Assembly: GCA_043813075.1 (NCBI GenBank)
Contig: JBDRLL010000006.1
Location: 1 to 64,000, forward strand
Source: Candidatus Altiarchaeota archaeon
GTDB taxonomy: Archaea > Altiarchaeota > Altiarchaeia > IMC4 > SCGC-AAA252-I15
Direction: 5' to 3'
Length of the DNA stretch: 64,000 bases
The notes beneath the pieces are model-generated. The model was given only the letters and a program-made list of their open reading frames with translations. It had not been told where the DNA came from and ran no database searches. Numbering within the stretch: the first letter of the stretch is position 1; each line of letters begins with the position of its first letter. Shown here piece by piece: positions 1 to 64,000 of this stretch. The translations under genes were made by a program, and so were the position numbers.

Positions 1-668
1 CTGGATGGTCAAGCTATCAGGGATATAATCAGCTTAAACGTGACGTCATAAGGGTAAAACCACGGGTTGTGGTAATAGAGTACGGATGGAATGACCATTG
101 GATAGGCTTTGGCATAGAGGATAAGAACGTTGGGAAGATTAAGCGCATGCAGTCATCGATTCCTGAAGAATTGAGGGGATACGGGCTATTCCAGTTGATT
201 ACGAAAGCAATGGTGGGATACTATGTAGACAATAATTCCAGGCCGAACAGGGTTTCACCAGATGATTTCAGGGAGAATCTGGTGAACATGGTGAGGACTG
301 CGAGGGAGAATGATATAACTCCCGTGCTGATAACCGCGCCAACGTCGCACGTCCAGGGTAGTGAGCCGTCTTATCTTGCCGCCAGATGGCTGAGAAGCCT
401 GGACGAGCTTGTGCCATTACACAGGGAATACGCGTCCATAGTCCGGGAGGTTTCAGCCAGCGAAGACGTGGTTTTATGCGACATTTTAGAGGATTTCGAA
501 AAACTACCCAGGGAGGATGTGGAGGAGAAATACTTTTCAAACGACGGGATACACCTCAAGCCGGAGGGAAATAAGAAGATCTCCGAGTTACTGGTTAAAT
601 GCTTTGAGGAAAACGGGTTATTAGACGAGCTGATAAAAAAGGACTTGACAGGACAGGATGAGACCTAG
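1..668 (+). CDS. SGNH/GDSL-family hydrolase (5'-truncated by window edge)
   Basis: Frame is open from the window start (GWSSYQG...VVIEYGWND, blocks II/III); C-terminal DGIH catalytic motif. Confidence 0.85.
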   Translation, partial: GWSSYQGYNQLKRDVIRVKPRVVVIEYGWNDHWIGFGIEDKNVGKIKRMQSSIPEELRGYGLFQLITKAMVGYYVDNNSRPNRVSPDDFRENLVNMVRTARENDITPVLITAPTSHVQGSEPSYLAARWLRSLDELVPLHREYASIVREVSASEDVVLCDILEDFEKLPREDVEEKYFSNDGIHLKPEGNKKISELLVKCFEENGLLDELIKKDLTGQDET

Positions 669-2310
669 GTTAAACGAAGGCGTGAGGGGTATTGTTAAAA
701 GCCTGCCGGAACCGAAGCCGGTCGAATGGCTCTACCTGGCATGCGGCATCCTCTTCTTTTACCGTTATTTCTTCATCATAGACGACGCATTCGTCTACTT
801 TAGGTATGTGGACAATCTCGTGCTCCTTAAAATCGGCTTAGTGTATAATTACGGTGAATACGTTGAAGCATACACCAGCCCGCTGTGGCTCCTCATACTA
901 ATCCCCTTCAGGGCGTTAATGCTAAGCTATGCGAAAATCATCCAGACCCTCGGACTCTCCTGCCTTTTCCTTTTCTGGCTTGGACTCGTTAAACTGAACA
1001 GACAGCTTTCCCCTGATGGCATTACCATAAACGTCCCCGCAGCATACCTAACATTCGTTTTCGCAGTACCATATTATTTTTCTTCAGGTCTTGAATCACC
1101 GCTAGTGCAATTGACTGCAGTAGCCTACGCACTCTATTTCCTAAACCATGAATCAAAGCCATTGCAGGCAGTAATAGGCGTATCACCGCTGATTCGGCCA
1201 GAATTCACCGCAACAGCATTATTGGTCGCAGTACTGCATGTTCTACGGCATAGGAGGATTCCCGCCGCAATGGTAACGGTTTTTGCGGCGTCAATGCTTT
1301 TCTGGCTTACATTCAGGGTATATTATTACGCTGAACTCCTTCCGAACACATTTTATTTAAAGGACATGTGGGATACCAGGCAGGGCATCGTATTTCTAAA
1401 AGACACGTTTGACACCTATTATTTCAGATGGTTTGCGTTATTCTTCATTCTAGGGGCGATAATACTGTATAAACACAAGGTTAGATTCAATCTTGCAGAT
1501 AGGACGGCCATGGTGTTGACTGCACTGGTCGTGGTGTTATACGTGGTGAAGATAGGCGGCGACCACAAGCACTACAGATACCTGGCATTCCCTTTCATCC
1601 TAATAACCTGCTCTTTCTCAGGGATACTGGAACATCTTTTCGCAAGGCTTTTTAACAAAAAATTCTTTGGATTCATCCAGCTGGCCGGGCTAGTCTTCTC
1701 AGTAATCGTGTTCACAACTTATCCTATGCAGTTGAGCAGGCATCCCATACACGGGGATTTGAACAACTACATGGTAAACTTGATTAACGTGGCATGGAAG
1801 CCCACAGACAATTACGCCGTTCATGTAGAGGATGATGGGATTGAAGAACGCCTCAAGTTCCATGCAACAGATAGAGGCTTCCAGTACAATGGAGTGAGGT
1901 TAGAAGCGCACTGCTACATACTCTATGATAACTACTACAACTACGCGTTGAACCGTTTTGGCGTGACCGACAGCATACTAGCGAGGATGGATTGCGATCA
2001 ACTGCGTCCAGGACATAAACTGTCACTCACCCCTTATGCAGTCCATATGGCAGGGATAATAAGAGATTATGGGGAACCACGTAGGGGCATGTATAGGGAT
2101 GCTATTGAGAATGGCACAGCGCAAGCATGGGTGGTGGGGAACATTGACGCAATAGAGATAGTGGAAAAGAAGATATACAATAAACATGATTTCTACGAGA
2201 ACCTTAGGCTTGCACTCAATTTTCCAGGGAAGATTAGATGCCTTGGAACACACATGCCAGAACAGAACACGAGCATGAGGGACAAACCCCCGGAAAACAC
2301 CATAGAATAG
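658..2310 (+). CDS. Polytopic membrane GT-C-fold glycosyltransferase-like protein
   Basis: DDAFVYFRY...GLVYNYGEYVEAYTSPLW, SGLE, RPE and GGD..RY motifs; many TM segments. Confidence 0.7.
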   Translation: MRPRLNEGVRGIVKSLPEPKPVEWLYLACGILFFYRYFFIIDDAFVYFRYVDNLVLLKIGLVYNYGEYVEAYTSPLWLLILIPFRALMLSYAKIIQTLGLSCLFLFWLGLVKLNRQLSPDGITINVPAAYLTFVFAVPYYFSSGLESPLVQLTAVAYALYFLNHESKPLQAVIGVSPLIRPEFTATALLVAVLHVLRHRRIPAAMVTVFAASMLFWLTFRVYYYAELLPNTFYLKDMWDTRQGIVFLKDTFDTYYFRWFALFFILGAIILYKHKVRFNLADRTAMVLTALVVVLYVVKIGGDHKHYRYLAFPFILITCSFSGILEHLFARLFNKKFFGFIQLAGLVFSVIVFTTYPMQLSRHPIHGDLNNYMVNLINVAWKPTDNYAVHVEDDGIEERLKFHATDRGFQYNGVRLEAHCYILYDNYYNYALNRFGVTDSILARMDCDQLRPGHKLSLTPYAVHMAGIIRDYGEPRRGMYRDAIENGTAQAWVVGNIDAIEIVEKKIYNKHDFYENLRLALNFPGKIRCLGTHMPEQNTSMRDKPPENTIE

Positions 2311-2322
2311 CGGGGGACATAC

Positions 2323-2886
2323 TTATACCTTCCCCACTCTTTCAAGCCCTTTCTCCAGACGCTTCAAGTAGACGACGTTCTCCAGAAGGCTAGAGGGGGT
2401 TAAACCGAATCCCTTGCTCTCAAAAAACCTACTCGCCCGGACATTATCCCTGTGGGTTATGGCGACAGCAGAGTCATACGCGTCCAGTGAACCCATAAGC
2501 CCGTCGTAAAGCCTGGAGCCGACAGCAGACCGGTGGAGCATGGGCCTCACGAATATCGCGCACTCCACGACACTGTCTCCCATAAGCCCGGTTAAGCCGA
2601 TACGACTCTTGTCACCGTCATCCAATCCCACACCAAAGACCATGCCGAGGACAACACCCTTATCAGACTTCGCGCCGATTATGACGCTGTCCTTAGGGTC
2701 GTCGAACACCTGCATCAGCGAGCCAGCACTCTCCCTGGTGAACAGTCCGCCGGATACTTCATAAGCCTCGTCAAGCACCCTCCGGACTTCACCTCGGTCC
2801 AGCTGGCCTCCAGGCACCAAATCATAGTTTACGATATGACCTATCTGCGGGAAGTCAGCCTTCAGCTGGGCGACATACTTAGACAT
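2323..2886 (-). CDS. GNAT-family N-acetyltransferase
   Basis: IFVRPMLHRSAVGSRL (motif A) and NVRASRFFESKGF (motif B); start moved to ATG 2886 because the longer ORF overlaps the tRNA. Confidence 0.7.
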   Translation of the reverse strand: MSKYVAQLKADFPQIGHIVNYDLVPGGQLDRGEVRRVLDEAYEVSGGLFTRESAGSLMQVFDDPKDSVIIGAKSDKGVVLGMVFGVGLDDGDKSRIGLTGLMGDSVVECAIFVRPMLHRSAVGSRLYDGLMGSLDAYDSAVAITHRDNVRASRFFESKGFGLTPSSLLENVVYLKRLEKGLERVGKV

Positions 2887-2939
2887 CCTAGAATCATAAT
2901 GATATGCGGCAGACGCAAAGAAAAACAATTTACAGCAAA

Positions 2940-3134
2940 CGCCCCCGCAAGGACTTGAACCTTGGACCACTCGATTACTGCGAACCCCTTTTCTTTCCCG
3001 AAAGAAAAGGTGTTTCATCCCCAAAAGAGAGGGGAATCCCGCCTTTTTTTCTTTCTTTTCCGTAAACGCTTTCTTTCCTAAAGAAAGAAAAGGGTTTTAA
3101 CAGTCGAGCGCTCTACCAACTGAGCTACAGAGGC
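2940..3134 (-). tRNA. tRNA-Asn(GTT) with 122-nt intron at 37/38 (exon 1 3134-3098, intron 3097-2976, exon 2 2975-2940)
   Basis: 5' exon GCCTCTGTAGCTCAGTTGGTAGAGCGCTCGACTGTTA and 3' exon ATCGAGTGGTCCAAGGTTCAAGTCCTTGCGGGGGCG form a full cloverleaf; CTGT/GCAG central helix of a relaxed BHB motif; CCA not encoded. Confidence 0.92.
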
Positions 3135-3263
3135 ATGTACCATATTATTTTTAATGTTCTTCCCAGCCTTTTTGGCTGGTGCATGTGCATGAGGGATCGT
3201 GCGATCCCTACATCCGCAGCGCGTGTGAACGGAGCGAGCCGTTCCAACTGAGCTACAGAGGCA
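3116..3263. repeat. Exact 20-bp direct repeat ccaactgagctacagaggca (3116-3135 and 3244-3263), covering tRNA-Asn positions 1-19
   Basis: Direct sequence comparison. Confidence 0.95.
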
Positions 3264-3420
3264 ACCGCAAAATCGGTTGGCGCTTTGGTGCGGCGTTCGC
3301 TCACTTTAAAGCTCGCTCAGCCGCATTGAACGTGAATACACATCGCTGGAACACTGGTTGCGTTCCAGGTCACTTAAGATTCTTCGTTGTTGTGAAATAA
3401 AAATAATTTGGAGGGGGTTT

Positions 3421-4020
3421 TTATTTCGCCCTCCTCTTGTTTGACCGGATGCTGGGCCTTGATTTCTCGGAGCCTTTCCCTGTCTTCTGTAGTCCGCGGC
3501 CTTTTTTGCCTGCCGGCGTAAGCCCGCGGTAGACTCTCCTGTTGTGTTGGGGCTCTGATATCCAGCTTATCCTCTTGTCGTTCTTGATTGCCGGATGCTG
3601 CTTGTCCACTAGGACGACTTCATACCACTTGTATTTCCCGTCCTCCAGGACCCAGTAGGAGCCGAGCACCTCCATGTTTGGGAACCTTTTCTGGGCTCTC
3701 TCCTCGCCTATCCTCTGTATGCTCTTGCCGGCCGTTATCTTCTTGACTCCCATGCGTTTGGGGCGTCTTCCCTTTACGGGACGTGACTTGCGCATGCTCC
3801 CGGTCCTAACGCGGACACGGGCGACGATGAACCCCTGCTTGGCGCGGTAGCCGTACTGGCGTGCCTTGTCAATCCGTGTCGGATTCTCGACTTTCACGAC
3901 AGTCCTGCCCTTGCGCCATGACTTCTTCCGTTCGACCAGTATCTGGCCTAAATCGCCTTCCCCCGCCTTGTTTTTGCCGGGTGACTCGTAGAGTTTTTTA
4001 ACGTACTTCATGTATCCCAT
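3421..4020 (-). CDS. rpl15e: 50S ribosomal protein eL15 (L15e)
   Basis: PTRIDKARQYGYRAKQG, RPKRMG, SYWV..DG.YKWYEVVLVD, RGLTPAGKKGRGL; GGAGG upstream of ATG 4020. Confidence 0.97.
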   Translation of the reverse strand: MGYMKYVKKLYESPGKNKAGEGDLGQILVERKKSWRKGRTVVKVENPTRIDKARQYGYRAKQGFIVARVRVRTGSMRKSRPVKGRRPKRMGVKKITAGKSIQRIGEERAQKRFPNMEVLGSYWVLEDGKYKWYEVVLVDKQHPAIKNDKRISWISEPQHNRRVYRGLTPAGKKGRGLQKTGKGSEKSRPSIRSNKRRAK

Positions 4021-4044
4021 AGAAACCGCCTCCAAAAAATTTTA

Positions 4045-4115
4045 TTGATTTGCCTGCGGATTCACGGCCTTCAGGTGCCGCACATCTCCGTTTGTATTGG
4101 CTGGTAGAGTTATAC
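4045..4115 (-). promoter_or_regulatory. Putative structured 5' leader of rpl15e (candidate eL15 ribosomal leader)
   Basis: GC-rich structured island (CCAGC...GATGTG CGGC..GCCG TGAATCCG) in an otherwise AT-rich spacer directly upstream of rpl15e; an eL15-Euryarchaeota leader family is described. Confidence 0.55.
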
Positions 4116-4197
4116 GGAAGTAGTGTTTAAAAATCATGTGGGGCATATATAAGCGTTAAATTTGAATTAGATATAACATTTCATAAGGTGGTTTTTA

Positions 4198-4821
4198 GTG
4201 CCCTGGAAAAAGCTGTTAAAATGGTTTAACCGCATGTTTGGTAAGAAAAAAGTCGTGCGCCTCGGCTTGTATGGCCCGCCTAACGCCGGGAAGACGACTC
4301 TCGCCAACAAGATTTCTATGGACTGGACTGGAGAGCCGATGGGCGCCGTCTCCGAGATACCCCATGAGACGCGTGAAGTCCAGAAGAAGGAGCATGTCGT
4401 CGTTAAGAGCGACGGCCACACCATCGAGATGAATCTGCTTGACATGCCGGGTATAGCCACTAAGATAGACTTCGAGGAGTTCCTTGAGTTCGGGATGGAC
4501 AGGAGGGAGGCTCAGAAGAGGGCTAAGGAGGCTACGAAGGGTGTTATTGAGGCTATAAAGTGGCTTGAGAACGTGGACACCGCCCTGGTGGTCATGGACT
4601 CGACCGAGGACCCGTACACGCAAGTCAACATCACCATAATAGGGAATCTTGAGGCTAGGGAGATTCCGGTCATAATAGTGGCGAATAAGATAGACAAGAA
4701 GAACGCTAATCCGGATAGCATTAGGGAAGCCTTCCCCCAGCACCCGGTGGTCGAGTTGTCGGCCATGAAGGGTGATCACGTAAATGAATTGTACAAGGCG
4801 ATTGCCAAGCATTCGAGGTAA
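4198..4821 (+). CDS. oapA: Small Era-like GTPase, OapA/ArvA family
   Basis: GPPNAGKT, PHETR, DMPG, NKID, RAKEATKGVIEAIKWL; followed by oapB/oapC-like genes. Confidence 0.88.
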   Translation: MPWKKLLKWFNRMFGKKKVVRLGLYGPPNAGKTTLANKISMDWTGEPMGAVSEIPHETREVQKKEHVVVKSDGHTIEMNLLDMPGIATKIDFEEFLEFGMDRREAQKRAKEATKGVIEAIKWLENVDTALVVMDSTEDPYTQVNITIIGNLEAREIPVIIVANKIDKKNANPDSIREAFPQHPVVELSAMKGDHVNELYKAIAKHSR

Positions 4822-4826
4822 GTGTA

Positions 4827-5207
4827 ATGGATATTGAACTTGAATTCGTGTCGGCGGACATACTGAGGGCTATGACGATATACGAGAAGATAAACTACAT
4901 ACTCGAGCACGTGAAGGAGGATAAGATAATAGTCATCGAGGAGAGCATGTCGCCTAATGAGGAGACCGCGTTGATTGAGGCGACGATGAAGGAGATAAGC
5001 AAGAAGTTTCCGGGCATAGAGGTATCGACCCTCAGGGAGAGGGGTGCTGAGGGCATGCGTGAGCGGCTTATCAGGATACTCGGCGGGAGCACCGGGGGTT
5101 TGACTGTGATAGGGCCAAGCAAGCTGATAAAGAACGTTAGCAAGAGGCCTGACCAGATTTCCATGCTCGCGGGGGGCGATGATAAGAGGAGGAAGGGTAA
5201 GAAGTAG
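4827..5207 (+). CDS. oapB: DUF2073 protein, OapB/ArvB
   Basis: EEsMSPNEETALIEATM, FPGIEV, GLTVIGP; synteny with the GTPase. Confidence 0.85.
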   Translation: MDIELEFVSADILRAMTIYEKINYILEHVKEDKIIVIEESMSPNEETALIEATMKEISKKFPGIEVSTLRERGAEGMRERLIRILGGSTGGLTVIGPSKLIKNVSKRPDQISMLAGGDDKRRKGKK

Positions 5208-5228
5208 GGGTTTGATGGGGTTTATCTT

Positions 5229-5609
5229 ATGCCGCACAAGTGCGCTAGATGCAGCAGCATCTATGAGGACGGGTCTGACGAGTTGATTAATGGTTGTGGC
5301 TGCGGTTCACGTGTTTTCCTTTATCTCAGGTCCGATTATGCTGGGAGCAGGGAGGAGACCCTGAGGGTTCTCGAGGAGAAGAAGCTGAGTGACAGCGAGG
5401 TTGACTGGCTTGATGAGGAGTTCAAGGACAGGCTCGCTAGGGAGGAGAGGACGATAAGCCTGGATATCGAGAACGTATTGAGGATTGATGAGGGCAAATA
5501 CCGTCTTGACCTGCAGTCCCTGATGAGGGGCGAGCCGATCGTGATAAAGGCCAGGGACGGGGTGTATTATATAGACATACCTTATTCCATGCGGAAGAAG
5601 AGCAGGTAG
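5229..5609 (+). CDS. oapC: Zn-ribbon protein DUF2072, OapC/ArvC
   Basis: MPHKCARC...GCGCGSRVF, G.YRLDL, DGVYYI; synteny. Confidence 0.85.
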   Translation: MPHKCARCSSIYEDGSDELINGCGCGSRVFLYLRSDYAGSREETLRVLEEKKLSDSEVDWLDEEFKDRLAREERTISLDIENVLRIDEGKYRLDLQSLMRGEPIVIKARDGVYYIDIPYSMRKKSR

Positions 5610-5610
5610 C

Positions 5611-6150
5611 CTATCTTATGTAGTCTTGCGTGGCCTGCCGGTCCAATTCCATTGACTCGCGGGCAACGTCGTCCGAGTATATGTGGAAGTACTTTAGGCA
5701 GTAGTATCTAGCAGCCTCCCTGCACCGGTTCACTGTCTCCAGCGATTCCATGAACGTTTTTTTAGAGGGTTTCTCGTCGAGCCATATCTTGTGTATGACG
5801 TCAAAGCGTTGGGGTCTCTTTTCCCCGTCGAATTTGAGGTATACGCTCGGCTGCGCGAGGAGGAATATGCTGTAGAACGAGTACTTGAATTCCTCGAGTT
5901 TTTTTTTGTCCAGTTTCTCGTAGGCTTCCATGAACTTGTCCGAGTTGAGGGTGAGGCTGCTGCCCACCATCAGGACGTCGTTCTTGTCTTTGGGGGAGTA
6001 GACTAGCGTCTTGAGCTTGCTTTTCTCGGGATAGTTGATGAATAGTAGGAAATGATCCCTGTCAGACTCTTTCTCGTAGTGGTTGACCCCCTCCTCATCA
6101 CACCAGTCTGTTATCTGTTGCTTAAGCAGGTTGAAATCACCGGCATCCAT
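5611..6150 (-). CDS. DUF2299/YbjN-like hypothetical protein
   Basis: Size and IxxWcxEEG...IWLD..sKktFMES pattern. Confidence 0.5.
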   Translation of the reverse strand: MDAGDFNLLKQQITDWCDEEGVNHYEKESDRDHFLLFINYPEKSKLKTLVYSPKDKNDVLMVGSSLTLNSDKFMEAYEKLDKKKLEEFKYSFYSIFLLAQPSVYLKFDGEKRPQRFDVIHKIWLDEKPSKKTFMESLETVNRCREAARYYCLKYFHIYSDDVARESMELDRQATQDYIR

Positions 6151-6187
6151 GTTATTAATTCTGCACAGTATTATAAGATTAACTGTT

Positions 6188-6874
6188 ATGATAGACGTTG
6201 TGCTGCCGGCCTACAATGAGGAGGAACATCTCAGGGATAATGCCGGAAGGCTCTACGATTATCTGACTGGGAACATTGAGGGGGAGTGGAGGCTGATAAT
6301 CGCCGACAATGGTTCGACAGACGGGACGCTGGGGATAGCGAGGGCGTTAAGCAGGGAGTACGAGAGGGTAACCTGCTCCTCCATGTTGGAGAAGGGTAGG
6401 GGCAGGGCGTTACGCAAGGCGCTGTCTGAGAGCGAGGCTGAAGTCCTCGTCTACATGGACGTGGACTTGTCCACCGACTTGAAAGACCTTAACGCACTCA
6501 TCTCCGAAGTTAGGGGGGGGAGTGCCGTGGCGACAGGCTCCAGGCTGATAAGCGGGTCAGACGTTAAACGCAGGTTCGTCAGGGATTTGCTATCCAAGTC
6601 CTACAACAGGCTGGCGAGGATAATAACCAGGTCGGGCGTAAATGACCTCCAGTGCGGTTTCAAGGCATTCAACGTGCGGGAGGTCGGGAAGATTCTTCCA
6701 GAAGTGGAGGACAACAACTGGTTCTTTGACACTGAATTGCTGGTAAAAGCGGAGAGGATGGGCCTCAAAGTGTCTGAGATACCCGTCAGGTGGGTTGAGA
6801 GCGAAAAAAGCAGTGTTAATGTCAGACGAATCATCACGTATTACATAAGGAACCTGTGGAGAATCAGGGCATAG
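6188..6874 (+). CDS. GT2 glycosyltransferase (dolichyl-phosphate hexose synthase-like)
   Basis: VVLPAYNEE, DNGSTDGT, YMDVDLS, DLQCGFKAF, WFFDTELL; start at ATG 6188. Confidence 0.9.
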   Translation: MIDVVLPAYNEEEHLRDNAGRLYDYLTGNIEGEWRLIIADNGSTDGTLGIARALSREYERVTCSSMLEKGRGRALRKALSESEAEVLVYMDVDLSTDLKDLNALISEVRGGSAVATGSRLISGSDVKRRFVRDLLSKSYNRLARIITRSGVNDLQCGFKAFNVREVGKILPEVEDNNWFFDTELLVKAERMGLKVSEIPVRWVESEKSSVNVRRIITYYIRNLWRIRA

Positions 6875-6885
6875 AATACAAGAAT

Positions 6886-6903
6886 ATTTTATATTATAAA
6901 AGA
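6886..6903. promoter_or_regulatory. AT-rich palindromic site attttatattataaaaga upstream of purB (identical copy at 12146-12163)
   Basis: TTTTATA-T-TATAAAA 7-1-7 inverted repeat; 18/18 match between the two intergenic copies. Confidence 0.5.
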
Positions 6904-6951
6904 CTGTTTTGTGGGGGTAATATTTAACCCCAGCTAATATGTAAGTCCAAT

Positions 6952-8286
6952 ATGAGCATCCATCCTATTGAGACAAGATACGGGAGAAAGGGGGTCAAGA
7001 GTATTTTCGAGGAGGAGGTTAAGCTCCAGAAGATGCTGGACGTCGAGGCCGCACTAGCGAGAGCCCACGCAGCGGTCGGTAACATACCTGAGAAAGACGC
7101 TAGGGCGATATCAAGGAAAGCCAGTGTGAAGATAGTCAATATTGACCGGGTCAGTGAGATAGAGAAGACCATAAGGCATGACGTCATGGCCATGGTGAAG
7201 GCCTTGAGCGAGAAGTGCGGTAACTCTGGCAGGTTCGTGCACTATGGGGCCACAAGCAATGACATAACTGACACTGCCATGGCACTGCAGCTCAAGGAGT
7301 ACGTGGTCTTCCTGGCGGACGATTTGAACAGGCTGAGGAACGTTCTGAAAAAGCAGGCTAAGAACAACATAAAGAGAGTTTGTGTGGGCAGGACCCACGG
7401 GCAGCATGCCGTGCCAACCACTTACGGCCTCAAGTTCGCGATATGGGCTGCTGAAGTCCAGAGGCACATAGACAGGCTGAACGACTGCAAGCAGAGGATG
7501 CTGGTCGGCCAGATGACTGGTGCCGTCGGCACTCAGGCGGCTTTCGGCAAGCATGCCGTGAAGATACAGAAGCTCACTATGGAGTATCTTGGGTTAAAGC
7601 CTGTGATGTCTTCGAACCAGGTGATACAACGGGACAGGCACGGGGAATTCCTCCTGCTACTCGCGCTCATCAGCGAGACGCTCAACAAGATATGCACTGA
7701 GGTAAGGAACCTCCAGAGGACGGAGATAAGCGAGGTGAGTGAGGGATTCAAGAACAAGCAGGTCGGGTCCTCCACGATGCCACACAAGAGAAATCCGATA
7801 TACGCTGAGAGGGTTTGCGGCCTCTCTAGGGTGGTGAAGGCGAATGCTTTCGCTGGGCTGGATAACATCCCCATGTGGCATGAGAGGGATCTGACGAACT
7901 CGAGTTGCGAGAGGATTATAATACCTGAGTCCTGCATACTCACAGACTACATACTGAACCTCACGATAGACGTCCTCGATAACCTGGTCTTCAACGACGA
8001 AGCCATACAGAGGAATCTGAGGATGACTGACGGGAGGATAATGGCTGAGGCGGTCATGATAAGCCTTACAGAGCGGGGTGTTGGCAGGCAGGATGCTCAC
8101 GAGCTCACCAGGGAATGCGCTATGGAGAGCTTCGAGAAGAACAAGCCGTTCAGGGACGTGCTATTGAAGAACAAGGATGTTAAGAGGCTGATAACGCCCG
8201 ATGAGCTGGATGCGATACTTGAGCCGTCCAACTACATCGGAACGTCCATCCATCAGGTCGAGAGGATGCTTAAGGAGTTAAACTAG
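6952..8286 (+). CDS. purB: Adenylosuccinate lyase
   Basis: HYGATSND, GRTHGQHA, GSSTMPHKRNP signature. Confidence 0.96.
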   Translation: MSIHPIETRYGRKGVKSIFEEEVKLQKMLDVEAALARAHAAVGNIPEKDARAISRKASVKIVNIDRVSEIEKTIRHDVMAMVKALSEKCGNSGRFVHYGATSNDITDTAMALQLKEYVVFLADDLNRLRNVLKKQAKNNIKRVCVGRTHGQHAVPTTYGLKFAIWAAEVQRHIDRLNDCKQRMLVGQMTGAVGTQAAFGKHAVKIQKLTMEYLGLKPVMSSNQVIQRDRHGEFLLLLALISETLNKICTEVRNLQRTEISEVSEGFKNKQVGSSTMPHKRNPIYAERVCGLSRVVKANAFAGLDNIPMWHERDLTNSSCERIIIPESCILTDYILNLTIDVLDNLVFNDEAIQRNLRMTDGRIMAEAVMISLTERGVGRQDAHELTRECAMESFEKNKPFRDVLLKNKDVKRLITPDELDAILEPSNYIGTSIHQVERMLKELN

Positions 8287-9207
8287 TAGCATCCTGTTTC
8301 CAACAAGCACAGCCTTTACTGCGTCACCCTGCGACACACCATCCCTTTGGGGGACGTTGTATATCTCATAGGTTTCTGAGTCCATCACCTGCATTCCATC
8401 AGGCTTCAGCGCGTTCACCAGCACACTCCTGAATTCATCCTTTCTCGCGTAGGCGGGAACATGCTCCAGGTCCCTGAGCTTGATCGACCTGTTCTTGCCT
8501 GAGACTATGTCGGTGAACTTGACGTCCCTCGCTATCTCCCTGACCTTCAAGTAGCGTCCATCATACTCTATGACATCGCCAATACCGAAGTCGGTGCCCT
8601 TGACGGCGTAGTAGACTCTGTAGAGATTACGGCCGTTCTTCGTGCCGATAAGCTTTGACGAGGTTTTGACGAAATACCCTTTCTTGCGTATCTCGTATGC
8701 AGCGAGCTTCGCGTATTCCCTGGACATCATGTAGTAGTCCAGGCCTCCCTTCACTTTCACCACCTTAGCCACCTTGGTTTCATCGAGAGCATAGTCCAAG
8801 TCTTCCACGCGGACTTGCATGATGGCCTCGTAGTATCCGCCCGCTATCTTGGAGCATTCCTCGCACGCGAAGAAGACTGGCCTCAGCTTGAAGTTCCAGT
8901 CCTTCTTGAATCTGCTGCCGTTGTATGTGCCGTACACTTCAACAGCTATCTTGACCAGCTTGTCTCCTTCAATGGACTTTACCTTGACCCGGATCACTTC
9001 GACACCGGGTGGCGGCACCAGGTCCTCGGGGAGGTATTCCTTTATTATGTCCTTTAGGGATTCGTAGACTTCCCCCTTGAAGAAGTGCTTGCCGCACTTG
9101 CATATCTCTATCTCTCTTTTCCTAAGCCCGAAGGGGTATTTGTCTGCAAAACAGTCCAAGCACACTCCAATCGAAGGCCTCCCGCACTGGGGGCATTTAG
9201 AAGCCAT
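8278..9207 (-). CDS. nmd3: Ribosome biogenesis factor NMD3-like
   Basis: CPQC..CLDC, ICKCG, CEECSKIAGGYYEAIMQVR, GGLDYY; start at ATG 9207. Confidence 0.85.
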   Translation of the reverse strand: MASKCPQCGRPSIGVCLDCFADKYPFGLRKREIEICKCGKHFFKGEVYESLKDIIKEYLPEDLVPPPGVEVIRVKVKSIEGDKLVKIAVEVYGTYNGSRFKKDWNFKLRPVFFACEECSKIAGGYYEAIMQVRVEDLDYALDETKVAKVVKVKGGLDYYMMSREYAKLAAYEIRKKGYFVKTSSKLIGTKNGRNLYRVYYAVKGTDFGIGDVIEYDGRYLKVREIARDVKFTDIVSGKNRSIKLRDLEHVPAYARKDEFRSVLVNALKPDGMQVMDSETYEIYNVPQRDGVSQGDAVKAVLVGNRMLLV

Positions 9208-9244
9208 TATGGTATTTATATACAATACTCCTATTTTATCTACC

Positions 9245-9400
9245 ATGGCGAGGAACAAGGAGCAGGATAAGAAGGAGACGCTTGTTAAAGCCAACAGAGT
9301 GAGGAAGAGGGCTCCAATCTGGGTTTTCCTGAAGACCAAGCGGAAGGTCAGGGACAGCCCGAAGAGCAGGCGAAACTGGAGAAGAGACAAATTATTCTGA
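9245..9400 (+). CDS. rpl39e: 50S ribosomal protein eL39 (L39e)
   Basis: 51 aa MARNK...APIWVFLKTKRKV...RRNWRR; embedded in track ORF 9077-9400. Confidence 0.93.
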   Translation: MARNKEQDKKETLVKANRVRKRAPIWVFLKTKRKVRDSPKSRRNWRRDKLF

Positions 9401-9409
9401 TAATACTGT

Positions 9410-10366
9410 TTAGACCATCGTTTTCTCTAGGAAATTGAAGACATATCCTATGAGTATTATGCCGCCTGCCACCAGCCCGAAGAATGCTATTATCAGGCGT
9501 ATCTTCATGGCCCTCCGGAGTATGACTGCTTCCGGAAGGCTTAATGCCGCAGTCGCCATCATGAACGCGAGCGCCGTGCCTAGGGGCATTCCCTTCTGGA
9601 ATAGGACCAATGCTATGGGGACTACTGCACTGCAGTTAGCGTAGATGGGTATGCCGATCAATGCGGCGATTGGCACTGAGAACACGCCGGTCGCGCTTAT
9701 CGCAGACTCTATGGCCTCCGCCGGTATGAACCCGTGTATGACCGCGCCTATGCCCACGCCAACCATCACCCAGAGCCAGAGTTTCCTCACTATCGAGGAT
9801 GCCTCGCTCATGCCGTAAGCCATGCGGTCTCTGAATCGAGGGTGGAGTTTCTCGGCCTTATCATCGGTCGACTTCATGTCCGACTCTATCTCGGATTCAA
9901 GGTGCATTGAGTTCACAAGGATCCCGGACATGACCCCCAACGCCATCCCGAATAGCACGTATGCCGCGGTTATCCTCCATCCGAAGAACCCCAGCATTAA
10001 AACCGTCAAGTACTCGTTGATGAGGGGTGAGGTCACGAGGAATGAGAATGAAGGCCCGATGGGGACGCCAGCCTTCAGGAAGCTTATGAAGATGGGTATT
10101 GAGGAGCAGGAGCAGAAGGGCGTCAAAGCACCGAAGGCTGATGCCATCACGTAGCCTGCGCCATAACGGCTTCTTGAAAGCCACACCTTAATCTTATTTT
10201 GGGGTATGTAGGTCCTCAACACGCCTATGAACGCTATCATGAGGTATAGTAGTAGCAGTATCTTTACGGTGTCGTAGAGGAAGAAGTGGCACGCCTTCCC
10301 GAATGCCGTGTCTTCTGACAGCCCTAGGAAGCCGTACACCACGAGGTCGCATAACCATTCTATCAT
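9410..10366 (-). CDS. ArsP/DUF318 permease
   Basis: TPFCSCSSIP, SPLINE, G.PLGTALAFMM, LSLPE. Confidence 0.9.
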   Translation of the reverse strand: MIEWLCDLVVYGFLGLSEDTAFGKACHFFLYDTVKILLLLYLMIAFIGVLRTYIPQNKIKVWLSRSRYGAGYVMASAFGALTPFCSCSSIPIFISFLKAGVPIGPSFSFLVTSPLINEYLTVLMLGFFGWRITAAYVLFGMALGVMSGILVNSMHLESEIESDMKSTDDKAEKLHPRFRDRMAYGMSEASSIVRKLWLWVMVGVGIGAVIHGFIPAEAIESAISATGVFSVPIAALIGIPIYANCSAVVPIALVLFQKGMPLGTALAFMMATAALSLPEAVILRRAMKIRLIIAFFGLVAGGIILIGYVFNFLEKTMV

Positions 10367-10488
10367 CAGTCACAGCAGCCGCAGCCGCCCCCGGACTTAC
10401 AGCAGGAACCCTTCTTCTTGGACTTGTCCTTCATCTTACCGTCAATCTTGTCTAAAATCCTCCCGAAAAAGCCTTTTTTATCCGCCAT
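10366..10488 (-). CDS. 40-aa Cys-tailed small protein (putative metal/metalloid-binding peptide)
   Basis: Manual translation MADKKGFFGRILDKIDGKMKDKSKKKGSCCKSGGGCGCCD*; GGTGA SD upstream; TGA overlaps the permease ATG (TGATG). Confidence 0.75.
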   Translation of the reverse strand: MADKKGFFGRILDKIDGKMKDKSKKKGSCCKSGGGCGCCD

Positions 10489-10501
10489 GCATATCACCAA
10501 A

Positions 10502-10529
10502 AATCATATAATGAAATTCGAATATGATT
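10502..10529. promoter_or_regulatory. Inverted repeat AATCATAT-N12-ATATGATT, candidate ArsR operator
   Basis: Perfect 8-bp arms in the divergent promoter between arsR and the peptide/permease unit. Confidence 0.55.
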
Positions 10530-10565
10530 ATATGTATTTATTGAATAAAAACTGATTAGTAACCG

Positions 10566-10895
10566 ATGGCTGTGAGTGAGAATGAGAAATGCAGGTGCCT
10601 GAAGGAGGTCCCAAAACTCAGCAGGATTCTTTTTTCCGCCAGAGAACTCGAATCTAAGACCAGGCTTATGAGGCTCTTGTCGCATCCGACTAGGATGCAG
10701 GTCCTCAGGATACTATCCGAGAAAGACGTCTGCGTGTGCGTACTATGCAGGCTATTGAAGAAAAGCCAGCCGAACATAAGCCAGCACCTGTCAAAGCTGA
10801 AGGACAACGGGATAGTGGGATGCTATCAGAGGGGGAAACTAGTATACTACAGGATCAGCGACCCTGATGTAAAGGCGACAGTAAAGCGGATCTAG
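10566..10895 (+). CDS. arsR: ArsR/SmtB-family metalloregulator
   Basis: LSHPTRMQVL, VCVC, SQPNISQHLSKLK, RGKLVYY. Confidence 0.9.
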   Translation: MAVSENEKCRCLKEVPKLSRILFSARELESKTRLMRLLSHPTRMQVLRILSEKDVCVCVLCRLLKKSQPNISQHLSKLKDNGIVGCYQRGKLVYYRISDPDVKATVKRI

Positions 10896-11812
10896 TCGCC
10901 CCAATACGGGTTCTTTATGTACATGTAGGCTTTAAGCCCTGCAGTGCATCCTTCCCCGACTGCTGTGGCTATCTGCGGTATGCCGCCGGTCACGTCGCCT
11001 GCGGCGAATACGCCGGGAATGTTCGTCCTCATGTCCCTGCCCACCTGGATGAACCCCTTATCATCCAACTGGACTCCAGCCTTCTTAGCCAGCTGCGTGG
11101 AAGGAACGTTACCTATGGATATGAATATTCCATTAACCTTCAGCGATGACGCTTCCCCAGACTGGTTGCTCTTTATCCTGAGTTCGCTGACAAAAGCATC
11201 GCCAGATATCTCCTCTATGGCAGAATCCAGTATGACTTCAACCCCGCTCTTCTTAAGGTCTTCCTGCAGGGTCTCCTCAGCCCGGAGCTCACCGCGCCTG
11301 TGCACCAGGTAAGTCTTATCCGCGACGCCATTCAGGTATAAAGCATCCTCCACAGCAGCATTCCCTCCGCCGATGACTGCAACAGACTTGCCCTTGAAAA
11401 GCGGGCCATCGCATGTGGCACAGTAGCTGACGCCCTTGCCCACGAACTTCTGCTCGCCCTTCGCCTGCAGCTTACGGTGCTGGCCGCCAGTGGCGATTAC
11501 GACAGTCTTGCACTTAATCCCTTTAGAGCGGGTCTTGACAGTCTTCACGTCACCGTCCAGCGCAAGGTCTATCACCTCGTCATTCAGGAATTCCACTCCA
11601 AGGCTCCTGCAGTGGTCCTCCATTTGGGCGGACAATTCCGGGCCTGGAACGCTTTTAACGCCAGGCCAGTTGCACACCTCAGTAGTGACCTGCATCTGCC
11701 CGCCGCACAAGCCCCTTTCAATGATTATCGTCTTGAGGCTCCGCCTTATCGCGTATATTCCAGCAGTCATGCCAGCAGGACCGCCACCAATGATAACGAC
11801 GTCATAATCCAT
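10892..11812 (-). CDS. trxB: Thioredoxin-disulfide reductase
   Basis: GGGPAG, GVSYCATCDG, GGGNAA, TNIPGVFAAGD. Confidence 0.93.
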   Translation of the reverse strand: MDYDVVIIGGGPAGMTAGIYAIRRSLKTIIIERGLCGGQMQVTTEVCNWPGVKSVPGPELSAQMEDHCRSLGVEFLNDEVIDLALDGDVKTVKTRSKGIKCKTVVIATGGQHRKLQAKGEQKFVGKGVSYCATCDGPLFKGKSVAVIGGGNAAVEDALYLNGVADKTYLVHRRGELRAEETLQEDLKKSGVEVILDSAIEEISGDAFVSELRIKSNQSGEASSLKVNGIFISIGNVPSTQLAKKAGVQLDDKGFIQVGRDMRTNIPGVFAAGDVTGGIPQIATAVGEGCTAGLKAYMYIKNPYWGD

Positions 11813-11870
11813 GATTTTGAGATATATCCTGTGAATCATGGTTTAAATTTGCATTATGCGAATGCGGCCG

Positions 11871-12104
11871 CTATTCGGGAGAGGAGTATATCGACTCGGA
11901 TATCACCTTCTTAATGTCGTTGAATCGCTTGGTGAATTTGACGTCAGGACTCCTCGGCCTGCTGAGTTCAATTGCGTGTTCCCCCATTATCCTCCCGTCC
12001 TTGAGGACTAGGGCCCTGTCCGCCAGGAATACGGCCTCGTCTATCGAGTGTAGGATTAGCCACTCTGTTTCATGCTGATTAATGAAGACATTGCGGACTC
12101 CCAC
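11871..12104 (-). pseudogene. C-terminal remnant of an ABC transporter ATPase (nitrate/sulfonate type)
   Basis: HSIDEAVFLADR H-loop and LSRPR tail only; no Walker A/B or signature motif. Confidence 0.7.
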
Positions 12105-12188
12105 AGAAAATACTTCAACTATCTGTGGGAGATGGCTAAAAAATAATTTTATATTATAAAAGAATAGTTTTTATTATATAAATTATGT

Positions 12189-12605
12189 TTATATTTTACG
12201 TATTTCTATTGTTACAGGCAGCCCGCAAGCAAGCTTCTCGACCAGCCCACGGCCCAAGTCTAGGGCAGCCTTGTCCGCGTTCACTGCGAGAGTGCGCGAA
12301 CAGACGTACTCGCTCTTGCGCAATACAGCGTCGGTGGGGTGGGTGAAGGAGAGTCCAGGATGCCCGTATGCTGTGACCGTGTCTGAGATGCCGCCACACG
12401 TTATCTTGATTTTGATTTTCGTGCCAGGGTTTCGAAGCACTTCAAGTAGTTCAGGCTTAAGGTCGCCAAGTGACTTGTCAGCGCCCACAGCGATGATACA
12501 ATCACCGCGCGGCGTTAGGTGAGTCTCCTTTGTGAATTCCAGCGTGGTCTTGTGGGTTGAAAGCACGTTAGGGTGTCCGCGCGCGGCGACAACATCCCTA
12601 ATCAC
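12189..12605 (-). CDS. DUF371 protein
   Basis: GHPNVLSTHKTTLEFTKE..LTPRGDCII, RKS.Y.CSRT. Confidence 0.9.
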   Translation of the reverse strand: MIRDVVAARGHPNVLSTHKTTLEFTKETHLTPRGDCIIAVGADKSLGDLKPELLEVLRNPGTKIKIKITCGGISDTVTAYGHPGLSFTHPTDAVLRKSEYVCSRTLAVNADKAALDLGRGLVEKLACGLPVTIEIRKI

Positions 12606-13350
12606 CTGACCTCACCTTCCGTAGGACTTCATTATACTCTGCCTTAACGCCTTGCTTGGTGAAGTAGTTGACTATGTTGGCGACGTCGCGCTCCACGAAC
12701 TCTTCGGCGAGCGGGTGCTCTAGCAGTACTCCCGTACTGAAGTCTATGACCACAGGCCTGCCCCAGTCGAGAAGGTTGTATTCGCTCAGGTCGCCGTGGA
12801 CTAGGCCTCGTGAATACATCTTCCGCATGTAGTCCAGAGTCCTGTTGAAGTATCCTGTAGGGTCTTTGAGGGCGGAGTCCTTGAGTCTTGGGGCTGGTAT
12901 GCCGTCGTCGCCTATGAACTGCATCACCAGGACGTTGTTCATCACCGCTATCGGCTTGGGGCATTCCACTTCACCGGATATCCTGGAGAGGTTGCTGTAC
13001 TCCTTCTGCGCCCACGTGTTGACCAGCTGCCTCTTGTTCTTCCAGGACGTGAATCGTGGGTCGCCGCGGATGTACTTCCCCATGTTCTTGAAGTCGCTGG
13101 TCTCATATGCGTATATCTTCAACGCAACCGATTCCCCATCCCTTAAGCCATGGTAGACGTTAGCCTCCTTGCCCTGCGACACGAGGCTCTTGATTTCCGT
13201 GAACGCTCCCTTCCGCGATAGTTTGCTGAGCGTCAGGAGGGTTGCGTTGTCGAAGACCCTCTCGCTTATCTTCCTCCTGCTGTGTCTGCCGGATATCCGC
13301 CCGTCAACCTCGGTCTTGGATAGCTTGTCGTAGACTTCGTCTTCCTTCAT
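12598..13350 (-). CDS. rio1: RIO1-family Ser/Thr kinase
   Basis: SQGKEANVY, YIRGDPRF, WAQKEYSNL, HGDLSEYN, IDFS. Confidence 0.93.
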   Translation of the reverse strand: MKEDEVYDKLSKTEVDGRISGRHSRRKISERVFDNATLLTLSKLSRKGAFTEIKSLVSQGKEANVYHGLRDGESVALKIYAYETSDFKNMGKYIRGDPRFTSWKNKRQLVNTWAQKEYSNLSRISGEVECPKPIAVMNNVLVMQFIGDDGIPAPRLKDSALKDPTGYFNRTLDYMRKMYSRGLVHGDLSEYNLLDWGRPVVIDFSTGVLLEHPLAEEFVERDVANIVNYFTKQGVKAEYNEVLRKVRSGD

Positions 13351-13386
13351 GATGTAGATATATACGGTGAAACAGGATATTTTAAC

Positions 13387-14142
13387 ATGCTATCGACTCC
13401 AGCCAGAAGCATTATCGTGGCCACACTCCTACTGGCGGCGGCAGGATGCCTTTCAGAGGAGCGTGGGGAGGCCACTACGACAAGCCTTATGAAGGGGGTT
13501 AATGCTGCTGCCGGCAGCACCATGACCAACAAGCCTTTCGTCCCTTATGAGCCCTACGCCCTGTCAAGAAATGGGACAACCACGACCACAATGGGGGGAT
13601 ACTCTTACTATGGCAGCGGGGACTTGGGGGATATTGTATACCCTACTCTGGATGTGGATGCTCCCGAAAATACGGTAAGAGGGGACTCTGACACTGGTGC
13701 TGGGGGTTACGGTGGTTTTACTGGCAGTGAGACAGAAGGTGATGGTTATACCGGCGGGGGCGGCACGAAAACTCCGTCTGCGGGAGGGGGTGTCGGCGGG
13801 AAGCCGGACATCGGATGGTGCGAGACACTGGGGGGCAAGTCGGTCTGCGGCGTCTGGGAGTACTGTCCCGGCAGTACGATCAAGATAAGTGATGATGGCG
13901 GGACATGCTGTGACACTGCATGCAAGAGGGGGGAGATAAGGTACGAGTACAACTGCGAGAAGAAGTGCATGCAAGTCTACGGGACAACGGGATTCTGCAA
14001 CGTGTACTGGAACAAGAGGCCGTGCCCTGGACAGGAGCCGGCAGGCGGCGTATTGTTCCCTGAAACGTGCGTGTACGCTAGGCCCAACAAGGTTGACGTT
14101 CCGATACCATGCTGCTGCGAGAACAAGCTCCCAGTATTCTAG
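13387..14142 (+). CDS. Putative lipoprotein with Thr/Gly-rich linker and Cys-rich C-terminal domain
   Basis: LLLAAAGC lipobox; C-terminal CxxxGG..C...CP...CC..C clusters. Confidence 0.7.
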   Translation: MLSTPARSIIVATLLLAAAGCLSEERGEATTTSLMKGVNAAAGSTMTNKPFVPYEPYALSRNGTTTTTMGGYSYYGSGDLGDIVYPTLDVDAPENTVRGDSDTGAGGYGGFTGSETEGDGYTGGGGTKTPSAGGGVGGKPDIGWCETLGGKSVCGVWEYCPGSTIKISDDGGTCCDTACKRGEIRYEYNCEKKCMQVYGTTGFCNVYWNKRPCPGQEPAGGVLFPETCVYARPNKVDVPIPCCCENKLPVF

Positions 14143-14504
14143 AAGTCTTCAATGCCCTTCAGGTGGCCGTGGTCTTCAAGCCACTTGGCTTGCTGTGGAG
14201 TGTACCGCCATAGGACGTCGCCACGCTCGTTGCCCTGGACTTCCCATGGTTCTACGAGGACTATGTTACCCTCCTTGATCCATATCCTCCTCCTGACTTT
14301 CCCTGGAATCCTGCAGAGTCGGGTGTTGCCGTCAGTGCACTTCACGCTCATCCTCCGGTCTCCGAGAAGCTGCTCCACCTCACCCAGTATCTGACCCCTG
14401 CGTGGAAGTCTGACACGGACTATCGCATCCTCTCCGTTGGGTGACCTGCTTACAGTAACCGCTTCACCCTCATTTTCTTCTGTGTCTTCCACGTCATCGA
14501 CCAT
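14139..14504 (-). CDS. eif1a: Translation initiation factor aIF-1A
   Basis: RVRLP, VKCTDGNTRLCRIPGK, RIWIKEG, VEPW, RYT; start at ATG 14504. Confidence 0.95.
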   Translation of the reverse strand: MVDDVEDTEENEGEAVTVSRSPNGEDAIVRVRLPRRGQILGEVEQLLGDRRMSVKCTDGNTRLCRIPGKVRRRIWIKEGNIVLVEPWEVQGNERGDVLWRYTPQQAKWLEDHGHLKGIEDF

Positions 14505-14535
14505 ACTTAATAATACGCTACAGCATATTAATAAG

Positions 14536-14928
14536 ATGCTTTGGGATGAACTCAAGAAGAGGAGCATAGACGGCATTGAGGACCTGATTGTGGTGATAGT
14601 GCAGGATAACGAGTCCAATGAAGTCCTGATGCAGGCCTACGCCGACAGGGAGGCGTTTGAGAAGACGGTTGAGACGGGTAAGGCGCATTATTACTCCACC
14701 AGCAGGAAGAAGCTATGGCTTAAAGGCGAGTCCTCCGGCAACATACAGGCTGTCAGGGAGGTTCTAGTTGACTGCGACGGCGACACAGTCATATACCGTG
14801 TCGTCCAGAAGGGCGGGGCATGCCATAAGGGATACAGGTCTTGCTTCTACCGTAAAGCCGTTCAAGGCGGGCTTAAGGTCGTCGGGGAGAAGGTTTTCAA
14901 CCCTGACGAGGTCTATAAGAAGGGTTAA
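14536..14928 (+). CDS. hisI: Phosphoribosyl-AMP cyclohydrolase
   Basis: YYSTSRKKLWLKGESSG, DCDGD, ACHKGYRSCF. Confidence 0.95.
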   Translation: MLWDELKKRSIDGIEDLIVVIVQDNESNEVLMQAYADREAFEKTVETGKAHYYSTSRKKLWLKGESSGNIQAVREVLVDCDGDTVIYRVVQKGGACHKGYRSCFYRKAVQGGLKVVGEKVFNPDEVYKKG

Positions 14929-14968
14929 GAATTATTTTAAACAGTCTTACCCTATTGATTAGAGTAGA

Positions 14969-16363
14969 ATGAAGGCCATAGTAATGAAGTTCGGCGGGAC
15001 CTCGGTCGCAGACGGAGACAGGATAAGGCATGTCGCAGAACTCGTGAAGAAGGATGAGAGGCCGACTGTCGTGGTCGTGTCCGCGATGAGCGGGGTCACA
15101 GACAAGCTGATAAACATCGCGTGGAAGGTCGTTGACCTGCCCAACAACGTGGTCGAGAGGGAGGTTGACGCGTTCTGCAGGGAGCTTCTCGCGCAGCACA
15201 GGTCTGCTGTCATGAAGGCTGTGACAGACAAGAAGAGGAGGAGCGACGCGTTGAGCGAGGTCATAGAGCTCATCGACAAGCTAAAGGTTACGCTTCTTGG
15301 CGTCGGGTATCTGGAGGACCTTTCCCCAAAGAGCTTGGATTACATACAGAGCTTCGGCGAGAGGCTTAACATAATAACGGTTTCAGGAGCCCTATACTCT
15401 CTTGGAGTTAAGAGCACATACCTTACCGGATACGAGGCAGGGATTGTGACCGACGGCTTCTTCGGGAGGGCTCGGCCCATGCACGCGAAGCTAAAGAAGA
15501 ACATACCGGAGTCGCTAAACCCGCTGCTCAAGAAGGGTGTGACCCCCGTGGTCGCGGGCTTCATAAGCGCGGACGAGAGCGCGAGGATAACCACGCTGGG
15601 TAGGGGCGGGTCAGACTACACTGCATCGCTGATTGGGAAATACTTGAATGCCGAGGAAGTTCAGATATGGACTGACGTGGATGGGATACTCTCCACAGAC
15701 CCTAGGATCGTTAAGAAAGCCAAGCTGATTTCAACACTATCGTATGTGGAGGCCATGGATTTGGCGTACTTCGGTGCGAAGGTCATACACAGCAAGATGA
15801 TAGAGCCCGCCATGCAGGCGAAGATACCTGTGAGGGTGAAGAACACGTTCAACCCGGATTGTGAAGGCACGCTGATAGTTAAGAAGCAGCAGAAGATTGA
15901 GGGTGTGATAAAGGCTGTTGCGATAGCCAAGGACGTTGCGATAGTCAACCTCCAGGGTGTCGGGATGGCTGAGACCCCCAACATAGCCGGTAAGACGTTT
16001 GGAGCGATGGGCGACGGGAACATAAACGTGTTGATGATCTCAGGCTCCTCCGAGTCAAACCTGTCTTTCGTGATATCAGACAAGGATGTTGACAGGAGCA
16101 TGGAACTCCTGGAGGATGCGTTAGGGGGGGACATAGTGAGGAGCGTCGACCTGATAAAGGACGTGGCCATAGTGACTGTGGTTGGGACTGGGATGGCTGG
16201 GACGAAGGGCATCGCAGCCCAGGTGTTCATGACCGTTGCTGAATCCAAGGCAAACATAATAATGATCGCGCAGGGCTCCAGCGAGGTGAACATAGCCTTC
16301 ATGATAAAGACTTCCGACGTGAAGAAGGTTGTTGACGCATTGCACCAGAGATTCATAGAGTGA
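14969..16363 (+). CDS. lysC: Aspartate kinase with two ACT domains
   Basis: VMKFGGTSV, VVSAM, TLGRGGSDYTA, WTDVDG, FGAKV. Confidence 0.95.
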   Translation: MKAIVMKFGGTSVADGDRIRHVAELVKKDERPTVVVVSAMSGVTDKLINIAWKVVDLPNNVVEREVDAFCRELLAQHRSAVMKAVTDKKRRSDALSEVIELIDKLKVTLLGVGYLEDLSPKSLDYIQSFGERLNIITVSGALYSLGVKSTYLTGYEAGIVTDGFFGRARPMHAKLKKNIPESLNPLLKKGVTPVVAGFISADESARITTLGRGGSDYTASLIGKYLNAEEVQIWTDVDGILSTDPRIVKKAKLISTLSYVEAMDLAYFGAKVIHSKMIEPAMQAKIPVRVKNTFNPDCEGTLIVKKQQKIEGVIKAVAIAKDVAIVNLQGVGMAETPNIAGKTFGAMGDGNINVLMISGSSESNLSFVISDKDVDRSMELLEDALGGDIVRSVDLIKDVAIVTVVGTGMAGTKGIAAQVFMTVAESKANIIMIAQGSSEVNIAFMIKTSDVKKVVDALHQRFIE

Positions 16364-16364
16364 A

Positions 16365-17282
16365 ATGAAGTCAGATCTAACCGAGAGGGTGTTGAGTCTG
16401 CTCGACGAAGCCGGCTTTCAGGTTGTGGACTGCACCGGATCCAGGAGCAGTTTCGACATAATCGCCAAGAGGGGGGAAGTCCTGTTCCTGGTCAAGATAC
16501 TCAAAAACATTGAGGGATTAAACAGGTTCTCAGCCAACGAGCTTAAGAACGTCGCGTCACTCCTTTCTGGAATACCCTTTGTCATAGGGGAGGGTATGAA
16601 GAACTCCATGCTGTCTGACGACGTTGTGTACGACAGGTATGGGATATGCGTCTCAAGCCCCACGACTTTTGAGAGGATAATAAACAACATGCTCCCAAGC
16701 ATCTATTCGACCCGCGGTAATTACTGTGTTAAGATAGACTCGAAGCACTTGAGCGAGTTGAGGCACAAGTCAGGCCTCACGCAGGACGCCTTGGCTAAGA
16801 GGCTTAACGTTTCGAAGCAGAGCGTATACAGGTATGAGAGGGAGGGTAGGGTGTCGCTCGACGTTTTTGAACGGCTCATAGACTTGTTTGAGGACGAGGG
16901 TCTTGCGCTCCCCGGATTTGAGATGGAATTCCAGTTCAACGGGCCGGAGTCTAGGAGGCATGTGTCACGGCACGTCAGCGACCTGAAGAAGGTTGTGCTC
17001 GAGGAGTTCAGGAACATGGGCTTCAAGACGTCCATGACGAACGCTCCCTTCGACATTTACGCTTCCAAGGACGAGATGATTCTGACTGTGGTCAGCAACG
17101 ACTGGAGGAGGTTGAAGCACAGGATAGAGATGATGCGGGACATAACAAGCATGGTTGGCGGCTACAGCGTCTGCATAAGCGAGAGGCATGTGGACATTGA
17201 CGGTTCTGTTATACGGCCTGAGGAACTGCATGAGATTCATTCTCCGAAGGATTTCTTCAAGCTGCTGTCCGAGGACTTCTAG
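16365..17282 (+). CDS. Conserved archaeal Cro/C1 HTH transcriptional regulator (COG1395-like)
   Basis: SFDIIAKR, DRYGI, RGNY.VKID, GLTQDALAKRLNVSKQSVYRYE, APFD. Confidence 0.85.
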   Translation: MKSDLTERVLSLLDEAGFQVVDCTGSRSSFDIIAKRGEVLFLVKILKNIEGLNRFSANELKNVASLLSGIPFVIGEGMKNSMLSDDVVYDRYGICVSSPTTFERIINNMLPSIYSTRGNYCVKIDSKHLSELRHKSGLTQDALAKRLNVSKQSVYRYEREGRVSLDVFERLIDLFEDEGLALPGFEMEFQFNGPESRRHVSRHVSDLKKVVLEEFRNMGFKTSMTNAPFDIYASKDEMILTVVSNDWRRLKHRIEMMRDITSMVGGYSVCISERHVDIDGSVIRPEELHEIHSPKDFFKLLSEDF

Positions 17283-18256
17283 TCCAGCAGTATGTTGTAC
17301 CCGTGCCGCTTGTGGTACATGAATTCATCGTCTGTCGAATCCTTAGCCCACTTCACGTAGTCTGTTATCTCTGATAGCTTTGAGCTCATGTCGTCCGCAT
17401 AGTATACCGCAAATGCTTCAGGCGTCATGGGAGGCTTCGGGGAGCCGTATTCAAGGCGTCCGTGGTGGCTGAGTATTATGTGGAGGAGTTTCTCCCGCGT
17501 CTCAACTCCGGTGCCCAGCTCCTTCATGTATTCAGACACCATAGCATAGCCGATTGATATGTGCCCCTCCAACTGTCCCTTCCTCGTGCCCTTAACACGT
17601 GAGGTGACTTCAAGCTCCTCCAGCTTTCCGATGTCGTGGAGGAGGGAGCCTGCTACCAGAAGGTCCTTGTTCATGTCCGGGAACAGCCTGTGGCTGAGCA
17701 GAGCGTACTCCACCACCTCGAGGGTGTGCTGGAGGAGCCCGCCAGTCCAGTTGTGGTGTATCTCTATCGCAGCGGGATGGGTCTTGAACTTCTCGCTTGT
17801 AGGGGGGTCGTTGAATATCCTCTCCAGGAGCTTTTTCAATTCAGGGTCCCCGACCCCGCTGATTCTTTCCATCAGGAGGCCGTACATTTCCCCAACATCC
17901 ATTTTCGCGGGTATGATGAAGTCTTCCGGACTGTACTCGCCCTTCTGTAGTGCGCGGATTATGTCCGGCTCGTTGGTGGAAATCTGCAGTTTGTCGTTGT
18001 ATTTCGAGGCCTTACCCTGCACGTATACGACCGAGTCCGGTTTTATGGACTCGTAGACGCTCTTAACAACATCCTCGTTCACATTCCCCCAGTACTTGTA
18101 GTCTATCGTGCGGCCGCTGGAGTCGGTGAGGAGGAGCTGAAAGGAGAATCCCTTCGAGTAGGGTTGTATCCCCTTCTTTATCTTGACCACGAATATGTCG
18201 TCTATCCTGTCGCCCTCGCTTATGGAGTCGATGGGCTGCCTCTTGCTGTAAACCAT
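17279..18256 (-). CDS. YhaM-like OB-fold/HD 3'-5' exoribonuclease
   Basis: LTDSSG OB fold, PAA..HH...GGLLQHT, LLHDIGK, SHHGRLEYGSP. Confidence 0.9.
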   Translation of the reverse strand: MVYSKRQPIDSISEGDRIDDIFVVKIKKGIQPYSKGFSFQLLLTDSSGRTIDYKYWGNVNEDVVKSVYESIKPDSVVYVQGKASKYNDKLQISTNEPDIIRALQKGEYSPEDFIIPAKMDVGEMYGLLMERISGVGDPELKKLLERIFNDPPTSEKFKTHPAAIEIHHNWTGGLLQHTLEVVEYALLSHRLFPDMNKDLLVAGSLLHDIGKLEELEVTSRVKGTRKGQLEGHISIGYAMVSEYMKELGTGVETREKLLHIILSHHGRLEYGSPKPPMTPEAFAVYYADDMSSKLSEITDYVKWAKDSTDDEFMYHKRHGYNILLD

Positions 18257-18300
18257 CGCGTATGAAGAATTACGTGTCGGCCAATAAGAATGATGGTTGA

Positions 18301-18909
18301 CTATGCGTACATGACGTATTCACTGCAGGAGTCTCTCAATTTAGGGTCGGTTATGCGTTCGCATAATGCCGGATTTTTCAGGTTTTTATTGACTTCATGC
18401 AGGCATTCGTCCTTGGCGGTCTGGTTTCGTATCTGATTCTCGCATAGCATTGAGTTGTTGGAGTATACAGCAACCCAGTGGAAGCAGATGTCATGCCATA
18501 CTGGGTCAGTCACTTGACTGCATATGGACGCGTTTAACGTTACTGTCGCCATGCACCAGTTATGCCATTTGTCCTCTTGGATATTAGCGCATCCGCCGGG
18601 ATCGTTCATTATTATGGCGATGCTTCCATAGCACCATGTCTGGCCGGGCGCATTTGATATCCCACCGCAGATTGACGAGTCGTTTAATGTTGCCGCGATT
18701 ACAAGGAGACATTCATCTTTCTTGCCCTGATGCCTTATTTCCATGCAATATGACGCGTCAAGGAGGTCATACGCCATTTTATCGTAACATATGTCCCTGT
18801 AATCCGGGTCTGCCAGTGAATCACAGTCAGTTAAAGCCTCTTTAGGCGTATCATCCAGGCAACCGCATAGTAGGAGGGTGAGTATGACGCAGCAAATGGC
18901 GTTTCTCAT
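18301..18909 (-). CDS. Lipoprotein of ~25-aa Cys-pair tandem repeats
   Basis: LLLCGC lipobox; about 7 repeats of CxxIxxxxxxDxCyxxxAxxxxdxxx. Confidence 0.75.
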   Translation of the reverse strand: MRNAICCVILTLLLCGCLDDTPKEALTDCDSLADPDYRDICYDKMAYDLLDASYCMEIRHQGKKDECLLVIAATLNDSSICGGISNAPGQTWCYGSIAIIMNDPGGCANIQEDKWHNWCMATVTLNASICSQVTDPVWHDICFHWVAVYSNNSMLCENQIRNQTAKDECLHEVNKNLKNPALCERITDPKLRDSCSEYVMYA

Positions 18910-18938
18910 GTATGAGTATTCAGACAGATGCATTTTTA

Positions 18939-18998
18939 TATACGTTTAAACCTATAACTAATTTCAGAAATTTGTATACAGTTAAACCCATAAGTAAT
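18939..18998. repeat. Imperfect 24-bp direct repeat (20/24 identical, 36-bp period) in the thermosome promoter
   Basis: tatacgtttaaacctataactaat (18939-18962) vs tatacagttaaacccataagtaat (18975-18998). Confidence 0.7.
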
Positions 18999-19051
18999 CC
19001 CATTTTTGGGGTGTTTTGGGGATAGTGAAAAATAAAAGAAGGTGATGAGAT

Positions 19052-20692
19052 ATGGCACAAGGACAACCGATATTTATACTGCCAGAAGGCGCGCTCAGAA
19101 CGCAAGGAAGAGACGCCCAGAGGTCAAACATCATGGCCGCGAAGGCAGTTGCGGAGGCTGTTAGAAGCACTCTAGGCCCCCGCGGTATGGACAAGATGCT
19201 CGTCGACGACATGGGGGACATCGTCATAACGAACGATGGAGCCACAATAGTCGAGGAGATGAACGTGGAGCACCCCGCAGCCAAGATGGTTGTGGAGGTC
19301 GCTAAGACACAGGACGACGAAGTAGGAGACGGGACAACGACAGCGGTCGTGCTGACCGGAGAATTGATGTCCAACGCAGAGAAGCTATTGGATCAAGGCA
19401 TCCACTCCACAGTCATCGCACGCGGATACAGGATGGCTGCAGACAAGGCCATAGAAACGCTGAACGCAATAGGCAAGAAGATAAGCCTAAACGACACCAA
19501 ACTCCTCGAGGAAATCGCTGTCACAGCGATGACTGGAAAGGGTGCTGAAGCAGCCAAAACCGCTCTTTCAAAGCTGTCGGTGAAGGCCGTCAGGCAGGTC
19601 GCTGAAGAGGAAGGCGGTAAGATCACGGTAGACCTTGACAACATAAAGGTCGAGAAGAAGAAGGGCGGCAGCACGCACGACACCGAGTTGATTGAAGGGA
19701 TCATAGTCGACAAGGAGCGAGTGCACGCTGGAATGCCGAAGAAGGTTGAGAACGCCAAGATTGCGCTGCTAGACGTCGCAATCGAGATAAAGGACACTGA
19801 GACGGACGCTGAGATAAGCATAACTTCACCAGACCAGCTGCAGGCATTCGTACAGCAGGAGGAGAACATGCTTAAGGAAATGGTCAGCAACATATCTAAA
19901 AGCGACGCTAACGTCGTGTTCTGCCAGAAGGGCATCGACGACCTGGCCCAGCACTTCCTGAGCAAGGCCGGAATCTTCGCTGTGAGAAGAGTGAAGAAGA
20001 GCGATATGGAAAAGCTCGCGAAGGCGACTGGAGCAAAGGTGGTGACAAACTTGAAAGACCTGAACAAGTCAGACCTTGGTTCCGCAAAAATAGTTGAAGA
20101 ACTGAAGATAAGCGGCGACGAGATGACTTTCGTCCGCGGATGCAAGAACCCGAAGGCGGTCAGCATAATAGTCCGCGGAGGGACAGAGCATGTGGTAGAC
20201 GAAGTAGAGCGCGCCATAAATGACGCACTCGGCGGAGTCGCGGCAGCAGTCGAAGTCGGGGCAATCGTCGCGGGCGGCGGAGCGCCCGAAGTGGAAGTAG
20301 CCCACAAGCTTAGGAAGTTCGCTGACTCCGTCGGCGGAAGGGAACAGCTTGCTGTAAACGCGTTCGCTGACGCTCTGGAAGTGATACCAAGAACACTTGC
20401 AGAAAGCGCTGGCATGGACGCCATAGACACGCTAGTCAACCTAAGGGCGAAACACGACAAGAAGGAAGGCGTAAACTACGGCGTCTTCGTCGAAAAAGCC
20501 AAGATAGACGACATGTGGAGCAAAGGCGTAGTCGAACCGCTGAAGATAAAGACCCAGGCAGTCAAAAGCGCTTCAGAGGCTGCGGAGATGATACTCCGTA
20601 TAGACGACGTTATCGCAGCAACAAAGCCCAGAGGCGGCGGCGGAATGCCACCAGGCATGCCACCCGGCGGAATGGGCGACATGGACATGTAA
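19052..20692 (+). CDS. ths: Thermosome (group II chaperonin) subunit
   Basis: [32 protein letters not shown] tail. Confidence 0.98.
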
Positions 20693-20693
20693 G

Positions 20694-20742
20694 GGGGGGT
20701 ACACGACCCCCATTTTTCTTCTTTCCTTTATTCTTTTCTTTC
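20694..20742 (+). terminator. Short hairpin plus T-rich tract after the thermosome gene
   Basis: ggggt-acacg-acccc followed by a long pyrimidine run. Confidence 0.55.
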
Positions 20743-20757
20743 TAATAGATTCTCAAC

Positions 20758-21633
20758 ATGCTAGTCACAGCCGTCATATGGGTCACGCTGCTTTTCCTGA
20801 TACTGGACAGCATAATAGACTTGAAGACCGGCGAGATACCGGAGAAGCTGACGCACGGCCTAACAGGGATCATCATCCTGCTGGCGGTCGGCCACGGAAT
20901 CATTGAGAACAGTATTTCGATGGTGAAGTCGACTATCCTTGTGGGCGCATCATATTTCATCGCAGGGTATGTCCTTTATCGACTAGGGCAGTGGGGGGGT
21001 GGCGACGTCAAGATGATGGCTGGCATAGGATGCGCGCTAGGATACCTCGATTCCATGGGATACGCGTGGCCCAATTCCATCATAACAGGGTACTACCTGA
21101 CGTATTTCATAAACATGTCGATTTTTGCCATACCCTACGCGGTAACCTACTCTCTGATACTTGGTTTCATGAACCCCAGCGTATTCAGGGAATTCCTTAG
21201 TGGTGTTAGGGAGTTTAAGGTCGTCATACTCCTAGCAGTCTCGTTCGCGCCCGCATTATTGTCCACGTATTTTGGTGAAAGCCTGCTCGCGCTCGTTTAC
21301 CTTATGCTGCCGTTTTTCATGCTCGCGACGATTTACCTCAAGGTCGTCGAGAAGAAACTGCTGTGCAAGACGGTCAGGGTCGAGGAGCTTAGAGTCGGGG
21401 ACATACCAGCGGAAGACATCCAGTGTGAGGGAGAGAGGATAGCCTCCAAGATGATTGAGGGCATAACAGGGGAAGAGCTGGAGAGAATAACGAGGTTGGC
21501 GTGGGAGGGGAGGATACCTGACGAGGTTAAGATACGTTGGGGCATCAAGTTCGCGCCAATACTCCTGGCATCATATGTTATGACACTATGGCAGGGCAGC
21601 CTGCTGGAGATCTTCTTCAACAACATACTGTGA
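20758..21633 (+). CDS. A24 prepilin/prearchaellin peptidase (PibD/EppA-like)
   Basis: DLKTGEIP and GGGDVK catalytic Asp motifs, multiple TMs, IKFAP near the C-terminus. Confidence 0.88.
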   Translation: MLVTAVIWVTLLFLILDSIIDLKTGEIPEKLTHGLTGIIILLAVGHGIIENSISMVKSTILVGASYFIAGYVLYRLGQWGGGDVKMMAGIGCALGYLDSMGYAWPNSIITGYYLTYFINMSIFAIPYAVTYSLILGFMNPSVFREFLSGVREFKVVILLAVSFAPALLSTYFGESLLALVYLMLPFFMLATIYLKVVEKKLLCKTVRVEELRVGDIPAEDIQCEGERIASKMIEGITGEELERITRLAWEGRIPDEVKIRWGIKFAPILLASYVMTLWQGSLLEIFFNNIL

Positions 21634-21634
21634 A

Positions 21635-22060
21635 TCACTGCAGGTCCATGAGACCCAACCCTGTCTGAGCATCGTATTCCCTGAGGATAATGTCTTTGAA
21701 CGCGCGCAGGTGGAATTCACCGGCGAAAACCCGCATGGAGAAGACGTGGCCGCCTATCGTCGAATGGTCTTTCCTGCAGAGGCAGGCGTGGGCGTGGGCG
21801 AATTTAACCCCGTCCTTGAGGGTGATGTTCCCGTTGCATGATATTATCTCCATTGGCTCGTTGAACTCTGTCTCACAGTACTCCTTCTTTTCCTGGTCAT
21901 AGAACCCGAGTTTCGCGTACTTCACCGCACCTATCACGGTGAAGACTCCGGAGGATATGTTTTTCCTTGAGGCGAATGACGTTAATTCCTCGAGGAGGTC
22001 AGAGTCGTGGGCCAGTTTACCGAAGTACTCTCCCAATGGTTGGGCGTCTATTGATTCCAC
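21635..22060 (-). CDS. PPC/DUF296 domain protein
   Basis: IGAV...LGFYD, EIISCNGNI, HAHACL, GGH. Confidence 0.88.
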   Translation of the reverse strand: MESIDAQPLGEYFGKLAHDSDLLEELTSFASRKNISSGVFTVIGAVKYAKLGFYDQEKKEYCETEFNEPMEIISCNGNITLKDGVKFAHAHACLCRKDHSTIGGHVFSMRVFAGEFHLRAFKDIILREYDAQTGLGLMDLQ

Positions 22061-22062
22061 TT

Positions 22063-23328
22063 TCAGGTGAAGTTGACTATAACAACATTGTCTGTCGATA
22101 CTATCTGATCCTTCTTAACCTTCCGCTTACCCACCTTGATGCCGCTCAACTCCATGCCCTCGACAAAGACGTTTGTGACCTTCCCAATGTGCTTGCCGTC
22201 GCTAGTGTACACTTCCCTGCCGCTCAAATCCTTGACCAGGTTCTTTATGGCCTGTATCTCAGATATGAACAAGTATTCTGTCAGCTTGGTCCATATCCCG
22301 AATATGCACAGGGCCAGCGTGCCGTGGAGCACGAAGTCGCCGACACCATAGTCTTCGTTGACTATGAAGTTCGCTCCAGAGGCTATCATGTCCCTTATCA
22401 GGACTACGAAGGCGAGGAGCACTAGGTATCTCCGTATGGCAACATAACGCTGCGACGCATACTTGTCTATTATCAGACCGAGTATGACGACGAGTATGGA
22501 AATCGTAAGGAGGGTTATGGAGGCTGAGTTGAGGACGAACAGGGATATGCTGTTAAGGGTGACATCCATGTTGTCGATGCTGATGTTGATAGGGTATCGC
22601 CTCCAGTCGCTGACCATGTAGCCGGCGCTTATCACCAAGGCTATGAATGATATGAGGTAGATGACAGTCTCGATCCGCTCTATGGACAATGCCTTGAAGA
22701 AGTCGGACGACCTCTCAAAGAAGCCCTCCTCCCATCCCATGCCCTTCAACAGCAGGTAGAATCCGACGACCGCGAGGATCAGGCTCAAGGCCTGTATGCC
22801 GCCAGTCGCCAGGAGGACCAGTGTGAGGCCGGGTATGCCGAACATTAGCCGCGCCAGGTTCGGGTCTTCAGATATCTCCTTGAAGAAGTTCGTGAACTTG
22901 AAGTAGGCTTTCTCCAGCTCCTTGCTCTGGCGCACCACGACAGTGTGGACTGCGTCCACCTTAACCCTGGACTGTATTATGGGGAGGACCTGCTCGTCGT
23001 CCATCCCGTCGGTCACGACTATGACGGAATCTGGCTTGTACTTTTCCATCACATCATCCAGCTGCTGGGATATCTTGCGGTCTGACGTGACACCGACATC
23101 ATAGTCTCCGGTGAGCGTGACCACATCCAGCTCCAGGTTCCGGGACAGCTTCAACGCCCCGAACATGGCGTTTACGTCAGTGTCCTCAGGATCCTCCAAC
23201 GCAAGCTTCTCAGCCACCTGGAGGTTGCTGTCCCAGCCTAATACAGGACCCTTCACGTCGGTTTTCCGGCCTATGTCGTCGTCCCTGTCGATGCAGACGA
23301 CGAGACTCTTCAGGTTAGACTTACCCAC
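22063..23328 (-). CDS. DUF373 membrane protein with C-terminal PRC-barrel
   Basis: LVVCIDRDDDIG.K, DPEDTD.N, VTDG.DDE, VVVRQS; tail LSGREVYTSDGKHIGKVTNV. Confidence 0.82.
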   Translation of the reverse strand: MGKSNLKSLVVCIDRDDDIGRKTDVKGPVLGWDSNLQVAEKLALEDPEDTDVNAMFGALKLSRNLELDVVTLTGDYDVGVTSDRKISQQLDDVMEKYKPDSVIVVTDGMDDEQVLPIIQSRVKVDAVHTVVVRQSKELEKAYFKFTNFFKEISEDPNLARLMFGIPGLTLVLLATGGIQALSLILAVVGFYLLLKGMGWEEGFFERSSDFFKALSIERIETVIYLISFIALVISAGYMVSDWRRYPINISIDNMDVTLNSISLFVLNSASITLLTISILVVILGLIIDKYASQRYVAIRRYLVLLAFVVLIRDMIASGANFIVNEDYGVGDFVLHGTLALCIFGIWTKLTEYLFISEIQAIKNLVKDLSGREVYTSDGKHIGKVTNVFVEGMELSGIKVGKRKVKKDQIVSTDNVVIVNFT

Positions 23329-23409
23329 ATTAAAAATACTGTTTCACGACTTAAAACCGTTAAATATGAGGGTGGAATAATAAAGACGTGTTATTATATT
23401 ATTCAATAA

Positions 23410-26004
23410 GTGATGGATTCTAGGGAATTATGCAATTTGACGGATTCTCTGCTCATTGCCGGGATCATCCTGATCATCTTCTCCCACCCGCTCGCAGCCT
23501 TTGCGGGAGGAGACGGGAGCCTGGGGGATCCATTCCAGATTACGGATTGCGTTGAATTGAATGACACTAGAGCGGATTTGGGCGCTAATTATGTTTTGAA
23601 CAATGAGGTAGACTGCAGTGACACCGTGAACTGGGAGGGTGGTGACGGGTTCACGCCGATAAGCACTTTCACAGGCAACTTCTCAGGGCAGAACAACGAC
23701 ATAACAGACTTGTACATAGACAGTACCAGCACCGACGTCGGATTATTCGGCATACTTGATGGTGGTGGTAGGATAGTGGACCTTGGTTTGGTGGACGCTG
23801 ACATAACAGGGGGTGGTAATACCGGAGGGCTTGTGGGAGATTTAGAAAACGGATTGATTAACAATGCGTACGTGACGGGGAGCGTGGCAAGCAGCGTCGA
23901 CTATGTGGGCGGGCTCGTCGGATACTGCAAGAGTAATGGCTTGATAGCACTATCCTATTCTGAGGCTGACGTGACAGGACACACTTACGTCGGCGGGCTG
24001 GTCGGGTATAGTAATGGGGATGTGATTAGCTGTTACACAACAGGAACAATTGATGCAACGGGAGTGGCGCCAAATTATCATGGAGGATTGATAGGCAGCA
24101 GCAGTGGCGTTGACGTGAATACTTCCTACGCCACTGGAAACGTTAGTGGAGGCTCATTTAATGGAGGCCTAATCGGAGGGGCCTTTGGCTCAACAAGGAT
24201 ATTCAATTCATACGCGCTAGGTCATGTTTCAGGAAACGAGCGCATCGGGGGACTTATAGGTGATTTGAGGGGGCCAGCCACCAACTGTTACTCAAGAGGA
24301 AGCGCCACAGGTTCTGGAAAGGTAGGTGGCTTGATAGGTAATCTGGATCCATCAGGGACGGCAGTGAACTCATTCTCGACAGGGGGGGTTTCAGCAGGCT
24401 CAAATGATGGGGGACTCGTAGGGTATCATAATGGGGGTACTCTGACGAACTGCTGGTGGTACAATGATTCAAGTGATAATCCAGATTACTGCTACACTGA
24501 TTCGGTTTCAGTTCCGGGAAATACCGGCTGCACGCCTGATGAGGACTTATCCTACTTCTTCACTGTCGGTAACGAGCCTACAGACGTCTGGGACTTTGGT
24601 AACATCTGGGACAACGTGAATGACGGCGGCAACACCGCCCCACTGTTATGGCAGAGCTCGTTGAAATGGACTGGAGTAAGCTGTGGTGACGGGAGCGAAT
24701 GCGATTCAGGCAACTGCGTTGACGGCGTATGCTGTGATACTGCATGCGCTGGAGCATGCAAGGACTGCGATGTCGCGGGGAGTGAGGGCACGTGCACGAA
24801 CATCCCCGATGGTCAGGACCCGGAAGGAGAATGCGGGAACATAGACTGCTCGCCGTACATATTCGGGTGGGGTGTGGCAAACTCCGCCCTATCCTGCCGG
24901 ACCGAATCATCGACCACAGAAGGCTACTGCGGGGGAGACGGGGCTTGCAGAAGCCAGAGCGAGGAATGCGCGGCCCAGGATGTGGAGGACGGGCAGTCAG
25001 GTGCAGCAGCCTGCGGGAGCGCGGCATGCAAGTGGCAGTGCCCCAACGAAGGCACTGCAACAGACTATGATACTGTCGAGGAAGTCTGCTACACAGACGA
25101 TGCACAACACAGCTGCAGTGCGGGAGAAGTCTGCGACGCCACCGGAACATGCACTGCAACAACGACAACCACAAGCACGACCACCACGACAACCACAAGC
25201 ACGACCACCACGACAACAGACCCGCCGAAGGGTAGGGGCCCCACCACCACTCGACCGGAGCCTACGACAACAGTAAAGACGACTTCGACAAGCACGACAA
25301 TCATGCTGGTTGCGCAGACGAGCGTTACAAGCACGCTAAGGAAGGTTACGACAACGAGTATTGAGGCTGCCAGACCCCAGCCGCCAAGTGGAACATCAAC
25401 GCCAGGCCCGGGCGGTAATAATCCTCCGACAGGCAGGGAAGGCCTGGGAAAAGAAGGGGAGGGTGATGAGGAGGAGACTAACTACGACACGCGGGAATAC
25501 GACTCTGACGTGAACGTGAAACTCGATTTTAAGGACTTAAGCCACGCTAGGGCTGGTGAAGTAATCGGGATAAATGTCACAGTCCAAGCGGACTCCAGCA
25601 TCAATGGCCTGCGGACGTTCATAATAACTTCGCCAGGAATAAGGATGATTGAGTACGATGAGGTAATCAACCTGGATGACGTGCTTGTCAAGGAGCTGAC
25701 CTGGAAGGCTGTGGTGGAGGATGATGCTGGCGCCGGAAGATACTTCATAAACGCCAGCCTAATAGACGTTCAGGGAAGCGTCAAAAGCATCAAGAACGCT
25801 GAGGTAATCCTGCAGGAGGGGATTGATATGCAGGAGACAGTAATGCCTGAACCAGAGGGTCTGATTGAAAGGGTATTCAACATCATGAGGAGGGTATTCA
25901 ATGTGATATACAGGAACAGGTTCCTGTTCATGGCACTGTTCCTGGTGCTCATGCTGATGGCCTACGCCTACTACTCGTACAGGAAGAGGAGGATAGGGCT
26001 ATGA
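23410..26004 (+). CDS. Membrane-anchored surface protein: GLUG repeats, Cys-rich region, Thr stalk, Ig-like domain, C-terminal TM
   Basis: FAGGDGS..DPFQI, repeated VGGLVG, CVDGVCC, poly-Thr, TM followed by RKRR. Confidence 0.85.
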   Translation: MMDSRELCNLTDSLLIAGIILIIFSHPLAAFAGGDGSLGDPFQITDCVELNDTRADLGANYVLNNEVDCSDTVNWEGGDGFTPISTFTGNFSGQNNDITDLYIDSTSTDVGLFGILDGGGRIVDLGLVDADITGGGNTGGLVGDLENGLINNAYVTGSVASSVDYVGGLVGYCKSNGLIALSYSEADVTGHTYVGGLVGYSNGDVISCYTTGTIDATGVAPNYHGGLIGSSSGVDVNTSYATGNVSGGSFNGGLIGGAFGSTRIFNSYALGHVSGNERIGGLIGDLRGPATNCYSRGSATGSGKVGGLIGNLDPSGTAVNSFSTGGVSAGSNDGGLVGYHNGGTLTNCWWYNDSSDNPDYCYTDSVSVPGNTGCTPDEDLSYFFTVGNEPTDVWDFGNIWDNVNDGGNTAPLLWQSSLKWTGVSCGDGSECDSGNCVDGVCCDTACAGACKDCDVAGSEGTCTNIPDGQDPEGECGNIDCSPYIFGWGVANSALSCRTESSTTEGYCGGDGACRSQSEECAAQDVEDGQSGAAACGSAACKWQCPNEGTATDYDTVEEVCYTDDAQHSCSAGEVCDATGTCTATTTTTSTTTTTTTSTTTTTTDPPKGRGPTTTRPEPTTTVKTTSTSTTIMLVAQTSVTSTLRKVTTTSIEAARPQPPSGTSTPGPGGNNPPTGREGLGKEGEGDEEETNYDTREYDSDVNVKLDFKDLSHARAGEVIGINVTVQADSSINGLRTFIITSPGIRMIEYDEVINLDDVLVKELTWKAVVEDDAGAGRYFINASLIDVQGSVKSIKNAEVILQEGIDMQETVMPEPEGLIERVFNIMRRVFNVIYRNRFLFMALFLVLMLMAYAYYSYRKRRIGL
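25162..25217. repeat. 24-bp tandem repeat (2.3 copies) encoding the Thr stalk
   Basis: acgacaaccacaagcacgaccacc twice plus a partial copy. Confidence 0.8.
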
Positions 26005-26697
26005 ATCCCCCTTCAGGGATTTTATCTTCGCCTCGACTTCGATAAGCCTTTTCTGGTAGTCGCGTATTATCTCGCGGTAGCTTTCCTCGTCTATGCCACG
26101 CTTATGGTACTTGATTTTAGTCAGGTTTATCATGTACTCGAGCTCATGCATCTCGTGCTGCAGCGCGGACAGCTCATCGCCCTCGGGCTTGGCTTGGTCA
26201 AGCTTGTTCTGCAGGTGGGACTGCCGTTCCTCAAGATCCCGGATTATCCGCTTACGCCTGAAAAAGAGCTGGTCCACGAATATGAGGAAGAGTATGAGAA
26301 GGGCTACGAGGACGACCATCCAGAAGCCGTACTTCTCGACGACATCGTCGCTGTATGTGGATTCCGCGGAGATGTCGAAGTTCACTGTGTAAACGCCGTT
26401 AGCCTCGACTACGCTGCTTGTCCGCTGGTTGGGGTTGGTCTCCCCCATCCGCACGTATATGTCATAGTATGAGCCCGGCGACACGGTAGTGTTGAAGTAG
26501 CCGTTGCTGTTTGAGTATGTTGAGGCGACCGGTTTATTAAAGTCTCCTGTCTTGAATATGTCGACCCTGAGGTTGCTGTATGGCGCCCCATTGTTGCCGT
26601 CTCTGATATGCCCTTCTATGACCGCCGTCTCCTGGGCGATGCATGCGGGAGAAAGCAGAATAAGGGCTATGGCGAGCAGAGTGGCATGTTTAAGCAT
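25999..26697 (-). CDS. Single-pass membrane protein: extracellular beta-sandwich plus cytoplasmic coiled coil
   Basis: Signal peptide, IEGHIRD...SNSNGYF..V.PG.Y (carboxypeptidase-regulatory-like), TM, helical tail. Confidence 0.7.
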   Translation of the reverse strand: MLKHATLLAIALILLSPACIAQETAVIEGHIRDGNNGAPYSNLRVDIFKTGDFNKPVASTYSNSNGYFNTTVSPGSYYDIYVRMGETNPNQRTSSVVEANGVYTVNFDISAESTYSDDVVEKYGFWMVVLVALLILFLIFVDQLFFRRKRIIRDLEERQSHLQNKLDQAKPEGDELSALQHEMHELEYMINLTKIKYHKRGIDEESYREIIRDYQKRLIEVEAKIKSLKGDS

Positions 26698-26742
26698 ATT
26701 AAGGATTAGTTGCTGAGTAAAAAAAGCAGTATGACACGTTAT

Positions 26743-26988
26743 TTAATCCTTTACCACGACAACCTTGCTGACCGCGTTAACAGCGTCGAAGGGTATCACG
26801 TAGTTACCGTCCTTGTCCTTAGGGTAAGTGACCCTTGAGACTACGTCGCCTAGTGGCTCGACGATTATGGATATGAAGTCGCCGGTATTCTCGTCGATAA
26901 TAATGTCGTCCAACCGTCCGAGCTCTTCACCACCAACTGTGATAACAGGCTTACCCCCCAATTGTCTGGCAATAATGTAAGTTACCAT
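26743..26988 (-). CDS. Stand-alone PRC-barrel protein (CdpB-like)
   Basis: LGGKPVITVGGEELGRLDDIIIDENTG, IPFDAVNAV; GGTGA SD. Confidence 0.85.
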   Translation of the reverse strand: MVTYIIARQLGGKPVITVGGEELGRLDDIIIDENTGDFISIIVEPLGDVVSRVTYPKDKDGNYVIPFDAVNAVSKVVVVKD

Positions 26989-27054
26989 GTAAGTCACCTA
27001 ATGGGCTTATTTTAATACAACTTATTAAGAATGTTAGTTTAAAAAGACGAGAAG

Positions 27055-27966
27055 ATGATTGATGGCGGGGTGAGGGAACTCCTCGAGAAACAGGGTTACC
27101 GGGTTGCGGGAGATCATGGCGCAGTCAAACTATGCACGTGGCTGAGGAAGAGTATACGTGGGGAAGGCCACTGCTACAAGCAACAGTTCTATGGTATAGA
27201 AAGCCACCGATGCCTCCAGATGACTCCATCCGCAGCATGGTGCACTCACAACTGCATATTCTGCTGGAGGAATACGGAGGCCACTCTGGGGACAGAGATG
27301 ACGTCGTGGGATGAGCCGGAGAAGCTGATTGACGAGGCTGTGGAACGCCAGAGGGAGCTCGTATCAGGGTTCGGACACCTGAAGAGCGAGGAGAGCAGGA
27401 AAAAGTATCTGGAAGCAAGGAATCCGAGGCACGCGGCCATAAGCCTGGCTGGGGAGCCGACATTGTACCCGATGCTGGGGGGTTTGATAGGCGAGTTCCA
27501 TCGTAGGGGTTTAACCACATACCTTGTGACCAATGGGACCAGGCCTGATGTTATCGCTGGCTTGGATGAGCTTCCGACGCAATTGTACATGTCCCTCATA
27601 GCACCCAACAGGGAGGTCTATAGGAGGACTTGCCTTCCCATAATAGATGACGGGTGGGAGAGCATCAACAGGACTCTTGAGTTGTTCCCGAGCCTGGACA
27701 CCAGGAAGGTGCTGAGGATTACCCTAGTTAAGGGCTACAATATGACAGGCGCTAATGAGTACGCGAAGCTGATTGAGAAAGCGCAGCCGGATTATGTTGA
27801 AGCTAAGGCGTACATGTTTGTGGGGGCCAGCAGGAACCGTCTTACGCTAGACAACATGCCCTCCAACCCGGAGGTCATGGACTTCGCCGCCCAGATTGCG
27901 GGAGAAACAGGATACATCATAAAGGATAGGAAGGAGGACAGTAGGGTGGTGCTGCTCGCCAGGTAG
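27055..27966 (+). CDS. taw1: 4-demethylwyosine synthase, radical SAM
   Basis: VKLCTW, CYKQQFYGIESHRCLQMTP, CTHNCIFCWR, AISLAGEPTLYP. Confidence 0.96.
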   Translation: MIDGGVRELLEKQGYRVAGDHGAVKLCTWLRKSIRGEGHCYKQQFYGIESHRCLQMTPSAAWCTHNCIFCWRNTEATLGTEMTSWDEPEKLIDEAVERQRELVSGFGHLKSEESRKKYLEARNPRHAAISLAGEPTLYPMLGGLIGEFHRRGLTTYLVTNGTRPDVIAGLDELPTQLYMSLIAPNREVYRRTCLPIIDDGWESINRTLELFPSLDTRKVLRITLVKGYNMTGANEYAKLIEKAQPDYVEAKAYMFVGASRNRLTLDNMPSNPEVMDFAAQIAGETGYIIKDRKEDSRVVLLAR

Positions 27967-27974
27967 ATTATTGC

Positions 27975-28280
27975 CTATCGTATTTCCCCGAAGTCTCGGA
28001 TTCCGGGTAGTTTTTCTCTAGGAAGCGCTTCAACCCACCGGGTCACCGTTTCGGCATCAGTTTTACGCAGAACCTTACTAACGTTATGGGCTGCACGCTC
28101 CCTCGACTCGTCTGGGCTAAGACGTGCTTCACGCTGTATCGCAAGACGGTATTGACTGAAGAAGCCGCGTATCTCAACAGGATCCTCCAGCTCTCTCGCA
28201 GCAGTGAAGACTGGGTGGGCGTTATCACGCCTAGACTTTGCCATCACGTTAGCCCATACTTCAGGCGGCTTACGTGCCAT
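27975..28280 (-). CDS. Hypothetical protein
   Basis: 101-aa ORF filling the gap, AT-rich region upstream; no recognised motif. Confidence 0.5.
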   Translation of the reverse strand: MARKPPEVWANVMAKSRRDNAHPVFTAARELEDPVEIRGFFSQYRLAIQREARLSPDESRERAAHNVSKVLRKTDAETVTRWVEALPREKLPGIRDFGEIR

Positions 28281-28345
28281 ACCATAATATCTAGGGGATG
28301 GGGGATATTAAAATTACTGTCTCTCAGTCAGGCTCAACATTCATT

Positions 28346-28858
28346 TTAGCACATCAATGACTGTATCTCCTCGTGCATGCGGCGTATACGGTCTACCGAC
28401 GGGTGGTCTGGGCCAAGCCGTTGCCTGAATTTCTCCAGTGATTCGTCTATGGTTATCTCTTTTTCGCCGTCAACGAGCTTGTCGGCGTAGCAGATTATCT
28501 TCTCCTCCAGGGTCTCTGGGATGTAGTCCCCGGAGGGCAGTCCCAGCTCAGCAGCCTCATTCCTGTCTATGCCGCCGCCCAGATGGTTCCTGCACACCCT
28601 AGCATATTCCGGATGGTCCCTGAGTATATCAGAGCCTTCTATGCCGTGGCGTATGCCGTGGGTGACTCCCCTGCCGATGTCATGGAGCAGTGCGGCCGTC
28701 TCCACGAAATCCACGTCCACTTTATGGCCTGAAGACCTTATTTTCTCTGCGATTCTCTTGGCCAGGCGGGATACTGTCTTGCAGTGGGCTATGACGTTTT
28801 CCGGGCAGCTGGCTTTTAACAGTATTATGGCTTCTTCCGGGTGGATGTTGTCGTTCAT
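28346..28858 (-). CDS. HD-domain protein (TIGR00295-like)
   Basis: ALLHDIGR, HGIEG, HLGGG, PETLEEKIICYADKL; adjacent to tfe. Confidence 0.88.
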   Translation of the reverse strand: MNDNIHPEEAIILLKASCPENVIAHCKTVSRLAKRIAEKIRSSGHKVDVDFVETAALLHDIGRGVTHGIRHGIEGSDILRDHPEYARVCRNHLGGGIDRNEAAELGLPSGDYIPETLEEKIICYADKLVDGEKEITIDESLEKFRQRLGPDHPSVDRIRRMHEEIQSLMC

Positions 28859-29358
28859 GCTATCTGCTGGAGTAGGCTGTTCACGCGGGCTATTTCAGCG
28901 ACAAGACTGTCTATGTGCTCGCTGTTGTCGACTTCAGAGTACTGTTCACTACACTTCCGGCATATGAAGCTGGCTTCCATTGCGATCTCGTATGGGACGC
29001 GCTCGCACTCGCACTGGAATGTGATGCTCCCGGTCTCGTCCTTCAGCGCCGAGTTAAGCTCATCTATGCGCTTGCTCAGATAGCTGGATATGAAGGAGTC
29101 TATCTTATCCTCCCGCCTGTTCCACAGGTAGGTGTACCATCCAGTCCGCTTATTCTTGGTCCTCTGGTACTCCACGAGACTGTTCTGATGCAGCTCGTTC
29201 AGTATCGTCCGGACGATCGTGGCCTTCAAATCCAGTTCAGCGGCCACATCTTCATCGTATTTTGGTTTGTCGAGTCGTTTCAGAACATTGAAGTGATCTT
29301 CGCTCAGACTTTCGACGAGAATGTCCTGTACAATATTAGACTTCCACTTAGAAGACAT
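28855..29358 (-). CDS. tfe: Transcription factor E alpha
   Basis: DEDVAAEL, VRTILNEL, TGWYTYLW, Zn ribbon C.C...C..C. Confidence 0.92.
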   Translation of the reverse strand: MSSKWKSNIVQDILVESLSEDHFNVLKRLDKPKYDEDVAAELDLKATIVRTILNELHQNSLVEYQRTKNKRTGWYTYLWNRREDKIDSFISSYLSKRIDELNSALKDETGSITFQCECERVPYEIAMEASFICRKCSEQYSEVDNSEHIDSLVAEIARVNSLLQQIA

Positions 29359-29416
29359 GGACTATTCTACGATATATTAGCTTAAATAATGAATTGAACA
29401 TTGTACTTTTTGGTGT

Positions 29417-30658
29417 TTATGTTGAGGATGATGAGGATGAGGATGTGGATATGACGTATGAACTTGACGTGCTTGATGTGGTGGCTGTGGTGCTGGTAGT
29501 AATGCTCGTCGTAGTGGTGATTATGCAGTTAGGACCGTACAATCCAAGCGAGACCTTGTAGCCTCCCGGACAGTATTCCCTCCCCCAGAAGCTCTCGTTA
29601 TAGCAGTCGACCATGATGTGGTAGGTGCCTGCCATCAGATTACTGACTGCGCAGGACTCGGGCTCGCCCAGGAAACCCAAGTCTATAGGATGCCTAGGGC
29701 AGTCCCATTCAGGCCACTCGTATGGCCATATGCCGTAGTATATGCGGGGGCAGAATTCTGGCGTCCAGTTCACGTACAAGTCATAGTCGCTGTCCGCGTC
29801 AGGCTGCATTATCACCTCGACGTCACAGACACTACCTTCAGGTATTGTGAAGAAGTGGTAGTTGTAATCGTCGCCGTGGGTATTGTACTCCCGTTCACTG
29901 TCCTCAAGCCTGCATCCACCGTACACTGGCGGGCAATCCCAGCAATTCGGGACGGTAGTTGAAGTCGAAGTTGTAGTGGTGCTGGTAGTGGTTGTTGAAG
30001 TGGACGTGGTAGTCGTGGTGGTCGGCGCTGGCCCGAACTCATTCCACGAGACGTCAAACTCCACGGTGGAAAGCTTCTGTCCTGCCGGAACCCGTATGAA
30101 AAACAAGTCTTCAACAATGTCGGGAGGGTCATAAACAAGGTCTAGGTCCCTGTGCAGGATAGGACACCCGCGGATCCTGCACACGTAATCAATGCTCCAG
30201 GTGAAGTTCTCGAGAAGCCATGCCCTAGCAACCCATCCCTCGCGCGGGGTGTCGGCCATGTAGCCGGAAAGCAGGCGGGAGGCGCTAGCCTCATCCCCAG
30301 AATCCTTCTCGCTAGTCCTGGTGCCCCCTGAGTCGTAGATGACTTGGCTGACGCTGACACCAGCAATCTCAAGACGGTACCCCATGTTCGGGGGGACCAT
30401 GTTGTCCAAATACTCTCGAGTCAGATTCCCTGCGCCTGAGACATTGCCGGAAGAGTAGAGGAAACCAATCTCCTCGAGAACACCCTTCTTGTTGAGGGTC
30501 TCGATAGAATCCTGCGCCACGCCATGAGCCTTCTGGAAGGCGGCCTTCTCCACCTTACTGGCCCTGAAGTAATGTAGGCCTATGAATCCAGCCATTATGA
30601 AAAGCACCATGGAGAGCGATATCAACGCATCCCACGTGAGGATATACCCTTTCTTCAT
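29417..30658 (-). CDS. Type IV pilin-like protein with Thr linker, pre-peptidase C-terminal-like domain and Ser/Thr tail
   Basis: MKKG|YILTWDAL plus hydrophobic helix; DSDYDLYV and AGTYHIMV beta-sandwich motifs. Confidence 0.7.
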   Translation of the reverse strand: MKKGYILTWDALISLSMVLFIMAGFIGLHYFRASKVEKAAFQKAHGVAQDSIETLNKKGVLEEIGFLYSSGNVSGAGNLTREYLDNMVPPNMGYRLEIAGVSVSQVIYDSGGTRTSEKDSGDEASASRLLSGYMADTPREGWVARAWLLENFTWSIDYVCRIRGCPILHRDLDLVYDPPDIVEDLFFIRVPAGQKLSTVEFDVSWNEFGPAPTTTTTTSTSTTTTSTTTTSTSTTVPNCWDCPPVYGGCRLEDSEREYNTHGDDYNYHFFTIPEGSVCDVEVIMQPDADSDYDLYVNWTPEFCPRIYYGIWPYEWPEWDCPRHPIDLGFLGEPESCAVSNLMAGTYHIMVDCYNESFWGREYCPGGYKVSLGLYGPNCIITTTTSITTSTTATTSSTSSSYVISTSSSSSSST

Positions 30659-30689
30659 TATCTAAGAAACTATTATCCCTAGCCGTTTA

Positions 30690-32447
30690 TTAGACTACCT
30701 CGGGTTTTGGGTACACTAGTATGACGCGCAGGTATCCTACATCTATGTAGTCTGCGGCAATGCGGCTCCACCTGCCCAACCCGGGGCTGGTTGAATTCTC
30801 CCTGCCTACCGCGTAATAACAGTACCGGCCTTCAGCATACTCCTTCGTGGTCCAGATGTGCTTGCAGTTCTTATCGCCGGGACATATCATCACGTCAGTC
30901 CTCCAGGGGATGTCAGGTGCGTCGGTGAACGGGTTCGTTATCTCCCCCAATTCGAAGTCGTTGGCGGACTTGCCGGAAGGATGAGCGGCATAATCCAGAC
31001 AATCGAACTTAGGCTTACCTATGACACTCGAGAATGGGAAGAATACTCCGTCACTCACGACAAGCTTCTCCATGCCGTCAGTGGCAGTGCCGCTCACGTT
31101 AAGGAAGATTGTCTCATCAACCTTGGCCAGCTTGCCCCAAGAGTCGTTGTATGCCATTATGGTGACAGCCAGGTCACCGTAGATGCACCTGTTGTTGTAG
31201 CAGACTTCACAACCCTCCCAGCAGGTGGAAGAGTCGACGCAATACTCCCCGCAATCACCCTTCTCACATATGTAGGTGGCGGGGTCTCCGTCCACCTCAA
31301 CGGGGTAGACGTCGCAGTAGCGGCAGCCAAGCTCGCATTCCTCGATAGTAGGGTCTTCAGCACTGCAGTTCTTGCCGCAGTCACCCTGCTCGCAGCGGAA
31401 ACCCGCTTGGATTGATGTATTGCAGTAGAGGCATCTTTCCTCGCACTCCTCGTAATAGTCGAACTCGTCGCAAGACGCGCCGCAAGATCCATTCGGCTCG
31501 CACGTGTATACATCACGGCCCAGCCGGTAGTCATACTGCTGCCAGCAGTACTCGCACTCGAACTCCTCCTCGTTAAGCCAGATATCCATCTCACACTCTT
31601 CAGGGAATCCTCTAGGATGCCAGCAAGGCAGTCCGCACGTATCATCCTCCTTCTTCTCCTCGCACTTGCCGCCCGGCCCTGAGACGGAGAGGTTACACCA
31701 CTTGCAGGGATTCGGACCCTCATCCTCGAGATAGTCGCAGTCCTCGTCAGCCTCACAGTATTCATCGCACTTGCCGGATGGAACGCACCTCTGGTCCTGG
31801 TTGCAGTACGGGCACGCGCTATCCTGCATCTCCTCCTCGCATATGATGGAGAAGCTTCCGGGATCAGGGCAGAACATGTAGCATACGGACACCGGCAGGC
31901 TCGTTGTAGTGAGGAACGGCGGGACGCTCCATGGCTCCTCTATGTGGCCGTAGAGCTTGCCCACACTCTCAAGCTCGCTGCCGGAGACTGTGTTTACGTA
32001 GTTGACGACAACGTCCGCGTCATAGTAGTCCCCTATACGGTAATTGTTTTCAATGGACTGGCCTATGGCACAGCTGGATTCTATGACAACTGAGTCCTGT
32101 GGGTTTATCACCACTTCTTCAGCCGGGACTGGAGTGCACTCGACGATGCCGAAAGACACGTTAACCCCGTAGATGGGTATCCTAACGGGAACGTCGCCCT
32201 CATTCTTTACTTTAACGTATATCGAGTTGTTCTGGGCTATAACCCAGTCGACTGGGATGACCTGTGAGAACCCAGCCCAACCCCTCCGCTGGATGAGAGG
32301 CTTTAAAACGCCAGTCTGCCAGAGGAGGACCAGCGTTATGGAGAGGAAAAGGATTACTAGGGAAAACACTAGCAGATTTTCTACAGATATCTGGCCTTTA
32401 AACCCCTTAACCCTATTAGATGAACGCACAAGCATCCTTTTTAACAC
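30690..32447 (-). CDS. Type IV pilin-like protein with tandem Cys-rich repeats
   Basis: FKG|QISVENLL class III signal; repeated CGxxC...C...CxYC units. Confidence 0.75.
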   Translation of the reverse strand: MLKRMLVRSSNRVKGFKGQISVENLLVFSLVILFLSITLVLLWQTGVLKPLIQRRGWAGFSQVIPVDWVIAQNNSIYVKVKNEGDVPVRIPIYGVNVSFGIVECTPVPAEEVVINPQDSVVIESSCAIGQSIENNYRIGDYYDADVVVNYVNTVSGSELESVGKLYGHIEEPWSVPPFLTTTSLPVSVCYMFCPDPGSFSIICEEEMQDSACPYCNQDQRCVPSGKCDEYCEADEDCDYLEDEGPNPCKWCNLSVSGPGGKCEEKKEDDTCGLPCWHPRGFPEECEMDIWLNEEEFECEYCWQQYDYRLGRDVYTCEPNGSCGASCDEFDYYEECEERCLYCNTSIQAGFRCEQGDCGKNCSAEDPTIEECELGCRYCDVYPVEVDGDPATYICEKGDCGEYCVDSSTCWEGCEVCYNNRCIYGDLAVTIMAYNDSWGKLAKVDETIFLNVSGTATDGMEKLVVSDGVFFPFSSVIGKPKFDCLDYAAHPSGKSANDFELGEITNPFTDAPDIPWRTDVMICPGDKNCKHIWTTKEYAEGRYCYYAVGRENSTSPGLGRWSRIAADYIDVGYLRVILVYPKPEVV

Positions 32448-32509
32448 AGATTAATTAATTATTAAAGTCATTCGCAATATTAAAGACATTCAAAAAAGAA
32501 GGTGGTTAA

Positions 32510-33367
32510 ATGAGAAAGATAATACTATCTGCCCTAGCATTGTTCATAATATCAAGCACGTGTTCGGCGACGTTCATACGCATGGATGTGCTATTGAACA
32601 CGCCGCCGTTAATAGAGGAGGACAACTTCCTGATTAACGTCACGGTAACCAACAGCGGCGACGAGCCTGCCCACGACGTTCAGTTAGGCCTTAACCTGCC
32701 TGAAGGATTCACGTCAGATGAGATATACGTTGGCACGCTGAACCCTAACCGGCCTTTCAACGGTTATTTCAAGGTTTCAACCGACAATGTGCTGCCAGGC
32801 AGATATCCCATAATAATGAAGACGCATTACGCTGACGCCAACGCCTACCCGTTCTCTACGATAGCCCCTAAATTCATAGACTTCAAGATGCACTCCAAGT
32901 CCGACACAATGGCGAAGATGGAGAACATCGAGTTGGGGGCTGACGAGGATGAAGGCAGAGACATAAAGCTTACTGTCATAAACAGGGACACCGCACCACA
33001 CACATACTCTGTGAGAATGCACACGCCCAACGAGATTGTGGTGGAGACGATGAGCCAGAGCGTCGACGTGCCCGCCACCGGCGAGAAGGAGGTTTTATTC
33101 AGGGTGAAGCCTTTCGGGGCGATATCGAACAGCGCGTATGTTGTGGCAGCAACCCTGGAATACGAAGACTCTGCGAGTGGGAGCACCATGCACCGTTCAT
33201 TCATAGCCACAGGACTTGTGAAGATAGTTGATGCCGGCCGGATGGATTACATCCCGAACTGGCTGCCCGTAGCAGCACTGATATTACTGATAGCCGTCTT
33301 CGTGTCACTGCAGCTAAAGAAGAGGGCGAGTGGCGGGGATAAGAAGAGGGAGTATAAGGTGGATTAG
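32510..33367 (+). CDS. Secreted Ig-like (CARDB-like) protein with C-terminal TM anchor
   Basis: Signal peptide, VTVTNSGDEPAHDV, PGRYP, TM followed by basic tail. Confidence 0.7.
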   Translation: MRKIILSALALFIISSTCSATFIRMDVLLNTPPLIEEDNFLINVTVTNSGDEPAHDVQLGLNLPEGFTSDEIYVGTLNPNRPFNGYFKVSTDNVLPGRYPIIMKTHYADANAYPFSTIAPKFIDFKMHSKSDTMAKMENIELGADEDEGRDIKLTVINRDTAPHTYSVRMHTPNEIVVETMSQSVDVPATGEKEVLFRVKPFGAISNSAYVVAATLEYEDSASGSTMHRSFIATGLVKIVDAGRMDYIPNWLPVAALILLIAVFVSLQLKKRASGGDKKREYKVD

Positions 33368-33422
33368 GCTAGGGGATCATCACTAAGCCAAAATATTCTA
33401 AGATAATAAAAAAGAATTTGAG

Positions 33423-35726
33423 ATGAGTGGTAAATCAGAGACAAAAGAGAAAAAGACTGCTAAGCACAAGCAGGATAAGAAATTCAAGGTGGACATAAAA
33501 TACGGTGGATATGACCTGAAGTTCAACATAAAGCCAACACCACAACTGATATCCAACATACTCGTATTCCTTATAATATACTGGTACCTGCTCTCCATAT
33601 TCACCCCCAAACTGATGCTGTTGGAGACCATAACAACAGGCGGGGACACGGCCTCACACTACTACCCGACTAAATTCCTCAAGGAAGAGCTCATACCAAA
33701 GGGGCATATAATCGGCTGGCTGCCGGGATGGTACGGTGGTATGCCATTGTTCCAGTTCTATTTCCCAGTCCTATTCGTCCTGATAGCATTCATGAGCTAC
33801 GTGATACCGCTACAGATAGCCTTCAAGATTGTGAGCGCGTTAGGGGTGTTCCTGCTGCCGTTAACCGCGTTCCTTGCCATGAGAGTCATGAAATTCAGGT
33901 ATCCGATGCCCATCATAGCCGCCATATTCACGATGCCGTTCCTATTCATGGAGTCGCACACGATGTGGGGCGGCAACATACCGAGCACGCTAGCTGGAGA
34001 ATTCACTTACGGCTGCAGCATGTCGCTGATGGTGCTGCTGCTTGCAATGATATACAGGGGGCTTGAGGAGGACAAATGGATAATCAGGAACGCTGTTTTC
34101 ATGGCCATAGTCTGCTTGACGCACGTTTACACGATAATATTCACTGTCGCCTCGATACCATACCTTTATTTCACTAGGAACGTCAAGGAGTTAAAAAGGA
34201 GGATAGTGTACTCCCTGAAAGTCTACCCCCTGGCAATCATGCTGACAGGATTCTGGCTTATCCCGCTTCTCGCAAGACACAAGTGGACTGCAGTATACGA
34301 CTTCGTGTGGGACATCACGGAAGAGGTGTTCCCGGTGCTCCTGTATCCGTTCTTCCTTTTCATGATTATTGGGATACACATGATGATCATAAACCAGGAT
34401 AAGAGGGTGGGGTTCATGTTCTTCTCGATAATAGCGTCATTACTGTTGTTCAAGTTCGGGAGCCTGCTTGGCGCCGGAATGGTTGACATAAGGTTCCTCC
34501 CGTTCACATACCTCTACACCCTCCTCATCGCAGCATACGGGATGTACACTTTGGTGAAGAATGTTGAGGGGGCCTGGATTCTGCCGCTCATAATCGTCTT
34601 CCTAACCCTATTTTGGATAAACGAGTACAACGTAAGCGTCCCCAATGAAGGAGTCACCATGGACTTCATAGTGCAGGAACTCAAAAACTTCAGGTATCAT
34701 GGCTTCACACCCTCATGGGTGAAGTGGAACTACGACGGCTTCGAGAGGAAGATGCGGTGGGCAGAGTTCAAGGAGGTGAACGACTACCTGACTGGGACAT
34801 ACAATGACCCTAGAGTAAAGTTCGAGCACAACGACCACCACAACGAGGCGGGAACGGTCAGGGCCTACGAGTCCGTCCCACTCTTCGCTGGAAGGTCGAT
34901 ACTTGAGGGGTTGTACATGCAGTCGATACACACTTCAGTGTTCTCGTTCCTCATTCAGGCAGAAGTCTCAAAACAACAGTCATGCCCCTACTGGCACCGG
35001 TTCCCGTGCACGCATTTTGACATAGAAAACGGGACCAAACACATGCTAATGTTCAACGTGCGGCACATAATAGTCAGGAGCGACATGCTGAAGGAGGCGC
35101 TGCGGGAGAGAGAAGACTACAAGATGGTCTTGGAGACAGACAACCATGAGATATGGGAGCTGACTGATAACACAGGCCATTATGTGACAGTGCCCCAGTA
35201 TGAGCCGGTGCTCTTCAAGACAGACACCTGGCTGAATGACTCATACAACTGGTTCAGGAACATGAGCCTGATAGACACGCCGCTCGTGTTTGTGGAGGAG
35301 ATAGAGCCGGAGGACGCAGTATACTTCAGAAACGTCAAGGAAGATGGGGATTGGAGGGACATCCCGAAGGTGCCATTAGACAATAACTGCAACATAGAGG
35401 AGAAGCTGACTGCGGACGAGATATGGTTCAAGACGGACTGCGTGGGCAAACCACACATAATAAGCGTGTCCTACTACCCTAGCTGGAGGCCGGTCGGGGC
35501 AGATAAAGTGTATCTGATATCGCCTTCATTCATGATGGTAATACCAGAGCAGGAGGAGGTTAGGCTTGTGTACAGTAAGCTTCCGGAGGACTGGATAGGG
35601 CTTTTACTGAGTTTCACTGGATTTTTGACGGTATCCTGTGTCATAGCATACTACGGTAATGGTAGGGTGAGGAAGATGATTGACGGTAGCATGCTGGGTG
35701 ACGCATACAGGAAGTACGCTTCCTAG
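33423..35726 (+). CDS. GT-C-like membrane protein (6-pyruvoyl-tetrahydropterin synthase-related/YfhO-like)
   Basis: GGDTASH, GWLPGWYGGMPLFQFYFP, STLAGEF, SYYPSW; many TMs. Confidence 0.8.
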   Translation: MSGKSETKEKKTAKHKQDKKFKVDIKYGGYDLKFNIKPTPQLISNILVFLIIYWYLLSIFTPKLMLLETITTGGDTASHYYPTKFLKEELIPKGHIIGWLPGWYGGMPLFQFYFPVLFVLIAFMSYVIPLQIAFKIVSALGVFLLPLTAFLAMRVMKFRYPMPIIAAIFTMPFLFMESHTMWGGNIPSTLAGEFTYGCSMSLMVLLLAMIYRGLEEDKWIIRNAVFMAIVCLTHVYTIIFTVASIPYLYFTRNVKELKRRIVYSLKVYPLAIMLTGFWLIPLLARHKWTAVYDFVWDITEEVFPVLLYPFFLFMIIGIHMMIINQDKRVGFMFFSIIASLLLFKFGSLLGAGMVDIRFLPFTYLYTLLIAAYGMYTLVKNVEGAWILPLIIVFLTLFWINEYNVSVPNEGVTMDFIVQELKNFRYHGFTPSWVKWNYDGFERKMRWAEFKEVNDYLTGTYNDPRVKFEHNDHHNEAGTVRAYESVPLFAGRSILEGLYMQSIHTSVFSFLIQAEVSKQQSCPYWHRFPCTHFDIENGTKHMLMFNVRHIIVRSDMLKEALREREDYKMVLETDNHEIWELTDNTGHYVTVPQYEPVLFKTDTWLNDSYNWFRNMSLIDTPLVFVEEIEPEDAVYFRNVKEDGDWRDIPKVPLDNNCNIEEKLTADEIWFKTDCVGKPHIISVSYYPSWRPVGADKVYLISPSFMMVIPEQEEVRLVYSKLPEDWIGLLLSFTGFLTVSCVIAYYGNGRVRKMIDGSMLGDAYRKYAS

Positions 35727-36415
35727 CGGACTTTAAGCCAGAGGGAAACCAGGTTTTTGAAGCGGTAGAATATCTCGTTCACTAGGTTGAATTTGCTTCC
35801 CCTAGTGTCATTGCAGAAGACGGGTATCTCAACAACGCTGCCGCCATCCTTCTTTACGTGATAAACCAGTTCGATCACGTAGGATGAGCCGTGGTCTATG
35901 TCCTTCACGTAGGGGAGTATGTCAGACCTAACCCAACCCTTGGTGCCTATGCTATAGTCGCGGTAGTCCAGCCCCAGCAGCGCTCGGACCAGCTGTATGA
36001 ATACGCCGCTTATGAATGTCCTGTAAGCCTTCCTCTCCTGCTTCCCCAGGTACTTTGAGCCTATGACCACGCTATTATCATCTAGCTTGGAGACGCAGTC
36101 TTTTATGAAGCTGAGGTCTGAAGATAGATCCATGTCGAGGGATACAAGCTTCTCTGAGGATGCTGCGTCAACCATCTTGGTGAAGGCGTAGCCTACGCCA
36201 CGACGGGGTATGAATAGGAACCTGAATCTGCCGGGATACCTTTCCTCGAGAACACGCCCCAATTCCACCGTACGGTCCGTGGAACCGTTGCTGCATACTA
36301 TAACCTCGTATTCGCCAATCTTCGCCTTATCAAGGTATTTTATCAGCTTGCCGGTGTTTTCAACGAGCAGCTCCTCCTCATTGTAGACAGGTATCATAAC
36401 GGAAAAGTCCATCAT
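35723..36415 (-). CDS. GT2 glycosyltransferase
   Basis: MIPVYNEE, NGSTDRT, LDMDLS. Confidence 0.88.
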   Translation of the reverse strand: MMDFSVMIPVYNEEELLVENTGKLIKYLDKAKIGEYEVIVCSNGSTDRTVELGRVLEERYPGRFRFLFIPRRGVGYAFTKMVDAASSEKLVSLDMDLSSDLSFIKDCVSKLDDNSVVIGSKYLGKQERKAYRTFISGVFIQLVRALLGLDYRDYSIGTKGWVRSDILPYVKDIDHGSSYVIELVYHVKKDGGSVVEIPVFCNDTRGSKFNLVNEIFYRFKNLVSLWLKVR

Positions 36416-36454
36416 TAGATTAAATTAAAAGCACAGGCATAATTAAATCTTAAA

Positions 36455-36901
36455 GTGACCGGGAAAAAGGCTAAGAACGCTGGGAAGGGGTTTAGTGCGC
36501 GTGGAAAAGGCATTGCCCATAGGAGACTAGCGTATGCCATTATTGTTATCATAGCGTACTCTCTGCCAGCATACCTGTTGTATGAGAACTACTCGAAGAA
36601 CGACAAGAGCAGTATGGACGGCGGGTGGGGGTACGGCACCGGAGTGTTCGAGGCCCTTGACGAGGATGCGCTGATACTTAGCAGATGGTCGGCTTACACC
36701 CTCCTCAACCACTTCAAGTACGTGGTGTATGATAGGGGGGATGTGACCATACTTTCGAGGCGTAAGATCGACTGGCTTAAGGAGGTTGACAGGAACTATG
36801 GTGAGAAGCCAGTATACTTGACTGAGATGGATGATAAGGTCTCTGAGAAATACGTTCTAGAGAGGGTCGGTGGGATATATCATGTCAAGAAAAGGAAATA
36901 G
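36455..36901 (+). CDS. C-terminal half of a DUF2723/TMEM260-like protein, encoded separately
   Basis: One TM, then ENYSKNDKS..YG..VFEAL.EDALIL..W...L...RGDVTIL...KPVYL, matching the post-TM region of DUF2723 proteins. Confidence 0.65.
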   Translation: MTGKKAKNAGKGFSARGKGIAHRRLAYAIIVIIAYSLPAYLLYENYSKNDKSSMDGGWGYGTGVFEALDEDALILSRWSAYTLLNHFKYVVYDRGDVTILSRRKIDWLKEVDRNYGEKPVYLTEMDDKVSEKYVLERVGGIYHVKKRK

Positions 36902-37973
36902 GTGGGGGGGTGTCACTCCAGGGCTTATCGTATTCACAACCACGCTAGTCGTGTATCTTAGCACAGTGTCTACAAACGTTGGTAGGGGGGATACGGGAGA
37001 ATTCCAGACGCTCCCATATGTGTTCGGCATAGCGCATCCAACGGGATACCCCACATACATCCTACTGGGTAGCGTATTCAGATGGATTCCGCTAGGTTCT
37101 TATGCATACAGGATTAACCTCATGTCCGCATTCTTCGGGTCGGTTACCGCATACCTCCTTTACAGGATTGTAATGAAGTACGCGGAAAACGTGTATGCCG
37201 CTTCAGCCGCCGCCCTAACCCTCGCCTTCAGCAAGCTATACTGGAGCCAGTCGGTCATAGCGGAAGCATATATCCTGAACGCATTCTTCCTCGTCTCATG
37301 CCTACTACTACTGCTTGAATGGAGGGATGGGGGAGACAACAGACTACTCTACGCGTTTAGCATACTATATGGCATTGGCTTAGGCAACCACATGTCCCTC
37401 GCACTCTACGCCCCGGCCTACGCATTCATAATACTTAGGAGGGATTGGAGGGTGCTGCTTGACGGCAGATTATTGAAGATGTTCGCCTTATTCGCCATAG
37501 GAGCCTCAGTCTACGCCTACATCCTAATACGCGACAACCCCGGGACCCCGATGAACTACATACACGAGTTCTCGGTGGAACACGGGACGTTCAACTACTC
37601 CGAAAACGCCGTTAAAGACAGGTTCGAGAGGCTTGGCTGGATGGTCAAGGGACGGCAGTTCAACGCAGACGAACTGACATACAAGAGGCTTACTAGCACC
37701 ATGGAAGAGCAGAGACTACGGGAGTCATGGGGAAGGATTATGGAGCAGATAACAGTCTTCGGGGCTATACTCTGCATCATTGGAGTCTCACGCCTCTTCA
37801 TGAAGGACAAGCCGATGCTGGCTGCAACAATCATCTTCTTCACGCTAAACACCATGAGGTTTGGTGGTGGAATGTACGAGCACAGCATACCTTCAGTGAT
37901 AATATGCTGCATATGGATAGGATTCGGTGTTGAACAAACGTCAGAATACGTGCGTCAGAGAGTGCTGGTGTAG
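36882..37973 (+). CDS. N-terminal half of a DUF2723/TMEM260-like glycosyltransferase
   Basis: GDTGEF, GIAHPTGYPTY, RINLMSAFF, WSQSVIAEAY, GLGNH; ends just after IPS...WIGFG. Confidence 0.85.
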   Translation: MSRKGNRWGGVTPGLIVFTTTLVVYLSTVSTNVGRGDTGEFQTLPYVFGIAHPTGYPTYILLGSVFRWIPLGSYAYRINLMSAFFGSVTAYLLYRIVMKYAENVYAASAAALTLAFSKLYWSQSVIAEAYILNAFFLVSCLLLLLEWRDGGDNRLLYAFSILYGIGLGNHMSLALYAPAYAFIILRRDWRVLLDGRLLKMFALFAIGASVYAYILIRDNPGTPMNYIHEFSVEHGTFNYSENAVKDRFERLGWMVKGRQFNADELTYKRLTSTMEEQRLRESWGRIMEQITVFGAILCIIGVSRLFMKDKPMLAATIIFFTLNTMRFGGGMYEHSIPSVIICCIWIGFGVEQTSEYVRQRVLV

Positions 37974-39517
37974 TTCACGTGCCTGAACAGCTGGGCGTAC
38001 CTTCGCTCGTCTATAATCTCGTAATCACCGCTCTCATTGACTGTATACACGGACTCCAGCTCATTGCGTACGAGACGCGTGTCAAGCAGGACGAAATCCA
38101 CGTCCGTGTCCGGATGCACTCCACTATCCTTGATGCCGTATAGGTTCACCCTAAACGGGTTGGGGAACATGTAGACACGCTCCCTGTGGGTCAGATGGGA
38201 CACAAAGTTGTAGGATGCCGAGACCCTAGCATCTTCTGGAATCAACTCCATCAACTCCAACACCTCAGCATACTCCCCATGAGGCCTGCCAAGCTTGGTT
38301 ATGGTATCCCAAGTCATCTCATAGTTGGATATCTTCGCTTCTCCAGGACCTATCTCCTCGTTCCCTATGAGGGTGAACACAACGAGTACAAGCAGGAGTC
38401 CGTATACACTCCATTTCCGTGACTTGTATCTGGCGACCCCGTTAATGATGGATATGAAGACGAATGGTATTATGGGGGTGACGTAGTGGAACCTGATTTC
38501 ATGGGCGTATGACCAGTCGGTGATCAAGTTGAGGTACAGGGAGGCTGCCGCTGCCATGGACGGCAGGTCCAGGAAGAAGAGGAATCCGGTTGGAAATAGG
38601 ACGTCCATGAAGTACTTGTAGTTCTTTGCTGTAACGACTTTGTTGAACATGAAGAATGGGTTGGTCAGGCTCTTGACCTTGTCCATCGTGGTCTTCCCGA
38701 AAGACCCGAGAGTCCTGCCGGTGTAGAACGCACCCTCAGTATTGAAGTAGGGGAAGAAGACGTGCATCACTAGCAGCACCCATATTAGTGACGTTGCCGT
38801 CGTGACCGCGCCGACACGCTTGTCTATCTTGAAGAATATGTATATGCCGAAGAGTATGTAGCTGAATGATATCTCCTCCTTGCATATGAGCGAGAAGAAA
38901 TACATCGCATAGTATGCGCGGAACCTCCTGTGCATTAGAAACCAGTAGCCGAAAAGCGTCAGGGGGACCATGAAGCTCTCATAATGGTAGCCTTGGTCGA
39001 GGTTAGAGTAGTGGACTGCGGGATAGAAGATGTATGCGAACGAGAATACCAGCGGAATCCAATAGCTGTCGAACTTATCCCTCGCAATAAGGTACACTGG
39101 TATGGCCCCGGCAGCCAGCACGAGAGTGTGCAGGAGTATCAGGGCGCGCACGTCATTCCAGAGCCAGTATAACGGGGCCACGAAGATGTGTATGAAAGAA
39201 GTGTGGTCTCCGAAGAAGTGAAGCCCCCTGGTCGTAAGGTAGGGTGTTTTAAAGCGGGATAAAAGCCAGATGCCCTGGTCAGGTATCCCCAAATCGAAGT
39301 TCCCATACCAGAACATGTTGTACTGGTTCAATACCGTGAAACAGAATACCAGCAGGTATAGACCGATCATGAGCGCCAGGATCATATAAGGAACTATCCT
39401 CGAACCCTTAATCCACCCACACGCAAGTGAGGCCTTATTCAAAATAGGCTTAAAACCCAATTTTTTCGCGATCCCAATCCTAGAGCTCTTCTTTGCCTTA
39501 CGTCCCTTAGAAGCCAC
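37955..39517 (-). CDS. DUF2079 membrane protein (GT-C-like)
   Basis: FDLGIPDQ, FGDHTS, YHYE, KEE, FHY, IP.DARVSAS, HLTHR; start estimated at GTG 39517. Confidence 0.82.
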   Translation of the reverse strand: MASKGRKAKKSSRIGIAKKLGFKPILNKASLACGWIKGSRIVPYMILALMIGLYLLVFCFTVLNQYNMFWYGNFDLGIPDQGIWLLSRFKTPYLTTRGLHFFGDHTSFIHIFVAPLYWLWNDVRALILLHTLVLAAGAIPVYLIARDKFDSYWIPLVFSFAYIFYPAVHYSNLDQGYHYESFMVPLTLFGYWFLMHRRFRAYYAMYFFSLICKEEISFSYILFGIYIFFKIDKRVGAVTTATSLIWVLLVMHVFFPYFNTEGAFYTGRTLGSFGKTTMDKVKSLTNPFFMFNKVVTAKNYKYFMDVLFPTGFLFFLDLPSMAAAASLYLNLITDWSYAHEIRFHYVTPIIPFVFISIINGVARYKSRKWSVYGLLLVLVVFTLIGNEEIGPGEAKISNYEMTWDTITKLGRPHGEYAEVLELMELIPEDARVSASYNFVSHLTHRERVYMFPNPFRVNLYGIKDSGVHPDTDVDFVLLDTRLVRNELESVYTVNESGDYEIIDERRYAQLFRHVNYTSTL

Positions 39518-39557
39518 TTTAGAAACAATATTTACATTAACAACATTAATATTAAGC

Positions 39558-40274
39558 ATGACCCGGGTTTTAGTGATGCTGCCCACATACAATGAGGCTG
39601 AGAACATAGGGAGCATTATAGGAGACATCCTGGAGCAAGGAGAGGATGTGGACGTGCTGGTTGTGGACGACTCTTCGCCGGACGGAACATGGAGGATAGT
39701 GGAGGGGATTTCATCAGAGAACTCCAGGGTCAATCTACTGAAGCGCGAGGGAAAGAGGGGTAGGGGCCTGGCGGGGGTGGAGGGATACAAGTACGGTATT
39801 GAGAACAAGTACGATGCCATACTTGAGATGGACGCGGACTACAGCCATGACCCGGAGCACATACCTGAACTCCTTAAAGCCCTTGAAGACGCAGACGTCG
39901 TTCTTGGGTCTAGGCTGGTGGAAGGCGGGATGGAGACGGGTAGACCGTGGATGCGGAGGATTATCACAAAACTCGCAAACACATATATAAGGCTGATGCT
40001 GGGGTTGGACGTGAGGGACTGCAATTCCGGATTCAGATGCTTCAAACGCGAGGTGCTTGAGGCCATAAAGCCGGAGACCATAACGTCTGAGGGACCTGGC
40101 ATAGTGCAGGAGGCACTTTTCAAGGCCCACTTAAAAGGATTCAGGATAAGGGAGGTCCCCATACGATTCAAAGACAGGGTTGCCGGGGAATCCAAGCTGG
40201 GTGTAGGCGCTTTAATTAGCGGATACACTTTAATATTAAAGTTGAAGTTTCATAGTATGTTAGGTGGTGATTGA
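39558..40274 (+). CDS. Polyprenol/dolichol-phosphate mannose synthase-like GT2
   Basis: PTYNEAENI, VDDSSPDGT, MDADYSHDP, D.NSGFR. Confidence 0.9.
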   Translation: MTRVLVMLPTYNEAENIGSIIGDILEQGEDVDVLVVDDSSPDGTWRIVEGISSENSRVNLLKREGKRGRGLAGVEGYKYGIENKYDAILEMDADYSHDPEHIPELLKALEDADVVLGSRLVEGGMETGRPWMRRIITKLANTYIRLMLGLDVRDCNSGFRCFKREVLEAIKPETITSEGPGIVQEALFKAHLKGFRIREVPIRFKDRVAGESKLGVGALISGYTLILKLKFHSMLGGD

Positions 40275-41214
40275 AATAAGGGTTCTGGTCACAGGCGCAA
40301 GCGGCTTCATAGGCTCCCACCTATGCCGGCTACTTCTTGAGGAAGGATGTGAAGTCTACGCCTCGTACCTTTATGACGAGGAATTGTACAGGATAAACGA
40401 CATCAAGGAGGAGGTCACTATGATGAAGTGCGATGTCGCTGACAGAAACAGGGTGGAAGCCGCGATAGAGGAGGCGGAGCCGGAAGTGGTCTACCACCTG
40501 GCAGCCCAGAGCTTCCCGACGGTATCCTGGGAGAAGCCGGCTGAAACACTTAGGACTAACGCTGAAGGCACTGTCAACATATTCGAGTCGGTGATGAGGC
40601 AAGACCTGGACTCGAGGATAATAGTAGCGTGCTCGAGCGCGGAATACGGGCTGGTGAGGGAAGATGAAGTCCCAGTCAACGAGGAACACACCCTCCTGCC
40701 ACTGCACCCGTATGGGGTAAGCAAGGTGGCGCAGGACCTTCTGGCATACCAGTACCATAAGAACCACGGCGTGAAGACGGTCAGGCTTAGGGTATTCAAC
40801 ACCACGGGCCCCAGCAAGACCAATGACGTGTGCAGCGACTTCACCCGGAGGGCTGTTGAGGCTGAGAAGAAAGGCGGTGGAGTGATGAGGGTGGGGAACC
40901 TGGAGCCCAGGAGGGATTTCACTGACGTGAGGGACATGGTGAGGGCGTTCCGCCTGTCCACCAAGCTGGCGGACAAGGGGGACGTATACAACGTGTGCTC
41001 CATGAAGGCTGTGAAAGTAAGGGAAGTGCTGGACACAATACTATCTCTGACAGAGAACGTCACCTCCGAGATTGATGAAGCACTCTTAAGGCCCAGCGAC
41101 GAGCCGGTGATACTGGGAGACAACACGAAAATAAGGAAGGCGTGTGGGTGGAAGCCGGAAGTGGCGTTGGATAAGACTCTTTCAGACATGATGGACTACT
41201 GGAGAGGCATGTGA
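40264..41214 (+). CDS. GDP-sugar SDR (Rmd/Gmd-like)
   Basis: TGASGFIG, HLAAQS, SSAEYG, PYGVSK, GNL...RDFTDVRD. Confidence 0.85.
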   Translation: MVIEIRVLVTGASGFIGSHLCRLLLEEGCEVYASYLYDEELYRINDIKEEVTMMKCDVADRNRVEAAIEEAEPEVVYHLAAQSFPTVSWEKPAETLRTNAEGTVNIFESVMRQDLDSRIIVACSSAEYGLVREDEVPVNEEHTLLPLHPYGVSKVAQDLLAYQYHKNHGVKTVRLRVFNTTGPSKTNDVCSDFTRRAVEAEKKGGGVMRVGNLEPRRDFTDVRDMVRAFRLSTKLADKGDVYNVCSMKAVKVREVLDTILSLTENVTSEIDEALLRPSDEPVILGDNTKIRKACGWKPEVALDKTLSDMMDYWRGM

Positions 41215-41215
41215 A

Positions 41216-42334
41216 CTAGACGCATAACACGCATATCTCGTCGCCTGCTATGAAGGCGTCGCAGTTGGCGTCCACATACTGGCCTATCTTCTTATGCCTG
41301 AGTTGGCATGCTGCTTGCGCTGACTGCAGGTCGCGCTGGCAGCTGCTGCCTGGAAGCACGTTACTGCAGCTAACTGGTGGTGACTGGGACTTGCAGGTGA
41401 CGCACAATTCATCTCCAGGATTGAATGCATCGCAGTTGGCATTAACAGTCTGGTCCACCACCTTGCCCTGAAGCTGGCATGAAGACTGTGCCGCCTGGAG
41501 GGTGCGCTGGCAGCTGCTGCCCTGCAGGACGCTGCTGCACTTGACTGCAGGTGACGGAGACTTGCATTTAACGCACAATTCGTCCCCTGGATTCATGCGG
41601 TCGCAGTTAGCCTGCTGGGTCTGGTCGATGACCATGTTCATAAGCTGGCATGAAGACTGTGCCGCCTGCATGTCGCGCTGGCAGCTGCTGCCTGGAAGCA
41701 CCTGGTTGCAGGGCGTGAAAGGTGAAGGCGCCTTGCAAGTGACGCAGACTTCTGGTCCGATCCTGAATGCATCACAGTCAACGGTGATTACCTGGTCGAC
41801 GACCATGTTCTTAAGCCCGCACGCCGCCTGGGCTGCCTGAAGGTCGCGCTGACAGCTACTGCCTGGAAGCACCTTGCGACAGGAGGACTTTGGGGGAAGG
41901 GTTGTGGTCGTGGTTGTGGACTTACACTGCCTTAAGCCCCTGCAGTCAGGGTCCTTGCAGTCGACCAGGCCGTCACAGTCGTCGTCCGCCTTGTTAGAGC
42001 ATTTTTTCCCCTTCTCGCTCCCGGATTTCTTGCAGTTGGGGTCTGCGCAGTCTATGAGTCCGTCACAGTCGTCGTCAACCCCGTTAGAGCATTTATTACG
42101 CATCTCCTTCCCCCGCATCGAGTTCTTGCATCCAGGATCCTTGCAGTCGACCAGGCCGTCGCGGTCGTCATCCACACCGTTAGAGCACTTCTTCCTGCCC
42201 TTCTCAGGACGTGACTTGCCCTTCTTGGAGGATACTGTTGAGGCAAGAGCCCAAGTCACTAGGATAAGCACCATGATGACTACAAGAGTCTTCTGGCTTG
42301 TTTTTCGGAGCCTTACATTCATAGAGGAGGACAT
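41216..42334 (-). CDS. Secreted Cys-rich repeat protein
   Basis: Signal peptide; 3x CSNxxDDDxDGLxDCxDPxC; poly-Thr; 4x 57-aa six-Cys repeat, also visible as a 171-bp DNA repeat. Confidence 0.8.
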   Translation of the reverse strand: MSSSMNVRLRKTSQKTLVVIMVLILVTWALASTVSSKKGKSRPEKGRKKCSNGVDDDRDGLVDCKDPGCKNSMRGKEMRNKCSNGVDDDCDGLIDCADPNCKKSGSEKGKKCSNKADDDCDGLVDCKDPDCRGLRQCKSTTTTTTLPPKSSCRKVLPGSSCQRDLQAAQAACGLKNMVVDQVITVDCDAFRIGPEVCVTCKAPSPFTPCNQVLPGSSCQRDMQAAQSSCQLMNMVIDQTQQANCDRMNPGDELCVKCKSPSPAVKCSSVLQGSSCQRTLQAAQSSCQLQGKVVDQTVNANCDAFNPGDELCVTCKSQSPPVSCSNVLPGSSCQRDLQSAQAACQLRHKKIGQYVDANCDAFIAGDEICVLCV

Positions 42335-42371
42335 TACGTAAAGATAATAGGCGTATTTAATTAAAAAAAAG

Positions 42372-44360
42372 TCAGGTGAAGCAGGGCATCCAGTCGAGTG
42401 GCGTGTCGTCTGCAACATCCGCTTCACCGAGCTTGCTGCAGTATCCAAGGTCGCTTTCACCGGTGACTATGAAGTTGTACGTGTTCCCAGTCAAGTCCGC
42501 CAACCGCGGGTTGTTGAAGTTCACCTCACACGTCATGTTGTAGTACGTCGGATCCGCGTCAACATACTCTGTCTTGCATGCGTCAAGGAATAGGTAGTCT
42601 GTGCCATTGTCAAGGTAGAACGCCCAGTAAGTCTCCTCGTCAAAGCCGTGAGTACCAAGCCAGTATACGCTGACATCCTTGACGTCGCCGCATGTGACAG
42701 GCTCCCCGTCAACGTTAATCCAGTATATCCTGTCGATAGTACCTCCTGGAATGCATTTCTCCTTAAGGCCTCCGGGATTGAATCCGGACAGCTCGGTGTA
42801 GGATATGCAGCCCTTTAGGAGCACGTTCCTGCTGTAGACTGCGTCGGCGATGAAGTTCATTTCTGGCGTGCAGTAGCCGGCGTAATCCTCTGCAGTGACT
42901 ATAAGGTTATGGAATCCGTCGGCAGCATCCAGGTTGACGGGCACGTTCACGTTGCATATCATGTCGTAGTTGTATGCGCGCTCAGGATCCTCGGGGGTTG
43001 TGTTCGTGCTATTGCAGGAGTCCAGATAGTGGGCTCCATCATCCAGGAAGAAAGCCCAGTGATTGAAGTCGCTGTTATGGTTGCCATGCCATCTGACGGT
43101 GATGTCAAGGGACTTGCCGCACTGTAGGGGACGCAGCACTGTGACGTCGTCTATGACGACCACTGGATTAGCGCCGTCAAAACAATCGAATTGAGCCTCC
43201 CCGACGCATGACACGACGTGGGTGTTGGGGGACAGCGTTGTCGTCGTGGTTGTCGACACTATAGGTTCATATCGTCCGCTACTCCATATAACAACCCTCT
43301 GCTTGAATGTGTTTTTCAGTATCCTCTGTTTCCCGCTCAACAGGGTCAGGTCATCCATAGGCTCGCTGAATGACGCTGTCTTGACACTGCTGACGAAATC
43401 TGGAACCTCATCGCTCATAACGTGGTTTCCGACGATGCACTCCTTGATGCTGTTCGGGTTTCCATAGGACCAGGTATTGCTGTTTCGGGGGTCGTAGAGT
43501 GCATCAGTGGTCAGTAGGACAACGTCTATCAGGCTGTTGGGGTCTGTGTTGTCAAAGTATAGTTGTATCGAGTGTCCAGCGAATACACCGCCGACCTTGC
43601 TCCATTCAACGGAGCCTCTTAGAGTATTGAAGATGTAGAACGGCTCGCCGTCGACGACTATCTGGAGCACAGTGCTGCTGCTGAGGCCCCTAACCCATAT
43701 GTGGTAGTAGCCTGGAGTCGTCTCAACAGTCTTCACGTTGTTGCCGTCATACTGCAGTTCGCTCATGAAACCGGCGGAACAACCGCGACTACATCGACTG
43801 GTCGTGTTAAACCCCCAGAATCGCTCGTCCTCAGCCTCAATCCATATGTGGGTGTCTGTGGTGTGGTTTGTTATGGTGAAGTTGAATCCGTTGAGGCATG
43901 ATACTGGACGGTTATTTTCGTCGAGATGAATGCCCTGCATGCAACCAACATCTGACGTGTTGATGCACGAGTATACTATGTAGAAGTCGTATCTGCTGGA
44001 GCCGAGAAGACTCCTCCTTATATCAGTGTAATTCTCCTCCAGGTTCTTGATGAAATTCAACAGCTTATCAGGGTCGACGATACGATCCTGGAAGAAGACT
44101 CGCTCGCCGACAGGGGTTATGTCCGAAAGACCGTAGACTTTAACCGTATCCTGCTTCCAGTCTTCAGGGTATCCGGGAGTCTTAACCAGCTGCTCGCCGA
44201 CGGAGTCTGACAGCCACTGCATCTCGAATATCCTAAGGTCGCCGCTGATGTCCATTGTGACCGAATCCCAGAGGTAGATTACTATGGAGAATATGACTAG
44301 GAACAATACCGCCGAGAATGTGAGATCCCATGTGAATACCTGCCCCCTGCCCCCCCTCAA
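42372..44360 (-). CDS. Large type IV pilin-like protein with duplicated C-terminal domain
   Basis: RG|QVFTWDL, LVKTPGYPEDW, Thr linker, two W.G.H...WAF.LD.G...C...IVT.E...GYC domains; start estimated at TTG 44360. Confidence 0.75.
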   Translation of the reverse strand: MRGGRGQVFTWDLTFSAVLFLVIFSIVIYLWDSVTMDISGDLRIFEMQWLSDSVGEQLVKTPGYPEDWKQDTVKVYGLSDITPVGERVFFQDRIVDPDKLLNFIKNLEENYTDIRRSLLGSSRYDFYIVYSCINTSDVGCMQGIHLDENNRPVSCLNGFNFTITNHTTDTHIWIEAEDERFWGFNTTSRCSRGCSAGFMSELQYDGNNVKTVETTPGYYHIWVRGLSSSTVLQIVVDGEPFYIFNTLRGSVEWSKVGGVFAGHSIQLYFDNTDPNSLIDVVLLTTDALYDPRNSNTWSYGNPNSIKECIVGNHVMSDEVPDFVSSVKTASFSEPMDDLTLLSGKQRILKNTFKQRVVIWSSGRYEPIVSTTTTTTLSPNTHVVSCVGEAQFDCFDGANPVVVIDDVTVLRPLQCGKSLDITVRWHGNHNSDFNHWAFFLDDGAHYLDSCNSTNTTPEDPERAYNYDMICNVNVPVNLDAADGFHNLIVTAEDYAGYCTPEMNFIADAVYSRNVLLKGCISYTELSGFNPGGLKEKCIPGGTIDRIYWINVDGEPVTCGDVKDVSVYWLGTHGFDEETYWAFYLDNGTDYLFLDACKTEYVDADPTYYNMTCEVNFNNPRLADLTGNTYNFIVTGESDLGYCSKLGEADVADDTPLDWMPCFT

Positions 44361-44361
44361 C

Positions 44362-45318
44362 TTAGGGATACGTGATGCATACGTCATCGTTAGTGTTTAA
44401 AGTGATTTTACTGCCGTCAGCGTTAATCCATACCCAGTCAGTACCCAACGGCGCTTCGAGGGGGTTAATACACATCCTGAAGCCCGTGGAGTTGAAGACA
44501 AACATTACCCCATCCAATTCTCCTGGTGTTGGGTTCCATACGCCCTCAGGCTCGACGTTCAGGCTGAACTCGCCCACATCGTCGGAGTATATGCTATCCA
44601 GATCCCCCATTATGTCGTGGAAATCCATCTTCACCACATCGTCGACCTTGTGGCGTATCACGAAGTCCAGTTGATCGGAATCCGTGTCCTCATACACATA
44701 CATCAGGCTGCCGCCGTTGACGAGATGGGTTTCAGCCATGGACGTGGAAGCGAGGTAAGCGTCGTCAGAACCGATGAAAGGAGAGACCATCACATTCAAG
44801 CCGCGGGACATGAGATTGTATCTCTCGGTGATGTAAACCCTGCCCTGACGCCTCAACACCCTCGCGTCAATGGACTCGTTGACGTGGATGCACCTCTCGC
44901 TCACACTCACATTGCAGAGTCCATTGCAATGCCGGAGAAAACACTCCACCCTCATCGTTGATATTGGAGCGCTGAAGTAGAGGGTCTTACCCCTCGCGAA
45001 AGCAGACCCCTTGACGAAGACTGTAGGCTGGTCTGGGAAGAAACTCACGTTATAATCGCTGAAAGCATAAAGACGGGCTGGAATGTTGAAATACATCCAG
45101 TAGCCGTCACCCACCATGTTGACGGTGTTGATATTGTCGGCAATAGAGGTCACAGCAAGGAGGCCATCTATGTAAACCTTGAAGTCGCTTGTTCTGACAT
45201 ACTTCAGGTATATAACGTAACTGGACATCATGAAGATCATGAGGAGGATTCCCATGACTGCGATAAACTCGACTGTTACTTGACTTGAATTCGACTTGCA
45301 GTGGATCATTGCAGGCAA
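44362..45318 (-). CDS. Type IV pilin-like protein
   Basis: SS|QVTVEF plus hydrophobic helix; IADNIN.V...GDG. Confidence 0.7.
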   Translation of the reverse strand: MPAMIHCKSNSSQVTVEFIAVMGILLMIFMMSSYVIYLKYVRTSDFKVYIDGLLAVTSIADNINTVNMVGDGYWMYFNIPARLYAFSDYNVSFFPDQPTVFVKGSAFARGKTLYFSAPISTMRVECFLRHCNGLCNVSVSERCIHVNESIDARVLRRQGRVYITERYNLMSRGLNVMVSPFIGSDDAYLASTSMAETHLVNGGSLMYVYEDTDSDQLDFVIRHKVDDVVKMDFHDIMGDLDSIYSDDVGEFSLNVEPEGVWNPTPGELDGVMFVFNSTGFRMCINPLEAPLGTDWVWINADGSKITLNTNDDVCITYP

Positions 45319-45325
45319 ACCATAA

Positions 45326-45754
45326 TCATATCTGGGTTACATTAATCTCCGTGTCCGAAAGGGACTCGACCCTGAATACGTAATAACCCTCCCTAACCAG
45401 ACCAGATAGATCGCCGTAGACCCTGCCTTTTGAGACGCTGTATATGTCGGTGTAGGAGGGACCGATGCCGACGCGGACGTTGAACGTGTTATTGTTCAGG
45501 ATAGAAGCTTCCTCAACATTAGGGGGTATGTATATGTTGACTTGGGTTCTGGAGGGGTGGCCGTGGACGTATATGAAGTCGGATGCGTCTCTAAGCTTCT
45601 CGACCGCACGGTAAGCGGAATCCACCCCAACCTGGGCGCTTGACGTGGATATGAGGGTGCTCGTTACGTAGAGTATGGCCGAGAATACGGCAAGCGATAG
45701 TGCAAGCATTATCATGTATTCAAGCGATGCCTGGCCCCTTCTAAACCCGTTCAT
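45326..45754 (-). CDS. Type IV pilin (class III signal, QxSxE type)
   Basis: RRG|QASLEYMIML plus hydrophobic helix; 142 aa. Confidence 0.85.
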   Translation of the reverse strand: MNGFRRGQASLEYMIMLALSLAVFSAILYVTSTLISTSSAQVGVDSAYRAVEKLRDASDFIYVHGHPSRTQVNIYIPPNVEEASILNNNTFNVRVGIGPSYTDIYSVSKGRVYGDLSGLVREGYYVFRVESLSDTEINVTQI

Positions 45755-45841
45755 GATGTACGCCTCTTGAATAATATTTATATATAGACTACATATAAAG
45801 TAGCCTATAAAATATGGACAAGACTTAGGGGTTTGATAGAC

Positions 45842-46144
45842 ATGGAATACGAGACGATTGTGAGTGAATACGTGGACTACGGCAGGAACAAGTTCATAGA
45901 GGTTTCTAGGAAGAAGGTTCTGCCAGACCAGACAGAGTTTTTGAACATCTCCAAGGGGTATTACACTCCTGACGGAGAAAAGAGATACCAGAGAGGTATC
46001 GGATTCCCGGTTGAGGAATCGATTGTCAGCAGCCTTATCAACAAGCTGCAGATAGTCATATCCTCTGCTGAGGGGAGTTCTGGGTCGTCCTCAGAGATGA
46101 TGGATGAATCCCAGGATGAGGTTCAAGAATCTCCGATGGAGTAG
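45842..46144 (+). CDS. Small PC4/PUR-like nucleic-acid-binding protein with acidic tail
   Basis: NKFIEVSRKK...FLNISKGYY...RYQRGIGFP followed by a helix. Confidence 0.55.
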   Translation: MEYETIVSEYVDYGRNKFIEVSRKKVLPDQTEFLNISKGYYTPDGEKRYQRGIGFPVEESIVSSLINKLQIVISSAEGSSGSSSEMMDESQDEVQESPME

Positions 46145-46198
46145 GTATAATAGTAGTGGACCTATCTGGAAGGCATTCTATTGGGCTCTGACATGAAG

Positions 46199-49100
46199 TC
46201 AACCCAAATTCTTTAATTTATTTTTTACATACTTTATGACTTCATCAATCTCGCCAGACATGTCAGGGTGCTTTGACTTGAAGTCCTCCAGCTCGTTTAT
46301 TATGTCCTTGCCTGCCTGCCCTAAACCCTTCTTGTCTTCATGCAGCTTGCCTAGTACCGTGGCCAAAACCTTCTCCTTTTCGGAAACACCACCAACAGAT
46401 GGTTTGACCTCTGATTTACCTGCAGTCTGTAACTCCTTCTCCTTCTGCCTCAAACGTTCCTCCCACTCAGACAGCTCTCGCTCGCGTTCTGAAGCATCAT
46501 TGGGCATGTCAGCGTGGGAGCGTATTTTCTTCTCCATCTCATGCAGGTCATGCTCCTTCTCCTTCAGACGCTGCTCCCAGTCGAAGAGCTTATGCTCCCT
46601 GCCTGAAAGACCGCCCTTGAACTCTGAATCCGTCCCATGATCGGATAACTCGGCCTCCCTCTTGTCCAGTTCGCTGGAACGCCTGTTCAACTCCTGCTCC
46701 CATTTTGAAAGCCTGCCCTCAAGTTCCGGGTCATGGGATGGGACAGAACCGGAAAACAACTCCTCCCGTTCGGAGATGGCTTTTTCACGTGCGTCAAGCT
46801 CGCTCGCACGCTTAGCTAATGCATCCTCCAGGTCCGCGGACTCGCCGCCATCGGGAGCATGTTCATGTAGAGAACGCTCCTTCTCAGAGACTTCTTCCTC
46901 CCGCTTGATAACCGCTTCCAGACGCTCGTTAACCGTCTTTTCCTTTGAAGAAAGGGATTCTCGAACATCATTTAGCCTAGCAGACTCCTTCCCCAACTCA
47001 ACCTCCCTTTCGGACAGCAGCCTCTCCCGCTCATCGATTTCCCCAATCCTCTCCTTAAGCACATCATCGGACTCCCCGGAGAAGTGCTTATCACCCAAGA
47101 CCGCCTCCTTCTCCGCGATGGTCGCCTCCCTGTGGACTATGTTAGACTCCCTCTTCTGCAACTCAGCCTCCATCTTCGACAGCTTAGCCTCCTTCTCATC
47201 TAGCTCCGGTAGCTTTAAAGTCACATCCTGCTCGGAATCGTTGATCTTCCTCTCCCTAGCCTCAAGCTCGCCAGCCCTCTGGTTTAGATTGGTCTCCCTC
47301 TTATTCAACAACTTCTCGCGCTCAGCTAGGGTGGCGTTAGACTCCTCTATCTTAGCCTCACGCTTCTCCAAGTTGGCTTCGCGTTCGCCGATAAGACGCT
47401 CCCTCTTTGTGAATGAATCAGCCTTCTTCTCTATATCAGCCGCATAGCCGCTGAAATCGCTCTCACGCTTGACCAAAACAGTCTCCCTATTCTTCATCTC
47501 CTGGAACTTCTGGTTCAACTCCCCGTCACGCGCTTCAGCCGCCTTCTCACGCTTCTCGACGAGTACCAGACGGGATTTTATCTCGCCCTCCACCTTACCG
47601 ACATTGGATTCCCGCTCCTTCAGTATCTTTTCAGCCTCAGTCAACGCATTCTTTGTTGCGTTAACCTGCTGCTCACGAGCCTCAAGCCTTGACTGCGCTT
47701 CACCAAGCTTGTTTTCCCTGTCGTCAAGAGCCTTCCCGCGCTTATTCAACTCCGCATTCCTTGTGTTAAGCTCGGATTCCCTGGATTTTATCCCAGATTC
47801 CCTGTCCGTCAGCTCCTTCTCCTTGGGTTTGATCGCAGCCTCCCTCTGATTCAGGTTCGACTCCTTTTCACCGAGCATGCGTTCCTTGTCTGACTGCCGC
47901 TCCTCCCTGGACTTGACTGCCTCCTCACGCTTTCCGAGTTCTGTCTCCCTGCCATTTAGCACAGACTCCCGATCCTTTAAGGCAGCCTCGTTTGAGTCCA
48001 GCTCAGACTGCCTGCGTGAAAGGCCCTCATCCCTCTGATTAAGCCCGTCTTCCCTCGACTTCGCGGTTTTCTCAGACTCTGAAAGAATCTTCTCCCTTGC
48101 CTTCAAGTCAGATTCCCGGGAGTTAAGAGAGTCCTCCCTGGTGTCAAGCTCCGAATCCTTCTTTATGAGCGCCCGTTCCCTCTCCTTAAGCGCCTTATCG
48201 TCCTCCGCGAGATTAGCCTCCCTTGCTGAGAGGGATGAATCCGTCCTAGCGAGATCCTCAGATTTGGCGAGAAGACTACTCTCCCGGGCATCCAGCTTAG
48301 ACTCCCTCTCACTCAAAACCCTTTCACGCGCATTCAAACCCTCTTCAATCACGTCGAGGGCTGACGCCCTATCATCTATGTTCTCCACTCTAGCGCTCAA
48401 CTCACCCTCACGAGCGTTAACATCGCGCTCCCTGTCATTCAGCTTACTCTCACGGGATTTGACGGAAGACTCCCTGCCCTTGAGCTCTGACTCAAGGGAA
48501 CGCAACTCCTTCTCAGCCACGTCAAGCCCATTAGACTTCTTGTTCAACTCGGATTCCTTCTTACCCAGCTCTAACTCCTTCCCACCCAATTTCTCTTCTT
48601 TACTATCGAGTTTCTCCTTCTGCTCATGCAACTCCTTCCTCAGCTCCTCAACAGACTTCTTCTCTGACTTCAGCTTGCTCTCACGGTCCAGAATGCTCTT
48701 CTCCTTCCCGTCCAGCTCCGCCTTCTTTACCTTTATCAGCTCCTCCTGCGCGATTATCGCTTTTTCACGAGCCTCGAACTCGTGGACGTCCCGTATGAAG
48801 TCGTCCTGCATGGACGCTAGCCTATGCTCCCATCCGGTGAAATGCTCCTCCTTAGCCTGAAGATAATCCCTGTCATGGCGTTCGACACGTGGACTTGGCG
48901 CAGGCCTCTGGACCACCGTCTCCCTCATGACTTCGGGAGGCTTCTTCCGCTTCTTAGCCTGCTCCTTGTGCTTTTCAATCTCCTCCTCAACCTTTTCTTT
49001 AACAGCGTCATCCTGGGGCAAGTCAACCTTGCGGTCTTCAGTGTCCGGTTGGCTGCCATCACCGGAGTCGGACGGGGGTATGGGCGAGGATATGGACTCT

Positions 49101-49441
49101 CCCTCGCCTTTTGTGGCGGCGATACGCCGTTCAAGAACTCGTTTATGCATCAGACCTATGATTTCATCGGCAGACTCGCTTGACTCAGCCTCCTCCTTAT
49201 CCAAGCCCGTTATTTCCTCTTCATCAAGGTCTGCGTCGATACGAGAACCAGGCTTGAATACGGTTTCACCCACTATCGTGTAATGGATTTTTATGATCTC
49301 ATGGTCTTTCAGTATCTTGGCGATGTTTATGACCGTTTCCTCATCTTCGCCGAGACGTGAGACAGCATCCTCTAGCTTTATCTCCTTAGCCTCCTTAACC
49401 AGTTCTGTGAAACGCTGTAGAACACTCTTGTCTAAAGGCAT
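46199..49441 (-). CDS. 1080-aa coiled-coil protein with N-terminal winged-helix-like domain
   Basis: Long runs of LxxRExx heptads; no TM or signal peptide. Confidence 0.85.
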   Translation of the reverse strand: MPLDKSVLQRFTELVKEAKEIKLEDAVSRLGEDEETVINIAKILKDHEIIKIHYTIVGETVFKPGSRIDADLDEEEITGLDKEEAESSESADEIIGLMHKRVLERRIAATKGEGESISSPIPPSDSGDGSQPDTEDRKVDLPQDDAVKEKVEEEIEKHKEQAKKRKKPPEVMRETVVQRPAPSPRVERHDRDYLQAKEEHFTGWEHRLASMQDDFIRDVHEFEAREKAIIAQEELIKVKKAELDGKEKSILDRESKLKSEKKSVEELRKELHEQKEKLDSKEEKLGGKELELGKKESELNKKSNGLDVAEKELRSLESELKGRESSVKSRESKLNDRERDVNAREGELSARVENIDDRASALDVIEEGLNARERVLSERESKLDARESSLLAKSEDLARTDSSLSAREANLAEDDKALKERERALIKKDSELDTREDSLNSRESDLKAREKILSESEKTAKSREDGLNQRDEGLSRRQSELDSNEAALKDRESVLNGRETELGKREEAVKSREERQSDKERMLGEKESNLNQREAAIKPKEKELTDRESGIKSRESELNTRNAELNKRGKALDDRENKLGEAQSRLEAREQQVNATKNALTEAEKILKERESNVGKVEGEIKSRLVLVEKREKAAEARDGELNQKFQEMKNRETVLVKRESDFSGYAADIEKKADSFTKRERLIGEREANLEKREAKIEESNATLAEREKLLNKRETNLNQRAGELEARERKINDSEQDVTLKLPELDEKEAKLSKMEAELQKRESNIVHREATIAEKEAVLGDKHFSGESDDVLKERIGEIDERERLLSEREVELGKESARLNDVRESLSSKEKTVNERLEAVIKREEEVSEKERSLHEHAPDGGESADLEDALAKRASELDAREKAISEREELFSGSVPSHDPELEGRLSKWEQELNRRSSELDKREAELSDHGTDSEFKGGLSGREHKLFDWEQRLKEKEHDLHEMEKKIRSHADMPNDASERERELSEWEERLRQKEKELQTAGKSEVKPSVGGVSEKEKVLATVLGKLHEDKKGLGQAGKDIINELEDFKSKHPDMSGEIDEVIKYVKNKLKNLG

Positions 49442-49483
49442 CTTAGCGGTTAATGATATGTTTAAACCGTAAAAAAACGATTG

Positions 49484-49687
49484 CTACTCCGTTACAATGA
49501 TCTTGATGCAGGCGACCGGGCAGTTCTCCTCCGCGTCACGGTTACGCCCCAACTCATCAAGCTCGGTCTTAACGGGCTTCGCCTTACCATCCTCCATCAT
49601 CTTCCAGTTTTCAGGGCATACAGCCTCGCAGGCACCGCAGCCGATGCACGCGTCCCTCGTCTGTTTTATGATGTATTTTTTCGCCAT
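49484..49687 (-). CDS. Monocluster ferredoxin
   Basis: CIGCGACEAVCP...CPVACI; true start at ATG 49687. Confidence 0.9.
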   Translation of the reverse strand: MAKKYIIKQTRDACIGCGACEAVCPENWKMMEDGKAKPVKTELDELGRNRDAEENCPVACIKIIVTE

Positions 49688-49787
49688 AGAAGAAACACTC
49701 CAACAATAGTATGAATACGCAGGCTCGCTTATAAACCAATAAAACACAGGAATTAAAGGCTTACGCGAAAGTATTAAACGGTTTAAG

Positions 49788-50330
49788 ATGGGTTTTCTGG
49801 ATCTGGCAAAATCGAGGAGGTCTGTAAGGCGCTTCACAGGAAGGGAAGTGCCTGTAAAGGATGTGGAACACATTCTTGAGGCAGGCAGATGGGCTCCGTC
49901 AGCGTTAAACAAGCAGCCATGGAGGTTCATAGTCATAACAGACGGTGAGATAAAGTCATGGATAAGGAGGGTATATGACAGAGTCAGGGATGAGCTTGGC
50001 CTGTACAAGCAGGATGCCTCTTTCCTGGAGAAGTCGACTTTGATAGTAGTGCTGTCAGACACTGGGATGCCAGGAAACGAAGTGTCCACCGCATTATCCG
50101 CCGGGAACATTCTGCTGGCGGCTGAAGACATGGGGTATGGAAGCCTTATTATGAGCTCCCCATTTATGGGTGATGAGGGGGTGAGAGACTTCAAGGATAT
50201 TCTAGGGATACCAGACAACTACAAGCCAATGTTCGTGATTGCCGTAGGCTGCAAAGACGGTGAGACCCCTGTGAAGGACAGGATTCCATTGGAGGATCTA
50301 GTCTCATACAACAAGTATGGTGTAGGATGA
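49788..50330 (+). CDS. Nitroreductase family protein
   Basis: RRSVRRF, APSALNKQPWRF. Confidence 0.92.
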   Translation: MGFLDLAKSRRSVRRFTGREVPVKDVEHILEAGRWAPSALNKQPWRFIVITDGEIKSWIRRVYDRVRDELGLYKQDASFLEKSTLIVVLSDTGMPGNEVSTALSAGNILLAAEDMGYGSLIMSSPFMGDEGVRDFKDILGIPDNYKPMFVIAVGCKDGETPVKDRIPLEDLVSYNKYGVG

Positions 50331-51217
50331 GTCTGCTGGATAGGTTGAGGGAGGCTGTCAAGAGAGTAGAGGATTCCAGGGAGATATGGTCCATAGCATA
50401 CCTTGCAGTCCTCATATACGCGTTCAGCGTCATAGTAATCACTGGTGTATTCTTCTCAGCACCATACTTGGTCACGTCTGAGAACAGCCTGCTCTTCGGC
50501 CTCGGGATGCTGTCATACAACCACGGGTATCTGCTGAACAACTGCCATCAGCTGCCGCAGAGAAGCCTGTCCCTCAACAACATACAGTTGCCAGTCTGCT
50601 CCAGGGACATGGGTATATACGTGGGATGCCTGATAGGAGTCCTATCAGCATTCAAGTTCAGGGCCAAGAGCAAGCTATTGAACTCGATATGGTTTGCGGG
50701 AGCCCTTATGACGCCGCTAATGGTGGACGGAGTCAGCCAGACGCTGCTGACAATGAGGGAGTCCACCAACACCATACGCTTCGCAACGGGAATCCTGTTC
50801 GGCCTCGGCATGATGTATTACGTGACCGTGAAGACAATCCACTACGCGAAGAGGAGTGAGATAGACTACATGAGGGTGAGGGGGACGTCAAAGATGGTGT
50901 TCATAGTATTCACTGCAGTGATAGTACTGCTTTCAATCACCTCATCATCATGGTACTTGACGAGGGAGGAGGCGTATCAAATGGTTTTGAAATCATATCC
51001 TGGAGAGAAATTAGAGCCACACACTTACATCCCGCCCAACGCGCTGAATACCGTGTCAAGAGACCCTTACTTGGACTCACATAGGACAGACATTCTAGAC
51101 GACCTGACGCACATAAAGGCGGTGACTGAAGGCGGCCAATGGGCGTTCACAGGGGTATACGGGAGGTACTACGTTAGCGTTAATGACGGTAAAGTCACTG
51201 TCATGACAGGCTACTGA
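50327..51217 (+). CDS. DUF2085 membrane protein
   Basis: CHQLPQRS, PVCSRDMGIY, PLMVDG, RESTN..RFATG. Confidence 0.85.
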   Translation: MSLLDRLREAVKRVEDSREIWSIAYLAVLIYAFSVIVITGVFFSAPYLVTSENSLLFGLGMLSYNHGYLLNNCHQLPQRSLSLNNIQLPVCSRDMGIYVGCLIGVLSAFKFRAKSKLLNSIWFAGALMTPLMVDGVSQTLLTMRESTNTIRFATGILFGLGMMYYVTVKTIHYAKRSEIDYMRVRGTSKMVFIVFTAVIVLLSITSSSWYLTREEAYQMVLKSYPGEKLEPHTYIPPNALNTVSRDPYLDSHRTDILDDLTHIKAVTEGGQWAFTGVYGRYYVSVNDGKVTVMTGY

Positions 51218-51843
51218 TACCTGTAGGTGACGCCATAAACGTATTGGGTCTGGGAATTCTTCTTCTTGTAGTAGTATCCGTAGGCCAGGCCGAAAAGTAG
51301 GCCGCCGAGGTGGGCGTTATGCGCTATGGAACCCATTGTGCCCATCATCTCGAAGAGGGAGTAGAACACGTAGAAGGAAGCCCATATGTAGAGTGGCATG
51401 GGGAATATCAGGTTGAAGTATATGATCTGATGCGGGCGGAGCACAACCAGCATGCCCATGACCGCGAATATGGCTCCTGAAGCGCCGACGGCAGGTATGT
51501 TTGGGGGAGGTATGTTGAACACGAGTGAAGTGAATAGGTAGGATAGACTCGCGAAGACTCCGCCTATGAAATAGACTTTCCTGAACTCCTTAACGCCGAC
51601 TATGGACTCTAGGAACGAGCCGAACATGATTATCCCAAAAAACACGTTGAAGAAGATGTGCCAGATGTCGCTGTGCATGAACATGCTCGTGACTATGGTC
51701 CACGGGGTTTGGAGTATGCGGTCTGGTATCAACGCAAGATAGTAGAACGATAGGACTGGGAACGCTAGGGAGACGAAGAACATGAATGCGTTAGCTGCGA
51801 CCAGCAATCTCACAAAATTACTCATCCTCATACCGAAAAACAT
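51211..51843 (-). CDS. Rhomboid intramembrane serine protease
   Basis: TSMFMH...HIFFN, GASGA, AHLGG. Confidence 0.93.
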   Translation of the reverse strand: MFFGMRMSNFVRLLVAANAFMFFVSLAFPVLSFYYLALIPDRILQTPWTIVTSMFMHSDIWHIFFNVFFGIIMFGSFLESIVGVKEFRKVYFIGGVFASLSYLFTSLVFNIPPPNIPAVGASGAIFAVMGMLVVLRPHQIIYFNLIFPMPLYIWASFYVFYSLFEMMGTMGSIAHNAHLGGLLFGLAYGYYYKKKNSQTQYVYGVTYRYQ

Positions 51844-51853
51844 AATACACCAC

Positions 51854-53008
51854 CTAATTGTATCCAGCGTTAATCATCACGTACTCGGGAGTCATATCAC
51901 ACCCCCAGGAAGTCGCAGAATAACGCCCTTTGCTAAGGTTAACAGTAACTGTTATCTCACTTGACTTTAGGATCTTCCTAGCCTGCTTCAAATCACCCAT
52001 AACACCATTCTTCAGTAGGACGGCAGCACCCTTATCAGACTCGAATACTATGCTAACCTTACGATAGTCGATGCTGACGACACTGCCGATTGACGCCAGT
52101 ATCCTGCCCCAATTAGGGTTCTCGCCGTAAAACGCAGTCTTCACTAGGGGGGACGAGGCGACAGCCTTCGCCGCCTTCCTGGCTTCGACGACACTCCCAC
52201 CGCCATTCACGTTGAATTCAATGAACTTTGACGCCCCCTCACCGTCAACAGCCATCTGCCTGCACAATCCGACACATACGTTGGATAGCATGGACTTGAA
52301 TAATCCCGGACTGCACTTCCTCCTCCTGTTGGACAACAACAGCACAACATCATTCGTACTCATGTCCCCGTCCACAACAGTCATGTTGAAGGAGCCGCCG
52401 ACCGCGTCAGACAGAGACTTCTGCATAACACCCCTCGAGACGTCGGCATTGGTGGTTATGAAACATAGCATGGTCGCCATATCCGGCGCAATCATCCCAG
52501 CACCCTTGAGGATGCCGCCAACCTGAATCCCCTCATGCTCTATGGAATACTGCTTGGGGAACGTGTCGGTAGTCATGATTGCCTTCGCAGCCTCGATGCT
52601 CGCCTTGCCGGAACATGACAACCTGGCGGAAGAGAACTTCATGAGGCCGACAACCTTGTTGACATCCATTGGGCGGCCGATTATACCAGTAGATGCGACT
52701 GCTATGTTTCGGGTGTGGACGCCCATCTCGAGTGAAGCAGCTTTCATAACATCCATTGCATCTTCCATCCCATGTGAGACGCACGCGTTGGCGTTCCCGG
52801 AGTTGGCGACGACAGCCTGAAGCCCGTTCTTGACCGCCCTCTTGGAGAGTGTTACCGGCGCTGCCTTAACGCTGTTCCTCGTGAAAACCCCGACACTATC
52901 ACACACCTGATCTGCTTTCACAACAGCAACACCATATTTCCCGTCCCTGACGCCGTAGGCCTTGAATCCTTCAGTGCATACGCCGCGCTTTGTTGGTTTA
53001 TAATCCAC
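51854..53008 (-). CDS. argJ: Ornithine acetyltransferase
   Basis: NSGNANA, STGIIG, IMTTDT, KGAGMIAPDMATML, DGEGA. Confidence 0.96.
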   Translation of the reverse strand: MDYKPTKRGVCTEGFKAYGVRDGKYGVAVVKADQVCDSVGVFTRNSVKAAPVTLSKRAVKNGLQAVVANSGNANACVSHGMEDAMDVMKAASLEMGVHTRNIAVASTGIIGRPMDVNKVVGLMKFSSARLSCSGKASIEAAKAIMTTDTFPKQYSIEHEGIQVGGILKGAGMIAPDMATMLCFITTNADVSRGVMQKSLSDAVGGSFNMTVVDGDMSTNDVVLLLSNRRRKCSPGLFKSMLSNVCVGLCRQMAVDGEGASKFIEFNVNGGGSVVEARKAAKAVASSPLVKTAFYGENPNWGRILASIGSVVSIDYRKVSIVFESDKGAAVLLKNGVMGDLKQARKILKSSEITVTVNLSKGRYSATSWGCDMTPEYVMINAGYN

Positions 53009-53055
53009 TGTCTATAATTATTAAGCCTATACTTGAAAAATATAAGTTCTTGAAG

Positions 53056-54414
53056 ATGCGCGAGAAATGTGCTGTAATCGGGGTCAAAGGCAGGTCAGAC
53101 GTCTTTGAAACGCTGTATAGGGGTCTTTTCGCCATGCAGCACCGTGGGCAGGAGTCCGCAGGCATTGCAGTACAGAACGACAGGATACGCGTGCACAAGG
53201 ATATGGGACTCATCTCTGAAGTCTTCAGGAACGCATACCTGTCCGGCAACATTGGCATAGGGCACGTCAGATATTCCACCACAGGCGAGTCAAAGTCGGA
53301 GAACGCCCAGCCACTGCTGATAAACTATTCCAAAGGCAGTTTCGCCATCGCCCACAACGGCAACATAGTGAACCAGGGCGAGCTGAAGCAGGAGCTCGAG
53401 TCTAAGGGCAGCATATTCATGACCACCACCGACACCGAGCTCATAGCACAACTCATAGCCCAGGAACACGTCAGCAGGGAGAGTTTCATCGAGTCCATAC
53501 AGGCGGTCATGAAGAGACTTGTCGGATCATACTCGCTGACGATACTCCACGAGGGGAGGGTGATAGCGGTCAGAGACCCTTCGGGAGTAAGGCCACTGTG
53601 CTTCGGTCAGTCGGACGATTATTTCGTGGTAGCGTCTGAAAGCTGTGCGCTGGACACGCTAAACGTGAAGCTGGTGAGGGACATAAAGCCTTCTGAGATA
53701 CTCGTCATAGGCGACACCATCGAATCGTACAGCGGGGTTAAGGACAGGATATGCCACTGCATGTTCGAATACGTGTACTTTGCGAGGGCAGACTCTGTGA
53801 TAGACGGGATACCAGTCTACGAGGCCAGGACAAACCTCGGGAAGATTCTCGCGGAAGAGTCTGGCGTCAAAGCAGACCTGGTTTGCGCGGTCCCAGACTC
53901 CGGGATAACACATGCGATAGGATACGCGAGGGGCTCTAAGATACCCTACGGCGAATGCCTAATGAAGAACCGTTACGTTGGCAGGACTTTCATACTTCCA
54001 GAGCAGTCCCAGAGGGACGTGAGCACCAAGATGAAGCTGAATCCCATAAGAAGCCAGGTTGATGGCAAGAGGATAATACTCATAGACGACTCCATAGTAA
54101 GGGGCACGACAACGAGGAGGATAGTCAAGATGCTTAAGGAGGCTGGAGCCAAGGAAGTGCACGTGAGGGTGGCTTCACCCCCATTAAAACACCCCTGCAG
54201 ATATGGCATAGACATGCAGGTGAGCGAGGAGTTCATTGCGGCAGAAAAGACGGTGGACGAGATACGGGACGTGATAGGCGCGAAAAGCCTGGCGTACATA
54301 AGCATAGAGGGGCTTGTGAAGGCCATATGCATCAGTAAGGATGAGCTGTGCCTCGCCTGCCTGAACGGGGATTATCCGCTGCGGGAAAAGCAGACTAAAC
54401 TTACTGATGAATAA
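53056..54414 (+). CDS. purF: Amidophosphoribosyltransferase
   Basis: MREKC, QHRGQESAG, GHVRYST, HNGN, VPDSG, DDSIVRGTT. Confidence 0.96.
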   Translation: MREKCAVIGVKGRSDVFETLYRGLFAMQHRGQESAGIAVQNDRIRVHKDMGLISEVFRNAYLSGNIGIGHVRYSTTGESKSENAQPLLINYSKGSFAIAHNGNIVNQGELKQELESKGSIFMTTTDTELIAQLIAQEHVSRESFIESIQAVMKRLVGSYSLTILHEGRVIAVRDPSGVRPLCFGQSDDYFVVASESCALDTLNVKLVRDIKPSEILVIGDTIESYSGVKDRICHCMFEYVYFARADSVIDGIPVYEARTNLGKILAEESGVKADLVCAVPDSGITHAIGYARGSKIPYGECLMKNRYVGRTFILPEQSQRDVSTKMKLNPIRSQVDGKRIILIDDSIVRGTTTRRIVKMLKEAGAKEVHVRVASPPLKHPCRYGIDMQVSEEFIAAEKTVDEIRDVIGAKSLAYISIEGLVKAICISKDELCLACLNGDYPLREKQTKLTDE

Positions 54415-55459
54415 GTACCTTATAGTGGGGGTAGACCCTGGGACGACGACTGGAGTTGCGCTCATCGACTTGAAGGGGAATCTGGTTTCTGTAACAAGCT
54501 CCAGGGACATGGGACTGTCAGGAGTCATAGAACACATAGTGTCTCATGGAGTGCCTTCCATGATGGCTTGTGACGTCAACCCCGCCCCAGGGATGGTGTC
54601 GAAACTGGCTTCAAGCATGGGCGTCGCCACATACGTCCCTGATAAACCTCTTTCAGTGAGCGAGAAGATAGGGTTAACGCGGGGGTTAGACACTAGCGAC
54701 GCCCACCAGAGAGACTCGCTGGCTGCGGCACTCAACGCCTTCATAAAGAATAAGAACCTTTTCAAGAAGATAGAGTCTAAGGGCCTGGGTGACGATGTAA
54801 AACACATAGTGCTCCAAGGCTATTCGATAGAGTATGCCGCGCGGATATTATCCGAGCCGGAACCTGCCGTTGATGAGGGGGAAGACAGGAAGAAGTCTGT
54901 GAGGGAGCTAAGTCCCGGTGAAAAGAGGATAAGGTCCCTTGAAAAGAGAGTGAGGAACCTTTCCATAGAATTGGGTGTGAAAGACGCTGACATAGTCAGG
55001 CTCCATGAGGAGATAGCAGGATTAAAGGCTAGGAACCACGTTAAACAGGGCTTAAGAGACACGTCATCAGAGAACACCATAAGAAACCTTGAGATAAGGG
55101 TTGGCAGCCTGAAAAACCAGATAAGGCTTGAGAAATCAGTCAGAAGGATGCTGTTAGATGCTGTGAAGGGCGGTAAACAACTTGTGGGAGTATATCCTGA
55201 AGTGATAGGCGGTTACACCATCATAAGGAAAAAAATAAGGGCAAGTGACATAGAACAGGATAAAGTGAGGAGGGTATTCACTGACGTCAATGCAAACCAT
55301 GAGACGCTAAGGGAAAGAGGAATACCAGTGCATGGCACAGACAAGCTAAAGCAGGTTGACGGGATATGGTTCATGGATAAGACGAGTCTGGATGAGATGA
55401 GGAATGAAATTTCAGTCGAAGGATTGATACACGAATACAGGAACAGGAAAAAACGCTAG
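54407..55459 (+). CDS. DUF460 protein (RNase H-like fold plus coiled coil)
   Basis: IVGVDPGTTTG, HQRDSLAAA. Confidence 0.85.
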   Translation: MNKYLIVGVDPGTTTGVALIDLKGNLVSVTSSRDMGLSGVIEHIVSHGVPSMMACDVNPAPGMVSKLASSMGVATYVPDKPLSVSEKIGLTRGLDTSDAHQRDSLAAALNAFIKNKNLFKKIESKGLGDDVKHIVLQGYSIEYAARILSEPEPAVDEGEDRKKSVRELSPGEKRIRSLEKRVRNLSIELGVKDADIVRLHEEIAGLKARNHVKQGLRDTSSENTIRNLEIRVGSLKNQIRLEKSVRRMLLDAVKGGKQLVGVYPEVIGGYTIIRKKIRASDIEQDKVRRVFTDVNANHETLRERGIPVHGTDKLKQVDGIWFMDKTSLDEMRNEISVEGLIHEYRNRKKR

Positions 55460-55477
55460 GAGGGTGCGTGAACACCC

Positions 55478-56173
55478 TCATATTATCCCAGCAGCAAGAG
55501 CCATCAAAGCCTTCCTAGGGTCCGCGGCCTTCGTCACGCCGGAAGCTAGCAGCACGCCTATTGTGCCAAGCTTCAGCGCATCCCTCACGTCGTCGCCGGT
55601 CTTCACTCCAGCACCAGTGAGAACGCCAACACCAGGATCAATCCCGTTGACTGCATCAACAACGCCGGTGACAAGCTCGGGCCTCGTTGTGACAGACACG
55701 TCACCCCCGATAAGGTCCGGGGGCTCGGCTGCCACGAAATCAGGCTTCAATGCGGCGATAGCCTTCGTCTCCTCAATCGTCTCGTCATTAGTCTTCTTGC
55801 CGGAGCAGACTATGCTGGTCAGACCCGCCTCACGGGCGGCCTCGACCCGTGCCCTGATGCCGTCCAAGTCGAGCTTGCGTTCTGAATGGCTTATCAGCGT
55901 GCCGACAGCGCCCGCCTGCTTGACTGCCTCAGGCATTATCCAGCCAGTACTGCTCCCATACTTGACAGGGTCTATGTGCTGGGCGAATACGGGTATGCTC
56001 ACCGCGTCTGCGATGGTCTTTATGTCCGTCGGCTGGACCGCCACTATGATGTTTGCGCCGGTCTCTGCCGCGACTTCGTCGCATATCTTAGCCAGGGCTA
56101 GGGCTTTACCGCCTGTCGCCTCAGCGTACGTCTTGAAGTTAACCACAATGCTCTTGCTCAAGTCAACTGCCAT
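55478..56173 (-). CDS. tpiA: Triosephosphate isomerase (archaeal type)
   Basis: NFKTY, AQH.D, HSE, EPPDLIG, LLASG. Confidence 0.96.
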   Translation of the reverse strand: MAVDLSKSIVVNFKTYAEATGGKALALAKICDEVAAETGANIIVAVQPTDIKTIADAVSIPVFAQHIDPVKYGSSTGWIMPEAVKQAGAVGTLISHSERKLDLDGIRARVEAAREAGLTSIVCSGKKTNDETIEETKAIAALKPDFVAAEPPDLIGGDVSVTTRPELVTGVVDAVNGIDPGVGVLTGAGVKTGDDVRDALKLGTIGVLLASGVTKAADPRKALMALAAGII

Positions 56174-56204
56174 TTTATCACCTTCAATAGATTAGATTAA
56201 CAAG

Positions 56205-57362
56205 TTAAATCTTATCTGAAGCAAGCTTCTTATAGACTTCAAGCGTCCTGCCCGCGATAGCATCCCAGTTGAATTCACTCCTCGCCCTGCTGACGTAGGA
56301 GGGAAGCCTTTCACTGGCAATGCCGCCTTCAACGATACCCCTCACTCCAGCGAGTATGGAGTCCATGCTGGTGTCTGGAAGCTCCTCCACCACCCCGCAC
56401 TTGTCGAGTATGTCCCGCATGCCACTCTTTCTCTGCGCTAGGACAGGAATCCCTGATGACAACGCCTCCACCAGGCTAAGACAGAAACCCTCCACCTCGG
56501 CGGTGTGCACCAGAAGGTCTGCCGCATTATAATAGTAGGGTAGCATGTCCTCGGACACGAAGCCTTTGAAGAAAACGTTCTTAACGCCCATCCTACCGGC
56601 AAGTGACTTCATGCTATTCTCGAGAGGCCCTCCGCCACATATCAAGAGCTTATAGCCGCCCAATAACGCCATTGATTTTATCAGCGCAGCCAGGTTCTTA
56701 CGCTCCTCAAGCCTGCCGACAAAGAGGAGTATCTTGTCGTCGTGTGAGAGTCCCAGCCGGTCGCGTGAGTCGTGCCTGTCTCGCGGCTTGAACCGCTCTG
56801 TATCAACGCCGCTGTTGGTGACCGTTATGCTGGATTCTGCAATGCCATAGTCTTCAACAAGGCTTCTGCGAGTGTATTCGCTCATGGCTATGAAGTGCCG
56901 GGATGACTTGAAGCTCATCCTCTCAAGGCGGTCCCTGAGTTTATAGTAGAATAGATTGTTCATCATCCCGGTCGAGGAGTTGCCCCCGTTGAGTGAGACG
57001 AAATCCATTTCCGCCTTCATCGTATGGTGCACTGTCTCCAGCTTCCGTCCTGAAAGCATGAATCCCATACCAGAGCTGCTGTGTACAATATCGTATTCAT
57101 CAGCCAGCTTACCGTACTTACGGTAGATGCTGTATCCTGACGACGGGAAACGGAGTCCAGGCAGGTCTATGAAGCCGACCCTATCAACGCTGACGCGCTC
57201 GTCGATCGGAACTTCAGAACGGATGTGCTCCTTCTTCTTGTCAGGAACGACAACATCATACTCGACCTTGCCACAGAGCCTGGAGGTTATGTTGTATGCG
57301 TAAACGCCAGCCCCACCCCGTATGAACGGCGGGTACTCGTCTGTAGCGAAAAGAACGCGCAT
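56205..57362 (-). CDS. GT4 glycosyltransferase
   Basis: EYPP..GG, FVGRL..RK, EGFCLSLVEA. Confidence 0.9.
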   Translation of the reverse strand: MRVLFATDEYPPFIRGGAGVYAYNITSRLCGKVEYDVVVPDKKKEHIRSEVPIDERVSVDRVGFIDLPGLRFPSSGYSIYRKYGKLADEYDIVHSSSGMGFMLSGRKLETVHHTMKAEMDFVSLNGGNSSTGMMNNLFYYKLRDRLERMSFKSSRHFIAMSEYTRRSLVEDYGIAESSITVTNSGVDTERFKPRDRHDSRDRLGLSHDDKILLFVGRLEERKNLAALIKSMALLGGYKLLICGGGPLENSMKSLAGRMGVKNVFFKGFVSEDMLPYYYNAADLLVHTAEVEGFCLSLVEALSSGIPVLAQRKSGMRDILDKCGVVEELPDTSMDSILAGVRGIVEGGIASERLPSYVSRARSEFNWDAIAGRTLEVYKKLASDKI

Positions 57363-57368
57363 GGTAGA

Positions 57369-58496
57369 CTATTGGAGTTGTTTTTTTAATAGAATCAATA
57401 CCTTAGAGGCCGCGATATCCCACGTGAAATACTGTTCGACCCTGCTCCTGCCAGCTGAACCCATCTCCCTTGAAAGCCGGTCGTCTGAAAGCAACTCCTT
57501 GATCCTACCGGCAAGGGCGTCAACATCCCTGGGTTCCACCAGAAAACCATTCACCCCCTCCTCAACAACCTCCACGACCCCGCCGGACTTGTAGGCCACT
57601 ACTGGCTTCCCGCATGCCCCAGCCTCCGCCAGCACGATGCCGAACCCCTCCCGCGTGGAAGGCAGGACCAGCAGGGTGGAATTCTTGATTTCACGTATAA
57701 CATCATCATTATCCAAGACTCCCATGAAAGACACGTTATCCTCGAGTCCCATGTGAGAGGTCATTGCCTCGAGTTTCCTGCGCTCAGCCCCGCTGCCCAC
57801 CACCTTCAACGTGACGCCAGGGAATTCCGGGATAATCATTCCGAATGCGCGTATAAGGTCGTCAACATGCTTGTGGGATATGAGCCGTCCCACGAATATT
57901 ATCGACTTCTTCACAGGGGCCTTTACATTGAGCGAGTCGACGTAAGACAGGTCAACGCCGTTGGGGACGATATTGATCTTATCCTCGCTGACGCCGTACT
58001 CGTGGACGAGGATGTTGCGCGTGCTTAAGCTGACCGTCAGTATCCGGTCATAGGGGATTTTAAGGAGAATCCACTCCACAATACCAGCCAGCCAACCAGG
58101 ATACTGACCGCTCCACTCATTACGATAGACGTCATGGACTGTTGCGAAGAGGGGCACGTCCCTGAACCGGGTTGCGATGAATGCAGGTATCAGGGGGACG
58201 TACGTGTTGGCTTCTATTGCGTCGAAACTGTTCTTAAGCAGATAGTATAACGCAGACAGCATGTAGTGGGCGAACTGTATTACGTTGCGTTTAGGAGGGT
58301 TTCTCACGCGCGGGCCAATGTGGACGACGCGGACACCGTCGACTTCCTCCGCGTCTTCAACGCCGCGCAACCTCATTGACAGTATTGTGACATCCACACC
58401 ATCCTTGACGAGCCTTCGGGCTATCTCGTGTATCCTGACCTCACCGCCTCCCTTGACGTGCGGGAAGTTAAAATCAGTGAGCACGCACAATTTCAT
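57369..58496 (-). CDS. GT4 glycosyltransferase
   Basis: GGGE, NGVD, GRL..HK, EGFGIVLAEA. Confidence 0.92.
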   Translation of the reverse strand: MKLCVLTDFNFPHVKGGGEVRIHEIARRLVKDGVDVTILSMRLRGVEDAEEVDGVRVVHIGPRVRNPPKRNVIQFAHYMLSALYYLLKNSFDAIEANTYVPLIPAFIATRFRDVPLFATVHDVYRNEWSGQYPGWLAGIVEWILLKIPYDRILTVSLSTRNILVHEYGVSEDKINIVPNGVDLSYVDSLNVKAPVKKSIIFVGRLISHKHVDDLIRAFGMIIPEFPGVTLKVVGSGAERRKLEAMTSHMGLEDNVSFMGVLDNDDVIREIKNSTLLVLPSTREGFGIVLAEAGACGKPVVAYKSGGVVEVVEEGVNGFLVEPRDVDALAGRIKELLSDDRLSREMGSAGRSRVEQYFTWDIAASKVLILLKKQLQ

Positions 58497-59608
58497 TTTC
58501 CAACTACACCCTCGTATACTTTAAGCACCCTTTCACCCACCTTAGTCCAGTCGTATTCGCCGAGGAACGGGGCTCCCGGAGTCACATCGCCAGCAAGAGC
58601 CTGCTTTATCTTTGAAGCCAGGTCAGACACATCCCCTGGAGTGAATAGGAGTCCGCCGACCCCGCCACGCGTAGCCTCCCTAAACGGCGGTATGTCTGAC
58701 GCTACGTAAGGTACCTGGAGGGCCATCGCCTCGACGAGCGTTATGCCGAATCCTTCCACACTGCTGGGATGGCAGTAGACGCTGGAGGATTTCATGGCTT
58801 CAAGCACGTCAGCATGACGCGGTATGAATCCCTTGAAGTCTATGGAGTCTGACACACCCAGTTTTTTCGCTAGGGACTTTAGGTTCTCCAGTTCAGGGCC
58901 TGTTCCCACGAGGACTAGCCTTGCCTCAGGGTATTCCATCCTGACTATCGGAAGCGCCTTGATAAGGTCGTCGACGTGCTTGTACCCAACCAGGCGGGAT
59001 ACGCAGGATATTACCGGAGCGTCCTGCCTGAGTGCCTTCGCATTCTGGCACTGCTTCAAGTCAACGCCATTATGCACCACGGTTATGTCTCCACCTGCAA
59101 CGCCGTTTCGGACAAGTTTTTCCCGCGTATACTCGCTAACAGAGATGTATTTATCCCACTTTCTCGATAGGACATACCGCTCAAGCATCTCACCCAATAT
59201 GCCGGAAAATCCTACGTTGCCAACCCACTCGCCCAACCACACGTCATGGTAGGTGGCGACACGCCTCCCGCAGCCCGACCGCCATGCAACGGGGTAGGTC
59301 ATGAAGCTTGAGCCGTCCACTATATCATAACTTTTCGCACTTATCTCCCTGATCGCATTCCTCATGAACATGAACCGCTTGGACAACGAGGAGGCCTGGG
59401 AGTACTCCACCTCAGGTCCCACGCGGACGACGCTTATGCCGTTGAACTCTGCCTCGCGCTCCAGACCATTTTCCAGTAGGGTGTAGACTGTGACGTCGTT
59501 TTTCTCGGCGAGGTTCTTCGCGACATGGAATGCCCTGGCCTCCACGCCTCCGCGGACTTCGCAGTCGCTTGTGTGGGGGAAGAACTCGCTTGTTATCGCA
59601 ATGTCCAT
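58493..59608 (-). CDS. GT4 glycosyltransferase
   Basis: GGVE, NGVD, RL..YK, EGFGITLVEAM. Confidence 0.92.
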   Translation of the reverse strand: MDIAITSEFFPHTSDCEVRGGVEARAFHVAKNLAEKNDVTVYTLLENGLEREAEFNGISVVRVGPEVEYSQASSLSKRFMFMRNAIREISAKSYDIVDGSSFMTYPVAWRSGCGRRVATYHDVWLGEWVGNVGFSGILGEMLERYVLSRKWDKYISVSEYTREKLVRNGVAGGDITVVHNGVDLKQCQNAKALRQDAPVISCVSRLVGYKHVDDLIKALPIVRMEYPEARLVLVGTGPELENLKSLAKKLGVSDSIDFKGFIPRHADVLEAMKSSSVYCHPSSVEGFGITLVEAMALQVPYVASDIPPFREATRGGVGGLLFTPGDVSDLASKIKQALAGDVTPGAPFLGEYDWTKVGERVLKVYEGVVGK

Positions 59609-59654
59609 GTGTTTCAGATTACACATAAATCTAGGAACTTATATAACAACCTTG

Positions 59655-61937
59655 CTAGAGGCAGTTGACGTAGAATACTTCAACCCCGTTGTTGGATGGT
59701 TCAACAGACTCCTCCTTCAACACCTCCAGCCCATCGTTCCTGCCGCTCGCGATGTTGTAGTTGTGGTAGGGGTACTTCCTCTCAAAAGTGAATTCAACGG
59801 GCTTCACCTCACCCTTCTCGAAGAACACGCTCCTCTTGTCTAATGACTCCACAATCATCTTCTGCATCATCTGAGACGCAGTCAAGTCGACCAGAAGCAG
59901 GTCTATCCCATACTCTCCAGCATCGCCCGTGTTACGGAACGCCACTGTGCCCTTGAAACCCCAGCCGCCGTCACCGAGAGGGTAAGCCCGCATGCTGCAG
60001 TTGGATATGTTACCGATATCGGCTGGAATCACATATGCGGCGTCCTTCAGCTCGTTGGCTTCGAATGAATCATTAAGAGCATACGTTTGCATGCCATGTT
60101 CGCCGACAATATCGAGCTTCAAGCCGGCCTGCCTTCCGTCACCGTAGTTCTGCATTACCGCCCCAACCACAACACCCCTGCCCTTACCAGCACCCAAGTC
60201 CGGTGAGACTTCATACAGCATCAACTCCACGCCAGTATACGGGTCGACCTCGCTCTTAACCAGCCTGAAGTATGCTGGGTCAGCCATCCTGTGCCTCAGC
60301 TTGTATACCGCGAGATGGTCGGCCAACTCCACAGGGGGAACCTGGTCAGGCATCATAACAAGGCCGCCCGATATCGCGTATGCCATCCTCCCCTCCTGGT
60401 TGACGACATTGAAGTTTAGGCTGTTTATCATGACGTGAGTCACCTTGCTACGGGATAGGGCAATTGCGGCGGCTTTTTCAGGCATCCACAACGAATCGTG
60501 GATGTTCTTCCGTATTACACCGGGGTTAGAGACGGATTTCATTCCTGACAGGGATTCGAGCATGTACCCCCTATCCCACCTTGTCAGCACCCTGCCATCC
60601 ACGCCCTGCACGCCAAGCCAGCGGTAGAACTGGTATTCCGTGTCATATCCTATCCTACGAGGGTCCGAGTCCATGACGTACATGGCGTTGACAGTAAAGC
60701 TTGACAGCACAAGCAATGATAGTATAGCAAGCTCCCGCCAATGGCCTGCGAGCTTCCATGAAGCTGCGACAACACCGAGTGAGGCCAGTATGAACACGTT
60801 CTGGAAGCTCTCCCGCGTGTCAAGGGAATCGTATGCGTAGACAAGGCAGGGCACTGCAATCACCAGAAGGACGATCCATAGTCCGCCAACATTGTTTCTC
60901 TTGAGTGCTTTTGCCATTGGCTTGCCCGCCCATGACAGCAATGCCTTCTCAGACTCCAGCCAGGAGGTTATGACGTGGCCAGCCAGCATGCAAACGCCAA
61001 GGTCGGATATCCTCGTCCCCCTGTCGAATATGAAGGCGAGCATGAATCCGGTGAGCGTCAGCGTTATGCCGATAGTATCACGCCTGCGGACTGCGATGGG
61101 GATTGCAAGGGGGATTAGGAAGAGGAGTATGTTGTTCCTAAGCCAGAAGTTGCTCGGCTCGATGGGCTTCACGTCCGCACTACCATAGCGTCCCTGCGGG
61201 AGGGACTCCAGCATATTTGAGATGTAATGGGGCACGACCGTCAACCCGGCGATGACTATGACGACCGACACCATTGCTATGTAGGCGGGATATATTCTCG
61301 CAAGATCCTTCTTCTTTACGCGCCCACTGAACAGATGCTCGACCACGAAGTAGCCGACGTATAAGCCGGCGACACCAAGGCCGACATAGATACTCTCGTT
61401 GATGAACATTGCAGGATAAATTATCGCAATGAATAACACGCCCCAGAACAGCCTACCCCCTCCTTTGGCTTTCACCGCCTTGACCACGCAAAAAAGAGCG
61501 GCTGCTATCAGAAGCAGCTGGAGGTGATCGTGGGTGAAGCCGACGAGAGACAATGCGAGCGGCTCTATCATTGACGTGTATATCATAGCGGACGCGAACG
61601 CGGCCTCGCGTCCATGCTGCTCCCTGACTAGGTAATATATCATGAGCCCTGTGAGCGACGCTAGCAGCGTGCTTAGGAATACGATAGCGTAGAAAAGCTG
61701 GTTCTCTGGGATGATGAAACCCAGAGCCTGGAGCAGCCATACGGTAGGGTCCATCAGCTCGTATGCGGGCAGCAGGGTGCCCTTAGCCACCCCATAGTAG
61801 AACCATGTTTCCGTGTGGTTGACGGAATGCCAGCCGTATTTCGTGAAGAAAAGCAGGTTAAGCACCGTCCGTAGTATCACCCCAGATAATAGTATGATGA
61901 ACGCCTGCCTCCTGCCGTCAGACCTGAAAAAATCCAT
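59655..61937 (-). CDS. Divergent STT3/AglB-like GT-C membrane protein
   Basis: Many TMs, GFTHDH, VLTRWDRGY at the WWDYG position, soluble C-terminal domain. Confidence 0.6.
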   Translation of the reverse strand: MDFFRSDGRRQAFIILLSGVILRTVLNLLFFTKYGWHSVNHTETWFYYGVAKGTLLPAYELMDPTVWLLQALGFIIPENQLFYAIVFLSTLLASLTGLMIYYLVREQHGREAAFASAMIYTSMIEPLALSLVGFTHDHLQLLLIAAALFCVVKAVKAKGGGRLFWGVLFIAIIYPAMFINESIYVGLGVAGLYVGYFVVEHLFSGRVKKKDLARIYPAYIAMVSVVIVIAGLTVVPHYISNMLESLPQGRYGSADVKPIEPSNFWLRNNILLFLIPLAIPIAVRRRDTIGITLTLTGFMLAFIFDRGTRISDLGVCMLAGHVITSWLESEKALLSWAGKPMAKALKRNNVGGLWIVLLVIAVPCLVYAYDSLDTRESFQNVFILASLGVVAASWKLAGHWRELAILSLLVLSSFTVNAMYVMDSDPRRIGYDTEYQFYRWLGVQGVDGRVLTRWDRGYMLESLSGMKSVSNPGVIRKNIHDSLWMPEKAAAIALSRSKVTHVMINSLNFNVVNQEGRMAYAISGGLVMMPDQVPPVELADHLAVYKLRHRMADPAYFRLVKSEVDPYTGVELMLYEVSPDLGAGKGRGVVVGAVMQNYGDGRQAGLKLDIVGEHGMQTYALNDSFEANELKDAAYVIPADIGNISNCSMRAYPLGDGGWGFKGTVAFRNTGDAGEYGIDLLLVDLTASQMMQKMIVESLDKRSVFFEKGEVKPVEFTFERKYPYHNYNIASGRNDGLEVLKEESVEPSNNGVEVFYVNCL

Positions 61938-61986
61938 CTTATAGTGTATAGATTATCTCCAGTTTAACATAAGACTGTCTTATACG

Positions 61987-63126
61987 TTATAGTTCAAGCA
62001 CCAGTTCCAGACCGTCAAGAGACTTCACGAGCCTGCCTTCATGCGTCTTACCCAGCTCCTCCATCACCTGGCTGTCGGCCAGACCCTGCTTCCGTAGGGA
62101 GGATACGAGCTTCATTAGGGAGTCTATCTCACCGTAGTGCTGGTATATCAAGTCGCCCTTGGACTTGTCGACGACAGACGACTCCTCGAACCGCTTCATG
62201 GAATCCTCCTGCTGCTTCAGCACCATCTCCACCTTAACCTTCCTGGACTCTGCTGCGGAAGTCATGCCCTCCCCAACGGAAAATGCCTCACGGCTGCTGA
62301 AGAACTCGTCGACAGCATCATTAAGGGAGTCATAATCTTCAACAAGCATGCCATCATACTGCCGGGACTTGAATGGCTGGACGTCAACATAACCACCCTC
62401 GTCAGAGACCAATATGGGGCTTATGCTACGGGATAATACGTCGTCGACGAGAGACTTGAATGAATCCCACAGACTCTTCCTAGAAGCATCATCGAGGGCT
62501 GGATAAGCGACTTCCTTGTCAACCCCCGCATTAAGGCAAACCCCCTCCGCGAAGAAGCCGCCGACCCCAAAGCGCGATGCTATCGTAGAGACCACAGGCT
62601 TTTCCTCGCTTGACATTATATCATTGAACTCACCCAAGCCAACATCCAAGATGTTGACTCCTGACGGAGGATACTCATAGGCCTTACCTACGCCAAGCGT
62701 CCTATGCCTCCACTTCTGCCATTCGAGGAGCCCTATTATCTTAAAGCCCTCGTCACAGAGTATGACATTCCCCTTGCTGAACAACTCGGCGATAAGGATG
62801 AGACGCTCCCTGCCATCGAACACCATCTCTATTATCCTGTCAAAACCATGCTGCCTTACCTCAGAGACCCTTAGGCCGCCGAGGCGCTTTCGCAACTGCA
62901 TTGCGAAAGAGCTTGGGTTCTGGGGTATGGCCCGCGTGTATCCTGTGATGCAAAAGTAGTTTGGGGCTAGGACAAGGTCTCTGGTTCCTGAACCGGGCAC
63001 GTAGAAGCGGAGCAAAAGCTCTTTAGACCCGACTTGGTATGCCTTTTCGAATCTGGCGCCAGTCAAAACCCCTGCGACCTCGCCGGCTAGAATACGGACG
63101 TCGATGCTGGATAAACCCTCTTTCAT
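61987..63126 (-). CDS. Rqc2/NFACT (RqcH-like) protein, N-terminal part only
   Basis: LSSIDV, PSSFAMQLRK, FDRI, ELFSKGNVIL, YEYPP, KGDLIY; stops at 379 aa. Confidence 0.85.
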   Translation of the reverse strand: MKEGLSSIDVRILAGEVAGVLTGARFEKAYQVGSKELLLRFYVPGSGTRDLVLAPNYFCITGYTRAIPQNPSSFAMQLRKRLGGLRVSEVRQHGFDRIIEMVFDGRERLILIAELFSKGNVILCDEGFKIIGLLEWQKWRHRTLGVGKAYEYPPSGVNILDVGLGEFNDIMSSEEKPVVSTIASRFGVGGFFAEGVCLNAGVDKEVAYPALDDASRKSLWDSFKSLVDDVLSRSISPILVSDEGGYVDVQPFKSRQYDGMLVEDYDSLNDAVDEFFSSREAFSVGEGMTSAAESRKVKVEMVLKQQEDSMKRFEESSVVDKSKGDLIYQHYGEIDSLMKLVSSLRKQGLADSQVMEELGKTHEGRLVKSLDGLELVLEL

Positions 63127-64000
63127 TCCAAACCAAACTGCTTCAACAAAATCGCTTTCTGCGCGTGAACCCTGTTCTCAGCCTGACGCCATACCACGCT
63201 CTGACGGGAGTCTATCACGTCGTCGGTGACTTCAACCCCACGGTGGGCTGGCAGGCAGTGCATGAATATTGCATTCTCCTTGGCGTGAGACATCAATTTC
63301 CGGTTAACCTGAAATCCTTCAAAAGCAGTCAGACGATCCCCCTCCTGGGACTCGTCACCCATACTCACCCAGACGTCGGTGTAGACGACGTCAGCACCCT
63401 TGACTGCGGACTCGGGATTATCCAATACTATGACCTTTGAGTCGACCGCGGTCTTTAAAGCGTCGTTTACGAATCCTTTAGCCGGCTTGTATTCCGGCGG
63501 CGTGGCGACGGTTATGTTAACGTCGGTGAGCGAACACCCCAGTATGAGGGAATTGCAGACGTTGTTGCCGTCGCCAACGAAAGCCAGGTTAAGACCCTTG
63601 AGGTCGCCCTTCAACTCACGTATAGTAAGCAAATCTCCTATGACCTGGCAGGGGTGCTCCTTTTCAGATAGGCCGTTGATGACAGGTATCTTAGAGTACT
63701 TTCTCAGCTCCTCGAGGGTGGAGTGCTTGAATACCCTTGCCATAACACAGTCCACGTAGCCTGTCATGACGCGGGCTGTGTCCGCGATAGTCTCGCCCCG
63801 ACCCAACTGCATGTCGCCCGCGTTAAGGACGATGGGTGTGCCGCCCAACTCGATCATCGCAACCTCGAATGATACTCTCGTCCTGGTTGAAGGCTTCTCG
63901 AATATCATGGCAAGCTTCCTGCCTGAAAGCCGGTCAGAGTATTCACCAGGATTCTTCTTTACTTCGGCAGCGAGGTCGAGGATGCCTGAGACATCATCCC
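63123..64000 (-). CDS. argF: Ornithine carbamoyltransferase (5'-truncated by window edge)
   Basis: FEKPSTRT, HPCQ, GDGNNV, WVSMG, HCLP; frame is open to the window end. Confidence 0.96.
   Translation of the reverse strand, partial: DDVSGILDLAAEVKKNPGEYSDRLSGRKLAMIFEKPSTRTRVSFEVAMIELGGTPIVLNAGDMQLGRGETIADTARVMTGYVDCVMARVFKHSTLEELRKYSKIPVINGLSEKEHPCQVIGDLLTIRELKGDLKGLNLAFVGDGNNVCNSLILGCSLTDVNITVATPPEYKPAKGFVNDALKTAVDSKVIVLDNPESAVKGADVVYTDVWVSMGDESQEGDRLTAFEGFQVNRKLMSHAKENAIFMHCLPAHRGVEVTDDVIDSRQSVVWRQAENRVHAQKAILLKQFGLE

Follow-up and report, generated by a model that had tools for sequence, protein, structure and literature searches.

Two overlapping open reading frames in the analysed window, i.e., the whole 64,000-nt stretch of DNA from a contig of a Candidatus Altiarchaeota archaeon, probably encode (we estimate a probability of roughly 65%) a genuine and maintained two-gene enzyme. 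The putative enzyme would be a minimal TMEM260-like glycosyltransferase of the GT-C type without a TPR domain, acting as a heterodimer, with the gene for its C-terminal tail located upstream of the gene for its N-terminal core. The two reading frames are referred to below as C-ORF (upstream) and N-ORF (downstream). GT-C glycosyltransferases are large single-chain membrane enzymes. If the proposed reading is true, the core and the "palm" of a GT-C enzyme would be shown to fold and insert independently, the loop between helices 10 and 11 would provide a ready split point for engineering and for structural studies of the family in bacteria and archaea, and the locus would represent a clean case of gene fission with swapped order. 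The pair is an evolutionary curiosity within a known family and not a new kind of system.

The assignment of the two ORFs to one protein family was based on profile and sequence searches. N-ORF matched PF11028 (DUF2723/TMEM260-like) with an E-value of 2.8e-31 and 109.1 bits (gathering cut-off 24.2), and the profile of the family aligned with residues 30-474 of human TMEM260 (9rql_A) at 1.2e-68. C-ORF matched no model in Pfam, since the PF11028 model covers only the N-terminal 179 positions, or in NCBIfam, where nothing was found for the four proteins searched. For C-ORF, 1.84 billion representative proteins were searched with the sequence itself as the query (HMMER phmmer, E≤1e-3). This search returned 32 proteins, 31 of them non-self, with E-values down to 4.7e-13. 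Twenty-six of the 31 are proteins of 367-1077 aa and each was aligned in its C-terminal part, typically at residues ~350-478 of proteins of 457-481 aa that end at that point. The remaining five are short, and three of them (P0021, P0028, and P0029) lack an initial Met and look like fragments.

Full-length proteins were covered by the two ORFs in adjacent segments. In the 623-aa protein P0003, N-ORF covers residues 19-360 (3e-43) and C-ORF residues 369-487 (4.7e-13); with BLASTP, C-ORF aligned with residues 394-490 of the same protein (1e-19). Against the paralogues encoded elsewhere in the same genome, N-ORF aligned with residues 11-351 of one (L002, E-value 1e-47) and C-ORF with residues 355-476 of the other (L001, E-value 2e-4). 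The order of the two parts was counted in 135 gathered proteins, 78 of which matched both halves, and in all of these 78 single chains the tail match starts only after the end of the core match. The initial annotation of the locus had placed the N-terminal motifs of the family in the downstream ORF and the part that normally follows them in the upstream ORF, and had described the halves as complementary and non-redundant. The quoted motifs are present, both ORFs lie at the coordinates given there, and the adjacent coverage in reverse order that it had anticipated for full-length proteins was obtained in each comparison. By sequence comparison, the two ORFs are thus confirmed as complementary, non-redundant, and reversed in gene order, far beyond what chance would produce.

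The coordinates of both ORFs and of the surrounding features are given in Table 1. The GTG of C-ORF is the first start codon downstream of an in-frame TAA at 36440. The longest reading of N-ORF (36870-37973), counted from a GTG, has 367 aa; the ATG at 36882 is the likely start because the public gene call (P0033) has 363 aa and because the metagenomic relative P0034 begins (MSAERNR) where N-ORF begins from this ATG (MSRKGNR). With this start, the overlap of 20 nt in different frames described in the initial annotation was reproduced, and N-ORF is in the +1 frame relative to C-ORF (427 = 3x142+1). The GGTG motif near the end of C-ORF may contribute to translational coupling; the 16S rRNA 3' end of the genome reads GGATCACCTCC. 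The spacer upstream of C-ORF contains TTAAATTAAAAG at 36420-36431, i.e., 24-35 nt before the GTG, and is presumed to hold divergent archaeal promoters. The host is an archaeon with two TBP genes, and a genome search gave no sigma-70 match. A sigma-70 promoter and terminator scan yielded nothing useful, the sigma-70 model being inapplicable to archaea.

Table 1. Positions of the two ORFs and of associated features in the window.
Feature	Position (nt)	Strand	Details	Putative role
PTPS_related polytopic membrane protein	33423-35726	+	767 aa; PF10131, 1.5e-25	
GT2 glycosyltransferase	35723-36415	-	230 aa; PF00535, 4.5e-18; divergent from C-ORF	candidate polyprenyl-phosphate-sugar synthase
A/T-rich intergenic spacer	36416-36454	.	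39 nt; between the divergent GT2 gene and C-ORF	presumed divergent promoters
C-ORF	36455-36901	+	148 aa; GTG start; no Pfam match	putative "palm" subunit
Weak Shine-Dalgarno-like GGTG	36869-36872	+	9 nt before ATG 36882; within the end of C-ORF	
ORF overlap	36882-36901	+	20 nt; C-ORF stop TAG 36899-36901 versus N-ORF ATG 36882; different frames	
N-ORF	36882-37973	+	363 aa	putative GT-C transmembrane core, equivalent to TMEM260 TMH1-10
DUF2079 membrane protein	37955-39820	-	PF09852, 9.8e-56; convergent	
Second GT2	39558-40274	+	PF00535, 9.2e-28	
GDP-mannose-4,6-dehydratase-like NAD-dependent epimerase/dehydratase	40264-41214	+	PF16363, 2.6e-69	

The reference for the domain architecture was human TMEM260, a protein O-mannosyltransferase (PDB 9rql/9rqm/9rqn; PF11028). 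According to a cryo-EM preprint, its eleven transmembrane helices (residues 24-415) are followed by a luminal Rossmann-like (Rl) domain (residues 416-564) with the catalytic base D441 and by a TPR domain (residues 565-706); the same source reports that the human enzyme needs its Rl domain, which completes the active site (10.64898/2026.03.17.711096). Helices were assigned by homology to this solved structure, a hydropathy scan being too crude for a helix count. By this assignment N-ORF is equivalent to helices 1-10 and C-ORF to helix 11 plus the Rossmann-like domain, and the cut lies in the cytoplasmic TMH10-TMH11 loop. C-ORF accordingly divides into a cationic, cytoplasmic N-terminal tail (residues 1-24), one transmembrane helix (the TMH11 equivalent), and an extracytoplasmic Rossmann-like domain (residues ~50-146). 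In its AF2 model a long helix (residues 18-49) is followed by an alpha/beta domain, in agreement with this assignment. The Lys-rich start reported for this half was also found: the first 24 residues include eight K/R and zero D/E, with a net charge of +8. When the C-ORF model was compared by Foldseek, no structure reached E≤1e-3 and the matches were only weak and Rossmann-like, with TMEM260 entries absent from the match lists. The AF2 model of N-ORF is a helical bundle (pTM 0.90), and Foldseek related it to the GT-C enzymes PglB, STT3, AglB, Pmt4, and ArnT (14 chains at E≤1e-3, query TM-score 0.56-0.62). The TPR domain had no match in either ORF.

Residues of the active site were compared column by column with the human enzyme. 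N-ORF aligned with 9rql_A at 1e-22; its donor-site residue D37 aligns with human D52 and its H52 with human H67, and both residues are invariant in 39 relatives. In the donor-loading loop, where the chained alignments are uncertain, R258 of N-ORF falls one column after human R264 and F260 falls in the column of Y267. No acidic residue was found in C-ORF at the column of human D441, where its loop reads S-R-W-S-A. This column is occupied by END/DGD in the TPR-bearing paralogues of the same genome and by S-W-W in the minimal relatives of 457-481 aa. Since these single-chain relatives also lack the acidic residue, the absence of the base characterises the minimal subfamily and did not result from the split.

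Compared with human TMEM260, the pair shares the Asp and His of the first loop, the last helix, and the Rossmann-like outer domain. Whereas the human protein is one 11-helix chain with TPR domain and D441, the pair consists of two chains encoded by genes in reversed order, without TPR and without an acid at the D441 column. The minimal prokaryotic DUF2723 single chains of 457-481 aa (e.g., P0004, P0005, and P0006) have the same core, last helix, and Rossmann-like domain, and likewise no TPR; they have the same end as C-ORF, and a W-rich loop replaces the human G-D in both. They are 27-35% identical to C-ORF and, unlike the split and reversed pair, they are single polypeptides in the order N-then-C. 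The two full-length DUF2723-TPR paralogues of the same genome (contigs C9 and C34) belong to the same family and are 33-38% identical to N-ORF, but each is one chain (634 aa and more than 686 aa, respectively) that carries TPR repeats and the acidic END/DGD at the D441 column, features absent from the pair.

The closest relatives of the pair are three metagenomic sequences (P0034, P0002, and P0035), which were compared as proteins alone and which group with the ORFs of the window in both trees. P0034 (359 aa) is 57% identical to the core over 99% coverage and ends three residues short of N-ORF, in the same loop. P0002 (131 aa) is a stand-alone tail with 45% identity to C-ORF whose initial Met lies eight residues ahead of the same helix; four contigs of up to 17,956 nt carry it. 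The same end point in P0034 and the same start point in P0002, at these identities, imply that the split has been maintained for long. P0035 (536 aa) is 47% identical to the core and, unlike the core in the window, has retained an 11th helix of its own and carries an additional, unrelated outer domain of 160 aa, so that its lineage is not a simple copy of the arrangement in the window. P0035 and P0002 are probably on one contig, since both list 17,956 nt as the longest contig. In the tree of the core, N-ORF, P0034, and P0035 form a clade (SH-aLRT 99), and in the tree of the tail C-ORF and P0002 are sisters (SH-aLRT 88).

These relatives bear on the alternative that both ORFs are remnants of one or two tandem DUF2723 genes undergoing decay, i.e., open fragments without function. 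The two intact longer paralogues in the genome could cover the function, and in none of the 61 species genomes of this small phylum was an orthologous pair found: their tail domains were confined to open frames of 665-733 aa, and their core matches to frames of 604-787 aa with the exception of two contig-end fragments (one checked). We nevertheless consider decay unlikely, as both ORFs are intact and their codon usage is native: the in-frame codon scores are -3.93 and -3.98 for the two ORFs and -3.86 to -3.93 for three neighbouring genes, versus -4.65 or lower for the off-frames. Conserved motif positions are retained, and 55 alignment columns are identical between C-ORF and P0002. The break points shared with P0034 and P0002 and the confident models of both parts (pLDDT 91 for C-ORF and 89.5 for N-ORF) also argue against decay. 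An apparent N-only match of 374 aa in one of the genomes (G020:C231) was rejected as an ordinary gene cut by the contig end.

Further searches for relatives gave little. Using a word index, C-ORF was found in none of the longer proteins (322 candidates), and among proteins of near length (16 candidates) only C-ORF itself was recovered; the same index missed P0002, so that these negative results carry little weight. Scans of metagenome contigs with C-ORF and with P0002 as queries confirmed no relative. Of the profile scans of genome contigs, one was without a match and another yielded only 14 bacterial full-length relatives with at most 39% identity.

The association of the two products was modelled as a two-chain complex with an alignment for each chain, as the initial annotation had suggested. 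The model scored 0.91, compared with 0.01 for the best of three controls; single-chain relatives are present in both alignments, so the score may reflect intrachain packing and indicates the fold complementarity of a single-chain enzyme, not binding in the cell. Of 80 solved complexes, 58 attain the mark applied to this score, as do 2 of 110 mismatched pairs. At least 97% of the contacts recur between runs, and the partner chain is modelled with a pLDDT of 83 or higher. In the modelled complex the helix of the tail packs on core residues 24-40, 105-126, and 346-362, and tail residues 78-91 contact the catalytic loop (36-47).

It was also considered that the two ORFs encode separate proteins; in this case the core would act alone as a minimal enzyme of the GT-C type, and the product of C-ORF would have another role or be an accessory dispensable for catalysis. 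The D441 column without an acid in C-ORF fits this, and therefore the loop Asp of the core, D37, could be the base; a loop Asp has been proposed as base for other GT-C enzymes (10.64898/2026.03.17.711096). P0035 with its different outer domain points the same way. We regard separate proteins as improbable, given that all 78 single chains with matches to both halves have the outer domain fused to the core, that the genes overlap by 20 nt, that the complex model far exceeds its best control (0.91 versus 0.01), and that human TMEM260 depends on its Rl domain. The heterodimeric enzyme put forward in the initial annotation is supported by the complementarity of the halves, the truncation point of P0034, the free-standing P0002, and the complex model, which passed its controls.

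A mis-join of pieces of a normal gene in the metagenome-assembled contig would also produce a split gene. The genome is a bin of 41 contigs with 89% completeness, and eight short contig pieces from three of four public runs, although 100% identical, do not bridge any of the three junctions, as none of them spans 36407-36911 or 37922-38527. Such an artefact is nonetheless very unlikely, because the junctions have evolved features, namely a new GTG start followed by a +8 tail not seen in relatives, a stop/start overlap, and a promoter-like spacer of 39 nt. Two other assemblies have the same break point, the locus is inside a contig of 110,532 nt, and neither notable flanking repeats nor a composition break were found at the locus.

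The second option of the initial annotation, a circularly permuted C-then-N protein made by a programmed +1 frameshift at AAG-AAA-AGG-AAA-TAG (36887-36901), is hardly credible: a tRNA-Lys could slip by one base on AAA-A and thereby enter the N-ORF frame, but C-ORF ends outside while N-ORF must begin in the cytoplasm, so that by homology to TMEM260 the fusion would invert the 11 helices; AGG is the commonest Arg codon (53%) and therefore not a slow or "hungry" codon; P0034 begins with a Met of its own at the homologous point, and P0002 has a stop of its own; and among the 78 single chains that match both halves, C-then-N order does not occur.

The genomic context of the pair is a glycosylation cluster at 32.5-41.2 kb, which includes, besides the genes for PTPS_related, two GT2, DUF2079, and GDP-mannose-dehydratase-like proteins, a gene for a small surface-type protein. 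Judged by family knowledge, the GT2 divergent from C-ORF is a candidate for supplying a lipid-linked donor. The 3' end of the DUF2079 gene overlaps the last 19 nt of N-ORF. The last residues of N-ORF are encoded antisense to it, as would be compatible with a deletion on the DUF2079 side. The listed ATG of the DUF2079 gene at 39820 is probably too far upstream, as the PF09852 match begins at residue 170.

For the two-subunit enzyme the following sequence of events is proposed. Both ORFs would be transcribed together, starting in the short spacer that also precedes the divergent GT2 gene, and translated as two separate polypeptides, possibly coupled by the 20-nt stop/start overlap. The 148-aa product would insert N-in/C-out through its +8 tail and single helix, and the 363-aa core would insert with both ends in the cytoplasm. 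The single tail helix is predicted to dock on the core helices (24-40, 105-126, 346-362), and the Rossmann-like domain would hereby be placed above the first outer loop (GRGDTGEFQ...HPTGYP), like in the single-chain relatives. The assembled enzyme would then move a sugar from a polyprenyl-phosphate-sugar, for which the adjacent GT2 is the probable source, to an extracytoplasmic acceptor that is probably a surface protein. From what is known of the family, transfer from a polyprenyl-phosphate-sugar to a surface protein appears to be the likeliest function.

Glycosyltransferases assembled from two polypeptides are known in a different fold class. The bipartite UDP-GlcNAc transferase Alg13/Alg14 and its bacterial two-gene counterparts consist of two polypeptide halves that assemble at the membrane. 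These enzymes have a GT-B fold, are soluble or peripheral, use a nucleotide-sugar donor, and have no order swap; they are not polytopic GT-C enzymes. Our literature search, which covered titles and the starts of abstracts with subscription journals mostly outside its range, found no report of a split or permuted GT-C or DUF2723 gene.

A more far-reaching version, which places the pair in an ancient and conserved clade of two-subunit GT-C enzymes whose membrane-anchored Rossmann-like palm acts in trans and is combinable with different cores, and in which the tail-first order was selected so that the small anchor subunit, being made first, is ready to cap the nascent core, is considered doubtful. 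If conserved, the tail-first order would raise the importance of the pair. The occurrence of P0035, with an alternative outer domain of its own, alongside a free palm protein hints at a palm that can be combined with different cores.

With regard to the origin of the gene order, the junction fits a tandem duplication whose outer halves were lost while the middle remained, and a direct translocation of the tail would give a picture identical to that of tandem duplication and trimming. At the junction, C-ORF ends where the minimal single-chain relatives end, N-ORF begins where such relatives begin, and the two abut.

For the region 35700-38700 of the window, short contig pieces with 100% identity were found in sequencing runs from two separate metagenome studies, one of a biofilm (2016) and one of groundwater (2024), which indicates that a near-identical strain recurs.

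Beside the split pair (coordinates of the genes considered here are listed in the table), the DUF2079 ORF with its listed start at 39820 runs antisense to the GT2 gene over ~260 nt. Since its Pfam match extends from residue 170 onward, translation probably begins at an internal Met instead. The 285-aa protein whose gene opens the glycosylation cluster is a possible acceptor; it has a signal-like N-terminus and an NPCBM_assoc/NEW3-like domain, as well as a C-terminal helix and a tail of basic residues.

Coordinates of additional genes in the window and in G000, the genome to which it belongs
Feature	Location	Strand	Remark
285-aa protein	32510-33367	+	head of glycosylation cluster
DUF2079 ORF	37955-39820	-	listed coordinates
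GT2 gene	39558-40274	+	
414-aa Cys-rich protein	41216-42460	-	secreted-looking
1080-aa ORF	46199-49441	-	RNase_Y_N Pfam match
TBP gene 1	G000 contig C2:14313-14828		
TBP gene 2	G000 contig C19:56205-56711		

Outside the window, the metagenome protein P0035 is a core protein of the closest clade that retains helix 11 and carries an unrelated, Cys-containing, beta-type C-terminal domain of ~160 aa, for which a Pfam search returned no match; its gene and that of the free tail protein P0002 probably lie on one contig. A further metagenome protein, P0008 (215 aa, Met start), covers approximately helices 9 to 11 together with the Rossmann-like domain and is either a second split with a different break point or a miscalled fragment.

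The Cys-rich protein, likewise without a match in the Pfam search, carries two kinds of repeat, three copies of 'KCSNGVDDDxDGLxDCxDPxC' and, after them, four of 'VLPGSSCQRxxQAAQ...C', the latter ~55 aa each. The sole Pfam match of the 1080-aa ORF is to the RNase_Y_N region, in two stretches (3.4e-28), and may reflect coiled-coil sequence rather than a genuine RNase Y. The two TBP genes are separate, each encoding the usual two repeats.
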